DNA from: Chiloscyllium plagiosum
Lineage: Eukaryota
Reading direction: 5' to 3'
Length of the DNA stretch: 64,000 bases
NCBI RefSeq assembly: GCF_004010195.1
Contig: NC_057718.1
Location: 6,362,857-6,426,856, forward strand
Both the position numbers and the translations under genes were made by a program. Of this stretch, positions 1-64,000 are shown in pieces (within the stretch, counting starts at the first letter, position 1; every line of letters begins with the position of its first letter). Below the pieces are notes generated by a model. The model saw only the letters and a program-made list of their open reading frames with translations, did no database searches and was not told the DNA's origin.

Positions 1-738
1 GATTTGGACAAGTGAGGAGAGTGGGCAAAGTAGTGGCAGATGGAGTACAATGTGGGAAAGTGTGAGGTCATGCACTTTGGTAGGAAGGATAGAGGCATGA
101 ACTATTGTCTAAATGGGGAGAAAATTCAGAAGTCTGAAGTGCAAACAGACTTGACAGTTCCAGTCTAGAATTCTCTCAGGTTAACTTGCAGGTTGAGTCA
201 ATAGTTAGCAAGGGAAATTCATCTCGAGAGGACTTGAATATAAAAACAGGGATGTACTTCCGAGGCTCTGGTCAGACCACATTTGGAGTTTTGTGCGTAG
301 TTCTGTGCTCCATATCTCAGGAAGGATATACTGGTCCTGAAGTGTGTTCAGAGGAGATTCACAAGAATGGTCCCAGGAGTGAAACACTTAACACATGAGG
401 AATGTTTGAGGACTCTGGGTCTATACTCAGTGCAGTTTGGAAGATTGAGGATCTAATTGAAACTTACAGAATGCTGAATGGCCTGATAGTGGATGTTGGG
501 AAGATGTTTCTATTGGTAGAAGAGACTAGGACCCGATGGCACAGCCTTAGAGTAAAGGGAAGACCTTTTAGAACGGAGGTAAGGAGAAGCTTCTTCAGCC
601 AGAGAGTGGGGAATCTGTGGAATTCACTGCCACAGAAGGCTGTGGAGGACAGGTCATTGAGTATATTTAAGATTGAGATAGATAGGTTCTTGATTCTTGA
701 GGGGATCAGGGCATACGGGGAGAAAGTGGGGGAGTGGG
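1..738 (+). mobile_element. CR1 (HER1-like) LINE ORF2 3' fragment, decayed
   Basis: Translates to CR1 C-terminal motifs (WQMEYNVGKCEVMHFG; RTRWHSLRVKGRPFRTEVRRSFFSQRVGNLWNSLP) with frameshifts and stops; runs off the window start. Confidence 0.9.
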
Positions 739-789
739 GTTCAAATGTGGTCTTTGCAGTTCTCATACATCTTTAACATTATGTTACAT

Positions 790-1028
790 TCCCACCCAGA
801 CCCAACCCTATCCCTGTAACCCTGCATTTCCCAATAGCTAATCCACCTAGCCTGCACATTCCTGGACACTATGGGCAATTTAGCATGGCCAATCCTCCCT
901 AACCTGCACATCTTTCAATTGTGGGAGGAAACCGGAGCACTAGGAGGAAGTCCATGCAGACATGAGGAGAACGTGCAAATTTCACATGTTCAAACCTGGG
1001 TCCCTGACGCTCTGAGCCACTGTGCCGC
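790..1028 (-). mobile_element. HE1-type V-SINE, partial
   Basis: Reverse complement of the HE1 core (ggcaatttagcatggccaat...ctgcacatcttt...gtgggaggaaaccggagcac). Confidence 0.85.
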
Positions 1029-1503
1029 ACCTTTCACTGAAATGAAAGCCTAATCCCAAAACTAACAGCCTTACAAAATCAGAGTTGACTGCACAGTGAA
1101 AAAAATTAGAGAAAGCCATCAGGCATTGGAAATGAGCGACAGAGATAATGCAGTAGGTGAACTCCCACAATGTGTGTTATTTGACCTGTTGCTAACCATA
1201 ATAATAACTTGATTGAGGTGAACAGTAAAGAAATCTAGTCAGATTGGTTAGTTTGGATTCTTCGTTATTGTCTAATGAACACAGTTTTACAGAAGAATGT
1301 AATAACAAATATAGGCCATTTAACCTGGTGAGCCGTTCTACCAGACAAATAGGTCTTGGATAATTCATTTATCACCCTTGAATCCTTAAACATTGCTGAA
1401 TCAAAATCTACCAACCTCAGTTTTGAAGTTTTCAATTGACTTAATAGATTCTCACAAGAGAGAATTGTACTGATTGCAGCCATGACCAATGGATCTCATT
1501 GAC

Positions 1504-1841
1504 TGTGACATTCTTGATTGGGGTTGTTAACCTTGGTCAGTCAGGGAGCCCTGGCTGACAAATGTAAGCAGGGGATTCTGTTTTTCCTGGTGGTGGAATG
1601 TTAATGAAGTTATTTACACCTAGTATTTTTATGGTGTCTAGCATCTACACACACACAACATGAATGCTGGGGAAAATAAGCACTACTGCTGTAAGGAGAT
1701 GAAAAAATTCAACAGGAGATTCAGAATGTCTCCTTAGTCCAGGGACTCACTCTGAGCTGGCTAGTCAGAGCCAGCGTACTGTGCACAGGTAAATAAAAAG
1801 TGACTTGGTGATGGGAAACCAGCCTCTATGCAGTTATTTCA
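1504..1841 (+). mobile_element. Gypsy solo LTR related to the LTRs at 21408 and 25770, with a ~140 bp insert
   Basis: Starts TGTGA and ends gttatttCA; the 3' part (aaataaa..gtgacttggtgatggg..accagcctct..gttatttca) is the reverse complement of the provirus LTR end. Confidence 0.7.
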
Positions 1842-2312
1842 AAGCTGAGATGGACACATTTTTAATCAGGAAAGGAATCAAGGCTTTTGGGCGGCATGAT
1901 GGCTCAGTGGTTAACATTGTCGCCTCACAGCGCTAAGGACCCAGGTTCGATTTCTCGGGTGACTGTCTGTGTGGAGTTTGCACATTCTCCCCGTGTCTGC
2001 GTGGGTTTCCTCCGGGTGCTCCGGTTTCCTCCCACAGTCAAAAAGATGAGCAGGTCAGGTGAATTGGCCATGCTAAATTGCCCGTAGTGTTAGGTGCATT
2101 AGTCAGAGGGAAATGGGTCTGGGTGGGTTACTCTTCAGAGGGTCGGTGTGGACTTGTTGGGCCAGAGGGCCTGTTTCCATACTGTAGGGAATCTAATCGG
2201 AAAAAAGGCATGAAAGTGGAGTTGCGGATTGTCAGATTAGCCATGGTCTCATTGCTTTGTGGAGCAGACTCAATGGGCTGAATGCCCTATTTCTACCCCT
2301 GTGTCTTATGGG
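1842..2312 (+). mobile_element. CR1 3' end/UTR interrupted by HE1 SINE
   Basis: aagctgagatggacacattttt..ggaatcaagg resumes after the SINE with gtggagttg..gggctgaatg..tcttatgg. Confidence 0.7.
1888..2198 (+). mobile_element. HE1-type V-SINE
   Basis: tRNA-derived head with box A (tggctcagtggtt) and box B (ggttcgattt), V-domain, CR1-derived tail ending aatctaatc. Confidence 0.92.
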
Positions 2313-2608
2313 CTAGAGTTCCAGATTCCCACCATCTATTGTGCAAAGACTGCTTCTTTGCAGCATTTCTGACAGCCCTGGACTAGTTTCAAGGTCTGGT
2401 GCCACGTTCCTTTGGATACTCCTGGCCTAGCAGATGAAAATGCTTCAATCTGTCCAAGTAAATGAACTCAGCAGATGAATGCATCAGACGTTCGACATTG
2501 ATATCATCTGAGCTTGTGTACATTGTTAAATATGAGCACTCGGTGTCCCCCAGTAAGGTATGACCACTTGGCTACAAACTCCTCCTCCTCTACAGATTCT
2601 CACCACCT

Positions 2609-2648
2609 CCCCCCCCCCCCCCCCCCGCCCACCCCCCTCACCCCCCAC
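2609..2648. repeat. Poly-C / C-rich low-complexity tract
   Basis: Direct reading. Confidence 0.9.
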
Positions 2649-2908
2649 CGTGGTGTGCTATCTGTTTGAAACGGAACAGAAAAGGGACACATTTAAGATA
2701 TTAACTGGATAAAGATTCCAATATCTGCCTTCAGACATTCCCTAACACCTGCCTCTTCTATCTGCCTTGCATTTATGACTCTGACTATTTGCTCACGCCA
2801 CTTGGTGTTTAATAACCCAAGCGTTAGGGGACAGGGTGGGAAAGAGGATGGAAGAATGTCAGATTAGAGTGACTCTACTCACTGACAGAATCGGTTCAAG
2901 GGGCTGAA

Positions 2909-3175
2909 GGGGAGAAAGTGAGGACTGCAGGTTCTGGGCAGTCAGAGTCGAAGAGTGAGGCGCTGAAAAAGCACAGCAGGTCAGGCAGCTTCCGAGAAGC
3001 AGGAGAGTCGATGCTTCAGACAAAATCCCTTCATCAGAAATGTGGGGGTTGGGTTGGGGTGTAAGGGAGGCTGAGAGATAAATAGGAGGGGGACCGGGGA
3101 TGGGGGAAGGTGATAGGGAGATGCAATTGGGGGGGTGATAGTGATAGGTTGGAGTGGAGTGTGCAGCGTATAGGT
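2909..3175 (-). mobile_element. Penelope-like 3' terminal fragment inserted in a CR1 3' UTR
   Basis: gagaaagtgaggactgcag..cagcaggtcaggcagc..ccttcatcag followed by a purine-rich tract resembling 57713-57900; direct repeat gggctgaa at 2901-2908 and 3176-3183. Confidence 0.8.
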
Positions 3176-3819
3176 GGGCTGAATGGCCTACCAGGGCTCC
3201 TATTTCTTGTGGTCTTTACAGTCCCATGACAGTCCTGCTTTCGGGGAACCATATAAATGCAATTTGTTCGGTGCAGCTTGTTTAGTAACAAGACAGATGT
3301 TCATTGGACTTGTTTGGCTTTCTTGCATTCTCCTTGCATGCCCATGAGAATTAAGAACATCTGGAGTAAATAGTAGTTTCACCACAGCTGAGACTGGGGC
3401 AGCCCAGTAAACCAGAAATGCCACTTCCTCGATGGGCCCACGCATTGAAAATTTCAGGCTTGGGTCACACTTGTTTACAATGCCGTGGAGATTTGAGAAA
3501 TGCTATCTGCTCTGCTTAACACTCTGCACATTTAAAATCCAGCGTGATTGGCAAAGGTGCTGTTTAAATGTGGTGACAACACCACTGATTACCTTCTTTC
3601 TCAGTAGTTTGGCGGGAGAGATATCCCAGCCTGTCCTCTTATCCCTCCTTTGGCCTGGAGTGCCACGATCAGAGAGGTATCAGCCTGCCCAACTGGCTGT
3701 CAGCCATAAACTGTGGATGGCTCTCAGAATGAGGAGAAATTTAACGTTTTGGGGAGTAAGAGAAACTCGTGAAATCAAACTTCAATTGTGAAGGGAACTC
3801 CTCTGTATCCTCACAGAAT

Positions 3820-4392
3820 TACTGAATTATTAAAGCACACAAGAGGCCATTTAGTCCATTAAGCCTGTGCCAGATCCGTTTCCTGCTGCCAGTTTCCTAT
3901 CTTTTCTCATGTCCCTGTCCATCATTAATGACCAAATTCTCAGCCAATGCTCCTCTTCAATACCTCAATCGAACCTGCCTCTGCCATATTTCCAGGCAGT
4001 GCATTCCAAACCCTCATTTCTCAGCATGGTTAAATGTTTTTCTAATATTACCCTTGCTCCTTTTGCATATCACTGTAAAGCTACGTCCTCTCATTCATAT
4101 TTCTTTTACAAGCAGGAACAGCTTCTCCATATCTGTTCTATCCTCCCTGCTCCTGATTTTAAACACTTTAGCACATCTCCTCCCAGCCTCCTTCCATCCT
4201 CAGAAAAGAGGCCCAAAATCTAGAATCTATTCTCATAACTAAAGTTTCTCATTCCTGGAACAATTCTTCCAAATCGCTTCTACACTCTGTCCAATGTATT
4301 CACACCTTTCCTATTGTACACAATGCCCCAACCTGAGATCTAACAAGTATCTTGAATAAGCTTAACATCACCTTTTGTACTCTATGCCCCTA
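3820..4392 (-). mobile_element. CR1 3' fragments, decayed
   Basis: Reverse CR1 tail (gaggccatttagtccatt) and reverse ORF2 segment at 4150-4390. Confidence 0.6.
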
Positions 4393-7360
4393 TTATTTTG
4401 TATTATTCACTTGTGGGAAGTGGATATCACTGGGGGTGAGCTGCCTTCTGGAACCATTGTCGTCCACGTGCTGTGGGCTGACCCACAATGCCCTTAGGGA
4501 GGGAATTCTAGGATTGTGACCCAGTGACACTGAAGGAACAGTGATATATTTCCAAGTCAGGATGGCGAGTGGCTTGGAGGGGAACTTCCAGATGGTAATG
4601 TTCCCATACACCTTTTGATCCCTCTATCCTTCTAGGTGGATGTGGATGTGGGTTTGGAAGGTGCTGTCTGAGGATCTTTGGTGAATTTCTGCAGTGCATC
4701 TTGTAGATATTTCACACTGCTGCTACTGAGTGTTGATGGTGGAGGGAGCAGATGTTTGTGAATGTGGTGCCAGTCAAGGGGTTACTTTGTCCGGGATGGT
4801 GTCAAGCTTCTTGAATGTCGTTGGAGCTTGTCCCATCTAGGCAAGAAGGGAATATTCAATCACACTCCTGACTTGTGCCTTGTAAGTGGTGGACAGGCTT
4901 TGAGAAGTCAGGAGGTGAGTTACTCACTGTAATGTTCCAAACAGCTGATGTGCTCTTATCACCACTGTATTTATATGCAGAGTCCAGTTGAGTTTCTGTT
5001 TGATGGTAATGTTCAGGATGTTGATAGGGGGATTCAGTGATGGTAACACTATTAAATGCTAAGGTGTAGTGGTCTTTTATTGGAGATGGTAATTAATCCT
5101 TGCATTTGTGTGGTGCCAATGTTACTTGTCACTTGTCAGCCCAAGCTTGGATATTGTCCAGATCTTGTTGCAGTTGAATATGAACTGCTTCAGTACCTGA
5201 GGAGTCACAAATGGAGCTGAACGTTGTGCGATCGTTGGCGAATATCTGACCTTTTAATGGAGGGAAGGTCATTGATGAAGCAGCTGAAGATAGTTGGACC
5301 TAGAGCACTATAGAATCATAGAATCCCTACAGTGTGGAAACAGGCCCTTCGGCCCAACAACTCCACAGCAGCCCTTCGAAGAGTAACCCACCCAGACTCA
5401 TTCCTCTGCATTTACCCCTGACTAATGCAGCTAGCCTACATATCCCTGAACACAGTGGGACAACTTAGCATGGCCAATTCACCTGACCTACACATCTTTG
5501 GATTGTGAAACTGGAGCACCCGGAGGAAACCCATGCAAACATCGTGTGAATGTGCAAACTCCACACAGACAGCTGCCTGAGGCTGGAATCGAACCCGGGT
5601 CCCTGGCACTGTGAGGCAACAGTGCTACCCACTGAGGGGCACCTGCAGAGATGTCCTGGAGCTGAGATGACTGACCTCCAACAACTGCAACCATCATCCT
5701 ATAGGTAAATTATGACTCCAACCATCTGATACCCATTGATTTCAGACATCCTAGGGCTCCGTGATGCCACACTCGGTCAAATGCAGTCTTGATGTCAAGG
5801 GTCTGTCATTCTCCCCTCCCCTCTGGAATTCAGCTCTTTTCTCCATGTTTGAACTAAGGCTGTAATGGAGTCAGGAGCTGAGTGCCCTGGCAGAACCCAA
5901 ACTGGGCGTCACTGAGCAGGTTGTTGCTGAGCTGGTGCTGCTTGATAGCCCTGTTGATGACACCTTCCATCACATTACTGATGATCAAGAGTAAACTGAT
6001 GGGTTGGTTACTGGCTGAGTTGGATTTGTCCTGCTTTTTGTGAACAGGACATACCTGTGTAATTGTCCATAGTGTTGTAACTGTACTGGAAGAGCTTGGT
6101 TAGGGAAGCAGTAGGTTATGGAGCACAAGTCTTTAGGAGTATTGCCGGAATGTTGTCAGGGCCCATAGCCTTGGCAATACCCAGTGTCTCCAAAGATGTC
6201 TTAATATCATTTGGAGTGAATCGAATTGGCTGAAGATGCTGGGGACCACTGGTGGAGCCCAAGATGGATCATCCACTCAGCACTTCTGGCCGTAGATTGC
6301 TGCAAATGTTTCAGCCTTATCTTTTGCACTGACGTGCTGGGCTCTTCCATTATTGAGGATGGGGATATTTGTGGAGCGTCCTCCTCCAGTGAGTTGTTTA
6401 GTTAATCATCACCATTCATGACTGGATGTGGCAGGACTGCAGAGCTTAGATCCGATCGATTGGTTGTGGGATTGCATAACTCTATCACTTATGTTGTTTG
6501 ACATGCAAGTAGTTCTGTTTGGTGGCTTCACCAGGTTGACACCTCATTTTCAGGTCTGTCTGGTGCTGCTCCTGGCATGCACTCCTACACTCTCCATTGA
6601 ACCAGGGTTGATCCCCTGGCTTGGTGGTAATGTTTGAGTGGGGGCTATGCCAAGTCATGAGGTTACAGATTTTGCTGGAGTACAGTTCTGCTGCGGTTGA
6701 TGACCCACAACCAGTCTTAAGTTGCTAGATCTGTTTGAAATCTATTCCATTTAGCATGGTGATAGCTCCACACAACATGATGGAGGGCATTCCCAAGGTG
6801 AAGGCAGGACTTGGTCTCCACAAGGACTGTACAGTGGTCTTTCTTACCAATAGCGTCATGGACAGATGCATCTGCAGCTTGGTAGAGATCAGGTCATGGA
6901 TGTTTCTTTCTCTTGTTGGTTCCCTTACCACCTGCCACGGAGCCAGTCTAGGAGCTATGTCCTTTAGGACCCGAACAGCTCCATCAGTAGTCTGGTTGCT
7001 GAGGCACTCTTGGTGGTCGATATTGAAATCTCCCACCCAGAGTACACTTTGTGTCCTAACTACCTTCAGTGTTTCTTTTCAGTGTTATTCAACACCGGGT
7101 GGGGGGGGTGGGGGGAAGAGTATTGATTCATCAGCTGAGGGAGGATGGTTCATAGTAATCAGCAGGAGGTTTCCTTTCCCACGTTTAACCTGAAGCCATG
7201 AGACTTTATGGAGTCCAAAGTCAAAGTCAAGACTCCCAGATCAAATCCCTTCTGACTGTATCCCACTGTGCCACCACCTCTGCTGGGTCTGTCCTGCTGG
7301 TGGGACAGGACATATCTAGAGTTGGTGATGGTGGCTGTCTGGCATATTGTCTGTAAATAT
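4393..7360 (-). mobile_element. CR1-group (Zenon-like) LINE, ~3 kb, endonuclease to 3' end, decayed; HE1 nested inside
   Basis: APE motifs MGDFN..QVVREPTR..DLI at 6725-7036; C-terminus MHCRNSPKILRQHLPNP..WEHYHLEVPLQATRHPDLEIYHCSFSVTGSQSW at 4508-4699. Confidence 0.85.
5311..5636 (-). mobile_element. HE1-type V-SINE
   Basis: Reverse HE1 from the tail (tagaatcatagaatccctac) to the head (cagtgctacccactgag). Confidence 0.9.
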
Positions 7361-7364
7361 TATT

Positions 7365-7490
7365 AGATATTTCTATTGAATTCAAATTCCACCAGCTGCC
7401 TTGGTTGGACTTGAACCTGCATCCCTGTAACATTAGCTAAGTTCTGGATTGATAGTCCACCAACAATACCACTAGGCCATTACCTCCCCA
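7365..7490 (-). mobile_element. tRNA-derived SINE head (family sharing the Zenon-like LINE tail)
   Basis: Reverse of ggggaggtaatggcctagtggtatt..ggactatcaatccag..ggttcaagtcc..tggtggaatttgaattcaata. Confidence 0.7.
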
Positions 7491-8004
7491 GTCAAGCCAA
7501 GAATGCTCCATGCTTCCTTATCTGCTCTCTCGCCCTATCATGCTACCCTCAATGACCTATGCACATATATGACCAGGTCCATCTCTTTGTGCTCAGTACA
7601 GCAACTTGTCCTTTTGGCATTTTGCACTGTCATCTTCACAGATGACAATTCTTCCAAGTTAAGTGTCATGTGTAAGCTTTGTAATTGTCCCCCAGACTCT
7701 AACGGCCAAATCTCTCAGACCTTCCCACAAAGAGACGGGTCTGTCACTGGTTCTCTGGCAATAATCTGAACACCACAACAAGGTAATATAAAAGTTTCGT
7801 GCGGTGTTCAGAAGTGTAAAAATAATCTTGACTTCCAAGCACGGGATTTTTAAAAAATATTTTTCAAATTAAAATTATTTACATTTTTTTTCTTCTTTGT
7901 AAGTACGTCAATACTGGCCCCATTCACCATCTCACTTCCTCTGCCACTTCTAATGGTTGAGAAAGAATCAAATGTATGTCAGTGGGTAAAAGCCCAAAAA
8001 TTAG

Positions 8005-8271
8005 GAGAGTTCAAAATGAGAGGTCGTGTTTTTTAAGGTGAGAGGAGAAAGATTTGAAAGGGACCTGAGGGGGATCATTTTCACACAAAGGCTGGTTCAT
8101 ATGTGGAATGAACTGCCAGAGGAAGTGGTAGATGCAGGCACAGTTACAATATTTAAAAAAAACATTTGGGCAAGCACATGAAAGGTTTACAGGGATGTGG
8201 GGCAAACAGGTCTAGTTTAGTTTGGGAAACTTGGCCAGTACAGACTGGTTGGAGTGGAGGGTCTGTTTTTT
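8005..8271 (+). mobile_element. CR1 3' fragment
   Basis: FKVRGERFERDLRG..FTQR..WNELPEEVV-type sequence plus 3' UTR. Confidence 0.8.
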
Positions 8272-8568
8272 TTAGATTACTTACAGTGTGGAAACAGGCC
8301 CTTCGGCCCAACAAGTCCACACCGACCCACCAAAGCGCAACCCACCCAGACCCATTCCCCCTTCATCTAACACTACGGGCAATTTAGCATGGCCAGCTCA
8401 CCTAACCTGCACATATTTGGATTGTGGGAGGAAACCGGAGTACCCAGAGGAAACCCACGCCGACACGGGGAGAATGTGCAAACTCCACACAGAGAGTCGC
8501 CTGAGGTGGGAATTGAACCTGGGTCTCTGGCGCTGTGAGGCAGCAGTGCTAACCACTGTGCCACCGTG
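8272..8568 (-). mobile_element. HE1-type V-SINE, low divergence
   Basis: Full reverse copy, ttagatta tail to ccactgtgccaccgtgc head. Confidence 0.93.
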
Positions 8569-8594
8569 CTGTATGACTGTGTGACTTTAAAATA

Positions 8595-8822
8595 ATGCCG
8601 ATACTGGAAATATGAAACTGATGTGGAGAATGCTGGAGAAACTCGGCAGGTCTGGCAGCATCTAGGGAGAGAGAGCGTTGACATTTCAAATCTGATTTGA
8701 CTCTTCATCATTTCTGAGAGGAGCCACTGAAGAGGAATCATATTGGGCTTGAAACGTTAACTCGGTTTCTCTCTCCACGGATGCTACCTGACCTGCTGAG
8801 TTTCTCCAGCATTCTCTGCATC
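8595..8822. mobile_element. Old palindromic Penelope-derived element with degenerate hammerhead motifs
   Basis: Inverted arms gagaatgctggagaaactcggcaggtctggcagcatc / gatgctacctgacctgctgagtttctccagcattctc; centre ctgaaga..gaaacgtt. Confidence 0.75.
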
Positions 8823-9679
8823 TATGTCAGTGGTGGTTAGGTTTAGGGCAATGGTGAAGTCTCAAATCATTAACACTGAGCCTTTCCCTTGAGCTTCTCT
8901 CTCTCCCTGTTAAAGGAACAAGCAAGGAACTTGCATTTAGATTGCACATGTACATCCTGTTGAAGAAGAGAAGGAGATTTATAAGCAGGATTTATTCATC
9001 AATGAACATAGCTGAAATAACTATTTGAACATACTCATTTGTTGCACAATTTGCCTCTCTTTCTTTCCGACAATACAATAGTAACTGGACTTAAACTGCT
9101 CTCAATCGGCTATAAGTGCTTTGGGGTATCCTTTAACTCAATGTGACTGGGGGAAAAGATCAAATTTCAGGATCTCTCTGCCTGTTAATTCACCAACCTA
9201 AGAATGGGTCATGTGAAGCATTGGAGAGAAATGATTCAATTTGCCGACAAGAATGGAACTTATGTGTAATGTCTGCTTATCTACCAAAACGATAGTACAC
9301 CAGGCAATTCCAACTCCAAATATCTTCCAATGTTTATATTTTTGTTTGTCCATCAGATGGATAAATCACAAACAGAGATGATGGGAAGAATCATTGCATA
9401 AATATGGAAACATTTATGTGTTTTATTTTGCCAATTTGTGTTTCCAGCCATAACACTGCAAATTAACATTAATTCCTATGATATTTCCGATGTGCGTGGT
9501 TCATTGTTCTTGTTGTTGTATGCACTATAGAGGAAGGGCTTTGTGACGTAGTCATTTGAAAATATCCAGAATCTATGAAGCCTTAGGAGGAGTGGAAACT
9601 GCCAGGAGAAAATGACATGTATTACTCTGAAACTGCGTCTTCACTTGCTGCGTGCTTGTCCCTCCAAACTGCTGCAGCT

Positions 9680-10100
9680 TTAGCAGGAAAGGACAGGCTG
9701 GATAATGGTAAATCATATCCACTTGTTGGGGATTTGAGAACTAGGGTCATAGTCTGAAGAATTAGGGCTAGACTAATCAGGAATACTAACATACACAAAG
9801 GGTTGAAAAATGTGTTGCTGGAAAAGAGCAGCAGGTCAGGCAGCATCCAAGGAGCAGGAGAATCGACGTTTCAGGCATAAGCCCTTCTTCAAAGGGTGTG
9901 AAGGTTTGGAACTCTCTTCCACAAGTAGCTGTAGTTGCTGGATCAGTTGTTAATTTTAAATCTGAGATAGGTTTTTGCAAAATAAAGTATTAAAGGATAT
10001 GGGCCAAGGGCAGGTATGTGGAGTTAGGCCACAGATCAGCCAAGGTCTCATTGAATTGTGGAACAAGCTTGAGGGGCTAAATGGTCTGTTCCTGTTGCTA
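9680..10100 (+). mobile_element. CR1 3' fragment with PLE mini-insertion
   Basis: CR1 end (actagggtcatagtctg..ggaactctcttccaca..gggctaaatggtct) split at 9804-9889. Confidence 0.8.
9804..9889 (-). mobile_element. Penelope terminal mini-insertion
   Basis: tgtgttgctggaaaag..gaatcgacgtttcaggcataagcccttctt; direct repeat caaagggt at 9796-9803 and 9890-9897. Confidence 0.8.
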
Positions 10101-10510
10101 TTATCCCAGATTTATTCTGATATATTTGTATCGACTCAGGCCATTTTCACATGTAAAGAATTGCTGAACATGAATCTTAAAATCTTAAAACTCCATTGAA
10201 CATTTTAGAAATATCTCTCTCTCTCATGGACGAAGCTTTCTGGGTTGGTGAGATGACTTAACCTTCTCACAGATGTCAAGGACATGTGTCCAAAAGACCC
10301 TGAAACAAAACATTCTTAAACCGGAAGGGGGTGATTTCATAACCCATCCATGAGGCCCTAGAAAGATGACTTCTTGAGAGGGAAAAATTACTTTGGATGG
10401 GAAACAGTTTCTCAATGCTGGCCCCAGTCTAATACCTTTTGTTAGTTCAAGAAGTGTTTGGATGAAGGGCAACTTTACAAAATTACCGATGCTGGCTTCA
10501 GCCAGAACAT

Positions 10511-10743
10511 TTGAATTCTGCAAAAATCTGGAATGAGGATTCTAACGATGACCGTGAACCCTGTGTTGATTGTTGGAAAAGCCCATCTGGTTCACTAATG
10601 CCCTTTCAGGAAGGAAGCTGCCATCCTTACTTGCTCTGGCCTACACGTGACTCCAGACCCACTACAATGGGATTGACTCTTAACTGCCCTCTGGGATGGG
10701 CAACCCAGCTACTGATGCTGTCATCCCATGAATAATAAAAAAA
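10511..10743 (+). mobile_element. tRNA-SINE (Zenon-like tail family), 5' truncated
   Basis: cccatctggttcactaatg..gtgactccagacccac..gactcttaactgccctctg..catcccatgaataataaaaaa. Confidence 0.8.
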
Positions 10744-10833
10744 ACTTGATCACATATCTCTTCTGCCTTTTTAATTTACGGATCATATCGAAACTATTGT
10801 TTCTTAAAATGATACTTTAAGCAATGGACATCC

Positions 10834-11108
10834 GGGTGGCATGATGGCTCAGTGGCTAGCATTTCTGCCTCACAGTGCCAGGGTCCCAGGTTCAATTCCA
10901 GCCTCGGGTGACTGCCTGTGTGGAGTTTGCACATTCTCCCCGTATCTGCATGGGTTTCCTCCCACAGTCTAAAGATGTGCGGGTTAGGTGAATTGGCCAT
11001 GCTAAATTGCCCATAGTATTAGGTACATTAGTTGGAGGGAGGTGGGTTACTCTTCGGAGAGTTGGTTTGGGCTGAAGGGCCTGTTTCCACACTGTAGGGG
11101 GTCTAATC
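10834..11108 (+). mobile_element. HE1-type V-SINE
   Basis: Head, V-domain and tail present, with an internal deletion. Confidence 0.9.
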
Positions 11109-11204
11109 TTATTGCTCCAACTCCTTTTTGCATAAACTGTGACTTCTGGTCTTACACTCAAGATTCAAAGGACCTGAAGTGGGATTGCAAGCTAAATTTG
11201 TTCT

Positions 11205-11745
11205 CTGCCATGGGTTCCAAACCCACTCACAGAGACTTGAGCACAAGATGCAAAAGGGGGAGTCTGCAAGTTGCAAATCAAGGAGCCCTAAAGGTGGATG
11301 TCAAATCTCCCTGCTGTATTTAACAAAGAACAGTGATGTCTCTACTGTGTCTTGACCAATATGTGTAGGGATTCGTGAGTATCCAGATGGGTCCCTGAGA
11401 CAAATCATTTGAGGGAAACTCTTCTGAAAGGATGATCTAGAGTAGCTCAGAGCAGAGATGTCCACATGCGGATCACTATGCATTGGATATTCATTAATAC
11501 CGTTTAAAGGTCTGATCTCAGTTTATCCAAACAGTAAAACTCACACAATATGCTCCTTTCACCAAGCTAACTATAACAGCTTTGCTGGTCAGTGTTTTTA
11601 AGTAACTGTTTGCAGCAGCTTGCTGTACATAAATTGCTGCATTTCCTTCCATTATGGCAATGTCAACACTTCATAAATATTTACTCAGAGTTTTGGAGAT
11701 CCCGATGTTTGGAAGGTGCTACTGGAAAGGCAAGCATTCATTTCT
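11205..11745 (+). mobile_element. SacSINE1-like DeuSINE remnant
   Basis: Deu-domain-like ggtggatgtcaaatctccc..aaagaacag..gtgtcttgaccaatat and 3' part gcttgctgtacataaattgctgc..aaggtgcta..gcaag. Confidence 0.55.
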
Positions 11746-12252
11746 GAAACTGGCTTTCCCTTTTAAGACTGTTTCACAAGTATTTCCTGAGGGATTCCGT
11801 ATAATTATAGCAATTTGTAACTCTTAAATTGTGAAACCTATCTGAAGTCATTTAAAGGTCAGTACATTATTTTAAAATTTCAGATTCTAAGGTCAGTGAT
11901 ATGTGTGAGTGTGTGTTTGTGTGTGTAAGGAAAAACCCTTCTGTTACTGGAACAAAGTGTGATGTCTGGTATTTGACGATCGAGAATGGAAATTCTGACT
12001 TGTGCCAGAAACAGTAAACCTCTCATGCAATCTTCATTGGGAGAGGGAAGTCCCAAACAATTTGGATATTTTCACTGTCTTTAATGTAGTTCACAGGACT
12101 GGACCTCACTGAGAATAAGGAGACACTAGGACACCATTGTCAATGATGTAGGTTTGAAGGTGTCTCATAGAGGGGAAGAGAGGTTTATCATCCAGATAAA
12201 GACTCGAGATAGTAAACATAATGAAAAAGAAAAACATGCATTTCAAATATTT

Positions 12253-12590
12253 GGGATGGCTCAGTAGTTAGCACTGCTGCCTCACAGTGCCAGAGGCCCA
12301 AGTTCGATTCCAGCCTCGGGCAACCGTCTGTGTGGTGTTTGCACATTCTCTCCGAGTCTGCATGGGTTTTCTCCGGATGCTGTCAAACATCCACAATCCA
12401 ACGATGTGCAGGTTAGGTGCATTGGCCATACTAAGTTGTCCATAGTGACCAGGGATGTATAATTTCAGTATGTTAGCCATGAGTAATGCAAGGTTAGAGG
12501 GATGGGGTAGTGCGGTGGGCCTGATTGGAATGCTCTTCAGTGTGGATTTGTTGAGCTGAATAGCCTGTTTCCACACTGGATGGATTCTAA
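12253..12590 (+). mobile_element. HE1-type V-SINE
   Basis: tggctcagtagttagcactgctgcctcacag head through gcctgtttccacactg tail. Confidence 0.9.
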
Positions 12591-12769
12591 AGGAAAATAG
12601 TCTTAAAGGAAGTAAACTTAACATTTTATTCATAGAAGTGTAATTTTTCTTTCGTAAGTCTATCAAAAAAATTTTAACAATAAATCTCTTGTCATTTAAT
12701 AAAAAAGCAACTTGCATGGCTTGACAAATGTCTCAGAGGAAATAAATGTCAATTGGAGGGGTTTGTAGC

Positions 12770-13023
12770 ATCCCTGCAGTGTGGAAGCAGGCCATTGGCC
12801 CATCAAGTCCACACTGACCTTCCAAAGAACATGCCACCCAGTCCCAGCCTCCTGTTCCCATAACCCTACAATTTTACCATGGCTAACTCACACATCACTG
12901 GACACAATAGGGCAATTTAGCATCTAGGAAGTGTGGGAGTAACCCCACACAGACAGTTGCCCAAGGGTGGAATCAAACCCAGCTCCCTGGTCCCGTGAGG
13001 CTAACCACTGAGCCAGCATGCCA
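12770..13023 (-). mobile_element. HE1-type V-SINE, internally deleted
   Basis: Reverse tail (cagtgtggaagcaggcc) and head (ctaaccactgagcca). Confidence 0.75.
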
Positions 13024-13039
13024 CTCATTGATTGGTTGC

Positions 13040-13230
13040 TGGTTAGGGTTGGTTAGTCATTTGGCTGGAAGGTGTTTTGTGATACTGAGTGAGACCAGCA
13101 GCTTGGACTCAATTCTCCCACTGGCTGAGATCAACATAAAGACCATAATGCTCAGCTTCACCCCTTGCCCGAGTTAAGCCACAACCAGTCATCTCCTTCT
13201 AATGAGAGAAAAGCGCTGTTGGAGTTTGAC
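13040..13230 (+). mobile_element. tRNA-derived SINE (family also at 26610, 60890, 62895, 63113)
   Basis: ttggctgga..ttgtgatactgagtgagaccagcagc..tcaatt..ggctgag..ccagtcatctc..taatgagaga. Confidence 0.6.
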
Positions 13231-13879
13231 AGCTACAATCAGATATTGTGGTGCTCTTTGAATCTTCCAGAATAAAAGCAAGTTGAAGTAATAGTTGGTA
13301 TTTCATTTTGGAAAGTTAAAAGTAAACAACTGAGCTTGTAAAGTGAGATAAGAGCAAAATACAACAGGTGCTGGAAATCTGAGATAAATTGCTAAGTGCT
13401 GGAGAAATTCAGCTTTTGTGGAGAGACAAACAGAGTTAACATTCTGAGTCTAATATGCCAGTATGAAGAGTCAAGCCAAGTAATTTTGACAGTTGGATAT
13501 GAGCATTAGGAGTTGAAGCCATATATAGAACTTAACGAGCAATCATTCTCTTAGAAGACTCTTGAACCAAGAACATATATTTAAAACTAAATGGCTGAAA
13601 CTCCTGGGCACACTGGAAGGATGACTGATGATTATGTGGCAATCTACACAAGCAAAACCTTTTTTCTATCATCTACATAAACCCAAGAAAGATAGACCAT
13701 GGGAGGGTGAAAGGAAGGCAACTCGACTGGGTTAAAAAAAAGGACAGTTGGGAATCCTAGGATCTATTGTGTAATGGTGGTACATCTTCGTCAGAATACT
13801 GGAAGTTATAAGGGAAGCTAATGGGAATTACTGGGGCTTTGGTTAATCTGTGGTTAACTAGAAATATAAACGATAGCAT

Positions 13880-16165
13880 CAAAATAAAAGGTAAAGGTAA
13901 CTACAAGGGCATGAGGGAGGAGCTGGCCAGAGGTGATTGGAAGGGGAGTCCAGTTGGGAAGATGGTGGAGTAGCAATGGCGGGAGTTTCTGGGGGCAATT
14001 CAGAAGGTACAGCAGAAACTCACCTCAAGGAAGAAGAAACATATAAAGGGGGAGGGGGGGGGGGGAACGAGGCAATCATGGATGACAAGGGGCATCAGAA
14101 ACAGTATAAAAGCAAAAGAAAAACCATACAATGTGGCGAAGTTTAGTGGGAAGCCACATGATTGGGAAGTCTTAAACAAAACAGCAGAGGATAATTACAA
14201 AAGCACTAAGGAGAGAGAGAAGATGAAATATGAGGGTAAGCTAGCCAGTAATATAAAAGAAGATTGAAAGAGTGCTTTTGGATATAAAGACAAAACATTG
14301 GACTGCTGGGAAATGAGGCTGGAGAAGTAGTAATGGGGAACAAAGAAATGGAAGTGGAACTGAATAGGTATTTTGCTTCAATTTTCATAGGGGAAGGCAC
14401 CGGCAACACACCAAAACTTCAATAGAATCGGCGGGTGGGGGCAGAGGTGAAGGCACGTGGGCCATTGCGAAGGAAAAGGTGCTGGAGAAGTTGAAAGGTC
14501 TGAAGGTGGATAAATCACCCAGACCAGATTGTCTATGCCCAGGGTTCTGAAGGAGTTATCTCGGGAGATCGCAGAAGCATTGATGGTGATCTTTCAGGAA
14601 GTGCAGCAGTCAGGCAGAGTCCCAGAGGACTGGAAAATGGTGAATATATTACCCCTGTTTAAGATGGGAGGGAGGCAGAAGGCAGGAAACTATAAGCCAG
14701 TTAGCCTGACCATCAGTTGTTGGTCAGATTTTAGAGTCCATTATTAAGGATGTGATTGAATCAGTACTTGGAAGTGCAAGTTATAAAAGGGGGCGGAGTC
14801 AGCACAGCTTCATCAAGGGGAGGTCATGCCTGACAAATCTGTTAGAAAAGTCTTTGAAAAGATAAAGAGCAAGTTAGATAAAGGAGAGCCAGTGGACATG
14901 ACTGATTTGGATTTCCAGAAGGTCTTTGACAAGGTGTCACACTGAAGGCTATTAAATAAGAAAAGAGTGTTAGGACAATGTACTGGCATGGATAGAGGAT
15001 TGGCTGACTGGCAGAGAGTAGTGATAAAAGGGTCTTTTTCAGGATGGCAACTGGTAAGTAGTGGAGTTCTGTCAGGGTCAGTGTTGGGATAACTATTATA
15101 CATTAACATTCTTGACAAAGGGACTGAGGGTATTGTTGCTAAGTTTGCAGATGATACAAAGATAGGTGGAGGGGTAGATTGCATTGAGGAGGCAGGGAGG
15201 CTGGAGTACAGGCTCAGAGAGTGGGCAAAACATTGTCAGAGGGAATATAATGTGGGATAGTGCAAGGTCATGCTTTTGGTAGGAAGAATAGAGGCATTGA
15301 CTATTTTCAGAAGGAGGAAAGGTTTTGAAATTCTGAAGCACAAAGAGACTTGGAAGTCCTAGTTCAGGATTCTCATAAGGGTAGCATGCAGGTTCTGATG
15401 GCAGTTAGGAAGGTAAATGCAATGTTTACGGTCATTTCAAGATGGCTAGAATACAAGAGTAGAGATGCACTGCTAAGTCTGTTTAAGTTGAAAATGTGTT
15501 GCTGGAAAAGCACAGCAGGTCAGGCAGCATCCAAGGAGCAGGAGAATCGACGTTTCGGGCCTAAGCCTTTCTTCAGGAATGAGTCTGTTTAAGGTTCTGC
15601 TCAGAAAGCATTTGGAAACTTGTGAGCAGTTTCAGGCCTCATATCTAAGGAAGGATGTGTCGGCATTGGAGGGGTCCAGAGGGGGTTTACAAGAATGATC
15701 TCAGGGATGAAGGGCTTATCATAAGAGGAATGGTTGAGGACTCTGGGTTTTTAATTGATAGAGTTTGGAAGGATTAGTGGGAGGGGGTGGCATTTCTAAC
15801 TGCAACTTACAAGTGACTGAGAGGCCTGAATAAAGTGAACGAGAAGAAGATGTTTCCACTAATCAGAGAGACTAGAAATCAAGGGCACAGCCTCAGAGTG
15901 AAGGGACAACCCTTTACAAATGAGATGGGGAGGAATTTCTTCAGCCAGAGGGTGGTGGATCTGTCAAACCAATTGCAACCGAAGGCTTGAAGGCTAAGTT
16001 ATTGAGTGTATTTAAAACAGAGATAGATAGGTTCTTGATTAGTAAAAGGGTCAAGGGTTACAAGGAGAAGGCAGGTTGAGAAACACATCAGGCCTGATTG
16101 AGTGGTGGAACGACCTCAATGGGCCAAATGGCCTAATTCTACTCTATTTCTTTTGGTTTTCTATG
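13880..16165 (+). mobile_element. CR1 (HER1-like) LINE, ~2.3 kb ORF2/RT plus 3' UTR, decayed
   Basis: PRVLKEL..VPEDWKMVNILPLFKMGGRQKAGNYKPVSLT; DFQKVFDKV; KFADDTKIGG; 3' UTR ending ttctatg. Confidence 0.93.
15488..15581 (-). mobile_element. Penelope terminal mini-insertion with hammerhead-like motif
   Basis: TSD agtctgtttaag at 15476-15487 and 15582-15593; minus strand reads ctgaagaaaggcttaggcccgaaacgtc. Confidence 0.85.
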
Positions 16166-16459
16166 AATCATATAATTGTGCAAAGACAGATGGCGGGTCA
16201 CAAGGTTGGAAATAATATTACAAACAAACAGTGACGAGTGACCAGAAATTAATAAGGAGGGAATGTGAGAGAAGGTAGGCCAGAAATTTAGTAGGAGTTT
16301 GTCAATAAATATTTAAAGAAGAAAAGAGTTATCAAAGTGTTGATCCTTTAGAAAGTGAGACTGGTAAATCAGTCATAGAAATAAAGACACAGCATATGAA
16401 TTGAAGAAGTATTTTGATTTGGTCTTCCCAATACAGGATACGAGAATTATGCCAGCAGC

Positions 16460-16710
16460 AGTGGATGCAGAGTTCTTGAATATTTTTAAGGTAACTTCAT
16501 GGTAAGAAGGAAGGTGGAAGGTTGTCAGGTGCAGGTGGGAACGCAGATTTGAATTTCCACTCTGATCAGCCATGACCTGAATGAACGATGGAGCAGGGCC
16601 AAGGGGCTGAATGGCCTCCTCCTACACATTATTGATTTGTTGGAATGTCGCAATGTTCATGTGAGGGATATATTTGCCATAGAGGGAGTGCAGAGGAGGT
16701 TCACCAGAAC
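16460..16710 (+). mobile_element. CR1 fragments
   Basis: 3' UTR (gatcagccatga..ggggctgaatggcctcctcct) and DIFAIEGVQRRFTR. Confidence 0.65.
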
Positions 16711-17597
16711 AGTTCCCCTGTATTGTAACAACTCTGTGATTTACTCGCACAGCATTAATGATTCTGGCGAGATTGCCAACTCTTCCCCATCCACTAGTTC
16801 TACTCAAAAGGTGAAAATTGGTCTTCTTGTTGAATCACTGCAGTTTTTGTGATGATGAATCTCCCAGGAGGAGATAGTATTCCTGGATATTGGCTAATTT
16901 TGGATTAAGTGAAGGAAACATTTGCTAATGGGCTGGTGTGAGTGAACTGGAGGGGCTGCCAGAAGTTGTTCTGGAATTCAACTCCATGCCATGACTCCAG
17001 TCTTTTTACGGGAAGAGCTATGTTTCCTTGGACACTATCCTTCCAGGTGAAATGAGACAAAAGTGCAGGAATCCATGGCTGCTAAATGAAGACAAGACAG
17101 GGGCACTATCAAGAGAAGACACAATTCTTGCAAAAGTTCCTTTTAAAAGGTAATGCCCAACCATGAGTCCATGTAGGACTTCCTGTTTCCAAGAAAAATA
17201 AGGACAATATTCAAGTACAAAGTGGTAGCACTAGCCTGAGTTAATAATAAACTATTGGAGCAAAAGTGGCAATTTGTTTGTGCCTGTTGCAAATGATGAT
17301 AAATGATTCATTTGAGTTTCACTAAGACTGATAGAAAACATATGGTCTGATATTGTATGCAACGTGGTTCTGAAAGATTACTTGTCTTCTTTTTGGAATT
17401 AAAGTAACTAGTCTCATCGGTGCTCAAACTATTGGCAGAGGATGGTTTTTGCTAAATCGTAAATTCAAGTTTGATCTTCCAACCACAAATGGTACTGCCA
17501 TTTGGAGGGAAGTCGGTCTCTTGTGAGACAGTATTTCACCTGGGACATGCACACTGCTGACTGCATTGACTAAAATGGAGACTGCGGCTCAAATTAT

Positions 17598-17950
17598 TTT
17601 TTAAAACTTCACTCATGAGATGTGGATGTTGCTGACTGGGCCAGCATTTTTTTGCCCGTACCTAACTGCCCTTGAGAATATGGTGTTGAACTGCCCTCTT
17701 GTAGTCCATGTGTTGTAGGCAGACCCACAATGCAATGAGGGAGGGAGTTCCAGGATTGTGACCCAGCGACACTGAAAGAACGGCGATATATTTCCAAGTC
17801 AGGGTGGTGAGTGGGTTGGAGGGGAATGTACAGGGGGTGGCGTTCCCATGTATCTGCTGCCCCTTGTCCTTCTTGGGAGTAGTATTTGGAAGGTGCTGTT
17901 GAAGGAACCTTGGTGAATCTCTTGCAAATGGCAGACACTGCTGCTACTGA
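17598..17950 (-). mobile_element. Zenon-like CR1-group LINE 3' end
   Basis: WERHPLYIPLQPTHHPDLEIYRRSFSVAGSQSWNSLP and the family tail. Confidence 0.85.
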
Positions 17951-18711
17951 GGGTTAGTGGCCGAGAATGTTGATGCTTGTGAGTTTACTTTCAAATCCAA
18001 GTCAGCTGTGGAGTGGATAACACAAGGGCGCAGTAAGTAGTTTCTAGATTCAGAGTCATTGTTTAACTTGGAAGCACAACCCAAGCACAGGGATGAAGGT
18101 TTCAAAAGCAGATTTGGCTTGAGACTCAAGGTTGCGAATAAGCACTTGGGGTGAGCCTGAGTTAGATTATCTCTGGGCACAGTCAAGCATTAATACTCAC
18201 CAGCAGGAGTTCAATAAGCAGAGTTTAGACAATGCCATAACTGTCATGGGGGCTGTCTTTGCAGGAAGAATTAATGAAAATAAATATCAGGTGCTGGTTC
18301 GGCCCAGAGTGGGAAATGTGTAAGATTTGCATGTATTATTACATGGAAATAATTATGAAAATTACTGTCAAAAATTGGTTCATGGATCTGAAATAAACTT
18401 TTTTGATGGTTTGACCTCACCTGGATTAACTTGGCAGTGACTCCCATCATCTCCAAACCACACATCACCCTGACTTTGCCAAGTATTGCCATTTCATGAT
18501 TAACATTATCAGACAGTGCCTAAAGGAGCTGATTAAATCTCAAAGAGTTGCCTGCTGCAGGAATAGATAGCACAGAGGTGTGACGATACTGTCACTTTAA
18601 AAAGGCTATTTTGTCCTTGGTTTTTATTTGAAGAGAGGTCATAAAGGCAGAAGTGTCGAAAAGTCTGGAAGGGTGTGTCCTAATCTCCTAGTTCACGGTT
18701 TTTCTAGGACC

Positions 18712-18855
18712 AAGAGAGTCGACATTTCGAACAGAAGCTCTTCATCAGGAATGTTGACTCTCCTGCTTCTCGGACACTGCCTGACCAGCTGTGCTTTTCC
18801 AGCACCACACGTTTGTCCTCTGATCTGCAGCATCTGCACTCCTCACTTTCTCCAG
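18712..18855. mobile_element. Penelope terminal fragment with short inversion
   Basis: gtcgacatttcg..ctcttcatcaggaatg joined to gactctcctgct..cagcatctgcactcctcactttctcc. Confidence 0.75.
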
Positions 18856-19144
18856 GCTTTTGTTAGTTTGTTTTTAAGGTAGCAGTCAAAAGGTGTGTGA
18901 TTCCAGGAGAGATGCAAGCTGTCGTAAAGAATTCCTCTGGCTTTTTTCTGACATCTCTCTCTGGATGTTATTCCCTCCTGCCTGTAAGAGTCTGTGTTTG
19001 AATTTACCTTTTTGCCAAAAGGTGTGTTTATGGGATGTTATTGTGTTGGAACAGTTAACTAGTAATAGCTACTGGATCGGGTCGGTTAAGGTTTCCCATG
19101 GTTGAGTTATTCTAAATTCCATTTTCTTTTCTGTTTCAACTGTA

Positions 19145-19500
19145 GTCATGGAAGTCATAGAATAAAGTCATAAAATGCTTACAGTGTGGAAACAGGCCCT
19201 TCGGCCCAACAAGTTCACACTGACCCTCTGAAGAGTATCCAAAACCATTCCCCATTTACTCTACATTTACCCCCTGACTAATGCACCTAACCTACACATC
19301 CCTGATCAGTACGGGCAATTTAGCATTGCCAATTTACCTGACCTGCACACCTTTGGGCTGTGGGAGGAAACCGGAGCACCCAGAGGAAACTCACGCAGAC
19401 ACACGGAGAGAATGTGCAAACTCCACACAGACTGTCGCCCAAGGCTGGAATCGAACCTGGCTCCATGGCATTGTGAGGTAGAAGTGCTAACCACTGAGCC
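19145..19500 (-). mobile_element. HE1-type V-SINE
   Basis: Full reverse copy. Confidence 0.9.
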
Positions 19501-20114
19501 TGTTTAAATAGATTCTGTTTTGCTTAAAACCAAGTAGTTTGACCAGTTGCATCACACCTGGAACACCCACTTCACTTCTGCTTTAAAAAAAGAAATAGTA
19601 AGTGTCTAGGTTACCCTCTTAATATATTTTGAGGGGGTCTGGTCTGGTCCATAACAGACAGCAATGTGTTTAAAAACTGGAGGCACTACACGTTCACTCT
19701 TAATCTAAAAGTTCCCAGTCAAGTGTTGACAGTTTTGGCAGTAAAGCAGTCACTTGTTGGAATTTGATTGGTGAAGATTGAGTCACCTGCAGGAGGCGCT
19801 TATGCAAACCAAAACCAAATCTGTCTGTATCCCTCACCTCACTGCACCGGTTTATTTTTTGTATTTTTGATTGTGGGTTAAAATGGAACCGTTTCAAAAT
19901 CAGAGACTGCGGAGGTGACTACACTTTGAAAGCAAGTCACCGAACCTCATTATGCTCAATGTTTCACTGCTGTTTTGTTTAAGCAGTAGGGGTACGATGT
20001 TGATGAAATTCACGGCAATGGGACATGTGTGTGTGTAGAGTGCGATTTTGTTGATCCGTTGTTCAATTGTCCTGGTTTTGGGCAGAATAAACAATAGCTT
20101 TCTTATCCAGTGTC

Positions 20115-20420
20115 TCAGAGGAGATGATGACCTCGTGGTATCATCACTAAACTATTAATCCAGAAACTCAGCTCATCTTCTGGGGACCTGGGTTTTATTG
20201 CCACCACAACAGATGAACGTGAATTCAATAAAATTATAAAATCTGGAATTAAGAATTTACTGATGACCAGGAAATTATTCTTGATTGTCAGGTAAAGTCT
20301 GTTTGGTTCACTATTGTGATTCAAGGAAGGAAATCTGTCATCTTTACTTGATCTGGCCTACATGTGACTCCAGGCCGAGAGCAATGTGGATGACTCTCAA
20401 ACACCCTCTGAAGTGGCTAA
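20115..20420 (+). mobile_element. tRNA-SINE (Zenon-like tail family)
   Basis: gtggtatcatcact..ttaatccaga..tggggacctggg..tctggcctacatgtgactccag. Confidence 0.75.
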
Positions 20421-20706
20421 GACAGTCATACAAGGATCTCACCCTGCTCTGTATATTGTGTACATGGTTTAAGAAATGGTTCTAATGTCCAAGACCTCCT
20501 TCACCTTCAGCTCCAAGCACATTTACAACATATCCGAGTGAATATTAGTGAACATTTTCATTAATGTGATGGACCACAGATCATTATGTTAACTCTGTGT
20601 AGTGCCCTTCTAGAGATTTTATACTCATGTATATCACACTCAAATATACTGTACCCAGGCATAGATCTCCAGAGAATCTCCATAGATTCAGAGCTGGCGC
20701 ATTCAA

Positions 20707-20968
20707 AGACTGTCTGTGTGGAGTTTGCACATTCTCCCTGTGTCTGTGTGGGTTTCCCCCAGTACTCTGGTTTCGTTCCAGAGTCCAAAGTTGTGCAGGT
20801 CAGGTGATTGGCCATGCTAAATAGTACCAAGGGGTTTTTAGTCTAGGTACATTAGCCATGGGAAATGCAGGGTTACAGGGTAAGGGGGTGGGTCGAAGTG
20901 GGATGGTCTTCAGAGGGTCGGTGTGGGCTTTTTGGGCCGAATGGCTTATTTCCAAACTGTGGGGCTTC
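20707..20968 (+). mobile_element. HE1-type V-SINE, 5' truncated
   Basis: Starts at gactgtctgtgtggagtttgcac. Confidence 0.85.
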
Positions 20969-21407
20969 TCAGAATAACAAACTCAGACAGTAGAAGCTAA
21001 AAATGAAGCTTTCAGATGTTACAGAGATGCCACACTTAGAAATGTTACACACAGAGGTAACGTGTCACACTGAGCTAGGGGACGCGATTCAGATGTAACT
21101 AAAGATGTAACTTTTCAAAACAAAAGCCCACTCCTGGTGTTTTCCCAGCAAGCCATGTGCTGAGTCTGAGCTGTCTCCTGATGTGTCAGACTCAATTCCA
21201 CAAGTGTCTTACTCGTTGTCAAAATAAAATTTCAAGGGGGCATGTGTGGAACAGCTTTCTCCATTGACACATTGCCTACTTGATCATCTTGTGGCTAACT
21301 TGGCCACAGGTCAAAGAAAATGCTAACGAGCTGACTGTTCCAGTCATTTGCAATTAACATTTATCACTCTGTATAAACAATGCCAGGCCACAGGACAGAT
21401 GTGTTTT

Positions 21408-21618
21408 TGAAATAACTCTGCAGAGGCTGGTAGACACCCTTTCGTGACACATGGAGAGTCCTTGACACTGACCCAGCTCCCTCAGAGCCAGCTTTCAGAG
21501 TGAACAGAACCTCTGACACTCCTGTTTCTATCCATCCGCTAGGACTCCCTGATTGGACCATATCAGGGAACTCACATTCTCGAAGGTCCAGCTTGCTGAC
21601 ATCATGATAATTGTTACA
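21408..21618 (-). repeat. Gypsy 3' LTR
   Basis: TG...CA termini (tgaaataac...gttaca), homologous to 25770-25919. Confidence 0.85.
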
Positions 21619-22199
21619 TCGCTCACCCTCTGAGTCTGAGGATTTAGGCCTTTATTTTATCGAGCATATCCTGGGGCATTTTAGCACCAGATCGTCCAAC
21701 TCCTCCACAGATACAGGCGGTGTGTAACACACAGTAGCTCATCTGTTCTGCCCCCCCCGGAGCTTCTCAGAAGAAATTCATTCTCTTCTTCAGGTGGCAA
21801 AGACATGGAGACATCCACCATGTCCATCTCAGATTCCAAGGTATCTTCAATGGTTGACAGAGAGGGAGAACCCATACGTTCTGAAACAGCTGGAAAGGCA
21901 AAGGAGGAGCCCGGGAGGTTTGCTCACACTCCATTTGTGAGTTTGCAGCTTTCGTATGTTCCACGTGCTTGTTCAGGACCGTCACACCCACCCAAACGAT
22001 ATATATCACAGCACCTGATCTTGCATTGACCATGCCTCCTACCCATGGGGGGCCATTCCAATGATTCCTACACCACACATCATCCCCTGAAGAAAACTGT
22101 CTCTCTCGCGTAGTGGAGTCTTGTGACCAGCTTGCAGTTTCAATCTCCCCCCAGGTCCAGGAAGATCAAATTCAACTTGGTGTGGAGTCTTCTCCCCAT

Positions 22200-22870
22200 T
22201 AGTAACTCTGCTGGAGCTGCCCCTGTTGTTGCATGAGGGGTGGCCCTATAATCAAACAGGAACCGGGATGGTTTGGTAGCGAGTGAAGCTGTAGGCTGTT
22301 TCTTTAAGCCGTCCTTCGAAGTTCAGACTGCTCTTTCAGCCAGACCATTGGATGATGGATGGTATGGAGCTGTCCTTATATGTTCAATACCATTTGATTT
22401 TAGAAAATATTCAAATTCCCTGCTGGTAAATGATGGTTCGTTATCTGTGACCAACTTTGAGGGGCCTGCGTATGATGCACACAGTTTTTCTATCATCATC
22501 CCTGTGTCTGAAGAGTGAGCTCTATACACATCCAGCCACTTTGACTGGGTGTCCACGGTGATGAAGAACATTGAGCCCAGTCGATGTGTAACTGAGTCCA
22601 CGGTTTACCCGGCCATTCCCACGAATGTGGGGGAGCTGCTGGTGGCAATTTTTGACCTTTTTGGTACTCTGGGCACTGCCACCACCAACATGGCTATGTC
22701 TGCATCCAATCCTGACCACCAGACAAAACGTCTCACCAACATCTTCATTTTGGAAACCCCTGAATGAACTCCCCCCACCCCCAACCCCAATCCCCGGCAG
22801 AGTTCAGCCAGTATGTGGTAGTGACTTTTGCTCGGGACAATCACTCTTGCACTTCATAATTATATGCTGT
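22200..22870 (-). pseudogene. pol: Gypsy integrase region, frameshifted
   Basis: HSGVSKMKMLVRRFVWWSGLDADI and core VTDNEPSF..PYHPSSNGLAERAV. Confidence 0.85.
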
Positions 22871-22880
22871 CCTCTATTGT

Positions 22881-23177
22881 GATTAGATTAGATTACTTAC
22901 AGTGTGGAAAAAGGCCCTTTGGCCCAACAAGTCCACACCGACCCGCCGAAGCGCAACCCACCCAGACCCATTCTCCTACATTTACCCCTTCACCTAACAC
23001 TACAGGCAATTAGGCATGGCCAATTCACCTAACCTGCATATTTTTGGACTGTGGGAGGAAACCCGAGCACCCGGAGGAAACCCACGCAGACACGGGGAGA
23101 ATATGCAAACTCCAGGGAATTGAACCCAGGTCTCTGGTGCTGTGAGGCAGCAGTGCTAACCACTGTGCCACCGTGCC
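22881..23177 (-). mobile_element. HE1-type V-SINE nested in Gypsy pol
   Basis: (gatta)n tail to ccactgtgccaccgtgcc head. Confidence 0.92.
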
Positions 23178-23584
23178 TGGTCTCCCTGGATCCAAAATGT
23201 CTTCAATTCTGGCTGTGACAGCCCTTTGGTTTCCCCCATCACCCCCTGCTGTTTCAGTTTTGCCAGGACCGGATCTTTCTGCTTCCAAAGTCCGATATTG
23301 TCAGAAATATCAGAAGTGTGTCCAGAAAATTTAAAACATTATGGAACTGCTCTCGTGGTGGTACCTCTGCTGGGATATCTGCCAATGGGAGGCTCAATGC
23401 ATCAAGGTGTTCCAACTTGTAATTATCCGCATTTGATATCAGAGCCCATCCCTGAATTCAGCCTGAAGCTATGGACAGCAACGTTTACTCTTTAAGTAGT
23501 CCTAACAGGGACTTATGGTCCATTATTATTACAAATTTATGTCTGTAAAGGTATTGGTGAAACATCATGACTCCAAATATAACC

Positions 23585-23729
23585 AGGCAAATGTGAGGAC
23601 TGCAGGTGCTGGAGATTAGAACCAAGAGTATGGTGCTGGAAATGCACAGCAGGTCAGGGAGCATCTGAGGAACAGGAGAATTGAAATTTTGGGCAAAGCC
23701 TCTGTGCTTTTCCAGCACCACATTCTTGG
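23585..23729. mobile_element. Penelope mini-insertion with partial inversion, nested in Gypsy RNase H
   Basis: TSD ctccaaatataacc at 23571-23584 and 23730-23743. Confidence 0.85.
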
Positions 23730-25769
23730 CTCCAAATATAACCGTCAAACCTCCCCCCACCCCGATCTGGGTGGGATTTACACTCTGCATTAGCCAATGT
23801 CCTGGGTGCATATGCTATTGAGAATTCCTCTCTATTGAGCCACCTATAAGCTAATATCAGATCTTGCTTGGTATCATAATGTGCCAACACCTTCGAGGAT
23901 GATAACTCTTTTTTCACTTCCATGAAATCTGTAGCTTGGCTACATGACCATTTCTAAGGCTGACCACTTTTTCAGGAGATGATGCAAAGGTGCCAGGATG
24001 GAGGCCGGGTTATGTATGAACTTTCTGTAATAATTCACCAGCTCGGGGACAGACCTAAACTGTGGTACTGACGTGGGAGCCAGGGCACCTCTGATCGCCC
24101 TCACGTTATTTTCCAATGGGTATAGCCTGGTCCTCATCTAACCACAAATGCCAGTGCACACAGCTCTTGTCCAGCTGTGTGAAGGACAGCTTCCCCTGAC
24201 AGCTCTGTGTATAAATCCTCTCTGTGAGGGATTGGGTATTTATCCAGCTGTGAGAAGCAGTTTATTGCTTGTTGAAAATCCCATAAAGGCAAAATGACTC
24301 ATCAGGTTTCACAATTGGGATGATCGGTGCTGCCCATTCCACATACTGGGCTGGTTTGATGATTCCTTTGCTTTCCAACCTCCTGATTTCTGCCTCTACT
24401 TTTCCCCATAAGGCAAATGTCACTGGGCAGGCCTTGCAGAATCATGGAATTGCTTCCTGGTCAACTTGTAAGTTGGTCGTGGCTCCTTTGATAGCCCTTA
24501 GACCTTCCTGAAAAACCTCCGGGTATTTAATTGGGACTTCACTCAGGCAGCCATTTTTGAATCAAAAAATGCTGAACCAATCGAGGTGAATCTTTCACAA
24601 CCAATCAAGCTTGAGCCTGAGCCTTTTACTAAAATCAGTGGAAACTGAAGTGGCTGCTTCTCACAAAGCTGTATCCTTAATCTGTAACGGTTCCTTGGTA
24701 TAGGTTCTCAATCTGGCTGAGGTCTCACCCAAATGTAAGGATTGGAGTCCAGAGCGAATTTTGTTAAAGACTGGTTCTGCAATCACTGAAATGGTTGCAC
24801 TGGTGTCGACCTCCATTAGAACTGGGTGACCACTTAACCAGACATTAATTTTGATTGGCTCTGATTTGGAAGTTACTCAGCAATTTAACTGTTCCAAACC
24901 TCATGTAAGTAGACTGTCCTGGATACTGTCCTCTCTATGAGTTCTCTTAATCCCTTTGGGTCTAATGGGACTCTTTTGTTGTCTTGGGTCTACCCACCGG
25001 CAGCAACTACAATGGTTTGCTGGCCTGGATCCTGAAGAAAATGTTAACTGTTTGGCTGAGACTTGGCTTTGTTTTGGGATTTGCTGTGGGCTGACCTGGA
25101 GTCTCTCTTATCCGGATATGTCCTGAGTGAGGCTACACAATTGCCTTCACTCCCCATGCTCAGTCAGACTGGCATGGAAACGCACTCCCATCGGTATACT
25201 CTGCAACGTCTGTTCTAATCATAAAGCCAGTTGTGATGCCTGTTTGATGCCCAGATGGGATTCAGCTGCTAAGTACTTTTCCATGGTTATATAATTAATC
25301 CCACATACCAAATGATTTCTCAACATCTTATTAAGGGTTAACCTAAAGTCGCATACTTCTGTCAGTCTTCTTAACTGAGTCAAAATCCTGATACAGATTG
25401 CCCTCATTCTCGAATTGCCAGGTAGCATCTCAGAATTATAGGAGACGTGGGGTTGTGAAATTCCTTAACTAAATCTGGCAACTCTTGAAAGGTTTTAGCT
25501 TCCGTAGAAGGTGAATCTCCTAATAACCGAAAAAGCCGGAGGTCCACAAGCTGTCAGGATAATAACTGCTTGCTTTTAATCTGCCCCCAATGGTCATTTG
25601 CCTGGAAAAATAACCCATTCTTTCCATGAATTGGGTGTAATCTTTGATGCTAGGATAGAACGAGTCAAGCTTTGCAAATACTGGCATGATGCCAGAAATG
25701 CTCACCCCAACTCAAAGACAACAGTTGCGAGTCAATCTCTTCAGGAGCATGCTTTGCTCTTGTCACCAC

Positions 25770-25919
25770 TGAAATAACTCCACAGAGGTTGGTATCCCAT
25801 TAATAAGTCATCCATTATTTACTTTTGGAGAGTTCACTGATCCAGCTCCTTCAGAGCCAGCTCTCAGAGTGAACAGAACCTCTGACATCCTGTTTATATC
25901 TGTCAGCCAGAGCTCCCTG
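25770..25919 (-). repeat. Gypsy 5' LTR, outer end lost
   Basis: Aligns with 21408-21550; followed on the minus strand by a TGG primer-binding site at ~25757-25768. Confidence 0.82.
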
Positions 25920-25981
25920 CACCCTCCAGCCTCTCCAAAGTTTGATGGAAATAGAATGGAACATTACAGACATTTGCATGG

Positions 25982-25982
<1 letters not shown>

Positions 25983-26052
<70 letters not shown>
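25983..26052. repeat. (GATA)17 microsatellite
   Basis: Perfect tetranucleotide run. Confidence 0.97.
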
Positions 26053-26964
26053 AAGAAGACAGCAGCTCAATTTGCATTCAATTTAAGCACAGCAAGATTC
26101 ATCAAATTTTGGCACTGGCAATTTCCATATTAATGTTTTGGCTTGTATTGAAGCTCACCTCTCTATGATAGCTCCTCTCGCAAGCAAGTTCTCCTTGAAA
26201 TCTTAAACTTGGAATGAGGGAGAAAACATTTCTCTCAATATCGGTCACAAAGTTCTAAAACTTCCTTCCAGCCATCTTACAGCCAGTGGGAACAGTCAAA
26301 TGGTTTTCAGGCTGCTGTACAAGCTCCTTGCACAGAGTTCACAACAAATTTGTTGAAATGGTCTAGCTTTCCATTGTGCATGTTACATTTGTGCCGAGTG
26401 TTAAAGAAATTATCCAGTTTCTGAAGTTGAAGGAGATTCAGTACTCTGTCTGACAAACTTCTGTCAACATTTTTGCCATTTCCTTTCGCTACCTCTTTTC
26501 TGTCTCAATCTGTAAACAAAAGTAATTTAAATTTGTGTCAATCCAGTTCCCAGTAGATGATCATAAGATTGCATGTTGGATATTTCAGTCAATGCTTTGT
26601 CAATGCATCTGAGCTCATAGATCCGGATGAGGGTTGTTGAAGCTTGTTAATGTTATGGGAGTGGTTAGCTCCATTGGATGGTCTGCAATGCAGAGTGACT
26701 CCACCGCCTTTCGCACAATTCTTGTCCTGGATGACATCATCGTGGCTATCCTGCTGTTTCAACCTTGTCCCTCGTCTGAGGCCTGCTGACCCTCAGTGTC
26801 CCCCACATGAGAGAGGTTGGCTTTACACCGTGGAAAGCTAGAGCTGACAGAACTTCAACTGTACAGACAACAACTAGAAGTTAGGGAGTGTACAGGAATC
26901 CTTACACTCCCAGTGGAGTATCAGACCCAGGGCAATATAGCCTGCCCATTCCTAAGGAGTTGGA

Positions 26965-27490
26965 CTTAGAGTCACCGAGTCATAGAGCTATACAGCGCAG
27001 AAAAAGACCCTTTGGTCCAACTCATCCATGCCAACCACATATCCTAAATTAATCTAGCCCCATTTGTTAGTATTTAGTCCATAACCCCCTAAAACATTCC
27101 TATTCTTGTAATTTTCCAGATGCCTTTTAAATGTTGTAATTGTACCAATCCCCATCAATCTTATAGCTCATTCCATATATGCACTACCCTCTGCTTAAAA
27201 AAAGTTGCCCTTTAGGTCCCTTTTAAATCTTTCCCCTCTCCCCTAAACCTTTAGTTTTGGATTCCCCACCCTGGGGAAAATACTTTGGCAATTCAGCTTA
27301 TCCATGCCTCTTATGATTTTATAAAGCTGGAAAAACAGCCCTAGCCTACTTACCCTCTTTGTACAGCAAAAACTCTCCAACGCCAGCAACATTTTTGTCT
27401 ATCTTTTCTGCACACGTTCAAGTTTCACAGCATCTTTCCTATATCAGGGAGACCAGAACTGAACACAGTATTCCATAAGTGGCCTAACCA
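26965..27490 (-). mobile_element. CR1 3' fragment
   Basis: Reverse tail (gagtcatagag..cctttggtccaac) and ORF2 end. Confidence 0.85.
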
Positions 27491-27639
27491 CAAAATGATA
27501 TCTTCAGCGAGACTGTCATAGCGTTGTGATGAAGCCTACAGCAAACTGCTGCAGGGAACACAGCTTTACTGCGGTTTTGGTTGTTTCCAAGTTGCAAAAA
27601 TTGTTATCAAATAAATTCTGACAATCTACAGCTCACGTT

Positions 27640-28535
27640 AATCACCTTGGGGGGTAAAAATGGAAGGTGATAGATTGGAAGAAGGAGGGAAAGAGCAAAG
27701 AGACCTGGGTGTCCTTGTGCACCAGTCACTGAAGGTGAGCATTGCAGGTGCAGCAGGCAGTGAAGAAGGCAAATGGTGTGTTGGCTTTCATACTGAAAGG
27801 AAACAAGTGCAGGAGTAGGGATGTCTTGCTGCATTTGCACAGGGCCTTGGCGAGACCATACCGGGAGAATTGTGTGCAGTGCTGGTCTCTTTATCTAAAG
27901 AAGGATGCCCTGGATGTGTAGGGGCTGCAATGAAGATTATTCAGACTGAGGAAAGGTCACTAGGGTCGAAACATTAACTCTGTTTTTCTCTTCACAGATA
28001 CAGCTAGACATGCTGTGTTTCTCCAGCACATACTCCAGTTCTTTGTTTTATTAACTCGACTGATTCCTGGGAAGGCCAGACTGACCTACAATGGAAAACT
28101 GGATTGGTTAGGACGACATTCACTGGGATTTAGAAGAATGGGAGCGGGCGGGTGGAATCGCATAGTTCTAACACGACTAGGAGAAAGTGAGGTTTGCAGA
28201 TGCTGGAGATCAGAGTCGAGAGTGTGGCAGATGCTGGAGATCAGAGTCGAGAGTGTGGTGCTGGAAAAGCACAGCAGGTCAGGCAGCATTAGAGGAGCAG
28301 AAGAATCGACGTTTCAGGCCAGAGACCTTCATCAGGAATAAGTAGGATGCTACTGTAGACAGGGCAGTCCAGAACCAAGGGTTACAGTCTAAGAATTCAG
28401 GGTAGGATTCAGATCTGGAGAAATGTCTTCACCCAGGCAGTGGTGAACCTGCAGAATTCTTTGTCACAAAAAGTGGTTGAGATCAAAATACTGAATGTTT
28501 CCAAGAAGGAGTTAGATATAGCTCTTACGGATCAA
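27640..28535 (+). mobile_element. CR1 ORF2 3' part with two PLE-derived inserts (27945-28050, 28180-28340)
   Basis: RDLGVLVHQSLKV..QVQQAVKKANGVLAF; PLE terminus with a 25-bp tandem duplication at 28196-28256. Confidence 0.85.
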
Positions 28536-28544
28536 TGCGTACAG

Positions 28545-28765
28545 GAGAAAGTTGGATACAAAATCAGAAGTTGTTGGAAAAATTCAGCAGGTCTGGCAGC
28601 ACCTGTGTAGAGAAAGCAGAGCAGTATGACTCGATTTTGGGTCCAGTGACCCCTCATCAGAACTGGACTCAAAATGTTAGCTCTGATTTCTCTCCACAGA
28701 TGCTACCGGGCCTGTTGAGTTTTTCCAGCACTTCCTGATTTTGTTTCTGATTTCTAGCTTCCTCG
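28545..28765. mobile_element. Old palindromic Penelope-derived element
   Basis: Arms aaatcagaagttgttggaaaaattcagcaggtctggcagc / gctaccgggcctgttgagtttttccagcacttcctgattt. Confidence 0.7.
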
Positions 28766-29179
28766 TTTCTTTTTTTTTTTGTTATTCACTGGGTTAGATG
28801 ATCAGCTATGAACATGGTTGGGGTGTTTGAAGATTGTGTATCTTACCTCTGTTCCTATTTTCTACATTTCTGTTTGCATGCTTGTATTAAGCAATCTATG
28901 CTATCTATCAATGTCCTTCAACAGTACCTTCCAAACCTGGCCACTTATAAGCACAAGAGCAGAGGATGCATGGCATCACTATCACATTACGATTTCTCTT
29001 TGATGACCACAGTTATTGGACGTCAATCATCTCTGCGCCAGGGTATCACTGCAGTGGTTACTCAGGGCAGTGTCCTCAGCCCCATCATCTTCAATTGTTT
29101 CATCAATTATCTCTCCTCCATTGTCAGGTTAGAAGACAAGTGATGAGGATAACACAAAGAGCCTACAGAGGTTACATGA

Positions 29180-29620
29180 GTCAAAGAGATGTACAGCAGA
29201 GAAACAGACCCTTCAGTACAACCCGTCCTTGCCAACCAGATATCCCAACTCAATCTAGTCCCATTTACCAGCACCCAGCCCATATCCCTCCACACCCTTC
29301 CTATTCATATACTCATCCAAATGCCTCTTCAATGTTCTAATTGTACCAGCCTCCACCACTTCCTCTGGCAGCTCATTCCATACACGTACCACCTTCTGCG
29401 TGAAAAAGTTGCCCCTTAGGTCTCTTTTATATCTTTCCCCTCTCACCCTAAATCTATGCCCTCTAGTTCTGGACTCCCTGACCCCAGGGAAAAGACTTTG
29501 TCTATTTACCCTATCCATGCCCATCATTATTTTGTAATGCCCTCTATAAGGTCACCCCTCAGCCTCTGACGCTCCAGGGAAACAGCCTCAAGTTTCACAA
29601 CATCTTTCCAATAGGAAAAG
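29180..29620 (-). mobile_element. CR1 3' fragment
   Basis: MGMDRVNRQSLFPGVRESRTRGHRFRVRGERYKRDLRGNFFTQKVVRVWNELPEEVV. Confidence 0.92.
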
Positions 29621-29649
29621 GACATGGAAGATATGGAATGTAGGGAAAT

Positions 29650-30610
29650 AGATGGTGTGTGAGTGAGCAAGAACTTTGCGGCTGGAATATAATGTTGGAA
29701 AACATGAGATTAAATCAGGAGCTAAATATTATTTCAATGGGGAGAGACTGCAGAAAGCTAAGGCACAGAGGGATTTGTAGTTCTCTCTGAACAAATCACA
29801 AAATGTTTGTTCAGATATAGTGTTCATTCAGAAAGTAAATGGAATGTTGGCCTTTATTTCAAAGGGAAAGGATTATAACAACAGAAAGGTTTTGGTAAAA
29901 CTATACAAGGCACTAGTAATGAAAGTTGAAACTTTATTGCTGGAACAGCACAGCAGGTCAGGCAGCATCCAGGGGTGAGGACTGCAGATGCTGGAGATCA
30001 AAGTTGAAACTTTATTGCTGGAACAGCACAGCAGGTCAGGCAGCTTTCAGGGATGCCTCACTTTCTCCTCGAAGGCACTAGTAATGCCATACCTAGAATA
30101 CTGCAAATGGTTTTGCTCCCTCTATCTAAGAAAGAATATAATGGCATTGGAGGTACTTCAGAAAAGGTTCACTCGGTTGATCCCAGGCAGCAACAAGTTT
30201 TCTTACGAGGCAGGGTCAATCAGTTGGGTTTGTTTGGAAGTTTTGAAGAATGAGAAATATATAGGATTCTTAAAGGACTCGGCAGGTGAGATGTGGCAAG
30301 ATTCTTCCCTCTTATGAAACAGTCTAGAACCAGAGGGCAAAGTGTCAGGGGAAAGAGCCACCTAGTTAAGGCCGAGCCGGGGAGGGTAGTGAATCTGTGG
30401 AATTCTTTACCACAGAGGACTATTGAGGCTGGGTCATTCAATATAATCAAGGCTGAGAAAGACATTTGTAATCAGAAAAGGAATCAAAGGTTATGTGATA
30501 AAGACTAGGAAGTGGAGTTGAGGATTATCAGATCATCTAGGATCTTGTTAATTGGTGAAGGAGATTTAATGGGTTGAATAATGTACTTTAGCTCTGATGT
30601 CTTATGGTCT
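29650..30610 (+). mobile_element. CR1 3' fragment with scrambled PLE insert (29922-30071)
   Basis: LYKALV|MPYLEYC..QKRFTRLIP; TSD aaggcactagtaatg at 29907-29921 and 30072-30086. Confidence 0.85.
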
Positions 30611-30649
30611 TAATTGGTAATGAACATCTCCAATAATAGAGAACTAAAC

Positions 30650-31580
30650 CATCTCCCTTGATGTTCAGAAATCACCATTGCTCAGTAGCACAACGTCAAC
30701 ATCCGTTGACAACAAACTGAAGTGGACATGACACATGAAAACTGGCTGCAAGAACACTCAGAGGCTTGGAAATCTGCAGCTGGTGACTTGTCTCCTGTTT
30801 CCCTATAGCCTATCCATCATCTACAAGGTACAAGTCAGGAGTGAAATGGAATGCTGTCCATTTGCCTGGATGAGTGCAGTTCCAATAGCACTGAATACTG
30901 AGCTTCACGCCATTCAGGACAAAGCAGGCCACCTAATGACCAAATCAGCAACCACCTTAAAACTTCAGTCCATCTGCCACCCACTTAACATGACAGCAAT
31001 GTATATTATCTACAAGACACCCTACAGAAATTCACCAAATCTTCACTAGCATCTTCCAAGCCCATGATCTTTCCCAAATAGAAGGACAAAGGCAGCAGGC
31101 TCATGGGGGAGCCACTAACTTCCAAGCCATACTATCCCAATTTGGAAATCTGTTACTATTCCATCATAGTAACAAGAACATAGTCAAGGTTAGAGTTATG
31201 CTGGAAAAGCACAGCAGGTCAGGCAGCAACCGAGGAGCAGAAAATCGATGTTTCTGGCAAAATCCCTTTAACAGGAATCCTGATGAAGGGCTTTTGCCTG
31301 AAAAGTCAATTTTCCTGCTCTACCAGTGCTGCCTGACCTACTGTGCTTTTCCAGCATCACTCTAATTTTGACTCTAATCGCCAGCATCTGCAGTACCCAC
31401 TTCTGCCTAGTAACAAGAACAATACCCTCGTACATCCTTCTTAACAGTACTGTGGGTATTCCTATACCCTAAGGAATGCAATGTTTCAAGATGCATCTCA
31501 CCAATCCTCCCTCAAGGGCATATGGGATGGACAATAAATGAATATAACCAGCTACTCTCATACTCTATGAACAATAAAAA
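30650..31580 (+). mobile_element. Zenon-like CR1-group LINE 3' part
   Basis: IYKVQVRSEMECCPFAWMSA..IQDKA; family tail gggatggacaataaatg. Confidence 0.82.
31181..31407. mobile_element. Palindromic Penelope mini-element
   Basis: Inverted arms centred on caggaatcctg; TSD tagtaacaagaaca at 31167-31180 and 31408-31421. Confidence 0.88.
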
Positions 31581-31884
31581 AAACATAATTCAGCCATTTC
31601 CTGATACTGCATTATCTTATAAATTAAGATTGAAATATCTGCAAGGTTCTACACTGGGATTCAAAGGGATCTATGCTAGTGAAAGGCATCAGTGACCTAG
31701 ATCCTTGATCTAGCCAGGAACATGGCAAATCAGCATTTACTGCACAAACTGTAAACCTGATATTGCGTCTACTTTCTCCAAGAAGAGAGGAGTCTCCTAT
31801 TGCACATTCTTATAAGTCAGCACTGTCAGGGAAAACTAAAGACTGAGAGATTAGCAAAGTTCTCTGGTTACTGAAGAAGAATGA

Positions 31885-32128
31885 GGTTTAAGAATGGCTT
31901 CTTCCCTCCTGTAATTAGACTGACGAATAGACTTTCTAACTTTGAATAATGTGGATCTCGTTAATGTTGATCTTGCTTTGCTCACTCCTGGACAGTGTAG
32001 CCTGTATGTCTCCCACTGACTGAGCACCCAGTGATCTGTATGTCCTTGCTTACCATGATCTGCCTGTACTGCTCACAAGCAAAACTTTTCACTGTACTTA
32101 GGTACATGTGACTACAATAAATCAAATG
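31885..32128 (+). mobile_element. Rex1/Babar-like LINE 3' end
   Basis: KNGFFPPVIRL-type terminus; UTR ending ttttcactgtacttaggtacatgtgac..aataaatcaaat. Confidence 0.6.
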
Positions 32129-32204
32129 GAATGGTTAATGGTAAGAAATTAAGGTACAGCAGATGACATGATTTCCTTCAAAGTTCTGAAGCACTCATAC
32201 AGAC

Positions 32205-32552
32205 AGGTAATGGCTTCATGGTATTATTAATGGACTATTAAAACAGAGACCCAGGTAATGTTCTGGGGACCTGGGTTTGAATCCTGCCATGGTAGGTGGT
32301 CAAACTTGAATTCAATTTAAAAAAAAAGAAATCTGGGATTAAGAGTCTCGTGATGACTGTTGTCGATTGATCCCATCTGGCTCACTAATGCCCTTTAGTG
32401 CCAACTCTGCCATCCTTACCGGTCTGACCGAATGTGACTCTAGATCCATAGCAATGCATTTGACTCTTAAATCCCCTCTGAGTAATTAGGGATGTGTAAT
32501 ATATGCTGGCTTCTCCTGTGATGTCCACATCCCTTGAATGTATAATTAAAAA
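32205..32552 (+). mobile_element. tRNA-SINE (Zenon-like tail family)
   Basis: Box B gggtttgaatcc; tail ttagggatg..atgctggc..cacatcccttgaatg. Confidence 0.8.
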
Positions 32553-33603
32553 ACTTCAGGAAACATTAGCTTTGCTTCTCTCTCCACAGATTGTGTCAGA
32601 CCTGTTGAGCTCTCTCTGTTTGTTGTGTCAGTTCGACTGTGCCAGGAAATGGAAGGAACAAGGACAGGCATTAGTCAGACTCAGAATTATGACATGGTGA
32701 TACAATCATTCATCATTAACTCCGCTGCAATTAATCATAAAAATATGGAAAACTGATCCAAATGTAGATGCCGGAATGAGCAGAGAGTTTGCGTAGTAGG
32801 TCAGGGTATGAGCATTGAACTGTCACAAGGTGAAAGCTATGTTTCCTGCCATCAGTTGTTTACTTTCATCGTATGAGAGCAATTGAAATCCTCCAAGCAG
32901 ATTGGATTATTCCCAAAGTTTTCCTCTTCAGAGACTGATCTTCCTTACAGTTTACTTCCTGAGCAGTCTTCACGTGGGGCAATGGTAAATAATGTTTCTT
33001 CTGAGCTAAGAAAGATTTAAGAACAGAAAGTACTGGGAATGTTCAGCAATTCACGTACCACGAAAGGGTTAACATTTATGTCGATGAAAATTGGGGAAAT
33101 CGCAAAATGTATAAAGTTTGAGCAAGTGGAAGTAGGAGGAGCAGAAAGACAAAGCCTCCTTTTAGTTCTCCTCCTTGTTCCCTCTCCTACCCTTCACTCT
33201 TCACCGTTTCAAAACTTATTGCACTTCTAACTTTTCCAAATTCTTTTGAGATAGCAAAGGCTGACGTTTTAACTCTGATTCTTCTCCCCGGGGAGTCTGC
33301 CTTGTCTCTTGGGTGTTTCCAACATTTGCAATTTAATTTCAGATCTCCCACATTATAGCCGGGGTGTGATAGCACTGGAGAGGCCCCAGAAGAAATTTAA
33401 CAGGAAGCTGCCTGAGCTGGAGGGTTTTAGTTATGAAGAGAGTTTGGACAGAGTGGAGTTGTGTTCCTTGGAGCCACAGAGGTTGAGAGGGAATATGACT
33501 GAGATGTGTAAAATTATGAAGGGCACAGACAGAGAGAAGCTTGTCTCCTTGGTGGAGGGAGCATAGATTTAAAATAAGGGGCAGGAAATTCAGAAGGGAT
33601 ACA

Positions 33604-35519
33604 AGAACAAAGAACATTACAGCACAGGAACAGACCTCCAAGCCTGCTCTGATCCAAATCCTCTATCTAAACCTGGTGCAGTTTTTTTCGAAGGATCTGT
33701 ATCCCTCTGCTCCCTGTCCATTCATGTATTGTCTAGATACATCTTAAATGACGCTATCAGGCCCGCCTCTACCACATCCGCTGGTAACATGTTTCAGGTA
33801 CCCATCACCCTATGCATAAAGAACTTCCCATGCATTTCTCCCCTAAACCTTTCCCCTCTCACTTTCAACTCGTGACCCCTAGTAATTCAGTCCCTCGCTC
33901 TGGGAAGAAGCTTCTTTTTTATCCACCCTGTCTATACCTCACATGACTTTGTAGACCGCAGTCAGACACCCCTTCAACCTCTGTCTTTCCAAAGAAAATA
34001 ATCCTTATCTACTCAACCTCTCTTCATAGCTAGCACCCTCCATATCAGGCAACATCCTGGTGAACCTCCTCTGCACCCTGTCCAAAGCATCCACATCCTT
34101 TTGGTAATTCTTTGAAGAAGTAACAATTAGGAAAGAGACTGGATGTGGTCTATCTAGACTTCCAAAAGGCTTTTGATAATGTGCCTCACGGGAGGCTGCT
34201 GAGTAAGGTGAGGCCCACGGTGTACGAGGTGAGCTACTGGCATGGATTGAGGATTGGCTGTCTGACAGGAAGCAGAGAGTTGGGATAAAAGGTTCTTTTT
34301 CGGAATGGCAGCTGATGACAAGTGGTGTCCCACAGGGTTCAGTGTTGGGATCACAGCTGTTCACTTTATATATTAATGATCTGGATGAAGGGACTGAGGG
34401 CATTCTGGCGAAGTTTGCCGATGTTACGAAGTTAGGTGGACAGGCAGGTGGGAAGGCTGCAGAAAGATTTAGACAGTTTAGGAGAGTGGTCCAGGAAATT
34501 GCTGATGAAATTCAATGTGAGCAAATGTGAGGTCTTGGAAAAAAGAAAACATGCATGGACTATTTTATAAACGGCGAGAAAATTCATAAAGCTGAAGTAC
34601 AAAGGGATCTGGGAGTGCTAGTCCAGGATTCTCTAAAGGTTAACTTACAGTTTGAGTCCATGATTAAGAAAATTAATGTAGTGTTTTCATTTATCTCAAG
34701 AGGGTTGGAATATAAAAGCAGGGATGTGCTTCTGAGAATTTTTAAAGCTCTAGTTAGGCCCCATTTAGAATACTGTGTCCAGTTTAGGGCCCCACACCTT
34801 AGGAAGGACATACTGGCACTGGAGCGTGTCCAGCGGAGATTCACACGGATGACCCGTAGGCCTAACATACGATGAATGGCTGGGGATCCTGGGATTGTAT
34901 TCATTAGAGTTTAGAAGGTTGAAGGGAGATCTAATATAAACTTACAAGACAATGCATGGCTTAGAAAGGGTGGACGCTGGGAAGTTGTTTCCATTAGGTG
35001 GGGAGACTAGGACCCGTGGGCCCAGCCTTAGAATTAGCGGGAGTCAATTTAGAATGGAAATGAGGAGACATTCCTTCAGCCAGAGAGTGGTGGGCCTGTG
35101 GAACTCATTGCCACGGAGCACAGTGGAGGCTGGGACATTAAAAGTCTTCAAGGCACTGATTGATAAATTCTTGATCTCGCAAGGAATTAAGGGCTACGGG
35201 GAGAGTGTAGGTAAGTGAAGTTGAAACGCCCATCGGCCATGATTAAACGGCAGAGTGGACTCGATGGGCTGAGTGGCCTTACTTCAACTCCTGCGTCTTA
35301 TTGTCTTGTAGTCTTATGGTAATGTGGCAACCAGAACTGCAGCATTCCAAATGTGGCCAATCCAAAGTCTTATGCAACTGTAACCTGACCTGCCAACTCA
35401 TGTACTCAATACCCAGCCTGATGAAGGAAAGCATGCTGTAATGCCTTGTTGATTACACGATTGACCTGCATCACCACCTTCAGGGAACAATTGACCTGAA
35501 CACCCAGACCCCTTTGCAC
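33604..35519 (-). mobile_element. CR1 fragment (minus), interrupted by a plus-strand CR1
   Basis: YQKDVDALDRVQRRFTRMLPDMEGASYEERL; continues at 35324-35519. Confidence 0.8.
34109..35316 (+). mobile_element. CR1 RT core to 3' UTR
   Basis: TSGVPQGSVLGSQLFTLYINDLD..KFADVTKLGG; KALVRPHLEYCVQF; TSD tggtaat at 34102-34108 and 35317-35323. Confidence 0.93.
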
Positions 35520-35692
35520 AAAAAGGCAAAGCTTTTTCACTCAGAGGGTAGTGTCTGAAAGGGTGGTAGCAGTAGAACCCCTCATAACATTTAAGTAGAG
35601 TGGCACAGTGGCTCAGAGGTTAGCATTGGTGCCAGGGACCCAGGTTCATTTCCACCCTTTTGGGCAACTGTCCGTGTGGACTTTGTATATTC

Positions 35693-36372
35693 TGGATGTA
35701 GGTTTGCTCGCTGAGCTGGAAGGTTCATTTTCAGATGCTTCGTCACCACACTAGGTAACATCTTCAGTGAGACTCCGGAAGAAACATTGATGGTATTTCC
35801 TGCTTTCTATTTACATGTTTGGGTTTCCTTGGGTTGGTGATGTCATTTCCTGTGGTGGCATCATTTCCTATGGTGATGTCATTTCTTGTTCTTTTTCTCA
35901 AGGCTTTGTAAATGGGCTCCAAATCAATGTGTTGTTGATAGAGTTCCGATTGGAATGCCATGCTTCTTGGAATTCTCGTGCATGTCTCTGTTTGGCTTGT
36001 CCTAGGATGCATATATTGTCCCAGTCAAAGGGGTGTCCTTCTTTTTCGGCATGTGAGGATACTAGTGAGAGAGGGTCATGTCATTGTGTGGCTAGTTGAT
36101 GTTCATGTATCCTGATGGCTAGTTTTCTGCCTGTTTGTCCAATGTAGTGGTTGTTACAGTTCTTGCATGGTATTTTGTAAATGACATCAGTTTTGCATGT
36201 TGTCTGTATACGGTTTTTCAAGTTAATAAGCTGCTGTTTTAGTGTTTTAGTGAGTTTGTGGGCTACCATGCTGCCAAGTGGTCTGAGTAGTCTGGCAATC
36301 ATTTCCGCGATGTCTTTGATATAGGAGAGAGTGGCTAGGGTTTCTGGACATGTTTTGCCTGTTTGTTTGTAC
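35693..36372 (-). mobile_element. Penelope-like element (Poseidon/Penelope-type) GIY-YIG 3' fragment
   Basis: TLSYIKDIAEMIARLLRP..DVIYKIPCKNCNNHYIGQTGRKLAIRIHEH; short 18-bp repeats at 35837-35890; hammerhead-like terminus. Confidence 0.9.
35731..35770 (-). ncRNA. Degenerate minimal hammerhead ribozyme motif
   Basis: Minus strand UCA-CUGAAGA-U-GUUACC(UAGUGU)GGUGAC-GAAGC-AUC-UGA; two core positions deviate from GAAAC-GUC. Confidence 0.6.
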
Positions 36373-37344
36373 CTTCTCCCTGTGTCTAAGTGGTTTCCTC
36401 CCACAGTCCACACATGTGCAGGTTAGGTGGATTGGGCCATGCTAACTTCCCTTAGTGTCCAGGGATGTCAGGTTAGGTGGGTTAGCCATGCAAAATGCAG
36501 GGTTACTTTTTGCTGAAGCTCCTCGATGCTGCCTGAATTGCTGTGCTCTTCCAGCACTATTGATCCAGAATCTGGTTTCCAGCATCTGCAGTCATTGTTT
36601 TTACCTAGGGGCGGAGGGTCTGTGTGTGATGCTGTTTGGAGGGTCAGTGTGGACTCAATGGACTGAATGGCCTACTTCAACACTGTAGGTATTTTATGAA
36701 GTATTTTGATGTACACTTGTGCTATTAAGGCATATAAGTCTATTGGCCAAGTGCTGGAAAATGGGATTGGAATAGTTAGATGATAGTATTTGACTGGCAT
36801 TCTCGTACTGGACTGATTGGTCTTTTTCTGTGCTGTAGATCACAATGACACTAACATCTATACTATTTTATTCATGGGAGTCTATCTGTTGCAGTAAACG
36901 TTGCAAAAAAAAACGTAAAAGGTTATGAAATGCCCAAAAAGCATGTTTGCCTTCCCTTGAACTTTCCATTGAATCTTTTAGTTGTACCTAGCCGAAGGTC
37001 TGGGAAATAGACCATTATCTAAATGGGATGGAAGCCAGGTCTTCATGGAGCCTTGCCTAGGATGGAACGTTTGCAAAATGTGGAATCACATTTTAATTAT
37101 TGGGTCAGAAATGGAGTGATTGGTGCAGGGACTCACTGCTTTCTGGGAGAGCAAGTATGGACATTTGTTTGGTGAAAGGAAATGCGGTATCTTAAATGTG
37201 TTCAGACCCAGCAACAAACTCTGCTCCCTGGTCCATCCCTCTCCATAACAATTGGCTGAGGATGAATTAGACTGTTCTCATATTTGATCTTGCTACGCCT
37301 TCATTGAAGCCATTAAAGCTTCTGTCACATCATTCAAAGACCTT

Positions 37345-37695
37345 GAGAAGGCGATATTGTATTGGCAATGTCTCAGTATTTGTAATCCAGAGATCCAGAG
37401 TAATGTTTTGGGAAGAAGTATTCAAATCTCATCATAGTGGTGAGTGGAATTTCAATTTAAAGGATAACATTTTGAATTAAAAACTAACCCTGGTAATGAT
37501 GACCATGAAGCAATCATTGATTGTTGCATGATTCACATCTAGTTCATTATGACGATTAGGGTTAGGAAATCTGCTGTCCTAACTTGGTCTGGCCCACTTG
37601 TTATCAAGTAAAGGATTCAACACCACACTGTACAAGGGCAATTAGGGATGAGCAACAAATGCTGACCTTGCTACTTGCAACTACATTCCCTGAAA
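37345..37695 (+). mobile_element. tRNA-SINE (Zenon-like tail family), old
   Basis: gtaatccagagatccagagtaatg..ggcaattagggatgagcaacaaatgctgacc. Confidence 0.7.
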
Positions 37696-37958
37696 GATTG
37701 GAGTGAGCCTATCCGAGTCTCGGCTTTCTATAGTGATTGTCCCATAAATATTCGTCATGGGTTTATATTTGAAAACTAACAACCGCGTGTATTTATAACA
37801 CAAATAATTTAACATAGTCAAATGGCTAAGATGCTTTGCAGGAGCATTATCGAGCAAGGTTTGATGCTGTAAAACTGTTATTTGAGAAGCTAGATGGTGA
37901 GGCATCTGTAGTCAGTGTCTCAAAGCAGGAGAGCAAGTGGGAGTGTGGAGAGGTTTTT

Positions 37959-38268
37959 TAGATTAGATTAGATTAGATTACAGTGTGGAAACAGGCCCTT
38001 TGGCCCAACAAGTCCACACCGACCCGCCGAAGCGAAACCCACCCATACCCCTACATTTACCCCTTGCCTAACACTACGGGCAATTTAGTATGGCCAATTC
38101 ACCTGACCCTGCACATCTTTGGACTGTGGGAGGAAACCAGAGCACCCGGAGGAAACCCACGCAGACACGGGGAGAACGTGCAAACTCCACACAGTCAGTT
38201 GCCTGAGGCGGGAATTGAACCCGGGTCTCTGGCGTTGTGAGGCAGCAGTGCTAACCACTGTGCCACCG
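37959..38268 (-). mobile_element. HE1-type V-SINE, low divergence
   Basis: (ttaga)n tail; full reverse copy with CpGs retained. Confidence 0.93.
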
Positions 38269-38424
38269 GAGGGAGGTTTAGAGCTTAGAGCCTCGGCAGC
38301 TGGATATGCGACTACCAATAGTGGAGTGATTAAATAGGGGTAGTTTATATTGGAGGAGAGTAAAGATCTCAGAGCCCTATGAATCTAGAGAAAATATGGA
38401 GATTGGGGTAAAGGATTGGGATGG

Positions 38425-38555
38425 ACAAAGTCAGAAGTCTCATGACACCCCAGGTTATGGTCCAACAAGTTTATTTAAAATCACAAGCTTTCAGAACACT
38501 ACTCCTTCAACAGGTGAGCTTCACCTGACTATAACCTGGTGTCGTGAGACTCTGA
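38425..38555. mobile_element. Palindromic element from a third Penelope-like family
   Basis: Arms tcagaagtctcatgacaccccaggttat / ataacctggtgtcgtgagactctga; minus strand ctgttgaaggagtagtgttctgaaagctt resembles a decayed hammerhead. Confidence 0.6.
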
Positions 38556-38565
38556 ACCTGGAGAA

Positions 38566-38767
38566 AGTGAGGACTGCAGATGCTGGAGATCAGAGCTGAA
38601 AATGTGTTGCTGGAAAAGCGCAGCAGGTCAGACAGCATCCAAGGAACAGGAGAATCGACGTTTCGGGCATAAGCATTCCTGAAGAAGGGCTTATGCCCGA
38701 AACATCGATTCTCCTGTTCCTTGGATGCTGCCTGACCTGCTGCGCTTTTCCAGCAACATATTTTCAG
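38566..38767. mobile_element. Palindromic Penelope mini-element with hammerhead-like motif
   Basis: Near-perfect ~85 bp inverted arms; direct repeat ctctgaacctggagaa at 38550-38565 and 38768-38783. Confidence 0.9.
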
Positions 38768-39899
38768 CTCTGAACCTGGAGAAGGTTAGAGAGCTTGACT
38801 TGATTGTGGTAAAATGGTGGTACAGTCAGACTGAGAACTTTTAGAGTTAAATAAACTCAGGGATAATGTGTGATGGGATTTGATTCAAACTAAGATGTAG
38901 AATACAAGCAATTTTTGCAATATCTGCTATGCCTATAATTACAGCTAGTAGAGGCAAAATGATAACTTTGGCTTGGACCTGTGGATCATTTCATCACCGG
39001 AAGATCTTTTATCTCTTGAATGTTGTTCACAGAAGACATTGTTCCTTCTGGGTCTTGTTGTTTGGCCAATACCGTATCTTGAGTGCCTTAAGTCTCCTAA
39101 ATTTCCTTTGTTGAGGAACTCTCTGCTAACTCAGTTTGTTGCCCCAAAATACCATCTGGAAGACCTTTACGCTCATGGAAGTCCATTATAGACAACATCA
39201 ATGTCAATGAAAGCAATGCTTTCTCTCTTGTTGCAAGCTGGATTTCTGGACGAGCTCACCTCTTTCTAATTGAAAGGTAAATTTCTTTACAGTATCCTGA
39301 ACATTTGGACCATATGGCATAGGAACTGAACTATGCCATTTGGCCCAATGAGTCTGCTCCATCACTCTATCAAATCTGACATGTATCTCAACCCAAACAT
39401 TCATGTTAGCTCACAAGTTACAAGTGTTGATTGTGAACATATAAACATTTTCAACTGTCCTACAATTCTAATGCTGCAGTGTCACTTAGAGTATCCTTAT
39501 GGCCTTGAAAACTATTTCACCTAAACCACATAGCCTCATCATAGGATGATATAGACATGGTTTTATAGCATATTGACATTAGTACTTGTATCAAGCCTAA
39601 ATTTAACAGGATATCCATTAATGTACAGAGGCTCTTTAAATCACAAAATATTGGAAACTCCAGTTTCCCCAATGAATGCCTTGAACATCTATTCTGAAGG
39701 AGATTATTCAACCATATTGAGCACCGCCTATATAACCTTATTTTATGTTTCACCTCTATAACTGTGTTCCACCTCTGCACATGTTATTTGATTTTTATGC
39801 AATTCTGTACCTTAACAATTGATGTCTTCAAGCTGTCCAACCTTATGATTGGGGTAATCCTTCTCTGATCTTGAATCTATGAAGACATAACGTGTTCAC

Positions 39900-40485
39900 A
39901 AGAACAAGTCAGAGGCTGGGAATCCTTTGCCTAGTACCTCACTTCCTAATTTTAAGAAGCCTGTCCACCATCCAAAGGCACAAGTCAGGAGTGTGGTAGA
40001 ATACTCCCCACTTGCCTGGATGAGTGCAACTCCAATAACACTCAAGAGGTTTGACACCATCCAGGACAAAGCAGCCCACTTTTTTGGCACCACATCCACA
40101 AGCATCCACTCCCTTCACCACCAACGCTCAGTAGCAGCAGTGTGAACCATCTATAAAATGTACTGCAGAAATTCACCTAAGAGTGCTTAGGCAGCAACTT
40201 CCAATCCTTGACCACTTCCATCCAGAAGGACAAGGGCAGCAGATACATGAGAACACCACTCCCTGAAAGTTCCCCTCCGAACCACTCATCATCCCGACTT
40301 GGAAATAGGTCAGTGTCGCTGGGTCAAAATCCTGAGACACCCTCCTTAATGTACTGTGGGAATACTTATACTAGATGGACTGCAGCAGTACAATATGTCA
40401 GATCACCAACATCTCAAGGGCAACTGGAGATGGACAATAAACTCTGATCCAGCTCGTAACACTCACAATCCATAAATGAATGGAA
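39900..40485 (+). mobile_element. Zenon-like CR1-group LINE 3' part
   Basis: KAQVRSVVEYSPLAWMSATPITLKRFDTIQDKAA..IHSLHHQRSVAAV; family tail. Confidence 0.88.
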
Positions 40486-41605
40486 AAGTTTTCTTCTACA
40501 TTAATTTTTAGAGAAAGTTCTCTGATATAAATCTGACTACCAAGTTGATAATTTAATAACTGAGTCTTCAAGTTTAGCATGACACCTTTAATTATGACAC
40601 TTGGCTCTTACCAGCAACAACAATCCTTGAATTAAGACAATATTCAGTTAATCAAGATATCATGCTTTGGGTAATAACAGCACACATTAACATGGCTGCT
40701 TTAATCAAGACATTATAATTTATATGATGAAACAGAGGTTATTAATCATGAAAGCATCTCTTTGATCTTGCCTCTTTAATTGTGATTATACTGCCACTTC
40801 CATCAGAAATTGGCGCTATGCTCCATCCAGCAACTGTACCCTGTTAATTGTGCTAGATATCTCAATACAACACTTTGTTCATCATTATAGCACCTGATCA
40901 ACTATGTTCCAACTTCATTTTTAACCCAAAGAAATGACATGAGAATTTTCCTTTTATCATGACAGCAGCCTTTTTTAATAACCACGCAACCCCTTATAAT
41001 CAAACCCAGTGCCTTCCCTTAATCGCCTTATGACGTCCCTCAAAAGTACATTTTTTCGGTATTTTGCAAATGGGGCAATTTATTGTCCCAGATTAAAATG
41101 AACTGCTTTTAATTTCCGGCACTCAGAGTAGCTGGGGAAAGAACAGATTATTGACTTCGATTCCAAAAGCCGTTTATTTGATGAAAACATTCCTTATGTC
41201 CAGCTGTTTGAACAATGTTCTTGAAAGTTATTTATGGTTCTTTAAAGAGCAGCGAGCTGCATGTGTTTTCCTCTTTGAGAATTTTGTTTTGCTCAAGACT
41301 AATTTGTGGTCTTGTTGCTCTTCTTCTCTGTCTTCATCTTTATCTTCAGGCACAGCTGTTAATGCATGAGACTCCAAACGTTCCAATCACTTCTCTTCCT
41401 CTATATTCATGGTTCTTAAGAAGATAACAAAACACTGATAAAAAGACAGACATGCATTTATAAAATGCCTTTCACAATCACTGGTATTCTTATGGAGCCC
41501 AACAGCCAATGAAGAAGTATTTTTGAAGTCTAGTTGCTGTTCGAATGTGGGCAACAAGGTTATTTTTCACACTGCAATTTCACACAATGTGATAATGGTC
41601 AGACT

Positions 41606-42335
41606 AGGGGAGGTGATGGCCCAGTGGTTTTATCACTGGACTGTTAATTCCAGAGACCCAGGTAATGTTCTCAGGACCTGAATTCAAATCCTGCCGTGGC
41701 AGATGGTGGGAATCTGATGGAAAATCTGGAATTAAGAATCTAAGGATAACTGTGAATCAATTGTTGTTAAAAATAAACTCATCTGGTTCACTAATGTCTT
41801 TTAGGGAAGGAAGCTGCCATCCTTACCTGGTCTGGCCTACATGTGACTCCAGACCTACAGCAATGTGAGTGCCTTGAACATCTGTTCTAAAGGAGATTGT
41901 TCAACCATATTGAGCATTGCCTGTATAACTTCATTTTATGTTTCACCTCTGTAATTGTGTTCTACCTCTGCATATGTTACTTGATTTTGATGCAATTCTG
42001 TACCTTAACAATTGATTTCTTCAAGTTGTCCAACCTTGTGTTTGGTGTAATCCTTCTCGGATCTTGAATCTATGAAGATATAGACAAGAACAAGTCAGAG
42101 GCTGGGTATCCTTTGCCTAGTATCTCACTTCCTAACTTTACAAAGCCTATCCATCATCCACAAGACACAAGTCAGGAGTGTGGTGGAATACTTCCCATTT
42201 GCCCGGATGAGAGCAACTGCAACAACACTCAAGAAGATTGACACCATCCAAGACTCAACTGCCCTGTGGGAAATTAGGGATGGGCAATAAATGCTGACCC
42301 AGCCAGTGACGTCCACTTCCCATGAAATAATTTTA
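41606..42335 (+). mobile_element. tRNA-SINE (Zenon-like tail family) split by a 385-bp local duplication
   Basis: Body 41606-41869, resumes 42252 gactcaactgccct..gggatgggcaataaatgctg. Confidence 0.85.
41870..42254 (+). repeat. Diverged direct copy of 39677-40067
   Basis: Colinear from tgccttgaacatct to gacaccatcca-gac. Confidence 0.92.
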
Positions 42336-42766
42336 AAAAGATAATCTGCTTTGATGCTGAAGGTTAAGTATTGGTCAGGGCACTGAAGATGGTTCTCCTC
42401 CTCTCCTTAATAATTGTGACATGTGTTCTTTTTGTTTAATTCATTCACGGGATATGGGTGTCACCAACTGGGCCAACATTTCTTGCTGTCATTACTGGTT
42501 CTCCGACAGGTTGGAAGAATGACCCAACATCTCCAAAAGAAAGGCAATATATGTCTAAGACAGGATGGTATATGACATAGTCAGGAACTTGGAGATGAGC
42601 TCAAAGGATATGGCTCATTGGGAGGATAAATGGATAAACATCATCTGTGATCTTATTGAATGATGACTAGATGAAAGGGGTTGAATGTGCTTATGCTTTT
42701 TTCATCCTTTGATTATGCATTATCATGTTGCTGTGTTTCTTAGTGGTAGAAGTGATAAGGATAGAA

Positions 42767-43041
42767 GATTAAATTAGATTCCCTACAGTGTGGAAACAGG
42801 CCCTTTGGCCCAACAAGTCTACACTGATTCTCCGAAGAGTGACTCACCCAGACTCATTTCCCTCTGACTAATGCACCTAGCAGTTTAGCACAGCTAATTC
42901 ACCTAACCTGCACACCTTTTGACCATGGGAGGAAACCAGAGCACCTGGAGGAAACATGCACAGACAGTCGCCCGAGGCTGGAATCGAACCTGGGTCTCTG
43001 GTGCTGTGAGGTAGCAGTGCTAATCACTGAGCCATCATGCC
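42767..43041 (-). mobile_element. HE1-type V-SINE
   Basis: Reverse copy with internal deletions. Confidence 0.88.
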
Positions 43042-43934
43042 AAAGGTGGAAACAATCCTTTCAGCTGAGCAAGTGAAGGCATGTCTGATGCTTAATGCAG
43101 CTAAATGACTTTCTTGATCACTTCAAGAGTAGTTAAGAACCATCCACTCCTCTAGAAATATAGCTTCATTCATGGATAAGGAGGCAGATTTTTAACACGA
43201 AGTCTCCTGAGTGAAACAGTCACATTTTCTTGAGAAGCCAACCTCGTGGTCGCTTTCACTGATACCAGTTTGTTATTTATTTTCAGATTGCTTTTGTTAA
43301 TCACTGCCACTGCCAGTGACAAACTCATAATTTATTGGAGTGTGAACCCAGATCTCTAGATTGCCAGCCTGTCAACACTAACAGACCCAAGTTTCAGACC
43401 AGTGGCATAGCAACTAAACCAGGTCACCCTGCACTTGTGGTGGTATCTGTAAAGGAAGTGGGAGAGAGTATCCAAAGGTTTAAAAGAAAGGGGGCAGATG
43501 GCAATGGAGAGTAATAACAGCTTTCCCTTTCTGTTATAACATGAAAAATCGCATCAGAGATTAACTTGGCATTGACAGAGCAGTACCTTCAAAATTAACG
43601 AGCTGTGAACAGACATGAGAGGAGACACCTATTTAGTCTGGAGGATATATGAAGCATTGGGGTGTTGTGGGGAGGTCGATTATTCAAGTTTTACAATCCC
43701 TGAATGGAATCAATGAGTTGGAGAAAATGGAATTTTTGTCTTGTAATCAGAAGGTCACATGTGAAGGAAACTCTTAAGTAAAACGTATCATTAGCAACCC
43801 CAAATGTGAAAAGATTGCCATCTAGTGAATAAAGCATGAACTGGGTTTGGATGCAAACAGATGGATTAAATTGCTGGTCTAACAGACAAAGAGGGTAAAG
43901 GGCTGTTGGAAAGAGTGAATGAATCATAATCTCA

Positions 43935-44195
43935 CATTAAAGGGTCATACAATTAAGACAGAGATGAGGAGGAATTTCTTCTCTCAGGGGATTGTGAGGA
44001 ATTCTTTACCACAGAGGGCTGTCGAGACTGGGTTATTAAGCATATCCAATACTGAGATGGATTTTTAATCCTTAAGGGGATCAAGGGTTTTGGGGAAAAG
44101 GCAGGAAAGTGGAGTTGAGGATTATCAGATCAGCCATGATCTCATTGAATGGCGATGGGCCTAATTGCATCTTCTTCTGATGTTTTGTAGTCTCA
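43935..44195 (+). mobile_element. CR1 3' end
   Basis: gagatgaggaggaatttcttctctcag..gatcagccatgatctcattgaatggcg. Confidence 0.8.
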
Positions 44196-44289
44196 TTGGA
44201 CTAAGGTTAAAAAAGGAAATTCATTAGATACAGTCGAGGGGTCAATAGTGTCACATGAGGTGAATGATCTAACTTGATGTCTCAATCTT

Positions 44290-44640
44290 ACCTTCACAAC
44301 TCTTCAAGGCTTTGCCCCATTATAAATCTGCATTCTCCTCCAGACTTACAATCTCACGGAGAGAGCCCTCCTCAAATTCTGACCTCAATTTTAATCAGAT
44401 GCTGTGCCTTTTGTTCTCTCGAGCCTCAGCTTTGGAACAACACCTTCCACCTCCTCAATTCTTCACTTTTTTTTAGTTCTGCTTTTAAGACACATCTTAA
44501 AACCAAGCTCTTTGACCAAAGACTAACATCTGTTTACACGATTCAGTTTCCTAAGTTTCAGGTCTTATTTGAGAATGCTCATGAGAAGCACCTTGGGATA
44601 TCTCATTATATTAAAGCCACTATAGAAAGGCAATTTGTTG
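44290..44640 (+). mobile_element. L2-like LINE 3' fragment
   Basis: AFCSLEPQLWN..FKTHLKTKLFDQ and L2-type tail gaagcaccttggg..ttaaagccactata. Confidence 0.65.
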
Positions 44641-44814
44641 TTTTCTTTGCGTTGGATCCAAAAAAGCCCATCATCTCCTCTTGTTGGAAAGTAACTCCTG
44701 CAACAATTTGCAACGATACAGCGTGCACACAATAATCAAAGATATTATTGATTCCAGTGTGTAAAGGACATTCAGATGAGTAAGACCTATGCTTTAAGAA
44801 AGATTCAAAAATAG

Positions 44815-44846
44815 GGGAGAGAGAGAGAGAGAGAAAGAGAGAGAGA
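44815..44846. repeat. (GA)n microsatellite
   Basis: Direct reading. Confidence 0.9.
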
Positions 44847-45269
44847 TGAAGAAATCACAGACAGGGAATAAAAGAACCCATATCGGAAAGGAAATGAATG
44901 CTGAAGTTGTTTACAGTGAGACAATAGGAGAAAAGGAAAGTGAGTTGGATAGATTCCATTCAAGGGAGAGAAAGTGTTGTGTTAAATACAGTGCAAACTC
45001 AGATCTCAGGTGGAACAAGAAGACTTTGAGAAGACTGTATTATCTCAGAGCTCTACTATGTGTGTATTTGTGGCAGTAAACCCCATCACATCTCTTTAAA
45101 ATGGGGGACAGAACTGATCCAGGTGATTACAGTGTCGACAGTGGAAATCTACAATCAGTAATATTGAGAGACTGCCACTAAAGGTAAGATTACCAATAAA
45201 GGTAAAAATCTGGATAAGAGAGTTAGCCAACACAGATATCCATAAGGCAAATCACACAATGAGCTTGTT

Positions 45270-46075
45270 CGAGGCTTCTGGAGGTAAATGTGCAGCCTAT
45301 GCAGTATAATGTGGACAAATGTGAGGTTACCCACTTTGATAGCAAAAATGGGAAGGCGTTTGAATGGCTGTAAATTGAGAGAGGGACATGCTCAACAAGA
45401 TCTGGATGTCCGTGAGGACCATTCATTGAAAGTCAGCGTGCAGGTGCAGCAGGCAGCAAGGAAGGCAAGTAGTATGTTGGCTTTCATAGTGAGAGGGATT
45501 TGACTACAGGAACAGGGATGCCTTTATAACTCTACAGGGCTTTGGTGAGGCAGTGCTAGAATATTGTGTGCAGTTCTGATCTCATCTGAGGAAGGATGTT
45601 CTTGATATAGAGGGAGTACAGCGAAGGTTTACCAAAATTGATTCCTGGGATGACACGACTGACATATGAGGAGAGACTAAGTTGCTGAGGGTTGTCTTCA
45701 CTGGAGTTTAGAAGAATGAGGAGGGATCTCATAGAAATGTATAAAATTATAACAGGACTAGACAGGTTAGGTGGAGGAAGTATGTTCACTATTTTGGTGG
45801 AGCCCAGAACCAGAAGTCATAATTTAAGGAGAAGGGGTAAATGTTTTAGGACTGAGATGAACAGAAATGTCTTCACCCAGAGAGTAGGAAGCCTGTGGAA
45901 GAAACTTAGTTGAGGCCAAAACATTATGTGTTGTCAAGAAGGAGGTAGAGATAGCTCTTTAGCTACAGGATCGAGGGATACGAGTTCAATTTATCAGCTA
46001 ACATCATATTGAAAGATGCAGCAGGCTCAAAGGTTCAAATGGGCTACTCATGCTCCTATCGTCTATGTTTCTATG
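45270..46075 (+). mobile_element. CR1 3' fragment
   Basis: QVQQAARKASSMLAFI..SLEFRRMRRDLIEMYKIITGLDR; tail ctatgtttctatg. Confidence 0.9.
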
Positions 46076-46734
46076 TAACAAAAAAAGATATGGTCAACAT
46101 AGTGTCTGAGGAAGCCTCTAAAACAAGATCCTGAAAGGAGATTACTGGGTGAGACTTCTTAGGAAAACAGGGAGACAGTAAACTGGAGGAAAGATTATTT
46201 GGTAGCATCGATAATTTTCTCGAGTGATTGAAAGTGGATTGTAGTGGTCTACAGAGTAGGGACTGCCTCTGCTCGCTGTGTAGGGCAGCAGTTTGGCTCT
46301 TGATCAAAGAGAGACATGTTGCAATTTGCAAATATCAGTGGTGTTCATTTGTGAAAAAAAATTCATTTGTCAATATCCTCCTTTCATCACCTTCCATGGC
46401 TTGCTGTGTATTTTTGACATCCTATGTTTTAAAATCTAAATTCTGAGAATTACTTTGAAGTAGCTTTCTGTTCCATGCTGAGGATTTTCTTCCCTTCATT
46501 AACACAGACCTATTGAAGTCTTGAGTGCTTCTCATATCTCTCAAATTGTTGAACACAGCAGGAAAACATCTGACATGAGGCCAAACCTAGCCTTTGACAG
46601 CCAACGTCTCTGCTTCCTTTTCACTGTTCATGGGTTCCAACTTCCTCGACCCAGAAAACCTCAGCACAGAATGAAGGGATCGGTGCCTCTACTGGTTCTT
46701 GGGGAAGCCATTCCGAATCATTTCATTTTCCTGT

Positions 46735-47360
46735 TAGAGTCACAGAGCGATGGAGATATATAGCACAGAAACAGACTCTTCTGTCTAACTCCTCCATGCT
46801 GGCCAGATATTCCGAATTAATCTAGTTCCATTTGCCAGCACTTGGCCCATATCCCTCTGAACCGTTCCCATTCAGTTAATCACCCAGATGCCTTTTAAAT
46901 GTTGTAATTGTCCTAGCTCCATCATCTCCTCTGGCAGCTCATTCCATACACGTACCACCCTCTGCAGGAAAAATATGTCCCTCATGTCCTTTTTAAACCT
47001 TTCCGCTCTCATCTTAAGCCTATGCCTTCTGGTTTTAGACTCCCCTATCATGGGCAAAATTCCTTAACTACTTATCCTATACATGCCCCTCATGATTTTA
47101 TAGACCTCTATAAAGTCATCCCTCAGTCTCCAATGCTCTAGGGAAAACAGCTCCAACCTATTCAGCCTCTCTCTATCGCTCAAACCCTCCAACCCTGGCA
47201 ACATCCTTGTAAATCTTTTCTGAACCCTTTCAAGTTTCACATTTTTCCACTAGCAGGGAGACCAGAATTGAATGCAGTATTCCAAAAGTGGCCGAACCAG
47301 TGTCCGATACAGCTGCAGCATGACCTCCCAAACTCTACAATCAATGCACTCACCAATAGT
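46735..47360 (-). mobile_element. CR1 3' fragment
   Basis: ESKTRRHRLKMRAERFKKDMR..QRVVRVWNELPEE. Confidence 0.88.
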
Positions 47361-47925
47361 TCCTGAATAGTTTTGCAACCTATCCCCTTCAAATATTCAC
47401 TGAATTCCTGTTAGAGAAAAAAATAATCAAACTGCTTCCACCAACCTTTCAGGTATTGTGTTCCAGATTACAATGCAATATAAACTTCTCTCATCTCATC
47501 TCAGGCACGTTTTGTCAATTAATTTGAAGCTGTGGGCTGTGATTATCAAGACTTCTGGCACTGGAAGAAATTTCTTATTGACTCAGTCAAAGTTCTACAT
47601 AACTTGAAATATTTTCATGAAGCTTCCCTGCTCAAGGAGAACAATCCTGACCTCTATTCTCTGCATTGAATGGAATGGAACTGTCATGATGCAATTGCCA
47701 CATTTGACATTTGTGCACCTGGATTCAAACCAAAACACAGAAGCAGAGTCTGAGACAGGGCCCATTTCTGCTGTAATGCTGTTCACAGCTGCTTTACCTG
47801 CCAACACCACCCTATATACACAATTCTAGCTGGGTGAAGACTTGGGAAAAGTGAATCAAAATCATTTTGATCTTATTTGCTATTGACAACCCTAGAAAAG
47901 GAGAAGATAGGTTTAGGTAAAATTG

Positions 47926-48162
47926 AATCATAGAATCCCTAAGTGTGTGGAAGCAGGCCATTCAGCCCATTGAGTCCACACTGACCCTCCAAAGAGCATC
48001 TTACCCATCCATCCCATCCCTGGAGCCCTGCATTTCCTATGGCTGATCCACCTAACCTACACATCATTGGACTGTCGAGGAAACTGGAGTATCCAGAGGA
48101 AACCCACACAGACAGGTGCTCAAGGGTGGAAACAAAACTAGGTTCTGAACCACTGTGACACC
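47926..48162 (-). mobile_element. HE1-type V-SINE, internally deleted
   Basis: Reverse tail gaatcatagaatccct..gtggaagcaggcc and V-domain part. Confidence 0.78.
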
Positions 48163-48494
48163 CCATAGTTCACAGTAATCCTGACCTTCAAAATATTATA
48201 TATATCATGAGTGTAAAATAGTCTTTGCATGACACCAACACTTCTCCTGTAAGCGTAAAATAATTCTTGGTCATGTCAACAAATTGAAGTTCACGACTTT
48301 GTCAATCAAGCATTTCTGTAGGTTACTAATTGCACAGTAATTTTGGATTAAGTGATTGTGAAGGGCAGAATGAAAAATAGTTTTGTTCATCCAATATTAG
48401 ATGGTGGACAGTCTTTTGTGGAACCAAGAGGAGAGATACTGGCTGAAAACTTCCTCGCCTCTGACCTGCTCCTGTACTGTGACTGTAAGAGCAG

Positions 48495-48740
48495 GTCCGA
48501 GGCTGGGAATATTACAGAGAGTAACTCATCTCCTGACTCCACAAAAGCCTGGACACTATCAAGAAAGTGCAAGTCGGGGGTGGGGGCGGGGGGGGTGGGG
48601 AGGGGGGGGTGATAGCATATTCCCCACTTGCCTCGGTGAATGCAGCTCCAACAACACTCAAGAAGCTTGACATCATCCAGGACAAAGCAGCTGACTTGAT
48701 TGATACCACAGATGATAATAAACTCTAACATTACCGGTGT
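48495..48740 (+). mobile_element. Zenon-like CR1-group LINE fragment
   Basis: gaggctgggaat..tccccacttgcct..caacactcaagaagcttgacatcatccaggacaaagcag; G-rich insert at 48575-48610. Confidence 0.75.
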
Positions 48741-50009
48741 CCGCTGCATCTTCTGAAAGGTTCATTAAAAACTACATATTGAGTCTGAAACAGCAGCAGA
48801 AAACCGAGATAAATAAACAAATTGACAATCTCATCAGGGAGCTTATAAACTTCACTGCAGCAAATGATAAATGTCACAGTGAGGATCTCATGGGAATGTT
48901 TTCAAAACTAACCAAAGGTGACCAAAAATAAATTTAGAAGAAGGAAATAAACTATGATGGCAATTTAACAATGAAAATAAAAATGGACAGCAAGCGCTCC
49001 TTTAAATATTTGAGAAAAAAGATACCAAATGAGCATAGGCCACTTCGAGAATGAGGCTGCCTAAAGATAATTAAGAATCAGGAAATAGCAGAACAGTTGA
49101 ATAAATAAATAGATCATTCTCCAATGATGAAGCATTCTAAAATGATTAATCAATCAAGAGTCCAAAGTGGCAGGGGTAGGGTGAGGTGCGGGGTGGGTGG
49201 GTCGGAAATAATTGCAAGAACTAACACTCGAGATGAAGGACTGAGGGATCTAATGGGGTTAAAGTCCAATCAATCTCCTCAACTTGATGAAATGCATTCT
49301 GGATTTGAAAAGAAATAGCGCAGGGATAGTGAGCATATCAATAATCATCCAAGATTCCACCTCAGGCTGCTGTACCTTGCTGGATGGTTCTCCTTGAATT
49401 TTGTGATCCTAGAAGTTTCGGAAAACACTGAATTGAGCCTCTTTGGCAGAAAGACCCTGCTTGTAATTGGAATCTGAGATGAAAATGAATGGGAACATTT
49501 CTTTTTATTTTAGTTGTGACGTGCCAAGGCTGGATGGTGCATATATAGACAGCTCAAACAAAACAGCAAGGAGCTTAGACTCCTGTCTGAAATGATTCCA
49601 AGATTTACAAGGAAAACATTATGGAAGTCTCAGAGGGTAGTGATCTGGGTAAGAGACACTGGGAGGATCGTACTCTCCCAAGAAGAGAGGAAATGTAATG
49701 ATTTGGTGGTAATTTTCCCAATGACCTAATTAGGCATCTCAAAACTTTGGCAATAGGCACCTGTTCTTTCTTTGTGACACTACTTATTTTCTTCTACTTA
49801 ATTTCCCACTCTAGGTACTGAGGTTAATTCTGAGAATTCAGTGGCTTTTGTGGAATGCTGAAATTTTCTTTCCTTTAAGAGATATCACAATCCACACATT
49901 CCGTGGTTGGAAGTCAGAGATTACATTCCAAAGATAACATCCTTCAATTTAATGCTTTATTTTTCACTTGATTTAGTATGGATCATGAGGAAAACTGTCT
50001 GCTCCACTT

Positions 50010-51100
50010 CGTCAGTTGCGTTCTTCCTTCTGAGTCAGATCGAGATGGCTTTGAGTCCCATGGCCAAACCTTGGCTATGAACTCCAAGTTGACAGTTTTT
50101 AGCAGCACTGAGGCAGTGCTGCACAGTCAGTGGCACTGGTTCTTAGCATATGACTTTAAACCATCTGGCTCATATGCTTAAAATGGCTGAGTTTTGACTG
50201 TCAGAGCAAATCATCTGCACCCAGCTCAACTAAGGTGCATAAACAAGAGGAGGACAAAGGAAGGGTTTCAAAGATTCCCTGAAGGCTTCCCTCAAGAAAT
50301 GCACCGTAGATGTCAACGTGTGGGAGACTCTTGTTCAGAAGAAATTGACTTGGAGGAACCTCCAGTCTGAAAGGGCACAACCTACAGGTCGGTGCAACAT
50401 TGAGGGCCGAAGGGCCTGTTCTGCACTGTAACGTTCTAAGTTCTATGTTCTAATTCTTCCAGAACACCCATCAGCAAGAGGAAATGGGGAGAGGGAACCA
50501 GAGAAAGGAATGTTAGTGATCTCAAGGTCAAGGTTCAATTCCACCTCCTGGAAACACCAGCTAAATGTGGGTTTGGAGATGTGGCTCTAGAATCAGACTC
50601 ATCAGACACTGAAGGACCACAGAACTGCTGAGCAGCGACACGGAATATCTGAGGTGGACAAAATTATTCACTAGTGAGTGATTGATGATGACAAAAGCAA
50701 TCTCACCTCATCAGCTAGATCCTCCAGGTTGATTTCAAAGAATGGTCTGAAGAGAATAGATCAGTGGGAGAATGTGCTCTAAATGATGGAGTGCCCAATT
50801 AACAATACTGTTTGAATATAACTGGCAGAAGAACCATTAACGATGTGAGGAGAATTCTGTGTTACATTGATTAGGAATTGTTCGGTATTGCCTGGAAATG
50901 TGCTAGAGACTGATTCTCAACAAGGAGATTGAGAAAGAAACTCCAGCAGCAAATCAGAGTAACTGGCAAATGGTCTCGTGTTTTTTGTGGGATCTTGTTG
51001 TGTACAAATTTCTGACTCTAATTTCCTTCCTTGGTGTGAAGGGATATGGAATGTTCTGAGGAAAGGAAAAGTACTATAACAATGCAGGGTCTTTGATTCT
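50010..51100 (+). mobile_element. SacSINE1-like DeuSINE remnant, interrupted
   Basis: Head ttctgagtcaga..gagtcc..cactgaggcagtgctgcac (50030-50160); tail tgtgggatcttgttgtgtacaaatt..ctataacaatgcag (50985-51095). Confidence 0.5.
50200..50690 (+). mobile_element. RTE-clade LINE 3' fragment, with CR1 tail insert at 50381-50452
   Basis: RGGQRKGFKDSLKASLKKCTVDVNVWETLVQKKLTWR and remnant zinc finger CGSRIRLIRH*RT. Confidence 0.75.
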
Positions 51101-51129
51101 TTAACATGATTATCTTGAAAGCATTAGGA

Positions 51130-52002
51130 GAGTTAGGGTTACAGCTAAGGTCAAAGTTAAGTTAGAGATAGGGTTAAACTTAGGTTTAGAGTTAGGGTTA
51201 GGGCTAGAGTTAGGGTTAGAGTTAGGTTAGATTAAAGGTTAGACTTGCGATTGGGTTAGAGTTGAGGTTAGTGTTAGAATTAGGATTATGGTTATAGTTG
51301 AGGATAGGGTTAGAGTTAGGGTTATGGTTAGAGTCAGAGTTAGGTTTATGGTTAGAGTTGAGGTTAGAGTTCAAGTTCGGGTTAAGGTTAGAGTTGAGGT
51401 TAGTGTTAGAATTAGGTTTATGGTTAGAGTTGAGGTTAGAGTTCAAGTTCGGGTTAAGGTTAGAGTTGAGGTTAGTGTTAGAATTAGGTTTATGGTTAGA
51501 GTTGAGGTTAGAGTTCAAGTTCGGGTTAAGGTTAGAGTTGAGGTTAGTGTTAGAATTAGGTTTATGGTTAGAGTTGAGGTTAGAGTTCAAGTTCGGGTTA
51601 AGGTTAGAGTTGAGGTTAGTGTTAGAATTAGGTTTATGGTTAGAGTTGAGGTTAGGCTTCGAGTTAGGGTTATGGTTAGAATTGATATTAGGGTTAGAAT
51701 CAGAGTTATGGTTAGAATTGAGATTAGGGTTAGAGTTAGGGTTATGGTTAGAGATTAGAGTTAGGGTTATGGTTAGAATTTAGTTGAGGGTTAGAGTTAG
51801 GGTTATGGTTAGAGATTAGAGTTAGGGTTATGGTTAGAATTTAGTTGAGGGTTAGAGTTAGGGTTATGGTTAGAATTGTGTTTAGGATTAGAGTTAAGGT
51901 TATGGTTAGAGTTGTGCTTAGGGTTGTGATTAGAGTTGAGGTCAGGGTTAGACTTACGGTGATGGTTAGAGTTGAGGTTAGGATTCAGCTTCGGGCTAGG
52001 GA
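51130..52002 (+). repeat. Degenerate telomere-like hexamer array with 72-bp and 61-bp higher-order units
   Basis: TTAGGG/TTAGAG/TTATGG/TTGAGG hexamers; four identical 72-bp units at 51340-51627. Confidence 0.93.
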
Positions 52003-52364
52003 TAGCAGTCCTACATTTTACTCTGACTTCATATGAACAGTTAGATACATGAGTATTGCCAAAAGGAAGAAGATCATCTGGTTCCCCTTCTCCCATCCTG
52101 CTCCAAATATAATACAGCTATTGACCTATACCAGGTACTAATCTCTACCAGTGGGGTGGAATTTAATGCCCATTCCCTCAGTAAGGTTGGTGGCAGACAG
52201 GGCATTTAATCAGGCAGGTGGCTGGTATATGAAGACTCTAATCTCCTTTCCACATCTACCCTGGTGAGTTTCCAGGCAGGAATGCAATGGACATGCAGTG
52301 TAGAATCTTCAATGGGTAATTAATGCCCATTTAAGAAGCTTACTGCACTGCAAATCTTTCCCTT

Positions 52365-52760
52365 ATAGAGTCATACAACACCAAAACAGGCCCTTCAGCG
52401 CAACCTGTCCATGCTGACCAGGTTTCCTTGACTGAACTAGTCTCATTTGGCTGCATTTGGCCCATATTCCTATAAAGGTTTTCCATCCATATCCCTGCCC
52501 AAACATCTATTAAATGTTGGAATTGTACCTTCGTCTACCAATTCCTTTGGCACCTCATTCCGTATCCGAACCACCCTTTTGCCTGAAAAGGTTACCCCTT
52601 AGGTCCCTTTTAAATTTTTTCCCTCTCATCTTAAACCTATGTCCTCAACTCTTGGAAAAAGACCTTGGCTATCTACCTTCTCTATGCTCCTCATGATTTT
52701 ATAAACCTCTACAAAGTCATCCCTCAGCCTCTGACACTCCAGTGAAAGAAGTCCCAGCCT
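52365..52760 (-). mobile_element. CR1 3' fragment
   Basis: Reverse tail (agagtcatacaacac..caggcccttcag) and ORF2 end. Confidence 0.82.
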
Positions 52761-52889
52761 ATCATGTTTGGACATGTCACAACATGCTCCTGTTTGGACT
52801 TAAACACAGACTTTCTGGCTCAGAGATAGGGGCATTATCACAGAACCACAAGACCCTTTCCATCACAAAGGGTCTTTCTCAGTTCCTTA

Positions 52890-53405
52890 ATGAAGAGGGA
52901 TGCTTCTGCTTTGGAGGGAGTGCAGTGAATGTCTAATAGGTTCCTGGGATGGCAGGCCTGAGGGATGAGGAGAAATTAAGTTGGTTCGGATTCTACTCAC
53001 TGGAGTTCAGAAAAAAGGTGAGGGGAGGGGTTGGGAATCTCATAAAAATCTAAAATCTTTTAACAGGATAAGACAGGTGACATGGAGGAAAGATGTTCCT
53101 GATGGTGGAGGACCCTCGGACAAGAGGTCATAGTTTAATGATAAGGGGCAAATGTTCTAGGACTGAGACGGGGAGGAAAGTCTTCACCAAAAGAGTGGGA
53201 GCCACATTCCACAGAGAGCGGCTGAGGCCAAAATGTTCTGTTTTCAAGAAGGAGGTAGATATAGCTCTTGTAGCTCAAGAGATATGTGGAGTTGTGGGTA
53301 GGATTAGGGCATTGTGCTCGATGATCAATCATGATCATATTGAATGGTGGAGCAGGCCAGAGGGGCTGAATGATATCCTCCAGGTCATATCTTTGGTGCG
53401 TCTAT
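52890..53405 (+). mobile_element. CR1 3' fragment
   Basis: MFLMVEDPRTRGHSLMIRGK..VFTKRVG. Confidence 0.82.
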
Positions 53406-54039
53406 GCGAGACCACTTTGGCATAATACCATGAAGAACAAGGCAGCAGCTTGAGGAAATGAGGGAGAACATTGGAGGAAATGTTTGAGGTTAGGATGGAT
53501 TATCACCACCAAAATGTTTTATTGCTTATTATGTGAAAAATTCTAACAAATCTTTAATGTGTTGCCAATAGTAAGTCAACATCAGAATATAATTAATTGT
53601 ACTGGATTAGCAAGTGAAGTCATTTATCAGTGCATTGATTGCTCTCCAGTTCTATCACTTCTTACACTCTATTATCCCTGTATATATAGCACAAGACCTG
53701 GAAGAATACAGTGGGTTCAAAAGTAGATTTTTAAAATGTTATTCTGAACCATAAAATTAAGACAGAGATCTTTAGGGATGACGTCAGGACTATGGCTTGT
53801 TCTGTAAAGATAATTAGAAAAGATTATTAAAAACAGCATCTCACTAATTCCTGCTGGGTTAATTCTAGGCATAAGATTTTATCAAAAGACTTTCAGACAT
53901 CTGTTTGTCACCACATCCAAAGGGAAAATTGTCAATATGTTTGAGTGCTCTTTGAGATGCGATAGTATGTCAGGCTCTTATGAATTAGTTAGGTTTAGAA
54001 AGTTGAGCTCACATGAACGTCCACATCCTATTCACCTAT

Positions 54040-54310
54040 TACTTCTGCATTCATTGATTCACATTGGCTCCCAGACTAGAAATACATCAGATCTAAACTT
54101 TTTGTTGTCTGTCAGATCTCTCTATGGCTTTGCCCTCTCCAGTATCTGTAACTTCCTCCAGCTGTACAGACCTCAAGAACATCAGGTGCTCCTTCAGTTC
54201 TGGCCTCTTGCACATGCCCAATTTCATGGTACTCACACAGGCAACAGTGCATCACCTAGTCCCTCAACCTTCTCCACCTTGTTCTTGCTAAATCATGGAC
54301 AAAGGTTTTG
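54040..54310 (+). mobile_element. L2-like LINE fragment
   Basis: HWLP..LYGFALSSICNFLQLY-type L2 C-terminal remnant. Confidence 0.5.
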
Positions 54311-54332
54311 GCTACTCTGTGTCACTCATCAT

Positions 54333-54585
54333 CATAGAGTCATCAAGTCATACAACATGGAAACAAACCCTTTGGTGCAACTAATCTATGCTGACTAGGT
54401 TTCCCAAAGCAAACTAGTCCCATTTGCCTGCATTGGTCCACCTCTCTCTAAACCCTGCTGTCCAAATGTTTGTTGAATGTTATAACTGTACCTGCATCTA
54501 CCACTTCCTCTGGCAGTTCATTTCACACACAAACCACCTTCTGTAAGAAAAAAGTTGCCTCTCAGGTCCCTTTTAAATCTTTCTC
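54333..54585 (-). mobile_element. CR1 3' end
   Basis: Reverse tail catagagtcatcaagtcatac. Confidence 0.8.
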
Positions 54586-54589
54586 CAAG

Positions 54590-55055
54590 CGGGAACCTTG
54601 CAGGGTGGTGGTGTGCGAATGTATCTGCTGCCCTTGTCACTGTAGCTGGCAGAAGTCACTGGTTTGGAAAATATTTCTTAAAGAGCCTTGGTAAGTTGTT
54701 TCAGTATTCTTGGCATTGTGCAGATGGTACACACTGGTGTCAGCGTATGCCTGTGTTGGAGGGATTAAATGGTGAAGTTTCTTGGATGTCACGCTAAGTA
54801 AGTGGGCTTCTTTGTCCTGGAACACTGTCATGCTCCTTAAGTGGTGTTGGAGCTGCAATCATCCAGGCAAATGGAGATTATTTCACCCCAGAGCTCTGAC
54901 TTGTGTCCTGTAGATGGTGGACAGACTCTGGGGAAACAGGAGATGAATTATTTCTTGCTCTTGCAGCCATTGTATTTATAATGGCTAATCCAGTTTAATA
55001 TTTGGTCAGTGGTCACCTTGGAATGTTGATAGTGAGGGATTCAATGATGATAACT
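54590..55055 (-). mobile_element. Zenon-like CR1-group LINE fragment
   Basis: Reverse of the YRTQVR..AWMIAAPT..QDKEA region. Confidence 0.7.
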
Positions 55056-55404
55056 TGTCCTGTCAATGGCACTGTACTTACCTTGGGATGTTGATGCTGG
55101 TGTCTGGGACATCATTTGCGAGGCATGATTCTGTGAGAATGACTGTGTTAGGCTTTTGTTTTGCTGGTCTGTGGGACATCTCCTACATGATGTTAGACGG
55201 GAAACTTTGTACGGTTGACAGGCCTTTTGCCATTGCCCATGCCTTGGTTGATGCCATTTAGCCCATGTGAATTCCTCCTTTTCTCATATATCGTCATGGG
55301 TTGATACAACTTAATGCTGGATTGTTTCAGAGACAAAAAAAAAATTGCAGATGCTGGAATCCAAAGTAGACAAGCAGACGATTGGAAGAACACAGAGAGC
55401 CAAA

Positions 55405-55642
55405 TTGTTTCAGAGGGCATTTAAGAGTGAACCACATTGCTGTAGATCAGGAGTCACTTGTAGGCCAGGCCAGACCAGACTAAGATGACATATTTCTGTC
55501 AATAAATTATATTAGTGTACCTCATAGGGTTTTACAACAATTATTTCATGGTCATCATTTGTTGCATTAGGGTTCAAATCCATGTCTCTGGAATACCACC
55601 TTAGATTAGCCCAGTAACAATACCATTACAGTACCACCTCCC
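55405..55642 (-). mobile_element. tRNA-SINE (Zenon-like tail family)
   Basis: agagggcatttaagagtgaaccacattgctgt..ggagtcac..gtaggccag. Confidence 0.7.
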
Positions 55643-56409
55643 AATCTAAGCTACTGTATTAACTCCAAGCTATCTCAACTTTCCATAGCACACCACCAGT
55701 TTTCATGATCTTTCCAGAAGTCTAACATATGTGATGTTGCTTCTTGGTGTTAGTAAGACACAGAAGATTGCAGATCAAAGTGGATGCGTGAAGATGTTCA
55801 CATTAATCTAAAGCTGAACTGTTTGTATTTAACGATTTGTCTGAGTGAGTCAAGATGTTCTGTTTGGCTCAAATCTCCCTCATCACAGACATAATGATGC
55901 AAGATGACTTCAACATGACAATATTAGTTAGCAGGGTTTCCAAGATTCTGCAGAGTGCAAGGGGTCTCCAGAAACACATGAATGACAGCAAAAGGATAGC
56001 TGAAAGTCAATGTGGTAGAATTGAACAGAACAGCCTTTATTATCACGTGCGCTCAAATAATTGTAGTGTCGCCTCTCGACACCATCTTACATACAGGATA
56101 CCTAGGTACAGTACTTTCCCTGCTCTAGGACTCGATCCGTGAGCTGGTCTGCTCCACCTTCTGAGGCTCCACCCACGTTCACAAAATCCTGAAGAAAAGG
56201 CTGACATAAATTCACTGTCTGTGTTACAGGAGAATGCTCCACCTCCATTTCGTCCTTCCTGCTCAATAAGTATGGAATCCATTCCTTTTCTTCACAGTAA
56301 ATTGTTTGCTTAACTTTACTCAATGTTATCAGTGTCCCCTGGAAGCGTGAATTCACTCAGAGTTCTGCATTCATCTTATTCTGCTGCATACTGGTTGTTA
56401 AAGCAATCT

Positions 56410-56900
56410 TCCACTTCAGTTTGTAACAGCCCATGTAATTCATGCTGACTGTGTTCCCAATCTCATCTAATCCCACTTGTCTGCATTTGGCCCATATCCC
56501 TCCAGTCCTTTCAAATTCAGGCACATATCCAAATGTCTTTTAAAGGTTGTAACTTTACCTGCATCCACCACTTCGTCTGGCAGTTCTTACTATTCACGAA
56601 CTACACTCGATATAAAAAAGTTGCCCCTCATATTCTTTTTAAAACTTTCTTCTTTCACCTTAACCACATCTGGCACTCTGTTTTGAATTGCCCAACCCTA
56701 GTGGAAAGGCCCTTGCTACTCACCATTTCTATACCCCTCATGATTTCCAAACTTCACCCCTCAAACTCCAATGCTCCAGTGAAAAAAATCATAGCGTATC
56801 CAGTCTATTTTTATATCTCAAACCCTCCGTTCCCAGAAATATCTTGGCAAATCTTTTCTGAACCCTCTCCAGTATAAAAATAGTCTTCCTATAACTTGGC
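56410..56900 (-). mobile_element. CR1 3' fragment
   Basis: tttggcccatatccctcc..aaaaagttgcccctca..ctgaaccctctccag. Confidence 0.8.
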
Positions 56901-57075
56901 GATGGCTCTAAGACTCTATATCAAGTAACATGTATATCATATAAATGTCAGCCAATGACCAGCTCCAACAAAAGAGGATCTAACCTTCACTTATTGAGGT
57001 CCATTAGTTTTACCATCGCTGAATTTCTCCATCATCAACATCCTGGGAGTTACCATTGACTAGAAAGGAAACTGG

Positions 57076-57290
57076 AGGGGAAAGTGAGGACTGCAGATGC
57101 TGGAGATCAGAGCTGAAAATGTGTTGCTGGAAAAGCGCAGCAGGTCAGGCAGCATCCAGGGAACAGGAGAATCGACGTTTCGGGCATGAGTCCTTCTTTC
57201 CTGAAGAAGGGCTCATGCCCGAAACATCGATTCTCCTGCTCCTTGGATGCTGCCTGACCTGCTGTGCTTTTCCAGCAACACATTTTCAGA
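57076..57290. mobile_element. Palindromic Penelope mini-element with hammerhead-like motif
   Basis: Inverted arms; TSD tagaaaggaaactgg at 57061-57075 and 57291-57305. Confidence 0.9.
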
Positions 57291-57677
57291 TAGAAAGGAA
57301 ACTGGGCTAACTATATAAATATTGTGGCTGCAAGAGCTGGTCAGAGGATAATAACTGTGTGGTGAGTAACTCATCTCATGTTTCCCTAAAGACTGTCCAC
57401 CACCAGCAAATCATCAATCAGGGGTGTGACAGAATTCTCCCTAAATAATTGCAGCTCCAACAAGAGCTAAGAAGCTTGACACCATCCAGGGATTCAAGGC
57501 ACTAGGTCTAAAAGCTCTGCATTTCCTTCCTAACAGCACTGAGAGTGACATTCCACACCAGGGATTGCAACTGTACAAGAAGACAGCTCACCCCCATTTT
57601 ACCTTGACTATCAGGGATGGTTGAAACTTTATTGCTGGAACAGCACAGCAGGTCAGGCAGCATCCAGGGAACAGGAG

Positions 57678-57713
57678 ATTCGACGTTTCGGGCACAGGCC
57701 CTTCTTCAGGAAT
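57678..57713 (-). ncRNA. Minimal type-I hammerhead ribozyme motif
   Basis: AUUC-CUGAAGA-A-GGGC(CUGU)GCCC-GAAAC-GUC-GAAU: core intact, 4-bp stem I, 4-bp stem II. Confidence 0.8.
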
Positions 57714-57939
57714 GAGCAGAGAGTGTTCAGCAGGAGAAGATAAAAGGTAGGGAGGAGGGACTTGGAGGAGGGGCGTTGGAAATGTGATAGGTGGAAAGAG
57801 GTCAAGGTGAGGGTGATAGGTCGGAGTAGGATGGAGGCGGAGAGGTCAAGAAGAAGACTGCAGGTCAGGAAGGCGGTGCCGGGCTGGAGGGATTCGGCTG
57901 AGACAAGGTGGGGGGAGGGGGGATGAAGAAACTGTCCAA

Positions 57940-58272
57940 GTTCATCCCCTGTGGTTGGAGGGTTCCCAGTCAGAAGATAAGACCGTCGCGTTGTTGTGGT
58001 TTGGCGGTGGATGAGTCCAATGACCTGCATATCCTCGGTGGAGTGGGAGGGGGAGTTGAAATGCTGTGCTACAGGGTGGTTGGGTTGGTTCGTCCGGGTG
58101 GCCCAGAGGTGCTCTCTGAATCGCTCCGCAAGTAGGCGGCCTGTCACCCCAATATAGAGGAGGCCACACCGGCTGCAGCGGATGCAGTAGATGATGTGGT
58201 TGGAGGTGCAGGTGAATCTGTGGCGGATATGGAAGTTTCCCTTGGGGCCTTGGAGAGAAGTGAGGGGGGAGG
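57940..58272 (-). pseudogene. Penelope GIY-YIG endonuclease domain
   Basis: FTCTSNHIIYCIRCSRCGLLYIGVTGRLLAERFREHL..PVAQHFN; deletion near the C-terminus. Confidence 0.88.
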
Positions 58273-58590
58273 TAGAATCGTTTCTACCTCCTGCCCAAAA
58301 TCCACAAACCTGACTGCCCCGGACGACCCATCGTCTCAGCCTGCTCCTGCCCAACCGAACTCATCTCGGCATACCTCGACACGGTCCTGTCCCCATTAGT
58401 CCAAGAACCCCCCACCTACGTCCGTGACACCACCCACGCCCTCCACCTCCTCCAGGACTTCCGCTTCCCCGGTCCCCAACGCCTCATCTTCACCATGGAC
58501 ATCCAGTCCCTGTACACCTCCATCCCCCATCACAAAGGACTCAAAGCACTCCGCTTCTTCCTCTCCCGCCGTACCACCCAGTACCCTTCC

Positions 58591-59482
58591 CTGAGATAGA
58601 AACAGAAAGGTCTCGGAAGGGGAGGGAGGAGTCCGAGACTGTCCAGGTGAATTTGAGGTTGGGGTGGAAGGTGTTAGTGTAGTGGATGAACTGTTCAACC
58701 TCCTCGTGGGAGCACGAGGTAGCGCCGATACAGTCATCAATGTAGCGAAGGAAGAGATGGGGGGTGGGGCCAGTGTATTTGCGGAAGATGGATTGTTCCA
58801 CATACCCTACGAAGAGGCAGGCATAGCTGGGGCCCATGCGGGTGCCCATGGCTACTCCTTTTGTTTGGAGAAAGTGGGAGGATTGGAAAGGAAAGTTGTT
58901 CAGGGTGAGGACCAGTTCGGTCAGTCGAAGGAGGGTGTCGGTGGAAGGGTACTGGGTGGTACGGCGGGAAAGGCAGAAGCGGAGTGCTTTGAGTCCTTCG
59001 TGATGGGGGATGGAGGTGTACAGGGACTGGATGTCCATGGTGAAGATGAGGCGTTGGGGACCGGGGAAGCGGAAATCCTGGAGGAGGTGGAGGGCGTTGG
59101 TGGTGTCACGAACGTAGGTGGGGATTTCTTGGACTAATGGGGACAGGACCGTGTCGAGGTATGCCGAGATGTGTTCGGTTGGGCAGGAGCAGGCTGAGAC
59201 GATGGGTCGTCTGGGGCAGTCAGGTTTGTGGATTTTGGGCAGGAGGTAGAAACGGGCGGTGCGGGGTTGTGGGACTATGAGGTTGGAGGCGGTGGATGGG
59301 AGGTCCCCTGAGGTGATGAGGTTATGGATGGTCTGGGAGATGATGGTTTGGTGGTGGGGGGTGGGGTCATGGTCAAGGGGACGGTAGGAGGAGGTATCTG
59401 CGAGATTTTTCTGGCGTTTGGCCTCAGCGTTGTAAAGGTGAGTGCGCCAAACTACTACTGCGCCTCCCTTGTCAGCTGGTTT
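58591..59482 (-). pseudogene. Penelope reverse transcriptase domain; open frame but 5' truncated and interrupted
   Basis: ORF 58541-59527 contains RT motifs A (MDIQSLY), B' (GVAMG) and C (YIDD). Confidence 0.9.
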
Positions 59483-59754
59483 GGGCAAAGTCTTAGTGCT
59501 GACCCAGCCAACAGTGCACGCATCCAATGAAGAACTGAAAAGTTAAATTGCATTGTCGGCCCATAGTAATTGATGGAACAATGTTCTTCACAGTTTCAAT
59601 CTAAGCTTGAGGTAAGTGTCACCTCAGAAGAGACCACTGATGATACAGAAGAGGCCATTAATTTCTTGGATATAGAGGAGTCAGCAATAACCATTAAAGT
59701 AATAAAATTAGGATTAAGGAAAAAGTCACTTCAGCAGTCTGAGTGTCGAATAAA

Positions 59755-59930
59755 CATCATTTTTAATGGCTAGGCCCATTTATTGCCCATTCCTAGTTGC
59801 CTAGAGGGCAGCTAAGAGTCAACCACATCGCTGTGGGCCGGGAGTCACATATAGGCCAGACCAGGTAAAATCAGCAGTTTCATACCCTAAAGGACATTAG
59901 TGAACTAAGTGGGTTTTTGCAATAATTCAT
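59755..59930 (-). mobile_element. tRNA-SINE 3' half (Zenon-like tail family)
   Basis: catttattgcccattcctagttgcc..agagggcag..aagagtcaaccacat..ggagtcacat. Confidence 0.8.
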
Positions 59931-59944
59931 ATCAAGTTCCATGT

Positions 59945-60070
59945 AAAACAAAAGAACTGCAGATGGTGTACATCAAAAACAAGAACAGAAGTTGCTGGAA
60001 AAGCACGGCAGGTCTGGCAGGAGTTGCCGAGAGAAATCGGAGTTAACGTTTCAGACCCTTCCTCAGAACT
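59945..60070 (-). mobile_element. Old Penelope-derived terminal fragment
   Basis: agaactgcagatg..gttgctggaaaagcac..gttaacgtttc..ccttcctcagaa. Confidence 0.65.
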
Positions 60071-60191
60071 GGTTTCATGATTCATTGTTCCTTCAAGGCT
60101 CATGATATTTTTTGTATCCATGGTTTAGGTGTGTTCCCAGTTACCTCTTACAAATATTTATTGAGTTTGCAGATAGAATCAGCCTGACAGC

Positions 60192-60547
60192 TGCCCTGCA
60201 TGGCTGATCCACACACCCTCGCCTGTCACTTCCTGGCCTGTCACTTCCTGCCCTGCATGGTTGATCCACACACCCTCGCCTGTCACTTCCTGGCCCGCAT
60301 GGTTGATCCACACACCCTCGCCTGTCACTTCCTGGCCTGCATGGTTGATCCACGCACCCTAGCCTGTCACTTCCTGGCCCGCATAGTTGATCCACGCACC
60401 CTAGCCTGTCACTTCCTGGCCCGCATGGTTGATCCACGCACCCTAGCCTGTCACTTCCTGTCCTGCATGGTTGATCCACACACCCTAGCCTGTCACTTCC
60501 TGCCCTGCATGGTTGATCCACACACCCTAGCCTGTCACTTCCTGGCC
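60192..60547. repeat. 42-bp minisatellite, ~8 units
   Basis: Unit catggttgatccacacaccctagcctgtcacttcctggcccg with point variants and one 15-bp partial duplication. Confidence 0.95.
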
Positions 60548-60884
60548 AAACCCCATCCATCCATCTCACTGCTATGTAAAGCAGTTTAGTCTGTATCTAG
60601 ATTTTTGTTTCCTTGTTTTTGGAAGTAATATCCGCAGATATTTTCCTCAGTCAGTTCCCCCACTGATGGGCAGTGACAATCCTGATGTGGGCAGTGTCTT
60701 CTCTGAAAGGTTGGCAAAACTAATGCAAGAGGTAACCAATTCAAAGGACACTTCTGATTCCAAAGGTTTTTCTGCCTCTACCATACTCTGAGATTCAGGT
60801 ATGAAACAAATTATTCCTCTTTAATTCTTCTCCCAATTGATTTAAATCTGTGCCCGCTGATTACTTGACCCCACCTCGTCTCTG

Positions 60885-61102
60885 TAAAAGGCAGCATGGT
60901 GCCAGAAGACCATCCCATTGCTCTTGTCTTAGAGACAGGCAACTGGTGGTGATTTTAACTGAGGGTCACCAAGCCTCAAGTCAGGGGTGACATTGAGAAG
61001 TGATCGCTTCATGGCAACCTCAGCCGGTGCGGGAAATGAACCCACACTGTGAGCATCATTCTGTATCACAGACCAGCCAACCAACCAACTCAGCTAACTG
61101 AC
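60885..61102 (-). mobile_element. tRNA-derived SINE (same family as 62895)
   Basis: Reverse of ttagctgagttggttgg..gtgatacagaatgatgc..gtgggttcatttccc..ggctgaggttgccatgaag. Confidence 0.75.
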
Positions 61103-61182
61103 CCCCTATACCTCGATTAAAACTGTCAGCCTCCTCCATTCCAAAGATGGTGCTTCAACTATCCTGGTCATTACACTGAATG

Positions 61183-61302
61183 GCTTCCTGAAGAAGGGCT
61201 TCCTGAAGAAGGGCTTATGCCCGAAACGTCGATTCTCCTGTTCCCTTTCCAGCAACACATTTTCAGCTCTGATCTCCAGCATCTGCAGACCTCACTTTCT
61301 CC
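61183..61302 (+). mobile_element. Penelope terminal mini-insertion with intact hammerhead core
   Basis: ttcctgaagaagggcttatgcccgaaacgtcga; TSD tcattacactgaatg at 61168-61182 and 61303-61317. Confidence 0.88.
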
Positions 61303-61359
61303 TCATTACACTGAATGAAAACTAACAATTTTCTTCACTGGGTTATCTTTCATAACACC

Positions 61360-61650
61360 TTAAGATATAGGGACATTTGGTCCCTCCAACCTGCTCCACT
61401 ATTCAATAAGACCATGGGCTGATCTGACATTCCTCACAATCACTTTCCTATCCTTTCCCTGTAACCCTTGATTCACCGACTGATCAAGAATATCTCTGTC
61501 TCAACCTTAAATATACACAAGGACTCTGCCCTCACAGCTGTCTGTGGCAAGGAGTTCCAAAGACCCACAACCTTCTGAAAGAATAAATTCCTCTTACCTC
61601 AGTTTTAATTTGAGACCATGCTCTCTGATCCTAGACTCTCCCATAAGTTG
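61360..61650 (-). mobile_element. CR1 3' end
   Basis: cctgctccactattcaataagaccatgg..taacccttgattc..aggagttccaaaga. Confidence 0.75.
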
Positions 61651-61997
61651 GGGTCCCAACCCTGACTCCACAAATTGTCAACATGAAAAAACCTCTTGTT
61701 ACCACTCATCTATTTTCTCCCCATTAGCAGAGTCTCTATCCATACCTCCAGCAGTGTGGGCTCCTACCTCACGACTTAACATTTTGTGAGGCGTCTCATC
61801 GAACATTTCCTGTACATCTAAATTCAACACACCTACTATCTCTGTACCTACTCTGGTTGATAGTTCCTCAAAAAACTTTAGTAAGTGAATCTTTCAACCT
61901 TGTTTCACTAATGCATCACCATACAATTTTTGTATCTCATTGAACATGGAGTTACATAAACTGGAGAGGTTAATCTGGCATTTATTTGACTGTTACT

Positions 61998-62350
61998 TCA
62001 TGGCTCAGTGGTTAGCACTGTTGCCTCACAGCACCAGAGGCCCAGGTTAGATTCCAAACTCGAATGACTACCTGTGTGGAGTTTGCACATTCGTCTCGTG
62101 TCGGCATAGGTTTCCTCTGGGTGCTCCAGTTTCCTCCCACAGTCCAAAGATGTGCAGGTTAGCTGAATTGGCCATGCTAAATTGCCCATAGTGTTTAGGG
62201 ATGTTGAGGTTAGGTGCATTAGTCAGGGATAAATATAGGAAAAATAGGGTGGGGAAATGAATCTGGGTGGGTTGCTCATTGGAGGATCGGTGTGGACTTG
62301 TTGGGCCAAAGGGCCTGTTTCCACACTGTAGGGATTTTATGATTCTATGA
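61998..62350 (+). mobile_element. HE1-type V-SINE
   Basis: Head, V-domain, tail gattctatga. Confidence 0.92.
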
Positions 62351-62892
62351 CAACAGTTAAAATGCTAATCACGAACAAGTCAACTCATTCAGATATTAAC
62401 CAGAACTATTGGTGTGAGATTATTGAAGGCTGTTCTTCCAGTTCTGACACTTGGGGACCAGATATGTTTCTAATCAACCTGTTCAGAGATGTTATTACAC
62501 ACCTCCATAACAGATAAGACCTACACCCAGGCCTCCTGCTCCCAGGGTAGGGACTGGACAACCCTATCACAACAGCCCCTACAAATCTGGGATTCCAAAA
62601 CAAACAGACAAATTAGTGAACATCTCTTTAGCATATTGACTAGAAGAATATTGCTGCATGTAAAATAATGTTAGGCACCAACATTTGAATTTCTATTGGA
62701 TTAGAAGTGAGAGTGAACAATTATTTCTAATTTTGCACTGACAACTGTATTGCTCAGGGAAGATACAGGGTGGGGATGCAATCATCTGAAACTGGCTTTG
62801 GGAGCATGATGGAGGGTCACAGGTTGTGGGTTTAATTTGCACTCCAGAGAACTGAGCACCGCATGATCCAAGCTGACTTTCCACAATCGAGT

Positions 62893-63355
62893 TGCTTCGC
62901 TCAGTTAGCTGGATGGCTGGTTTGTAATGCAGAATGACACTAACAGCGTGGCTTCAATTCCCACACTGACTGAAGTTACCATGAAGGACTGTCCTTCTCA
63001 ACCTCTGCCTTCATCTGAGGTGTGCTGACCCTCAACGTAAGGTTGCTACCAGTTGTGTCTCTAATGAGAGAGCAATGCTATGGTGTGTTAAGGCTCTGAC
63101 AATTTTAGTCCTGGGGGTCAGTTGGCTGGATGGCTGGTTTGTGATATAGAGTGAGACCAATAGTGCAGGTACAATTCCTGTACTTGTTGAGGATACCATG
63201 AAGATACTGCTTTCTGAATTTTACCCCCTCACTGAGGTGTGATTACCCTCGGGTTAAATCACCACTGACTTCCTCTCTCTGATGAGACAGCAGCCCTCTG
63301 GTCTCTTCCTCTAACAAAAGAGCAGCTCTCTGGGACTTTGGAGCTGCTGACTTTA
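62893..63355 (+). mobile_element. Two tandem tRNA-derived SINE copies (62893-63105, 63113-63355)
   Basis: Both start tcagtt(a/g)gctggatggctggtttgt and contain box-B-like caattcc, accatgaag and atgagagag. Confidence 0.8.
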
Positions 63356-63555
63356 AGTGGAGATGGTAAACCCTGTCTACCTTTGCAAATCCGTGTAGAA
63401 TTGCCACTAATTTGAAGATGATACAGGAGTCCATCCCAGTGCCCTGGCTAATATTCAGCATGCAAAGCTAATTGCAGGCCTTTATTTGTTCAAGGAATAT
63501 TTTAACAAGGCAATTTGATCCTGTTAGTTCCAGTTTTCTTATTGAGAATGCATTG

Positions 63556-63861
63556 AGGCAGCATAGTGGCTCAGTAGTTAGCACTGCTACTTCATAGTGC
63601 CAGGGACTTGGATTCAATTCCAGCCTTGGATGACAATCTGTGTAGAGTTTGCACATTCTCTGTGTCCATGTGGGTTTCCTCCCACTGACCAAAGATGTGC
63701 AGGTAAGGTGGATCAGCCATGATAAATTGCCCATAATAGACCACCCATGTTAAATGCAGGCTTAAAGGGTGGGGTGCTAGGTTTGAGTGGGATGCTGTTT
63801 GCAGGGTTGGTGTAGACTCAAAGGGCTGAATGGCCTCTTTCCACACTGTATGGATTCTATG
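63556..63861 (+). mobile_element. HE1-type V-SINE
   Basis: Head tggctcagtagttagcactgc, tail ccacactgtatggattctatga. Confidence 0.9.
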
Positions 63862-64000
63862 AAAGTTGCTAAGTATACATTATAATTTTAATTTGAAAAC
63901 GAATAAGGAATCACATGGCATGAAAAGGGTAAGGTTATTCACACCAGTTGATCATTCAATGATGAAAGGCCATGAATTTAAAATTGTTATTAAGAAAATG

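Follow-up and report, generated by a model that had tools for sequence, protein, structure and literature searches.

Three short palindromic insertions in the 64,000-nt stretch of Chiloscyllium plagiosum DNA analyzed here (the window) are each best read as the outcome of one integration event of a Penelope-like element (PLE) that took place on a very short template. On this reading, to which we assign a probability of roughly 80%, the palindromes are by-products of PLE integration and do not constitute a self-copying family. The three elements are referred to as el1, el2, and el3. Their arms are the terminal unit of a PLE, a related species has an empty orthologous site at the position of el1, and the centers at which the arms meet are highly diverse across the genome.

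Structure and insertion of the palindromic elements

An initial annotation of the window had described three elements composed of head-to-head PLE termini, each with its own direct repeat. All three were located where it had placed them, at 38566-38767 (el1), 57076-57290 (el2), and 31181-31407 (el3), and perfect direct repeats of 16, 15, and 14 bp, respectively, flank them (Table 1). The inverted arms of el1 extend over 85 nt with 96% complementarity around a 14-nt center, and those of el2 over 86 nt with 94% complementarity around a 5-nt center. In el3 the inverted arms measured 63 nt with a gapless tool and are 84% complementary; el3 is older than el1 and el2. el1 and el2 agree exactly at both termini, which read (A/G)GGAGAAAGTGAGG... 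at one side and ...CACATTTTCAG at the opposite side. The description of the elements as inverted PLE termini was correct, but the arms are not equivalent, because in el1, el2, and el3 alike a terminal extension of 36 to 37 nt, the tail, is present on one arm only.

RNA folding of el1 predicted one long hairpin for each of the two strands (-169.5 and -169.8 kcal/mol; z = -21.5 and -23.3), and none of 200 shuffled sequences equaled it. The expectation that a transcript from either strand would fold into a hairpin is borne out for el1 by the predicted structures, and on these predictions the suggestion that hairpins of the el1 type could supply double-stranded RNA appears structurally sound.

Table 1. 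Positions of the palindromic elements and related features in the window (strand as given in the analysis; a dot marks features to which no strand applies)
Feature	Position	Strand	Remarks
el1 left TSD, 16 bp, CTCTGAACCTGGAGAA	38550..38565	.	Direct repeat; empty site of related species retains one copy
el1 tail-bearing arm	38566..38674	- (antisense on +)	Ends inside helix II loop
el1 tail	38566-38595 plus GGAGAA overlapping target	-	Terminus GGAGAAAGTGAGG recurrent in genomic copies
el1 tail-less arm	38675..38767	+	Complete, from 5' boundary ATTCCTG to first 3' end ATTTTCAG
el1 unpaired center	38675-38688		Within tail-less arm
el1 minimal hammerhead motif	38679..38706	+	CUGAAGA, extra A, GGGC-UUAU-GCCC, GAAA-CA-UC
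el1 right TSD, CTCTGAACCTGGAGAA	38768..38783	.	Direct repeat; empty-site contigs
el2 left TSD, 15 bp	57061..57075	.	Direct repeat
el2 tail-bearing arm	57076..57198	-	Tail 57076-57112
el2 tail-less arm	57199..57290	+	Minimal hammerhead 57201-57228
el2 right TSD, 15 bp	57291..57305	.	Direct repeat
el3 left TSD, 14 bp	31167..31180	.	Direct repeat
el3 tail-less arm	31181..31278	- (antisense)	Complete to CAGGAAT
el3 tail-bearing arm	31279..31407	+	Tail 31372-31407
el3 degenerate minimal hammerhead, CUGAUGA	31280-31307	+	Within tail-bearing arm
el3 right TSD, 14 bp	31408..31421	.	Direct repeat
Degraded PLE copy	57622..59542	-	RT piece, GIY-YIG piece, terminal arm
Single-arm insertion	15486..15582	-	Own 11-bp TSD GTCTGTTTAAG; starts TCATTCCTG, ends at first 3' end
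Single-arm insertion	61200..61303	+	Own 14-bp TSD CATTACACTGAATG; second 3' end, hence tail present

Two contigs of a related species, obtained in two different studies, join window position 38549 directly to position 38768. The 218 nt that these contigs omit at el1 correspond to the 202-nt element plus one 16-nt repeat, and the flanks of the site diverge by approximately 3 to 4% between the two species. Because the related-species contigs cross the site with a single copy of the repeat, el1 arrived in one event, as the initial annotation had maintained. In the comparison of the direct repeats with chance that it had named, a direct repeat of at least 12 nt (one mismatch allowed) flanks 77 of 90 genomic copies, whereas the control, displaced pseudo-boundaries at the same loci, yielded such repeats in 6 of 343 cases.

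The empty site of el1 already held GGAGAA (38560-38565 and 38778-38783), the same sequence as the outer end of the element, and a comparable GGAGA overlap between target and element is present at another locus, L016. These overlaps suggest that the nicked target occasionally anneals to the outer reverse-transcription (RT) start site.

Origin of the arms in Penelope-like elements

The degraded PLE copy in the window retains matches to RVT_1 at 58541-59542 on the minus strand (E = 2.7e-8; 34.2 bits, with a cutoff of 29.6) and to GIY-YIG at 57653-58360 on the same strand (E = 1.3e-4; 22.6 bits, exactly at the cutoff). Directly after the GIY-YIG piece the copy has a 3' terminal arm of approximately 95 nt (57622-57715), which ends at the first 3' end found in the palindrome arms. 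Because a copy with RT and GIY-YIG pieces ends in the same ~95 nt, the arms of el1, el2, and el3 are assigned to the PLE terminus. The copy is broken and rearranged. A genome search with PF01541 for intact PLE copies returned only one weak, irrelevant match.

Between the RT and endonuclease parts of this copy, 312 nt of the RT region recur in inverted orientation (58279-58590 and 58943-59254, 97% complementary), an inverted rearrangement on a larger scale. Just upstream of the copy lies a minisatellite (60232-60547) with 7.5 copies of a 42-bp unit and 94% matches.

The 5' boundary of the terminal unit is sharp in single arms and dimer arms alike and falls on TCATTCCTG or close to it, just upstream of the hammerhead core; some arms reach 3 to 8 nt farther upstream. 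At the other side there are two possible ends, the first at ...ATTTTCAG and the second 37 nt farther, at ...CACTTTCTCC(T), and both are represented among the single-arm insertions of the window (Table 1). The hammerhead core is included in 21 single arms, of which 3 clearly, and another 3 possibly, extend upstream into PLE-homologous sequence; the others stop at TCATTCCTG or within a few nucleotides of it. The TCATTCC at the 5' boundary resembles an initiator element (Inr). The boundary may be a transcription start, as judged from the pile-up of ends and from this resemblance. Inr-like motifs in rotifer pLTRs are described by Arkhipova et al. (2013, PMC3846280).

The hammerhead of the family has the form CUGA[A/U]GA-A-GGGC-NNNN-GCCC-GAAA-CG-UC, which conforms to the minimal PLE hammerhead (min-HHR) as defined in Cervera and de la Pena (2014, PMC4209133), where low self-cleavage activity is also reported for min-HHRs. 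The hammerhead previously annotated at the element centers stands in this minimal sense only and matches no Rfam hammerhead model: Rfam gave no match in the window at the gathering threshold, and its hammerhead models gave none on the el1 and el3 regions even at E values up to 10. In approximately 340 kb surveyed, made up of the window and genomic loci L001-L090, helix II had at least 4 bp in 101 of 127 motif matches, compared with 5 of 127 with shuffled inserts. The catalytic core is kept in only one arm of el1 and of el2, and position 16.2 is mutated there (CA, not CG). At position 38704, el1 has A in place of the G of most copies, and A>G is common in contigs aligned to el1.

A second PLE hammerhead lineage, with about 8 copies in the ~340 kb, has GGAGC-AGC-GCUCC as helix II in place of GGGC-UUAU-GCCC. 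It also carries the extra unpaired A, and helix II thus covaries across PLE lineages. Sub-threshold matches to the Rfam miRNA precursor models mir-680, mir-335, and MIR6024 were obtained at 38500-38850 and 31150-31450; automated miRNA annotation could mislabel these hairpins.

Other arrangements are also present in the window. Positions 29924-30053 contain two partial arms in the same orientation and a tail fragment, with a 17-bp direct repeat CGAAGGCACTAGTAATG, a more complex product of a single event. A different, more diverged repeat at 8631-8811 and 28570-28730 has inverted arms (…GATGCT[AG]CC[TA]GACCTGCTGAGTTT[CT]TCCAGCA…) and a center of approximately 110 nt, and these two loci may represent head-to-head dimers from a further PLE lineage.

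Arm ends, centers, and a proposed route of integration

Head-to-head junctions were matched at 14,976 places in the 3.56-Gb genome, and the reversed control was matched at none. Apart from exact anchors, the junction pattern demands no more than an inverted order of the two halves of helix II; exact-anchor dimers have a density of about 5 per Mb. The genome contains 67,067 occurrences of an exact 24-mer of the arm; among the first 100 of these, 26 make up 13 close inverted pairs. An unbiased sample outside 87 targeted copies contained 43 single-arm clusters and 11 head-to-head clusters, 3 of the latter being el1, el2, and el3 themselves and 1 a misflagged target, and single arms outnumber dimers by approximately 4:1. 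All of 97 palindromic clusters were head-to-head, with no tail-to-tail pair among them. Summed contig depth over the element was enormous in two other species, which indicates that the family is not confined to the C. plagiosum genome. Sequencing runs of two further species contain about one-fifth of the sampled words, equal to the share of the element in the stretch, and in one of those runs coverage was confined to the repeat part. A run of one further species, presumably of RNA, contains the arms, a presence that does not in itself imply transcription, and the one raw RNA run yielded no aligned reads, an outcome without weight either way.

Two samples unbiased by similarity to el1, el2, and el3 were available. 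The first 50 junction places along contig 1, taken in order of position, included 49 PLE junctions, and 14 unbiased loci were those retrieved from these 50 places. Among the 14 loci, 13 dimers have one tail, 1 has two tails, and none is without a tail. Genome-wide there are 8,840 one-side tail-anchor matches and 249 places with both tails, each of which is counted twice among the 8,840. Single arms that reach a 3' end, counted by eye, stop at the outer site in about 16 cases and at the inner site in about 7. Because independent choice at 16:7 would yield many two-tailed dimers, the two arms of a dimer appear to use different start sites.

One arm of a dimer is usually at the 5' boundary, and the other is 0 to 18 nt short of it. 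The tail side was known for 29 unbiased junctions; in these the tail-bearing arm was the more truncated 18 times and the more complete 11 times (by eye). A "lagging RT" rule, according to which the tail-bearing arm is always the truncated one, had described 58 of 60 biased cases and 9 of the first 13 unbiased cases and was abandoned at the later count of 18 versus 11. No simple kinetic or polarity rule for the centers fits the 29 unbiased junctions.

We propose that the RT/GIY-YIG machinery of a PLE would use as template the 5'-proximal pLTR core of a PLE RNA, with a sharp 5' end at TCATTCCTG, the minimal hammerhead, and, at its other end, one of two RT start sites located 37 nt apart. Both strands of the target, nicked 14 to 16 bp apart, would prime cDNA synthesis, one cDNA from the inner site and the other from the outer site, and the tail would be on one arm only because the cDNAs start at different sites. 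The two antisense cDNAs would then be joined head-to-head near the 5' end of the RNA, by a template jump or short microhomology, and this joining would create a new, variable center in each event. The unit that multiplies would be the single arm, with PLE protein acting in trans, and the palindrome would be a by-product. We infer dual-strand priming, the use of one start site per strand, and the joining step from the structure of the genomic copies.

It is possible, but doubtful, that the palindromes arise by self-priming, in which a single cDNA reaches the 5' end of the RNA, snaps back, and copies itself. Resolution of the intermediate by the endonuclease at the tail boundary, with the tail left on one side, is an equally tentative part of the same explanation. 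Self-priming is proposed for palindromes at inverted PLE junctions by Arkhipova et al. (2013, PMC3846280), and Craig et al. (2021, PMC8557442) suggest EN-mediated resolution as the origin of the tail. Several recurrent centers with loops of 2 to 5 nt and 3-bp terminal pairing would be expected from such a process, as would centers of the type at locus L105, whose fold-back coincides exactly with the helix II hairpin. However, self-priming predicts that the tail-bearing arm, made first, is always the more complete, which is true in just the 11 of 29 junctions noted above. It also fits poorly with the el1 center, which has 14 unpaired nt and no terminal pairing, and with filler centers such as that of L092. 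Furthermore, the two arms have discordant loop haplotypes in at least 2 of the 49 position-ordered dimers (e.g., C1:4735420 and C1:9898695), and these dimers were not made by self-copying because self-copying cannot produce discordance. A part of the events may still have proceeded by snap-back self-priming.

A further option concerns the unit and not the joining of its copies. The pLTR core of ~95 to 130 nt might be a self-contained, SINE-like parasite of PLEs with an initiator-like TCATTCC start and an internal RT start, which we regard as rather unlikely.

The origin of the centers bears most directly on whether the palindromes are formed anew or inherited. The initial annotation had favored de novo formation at each insertion and had named the sharing or uniqueness of junctions as the check. 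The 49 position-ordered junctions have approximately 31 different centers (counted by eye), none of which is the el1 center. That center occurs at 38 places genome-wide, each with its own flanks, and its share of 38/14,976 (0.25%) is close to the expectation from random pairing of end positions. Haplotypes are mixed with respect to centers. Copies with the el1 center (n = 30) have tail haplotype A in 15 cases, G in 6, and T in 9, and in copy L029 the el1 center is on a TCAT loop, which places it on at least two loop haplotypes. Among the position-ordered junctions the same centers recur on TTAT, TAAT, and TCAT loop haplotypes, and the haplotypes of the two arms agree in at least 44 of 49. The T-tail haplotype is present in 6 of the 14 unbiased loci, with six different centers. 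The majority sequences of the arms are fully complementary, and shared non-CpG variants are symmetric. Center diversity, haplotype mixing, and arm symmetry together favor formation anew from single-arm templates, in agreement with the preference expressed in that annotation. On our parsing, each of the recurrent centers may reflect a short stretch of terminal pairing between GAA and TTC close to a fixed cDNA end.

The same results make it improbable that the elements belong to a self-propagating, nonautonomous palindromic family of a retrozyme-, MITE-, or SINE-like kind, in which hairpins of ~200 bp would be transcribed and reverse-transcribed whole. This was the other option considered in the initial annotation, and similarity searches seemed to favor it. 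All 40 of the best 40 scored places for each element query were near full length, with identities of 92 to 100% for el1, 94 to 100% for el2, and 83 to 100% for el3 (100% being the query's own locus). An exact center was common to 18 of 27 parsed copies of the el1 group, one complex center was common to loci L102 and L104, and the 38 el1 centers with separate flanks could likewise be taken as descendants of one palindrome. However, the scored copies were the most query-like of 1,421 to 6,485 candidates, and shared centers were therefore selected for. Our first reading of the elements as a propagating family (40/40 full length, 23/30 with the same junction) was accordingly set aside as similarity selection when the position-ordered samples were considered. 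Even among similarity-retrieved, parsed copies, distinct centers numbered 16 of 16 in the el3 group, 18 of 28 in the el2 group, and 10 of 27 in the el1 group.

A family that copied itself whole would also be at odds with the lack of any majority arm-to-arm asymmetry that is inherited. One candidate for a polarized asymmetry, T at el2 position 124, was found in 10 of 30 copies and always in the tail-bearing arm. It was rejected after a genome-wide count, which placed the variant 44 times in the tail-bearing arm and 50 times in its partner, among many different centers. There are 287 variant arms genome-wide, and the T is consistent with independent mutation enriched by the similarity search. 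Some secondary copying of whole palindromes may have taken place, as recurrent idiosyncratic centers (that shared by L102 and L104, and that of el1 with its 38 places) would allow.

A MITE moved by cut-and-paste DNA transposition, for which a short inverted repeat between direct repeats might be mistaken, is in practice refuted by a TSD length that ranges from 11 to ~17 bp and is not fixed, by unequal ends with a tail on one side and a tail-less outer end that varies by a few nucleotides (CAG, CAGCT, or CAGCTC), by target microhomology in the form of the GGAGAA of el1 in the empty site, by the identity of the arms as a retroelement 3' terminus, and by the insertion of single arms alone with TSDs.

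Relation to known elements and significance

A typical PLE insertion, as described in two studies (PMC3846280 and PMC8557442), consists of pLTR-ORF-pLTR and an adjacent inverted pLTR, with an optional tail of 30 to 40 bp at one end and a TSD; the same studies give palindromic head-to-head junctions and inverted pLTRs as typical of PLEs and a tail of 31 bp. The shark elements share with such insertions the head-to-head inverted pLTRs, the palindromic or overlapping junction, the hammerhead motif in the pLTR, the tail on one arm (36 to 37 nt here), and the variable length of the TSD. They differ in that the dimers have no ORF-bearing body, their arms of ~95 to 130 nt extending from the 5' boundary to an RT start site, and in their very high copy number, with several-fold more single arms than the 14,976 exact-anchor junctions. 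The architecture of inverted pLTR, one-sided tail, and TSD has already been published for PLEs, and our observations of a minimal form that lacks the ORF, and of how abundant it is, add detail to it. Full-text searches of main articles turned up no account of head-to-head pLTR dimers without an ORF in sharks, although one may exist in print.

In Anolis carolinensis, both DNA strands are cut and extended by the protein of a Poseidon PLE, PAc (Frangieh et al. 2024, PMC11167929). Reverse transcription of this PLE begins at a pair of adjacent internal sites, between which lies the 30- to 40-bp tail, and the activity of its hammerhead is protein assisted (PMC11167929). The shark elements similarly have two adjacent 3' ends 30 to 40 nt apart and a hammerhead just upstream with ATG in the helix II loop region, and extension of both strands would yield exactly this inverted structure. 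PAc is known from in vitro biochemistry, whereas the shark elements are known from genomic copies alone.

Metazoan non-LTR retrozymes (Cervera and de la Pena 2020, PMC7229834; Li, Clavereau, and Pollet 2026, 10.64898/2026.07.22.740005) are described as short, noncoding, hammerhead-bearing elements derived from PLE pLTRs and mobilized in trans, features that the shark elements share. The terms "palindrom" and "head-to-head" are absent from the text of the vertebrate retrozyme preprint (10.64898/2026.07.22.740005). Retrozymes are direct tandem repeats with type I hammerheads and a proposed circular RNA route, whereas the shark elements occur as monomers or as inverted dimers, and their minimal hammerhead usually keeps its catalytic core in only one arm. 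The arms of el1, el2, and el3 are inverted, in contrast to the direct tandem arrangement by which non-LTR retrozymes are recognized.

LINE-1 copies with a 5' inversion, the product of twin priming, are typically head-to-tail rearrangements within one long copy, with breakpoints that vary. They have in common with the shark elements an inverted structure inside one TSD and, as proposed here, a priming event on each of the two target strands. The difference is that both arms of a shark dimer end at the same RNA 5' end and have different 3' start sites.

To our knowledge, PLE integration is an acknowledged open problem for which the only biochemical system dates from 2024. The genome analyzed here offers thousands of minimal, readable integration products, with both termini, the center, and the TSD within ~230 bp. 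The usable rules (one tail per dimer, a sharp 5' boundary, no fixed polarity of tail and truncation, and centers that are diverse yet clustered at short microhomologies) could serve as a quantitative in vivo test of dual-strand priming versus self-priming. On the rather unlikely reading of the pLTR core as a SINE-like parasite, the roughly 15,000 or more dimers would constitute a natural archive of dual-strand PLE priming with a different RT start site on each strand. In genome annotation, the appropriate label for the elements is PLE fragment or PLE dimer rather than MITE or miRNA hairpin.

At a density of about 5 per Mb, the dimers could plausibly give rise to hairpin RNA in any host transcript that runs across them, as far as this can be judged from their sequence. 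Were the pLTR core a SINE-like parasite, the less likely option considered above, elasmobranch genomes would contain tens of thousands of near-perfect 85-bp hairpin genes, and these could feed double-stranded RNA, small-RNA, or editing pathways.

What the first reader, a model, noticed from the sequence alone, without database searches (positions are those of the whole stretch)
57678..57713. Intact minimal hammerhead ribozyme at the 3' terminus of a shark Penelope element
Seen: the minus strand reads AUUC CUGAAGA A GGGC-CUGU-GCCC GAAAC GUC GAAU. This has the full catalytic core (CUGANGA, GAAA, NUH = GUC), complementary stem I (AUUC/GAAU) and stem II, one extra A after A9, and a loopless palindromic stem III (AC-GU). 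Established: Penelope-like elements carry such minimal type-I hammerheads, which are thought to cleave as dimers. Other copies vary the stem II loop (UUAU at 38680 and 61203, UCAU at 57200, UUUU at 31280) while keeping the stem. Inference: this pattern reflects selection on RNA structure.
Basis: partly seen in the sequence, partly recalled or inferred. Interest (0 to 1): 0.7.

Follow-up and report, generated by a model that had tools for sequence, protein, structure and literature searches.

The report
Penelope retrotransposon minimal hammerhead, dead copy
The motif is a real, intact copy of the small hammerhead self-cutting RNA already known from Penelope-like jumping genes, sitting in a broken copy; its many sister copies begin just before the ribozyme rather than at its cut site, which suggests the element is copied mostly from uncut RNA.

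Summary
Confirmed: 57678-57713 (−) is an exact minimal type-I hammerhead of the kind described in Penelope-like elements (PLEs) in 2014. It ends a 1.86-kb, 5'-truncated, internally inverted (dead) copy of a young Neptune-type PLE whose protein's closest named relatives are from sharks. The core pattern occurs 168,137 times in the genome (reversed control 1,398); this subfamily has about 20,000 copies.

Three of its four comparison copies have a broken ACGU palindrome, covariation within the family is not significant, and young copies decay equally inside and outside the motif. Constraint shows only between families.

Main added result: copies do not start at the cut site. A tail marker counts 19,796 copies; 16,674 reach just after the cut, 16,548 just before it, 12,007 the CUGA box, 4,482 further upstream. 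57 of 100 mapped 5' ends lie at the ribozyme's 5' edge. Uncleaved RNA that probably begins at the ribozyme is the main template, as an in vitro Anolis study implies. Cleavage itself is untested. The scan noted this family and this 5'-end clustering before, on other DNA.

The parts
57678..57713 (-). Minimal type-I hammerhead motif: stem I 57713-57710 with 57681-57678, core, extra A, stem II with CUGU loop, ACGU palindrome; predicted cut after C17 at 57682
57620..57677 (-). Element 3' end after the ribozyme, short-tail form; it stops at the first of two 3' end positions (about 62 and 98 nt past the cut) seen in sister copies
57714..57870 (-). Pyrimidine-rich 3' UTR / pseudo-LTR upstream of the ribozyme (bounds approximate; the ORF stop lies about 150 nt before the motif in intact sister copies)
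57870..58273 (-). GIY-YIG endonuclease region with two small deletions (14 and 6 nt) relative to sister copy L064 (lower bound approximate)
58279..58590 (+). 312-nt inverted duplicate of RT sequence 58943-59254 (96.8% identical), standing in place of about 526 nt of the ORF; breaks the copy
58590..59483 (-). Reverse transcriptase region, 5'-truncated at about 59483; no target-site duplication visible at the element's ends
57077..57288 (.). Head-to-head fold-back mini insertion of a sister subfamily (UCAU loop); + arm has a broken palindrome, - arm lacks CUGA
38560..38769 (.). Fold-back mini insertion (UUAU loop), one long-tail and one short-tail arm; + arm starts at the ribozyme's 5' edge, palindrome broken
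31199..31402 (.). Older fold-back mini insertion (UUUU loop), both arms decayed
61199..61304 (+). Mini copy (UUAU loop) with intact core, 2-bp stem I, a 15-nt duplication at its 5' end and an internal deletion

Best explanation
The motif is the standard minimal hammerhead of an endonuclease-positive, Neptune-type PLE, and this copy is an inert passenger. In a tandem source element the same module lies upstream of the next ORF: ribozyme, tail, then the start codon about 135 nt past the cut site (module order shown; join to a whole ORF inferred). The source RNA most likely begins at the 5' strand of stem I, about 32 nt before the cut (inferred). The RT starts internally at one of two tail sites, about 62 or 98 nt past the cut (two 3' end classes shown; mechanism taken from the Anolis study). 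When it starts at the RNA's first tail it runs through the uncut ribozyme and off the RNA's 5' end, leaving minis of about 95 or 130 nt, often as head-to-head pairs. When it starts at the downstream tail it gives long, randomly truncated copies like this one. The ribozyme is probably weakly or conditionally active (as a double hammerhead through the ACGU palindrome, or with help from the element's protein), but cleaved RNA is not the main template for short insertions.
For: Motif matches the published consensus. RT and GIY-YIG lie upstream, in one 649-673 aa frame in sister copies. Linker CX4CxxC and CxxC between GIY and YIG are present, the marks of Neptune/Nematis in PMC8557442 (passages). 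Genome-wide counts with a fixed tail marker: 19,796; 16,674 with the 8-mer just after the cut; 16,548 with the 8-mer just before it; 12,007 with the CUGA box; 4,482 with an 8-mer 36-43 nt upstream. Of the first 100 marker hits on contig C1, 57 start 26-35 nt before the cut (26 of them at 31-32), 6 start within -4..+1, 15 extend beyond -35. 3' ends: 35 of 100 at 1-3 nt and 44 of 100 at 36-38 nt past the marker. 48 of the 100 hits form 24 head-to-head pairs. Target-site duplications of 7-16 bp in 18 of 44 short solo copies. Unselected copies of sister subfamilies: 11 of 24 rows start at -26..-36 (one locus counted twice). The frame after the tail aligns to the first 26 residues of a full-length homolog (42% identity, E 0.015 among 121 proteins). 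A three-ribozyme unit is identical over 835 nt on two contigs with different 3' flanks. PMC11167929 (parts 1-2 of 4): internal RT starts define the tail, ribozyme mutants do not affect insertion, cleavage needs the protein.
Against: No cleavage assay. No full-length ribozyme-ORF-ribozyme copy was found: 0 of 10, 0 of 6, 0 of 14. A transcription start at -32 is inferred only from DNA junctions; the one informative RNA run showed no end pile-ups and its library type cannot show ends. The UUUU-loop subfamily shows the peak weakly (6 of 22). The 100 mapped copies come from the first 18 Mb of one contig, and ungapped extension misplaces copies with indels. The before-cut 8-mer was degenerate at four positions and the after-cut one at one, so their near-equality bounds cut-site starts only to a few percent. 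In folding models stem I is poorly populated in mini context (pair probability 0.02-0.15) and the double hammerhead is 5 kcal/mol (trans) to 9 kcal/mol (cis) above the lowest-energy fold.
Confidence: 0.62

Rival explanations
1. Processing-and-circle model (Cervera and de la Pena 2014): two ribozymes in a tandem transcript cut out a unit that is ligated into a circle, and the circle is the template, at least for long and tandem copies. The minis would be a side product of uncut RNA.
For: Proposed in PMC4209133. Same-strand arrays of the motif with units of 194-559 nt exist in 7 loci (L023, L071-L076), and two successive 194-nt units occur in L075. About 23% of copies extend upstream of the ribozyme. 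A ligated circle leaves no scar at the cut, so my junction map cannot exclude it.
Against: Array units vary in length and their joints lie at the ribozyme's 5' edge or at short shared words, not in register at the cut. The arrays were found with a query taken from an array, so they are enriched; only 1 of 74 unselected clusters on C1 held a three-unit array. The Anolis study found uncut RNA to be the dominant substrate.
Confidence: 0.25
2. The 5' end peak is not the RNA's 5' end. It is made at the DNA stage, by the endonuclease nicking the ATT at stem I or by short-homology joining and fold-back at the ribozyme's palindromic words; or it marks the 3' end of an antisense template (self-priming model).
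For: The Anolis endonuclease prefers ATT and the peak begins with ATT. 1-5 nt shared with the target is common at 5' junctions (11 of 18 with a duplication). Six of the starts at -26 include five fold-back joints at one shared word. Antisense self-priming is argued in PMC3846280 (passages).
Against: ATT also occurs just after the cut (on the other strand in this subfamily, on the same strand in sister subfamilies), yet only 2 of 100 and 3 of 24 rows (one at an assembly gap) start there. Solo copies with target-site duplications show the same peak. 3' ends are sharper than 5' ends, as expected if the RT starts at the tail.
Confidence: 0.2
3. The motif no longer cleaves in this lineage. It is kept as a protein-binding, promoter or start-site signal, or simply hitchhikes because it lies next to the RT start.
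For: No mark of cleavage in about 20,000 insertions. Most sister subfamilies carry a U-U mismatch in a 4-bp stem I. Only 1 of 9 Xenopus dimers cleaved in the 2026 preprint. PMC8557442 raises that hammerheads may simply parasitise PLEs.
Against: The catalytic boxes, extra nucleotide and palindrome are kept across families whose stems differ in sequence and length yet still pair, and across animals. Anolis C3G and G8C mutants lose cleavage and the double mutant partly restores it.
Confidence: 0.15

Closest known systems
Minimal hammerheads (min-HHR) in PLE pseudo-LTRs, Cervera and de la Pena 2014 (PMC4209133; main text parts 1-2 of 4 and supplement file 2 part 2 read)
   Same: CUGANGAH, G-C opening of helix II, GAAAC-GUH with no helix III loop, short helix I, U-rich upstream; mostly single dispersed copies; opposite-strand pairs also noted there.
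   Different: No cartilaginous fish found in supplement file 2 by four name searches (file 1 not searchable). Count here is 168,137 against about 4,000 (coelacanth) and 9,000 (Xenopus), with different descriptors and assemblies. 5' ends of copies were not mapped in the parts read.
Poseidon element of Anolis carolinensis (PAc), Frangieh et al. 2024 (PMC11167929; parts 1-2 of 4 read)
   Same: Ribozyme near the ORF start, two internal RT start sites defining a tail, uncut RNA as template.
   Different: Here the element is Neptune-type, and both tail and ribozyme lie before the likely start codon, not inside the ORF. The evidence here is genomic junction counts, not biochemistry. Their Fig. S2 could not be seen and may bear on copy 5' ends.
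Short-stem-III hammerhead variants that cleave as dimers, Lunse, Weinberg and Breaker (PMC5785218)
   Same: Same class and dimer model, as cited in review PMC6765202 (passages).
   Different: Paper not held, so I could not check whether shark examples or 5' end positions are in it.
Non-LTR retrozymes (bioRxiv 10.64898/2026.07.22.740005; parts 1-3 of 5 read)
   Same: Tandem hammerhead units derived from PLE pseudo-LTRs; reported in one chondrichthyan species.
   Different: The window copy is a single motif on an ORF-bearing copy. Arrays of this subfamily are short and have uneven units.

Membership tests
PLE minimal hammerhead (min-HHR) | Catalytic boxes CUGANGA, GAAA and NUH in order | tested here: met
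PLE minimal hammerhead (min-HHR) | [quoted passage not shown] | tested here: met
   features as listed in PMC4209133
PLE minimal hammerhead (min-HHR) | Palindromic 15.2/16.2 with no helix III loop; short helix I; paired helix II | tested here: met
   a nested double hammerhead with 20 standard pairs can be drawn
PLE minimal hammerhead (min-HHR) | Located in the terminal repeat of a PLE | tested here: met
PLE minimal hammerhead (min-HHR) | Covariation of helices across copies | tested here: inconclusive
   Not significant within the family; stems differ yet pair between families, small numbers; second-family test weak, 0 mismatched of 100 but only 2 informative (tallied by eye)
PLE minimal hammerhead (min-HHR) | Self-cleavage after the NUH triplet as dimer or with protein | not testable with these tools
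   no assay; RNA reads uninformative on ends
Rfam hammerhead families | Score at the curated threshold | tested here: not met
   expected for a motif without helix III (inference)
Endonuclease-positive PLE | One ORF with RT and C-terminal GIY-YIG, CxxC between GIY and YIG | tested here: met
   sister copy protein P0001 (GIY-YIG E 5.6e-4, under the curated cut-off); window copy broken
Endonuclease-positive PLE | Optional 30-40 bp tail and adjacent inverted 5'-truncated copies | tested here: met
Endonuclease-positive PLE | Partial-tandem full-length copy with two pseudo-LTRs | tested here: inconclusive
   none among 30 loci examined
Neptune/Nematis clades | CX2-5CxxC zinc-finger linker between RT and endonuclease | tested here: met
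   definition from PMC8557442
Neptune/Nematis clades | RT phylogeny with reference clade members | not tested
   no labelled references held
Non-LTR retrozyme | Two or more consecutive units each with a whole hammerhead, no ORF | tested here: not met
   window copy is single; sister loci L023, L071-L076 have such arrays

The most novel reading that the evidence does not exclude
The element's mRNA is capped at the first base of stem I, so the hammerhead is a self-decapping switch: cleavage, triggered by the element's own protein or by a second copy, removes the 32-nt capped leader and shuts off translation or takes the RNA out of the template pool. The roughly 170,000 genomic motifs would then be a fossil record of run-off copies from uncut RNA. 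One full-text search (Penelope + ribozyme + decapping) found no paper; subscription papers were not searched.
Probability: 0.15. Interest if true: 0.65.

Novelty: new member of a known kind. Interest (0 to 1): 0.32.

Why it matters
The motif itself is ordinary. Its value is as a test bed. What PLE hammerheads do is described as unclear (PMC8557442), and this young family (about 0.4% divergence, about 20,000 copies) records the ends of its RNA templates in the genome. That record shows no step at the cut site and a strong step at the ribozyme's 5' edge. It is in vivo-derived support for uncut RNA as the template and gives a precise prediction (a cap about 32 nt before the cut) that one experiment can test. 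It also explains why a shark-type genome carries far more of these motifs than reported for coelacanth or frog: most are short by-products.

Tried and rejected
Rfam scans: no hammerhead hit; the one E=10 microRNA match is chance. A first window pattern had a wrong gap and found nothing. One count pattern had a gap one base too long (6 hits) and was discarded and redone. Run search: no RNA holder listed. Read lay: run X20 gave 571 reads on both strands, 87% running into unlike sequence, no end pile-ups; X21 gave none; X10 and X15 are contigs. This says nothing on cleavage or start sites. Full-length source element: not found in 30 loci. Covariation within the family: not significant. Selection on inserted copies: none seen, low power. 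A splice acceptor at the ribozyme's 5' edge, as in Drosophila Penelope, was rejected: no AG there and no recurrent upstream exon among 100 junctions. RT stalling at the structure was rejected: ends fall on its far side. An untemplated cap-derived G was looked for by eye (5 of 12 starts at -32 follow a G) and is inconclusive. Literature searches for shark examples and for 5' end mapping returned no such paper in their listings. A larger random genome sample was not available, so junction mapping rests on 74 short loci from one contig.

Full report
Observation. It has a 4-bp stem I, CUGAAGA, one extra A, a 4-bp stem II with a CUGU loop, GAAAC-GUC with no helix III loop, and C17 at 57682. It folds into stems I and II (-7.1 kcal/mol) but not better than shuffles (z -0.81). 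Rfam does not score it. It matches the consensus printed for PLE minimal hammerheads in the supplement of PMC4209133. The core pattern has 168,137 matches in the 3.56-Gb genome against 1,398 for the reversed control.

The element. Upstream on the same strand lie an RT frame (RVT_1, E 2.7e-8) and a GIY-YIG frame (E 1.3e-4). Against sister copy L064 the element spans 59483-57620. It is 5'-truncated, has two small deletions in the endonuclease region, and about 526 nt of ORF are replaced by a 312-nt inverted duplicate of RT sequence. So this copy is dead. Sister copies L062 and L064 keep one 649-673 aa frame, with the motif about 150 nt past the stop. The protein has a CX4CxxC linker and CxxC between GIY and YIG; PMC8557442 gives the linker as the mark of Neptune and Nematis (passages). 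No tree was built. Its best named homologs are from Chiloscyllium (79%), Rhincodon (66%), Mobula (73%), Hypanus and Stegostoma. That fits a shark host; the species was not determined. The subfamily is very young: all of the top 40 hits to a 191-nt query are 99-100% identical (selected as best hits), and a 24-nt tail marker has 19,796 exact matches.

The selection claim. On 18 family copies no covariation measure beat the shuffles (score reached by 70 of 500), and one stem I pair is unpaired in 16 of 18: the perfect stem I is a trait of this subfamily. In 67 young copies anchored outside the motif, non-CpG changes were 6 of 1206 inside and 9 of 2546 outside (p 0.58). The loops recur as subfamily markers (CUGU 106, UUAU 15, UUUU 11, UCAU 6, AUGU 4 among 179 contexts in a sample enriched for the first), which fits constraint on source elements but is a handful of events. 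Between families the boxes are kept while stems change: a second family has a 6-bp stem II and a UGCA/UGCA stem I in 2 of 4 copies, with a third differing at one base. Its 5,051 matches show U-A, U-G or C-G and no C-A at a variable pair in the first 100 (by eye; only 2 informative).

Where copies begin. I fetched all 74 clusters holding the first 100 marker hits on contig C1 and mapped their ends (0 = first base after the cut). Ten start at +6 or later (some are indel artefacts), 6 at +1 to -4, 12 at -10 to -24, 57 at -26 to -35 with 26 at -31/-32, and 15 further upstream. Position -32 is the first base of stem I. Genome-wide counts agree: 16,674 marker copies carry the word just after the cut, 16,548 the word just before it, 12,007 the CUGA box, 4,482 a word 36-43 nt upstream. 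The before-cut word was more degenerate, so this bounds cut-site starts to a few percent. 3' ends fall in two classes, 35 at 1-3 nt and 44 at 36-38 nt past the marker, the known PLE tail. 24 head-to-head pairs hold 48 of the 100 hits. 18 of 44 short solo copies show 7-16 bp target duplications. Sister subfamilies with UUAU/UCAU loops show the same peak (19 of 25 core-selected; 11 of 24 unselected rows); the UUUU subfamily shows it weakly (6 of 22).

What lies downstream. In tandem loci the tail continues into a frame whose first 26 residues align to the start of a full-length homolog (42%, E 0.015 among 121 proteins), with the ATG about 135 nt past the cut. So in a tandem source the order is ribozyme, tail, ORF. 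I found no complete ribozyme-ORF-ribozyme copy in 30 loci. Same-strand arrays of 2-6 motifs occur in L023 and L071-L076, found with a query from an array. L071 and L073 share 835 identical bases across three motifs on different contigs. Array units are uneven and join near the ribozyme's 5' edge.

Mechanism. Shown: structure, context, two 3' end classes, the 5' end peak, no step at the cut. Taken from PMC11167929 (parts 1-2 of 4): the PLE RT starts inside its RNA at tail sites, the ribozyme cleaves only with the protein, and its mutants still insert. Inferred: the RNA starts at stem I, RT started at the first tail runs off that end to give 95- and 130-nt minis, and RT started at the last tail gives long copies like this one. 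An internal promoter in the pseudo-LTR is known for Drosophila Penelope (PMC2377424, passages); the likeness of the -32 site to an initiator motif is recalled, from no call. Folding says a double hammerhead can be drawn with all standard pairs but lies 5-9 kcal/mol above the best fold, in line with the low activity reported. Rivals are the circle model for long copies, a DNA-stage or antisense origin of the 5' peak, and a non-cleaving role.

Prior knowledge and verdict. The class dates from 2014 (PMC4209133), with opposite-strand pairs already noted. A 2026 preprint finds retrozymes in one chondrichthyan. The Lunse paper was not available, and Fig. S2 of the Anolis paper, supplement file 1 of the 2014 paper and the preprint's supplements could not be seen; any of them may bear on novelty. 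Earlier notes of this scan report the same family and, in e1-7858714, the same 5' end clustering; I had that result, before the look-up. Verdict: real, a new member of a known kind, with one useful, testable addition. Interest 0.32.

Noticed in passing
L075:385-1873 (also L023, L071-L074, L076): Arrays of 2-6 near-identical hammerhead units (194, 224, 430, 559 nt) with uneven joints; natural substrates for a dimer cleavage test. A three-unit form recurs on at least three contigs.
   Followed up: partly
window 8723-8762 (+), 27942-27979 (+), about 60045-60075 (-); L048, L020: Older hammerhead-like family with a GUU cut triplet and a different stem I 3' strand; mostly decayed.
   Followed up: partly
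window 35716-35771 (-); L019, L046, L063: Second family with a 6-bp stem II and self-complementary UGCA stem I; about half of the first 100 genome matches have G-U in place of the G10.1-C11.1 pair as a shared subfamily trait (by eye).
   Followed up: partly
window 29919-30055: Two same-strand tail fragments of this subfamily that lack the ribozyme altogether (start 12 nt or more past the cut).
   Followed up: no
L075:1270-1398: A 42-codon upstream frame starts 18 nt past the cut and overlaps the likely ORF start; it may limit translation.
   Followed up: no
L050:1211 (-), L160:1248 (-): Two fold-back joints fall 3 nt past the cut; either stem I complementarity used for joining or rare cleaved templates.
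   Followed up: partly
window 1889-2198, 5310-5636, 8272-8569, 62000-62339 and about ten more: A 300-nt interspersed repeat family, 65-88% alike; resembles an elasmobranch SINE (recalled, not tested).
   Followed up: no
window 51129-52005: Degenerate telomere-like tandem array with 6, 18 and 36-nt periods.
   Followed up: no
window 60232-60547: 42-nt minisatellite, 7.5 copies, 94% alike, 700 nt from the element's 5' end.
   Followed up: no
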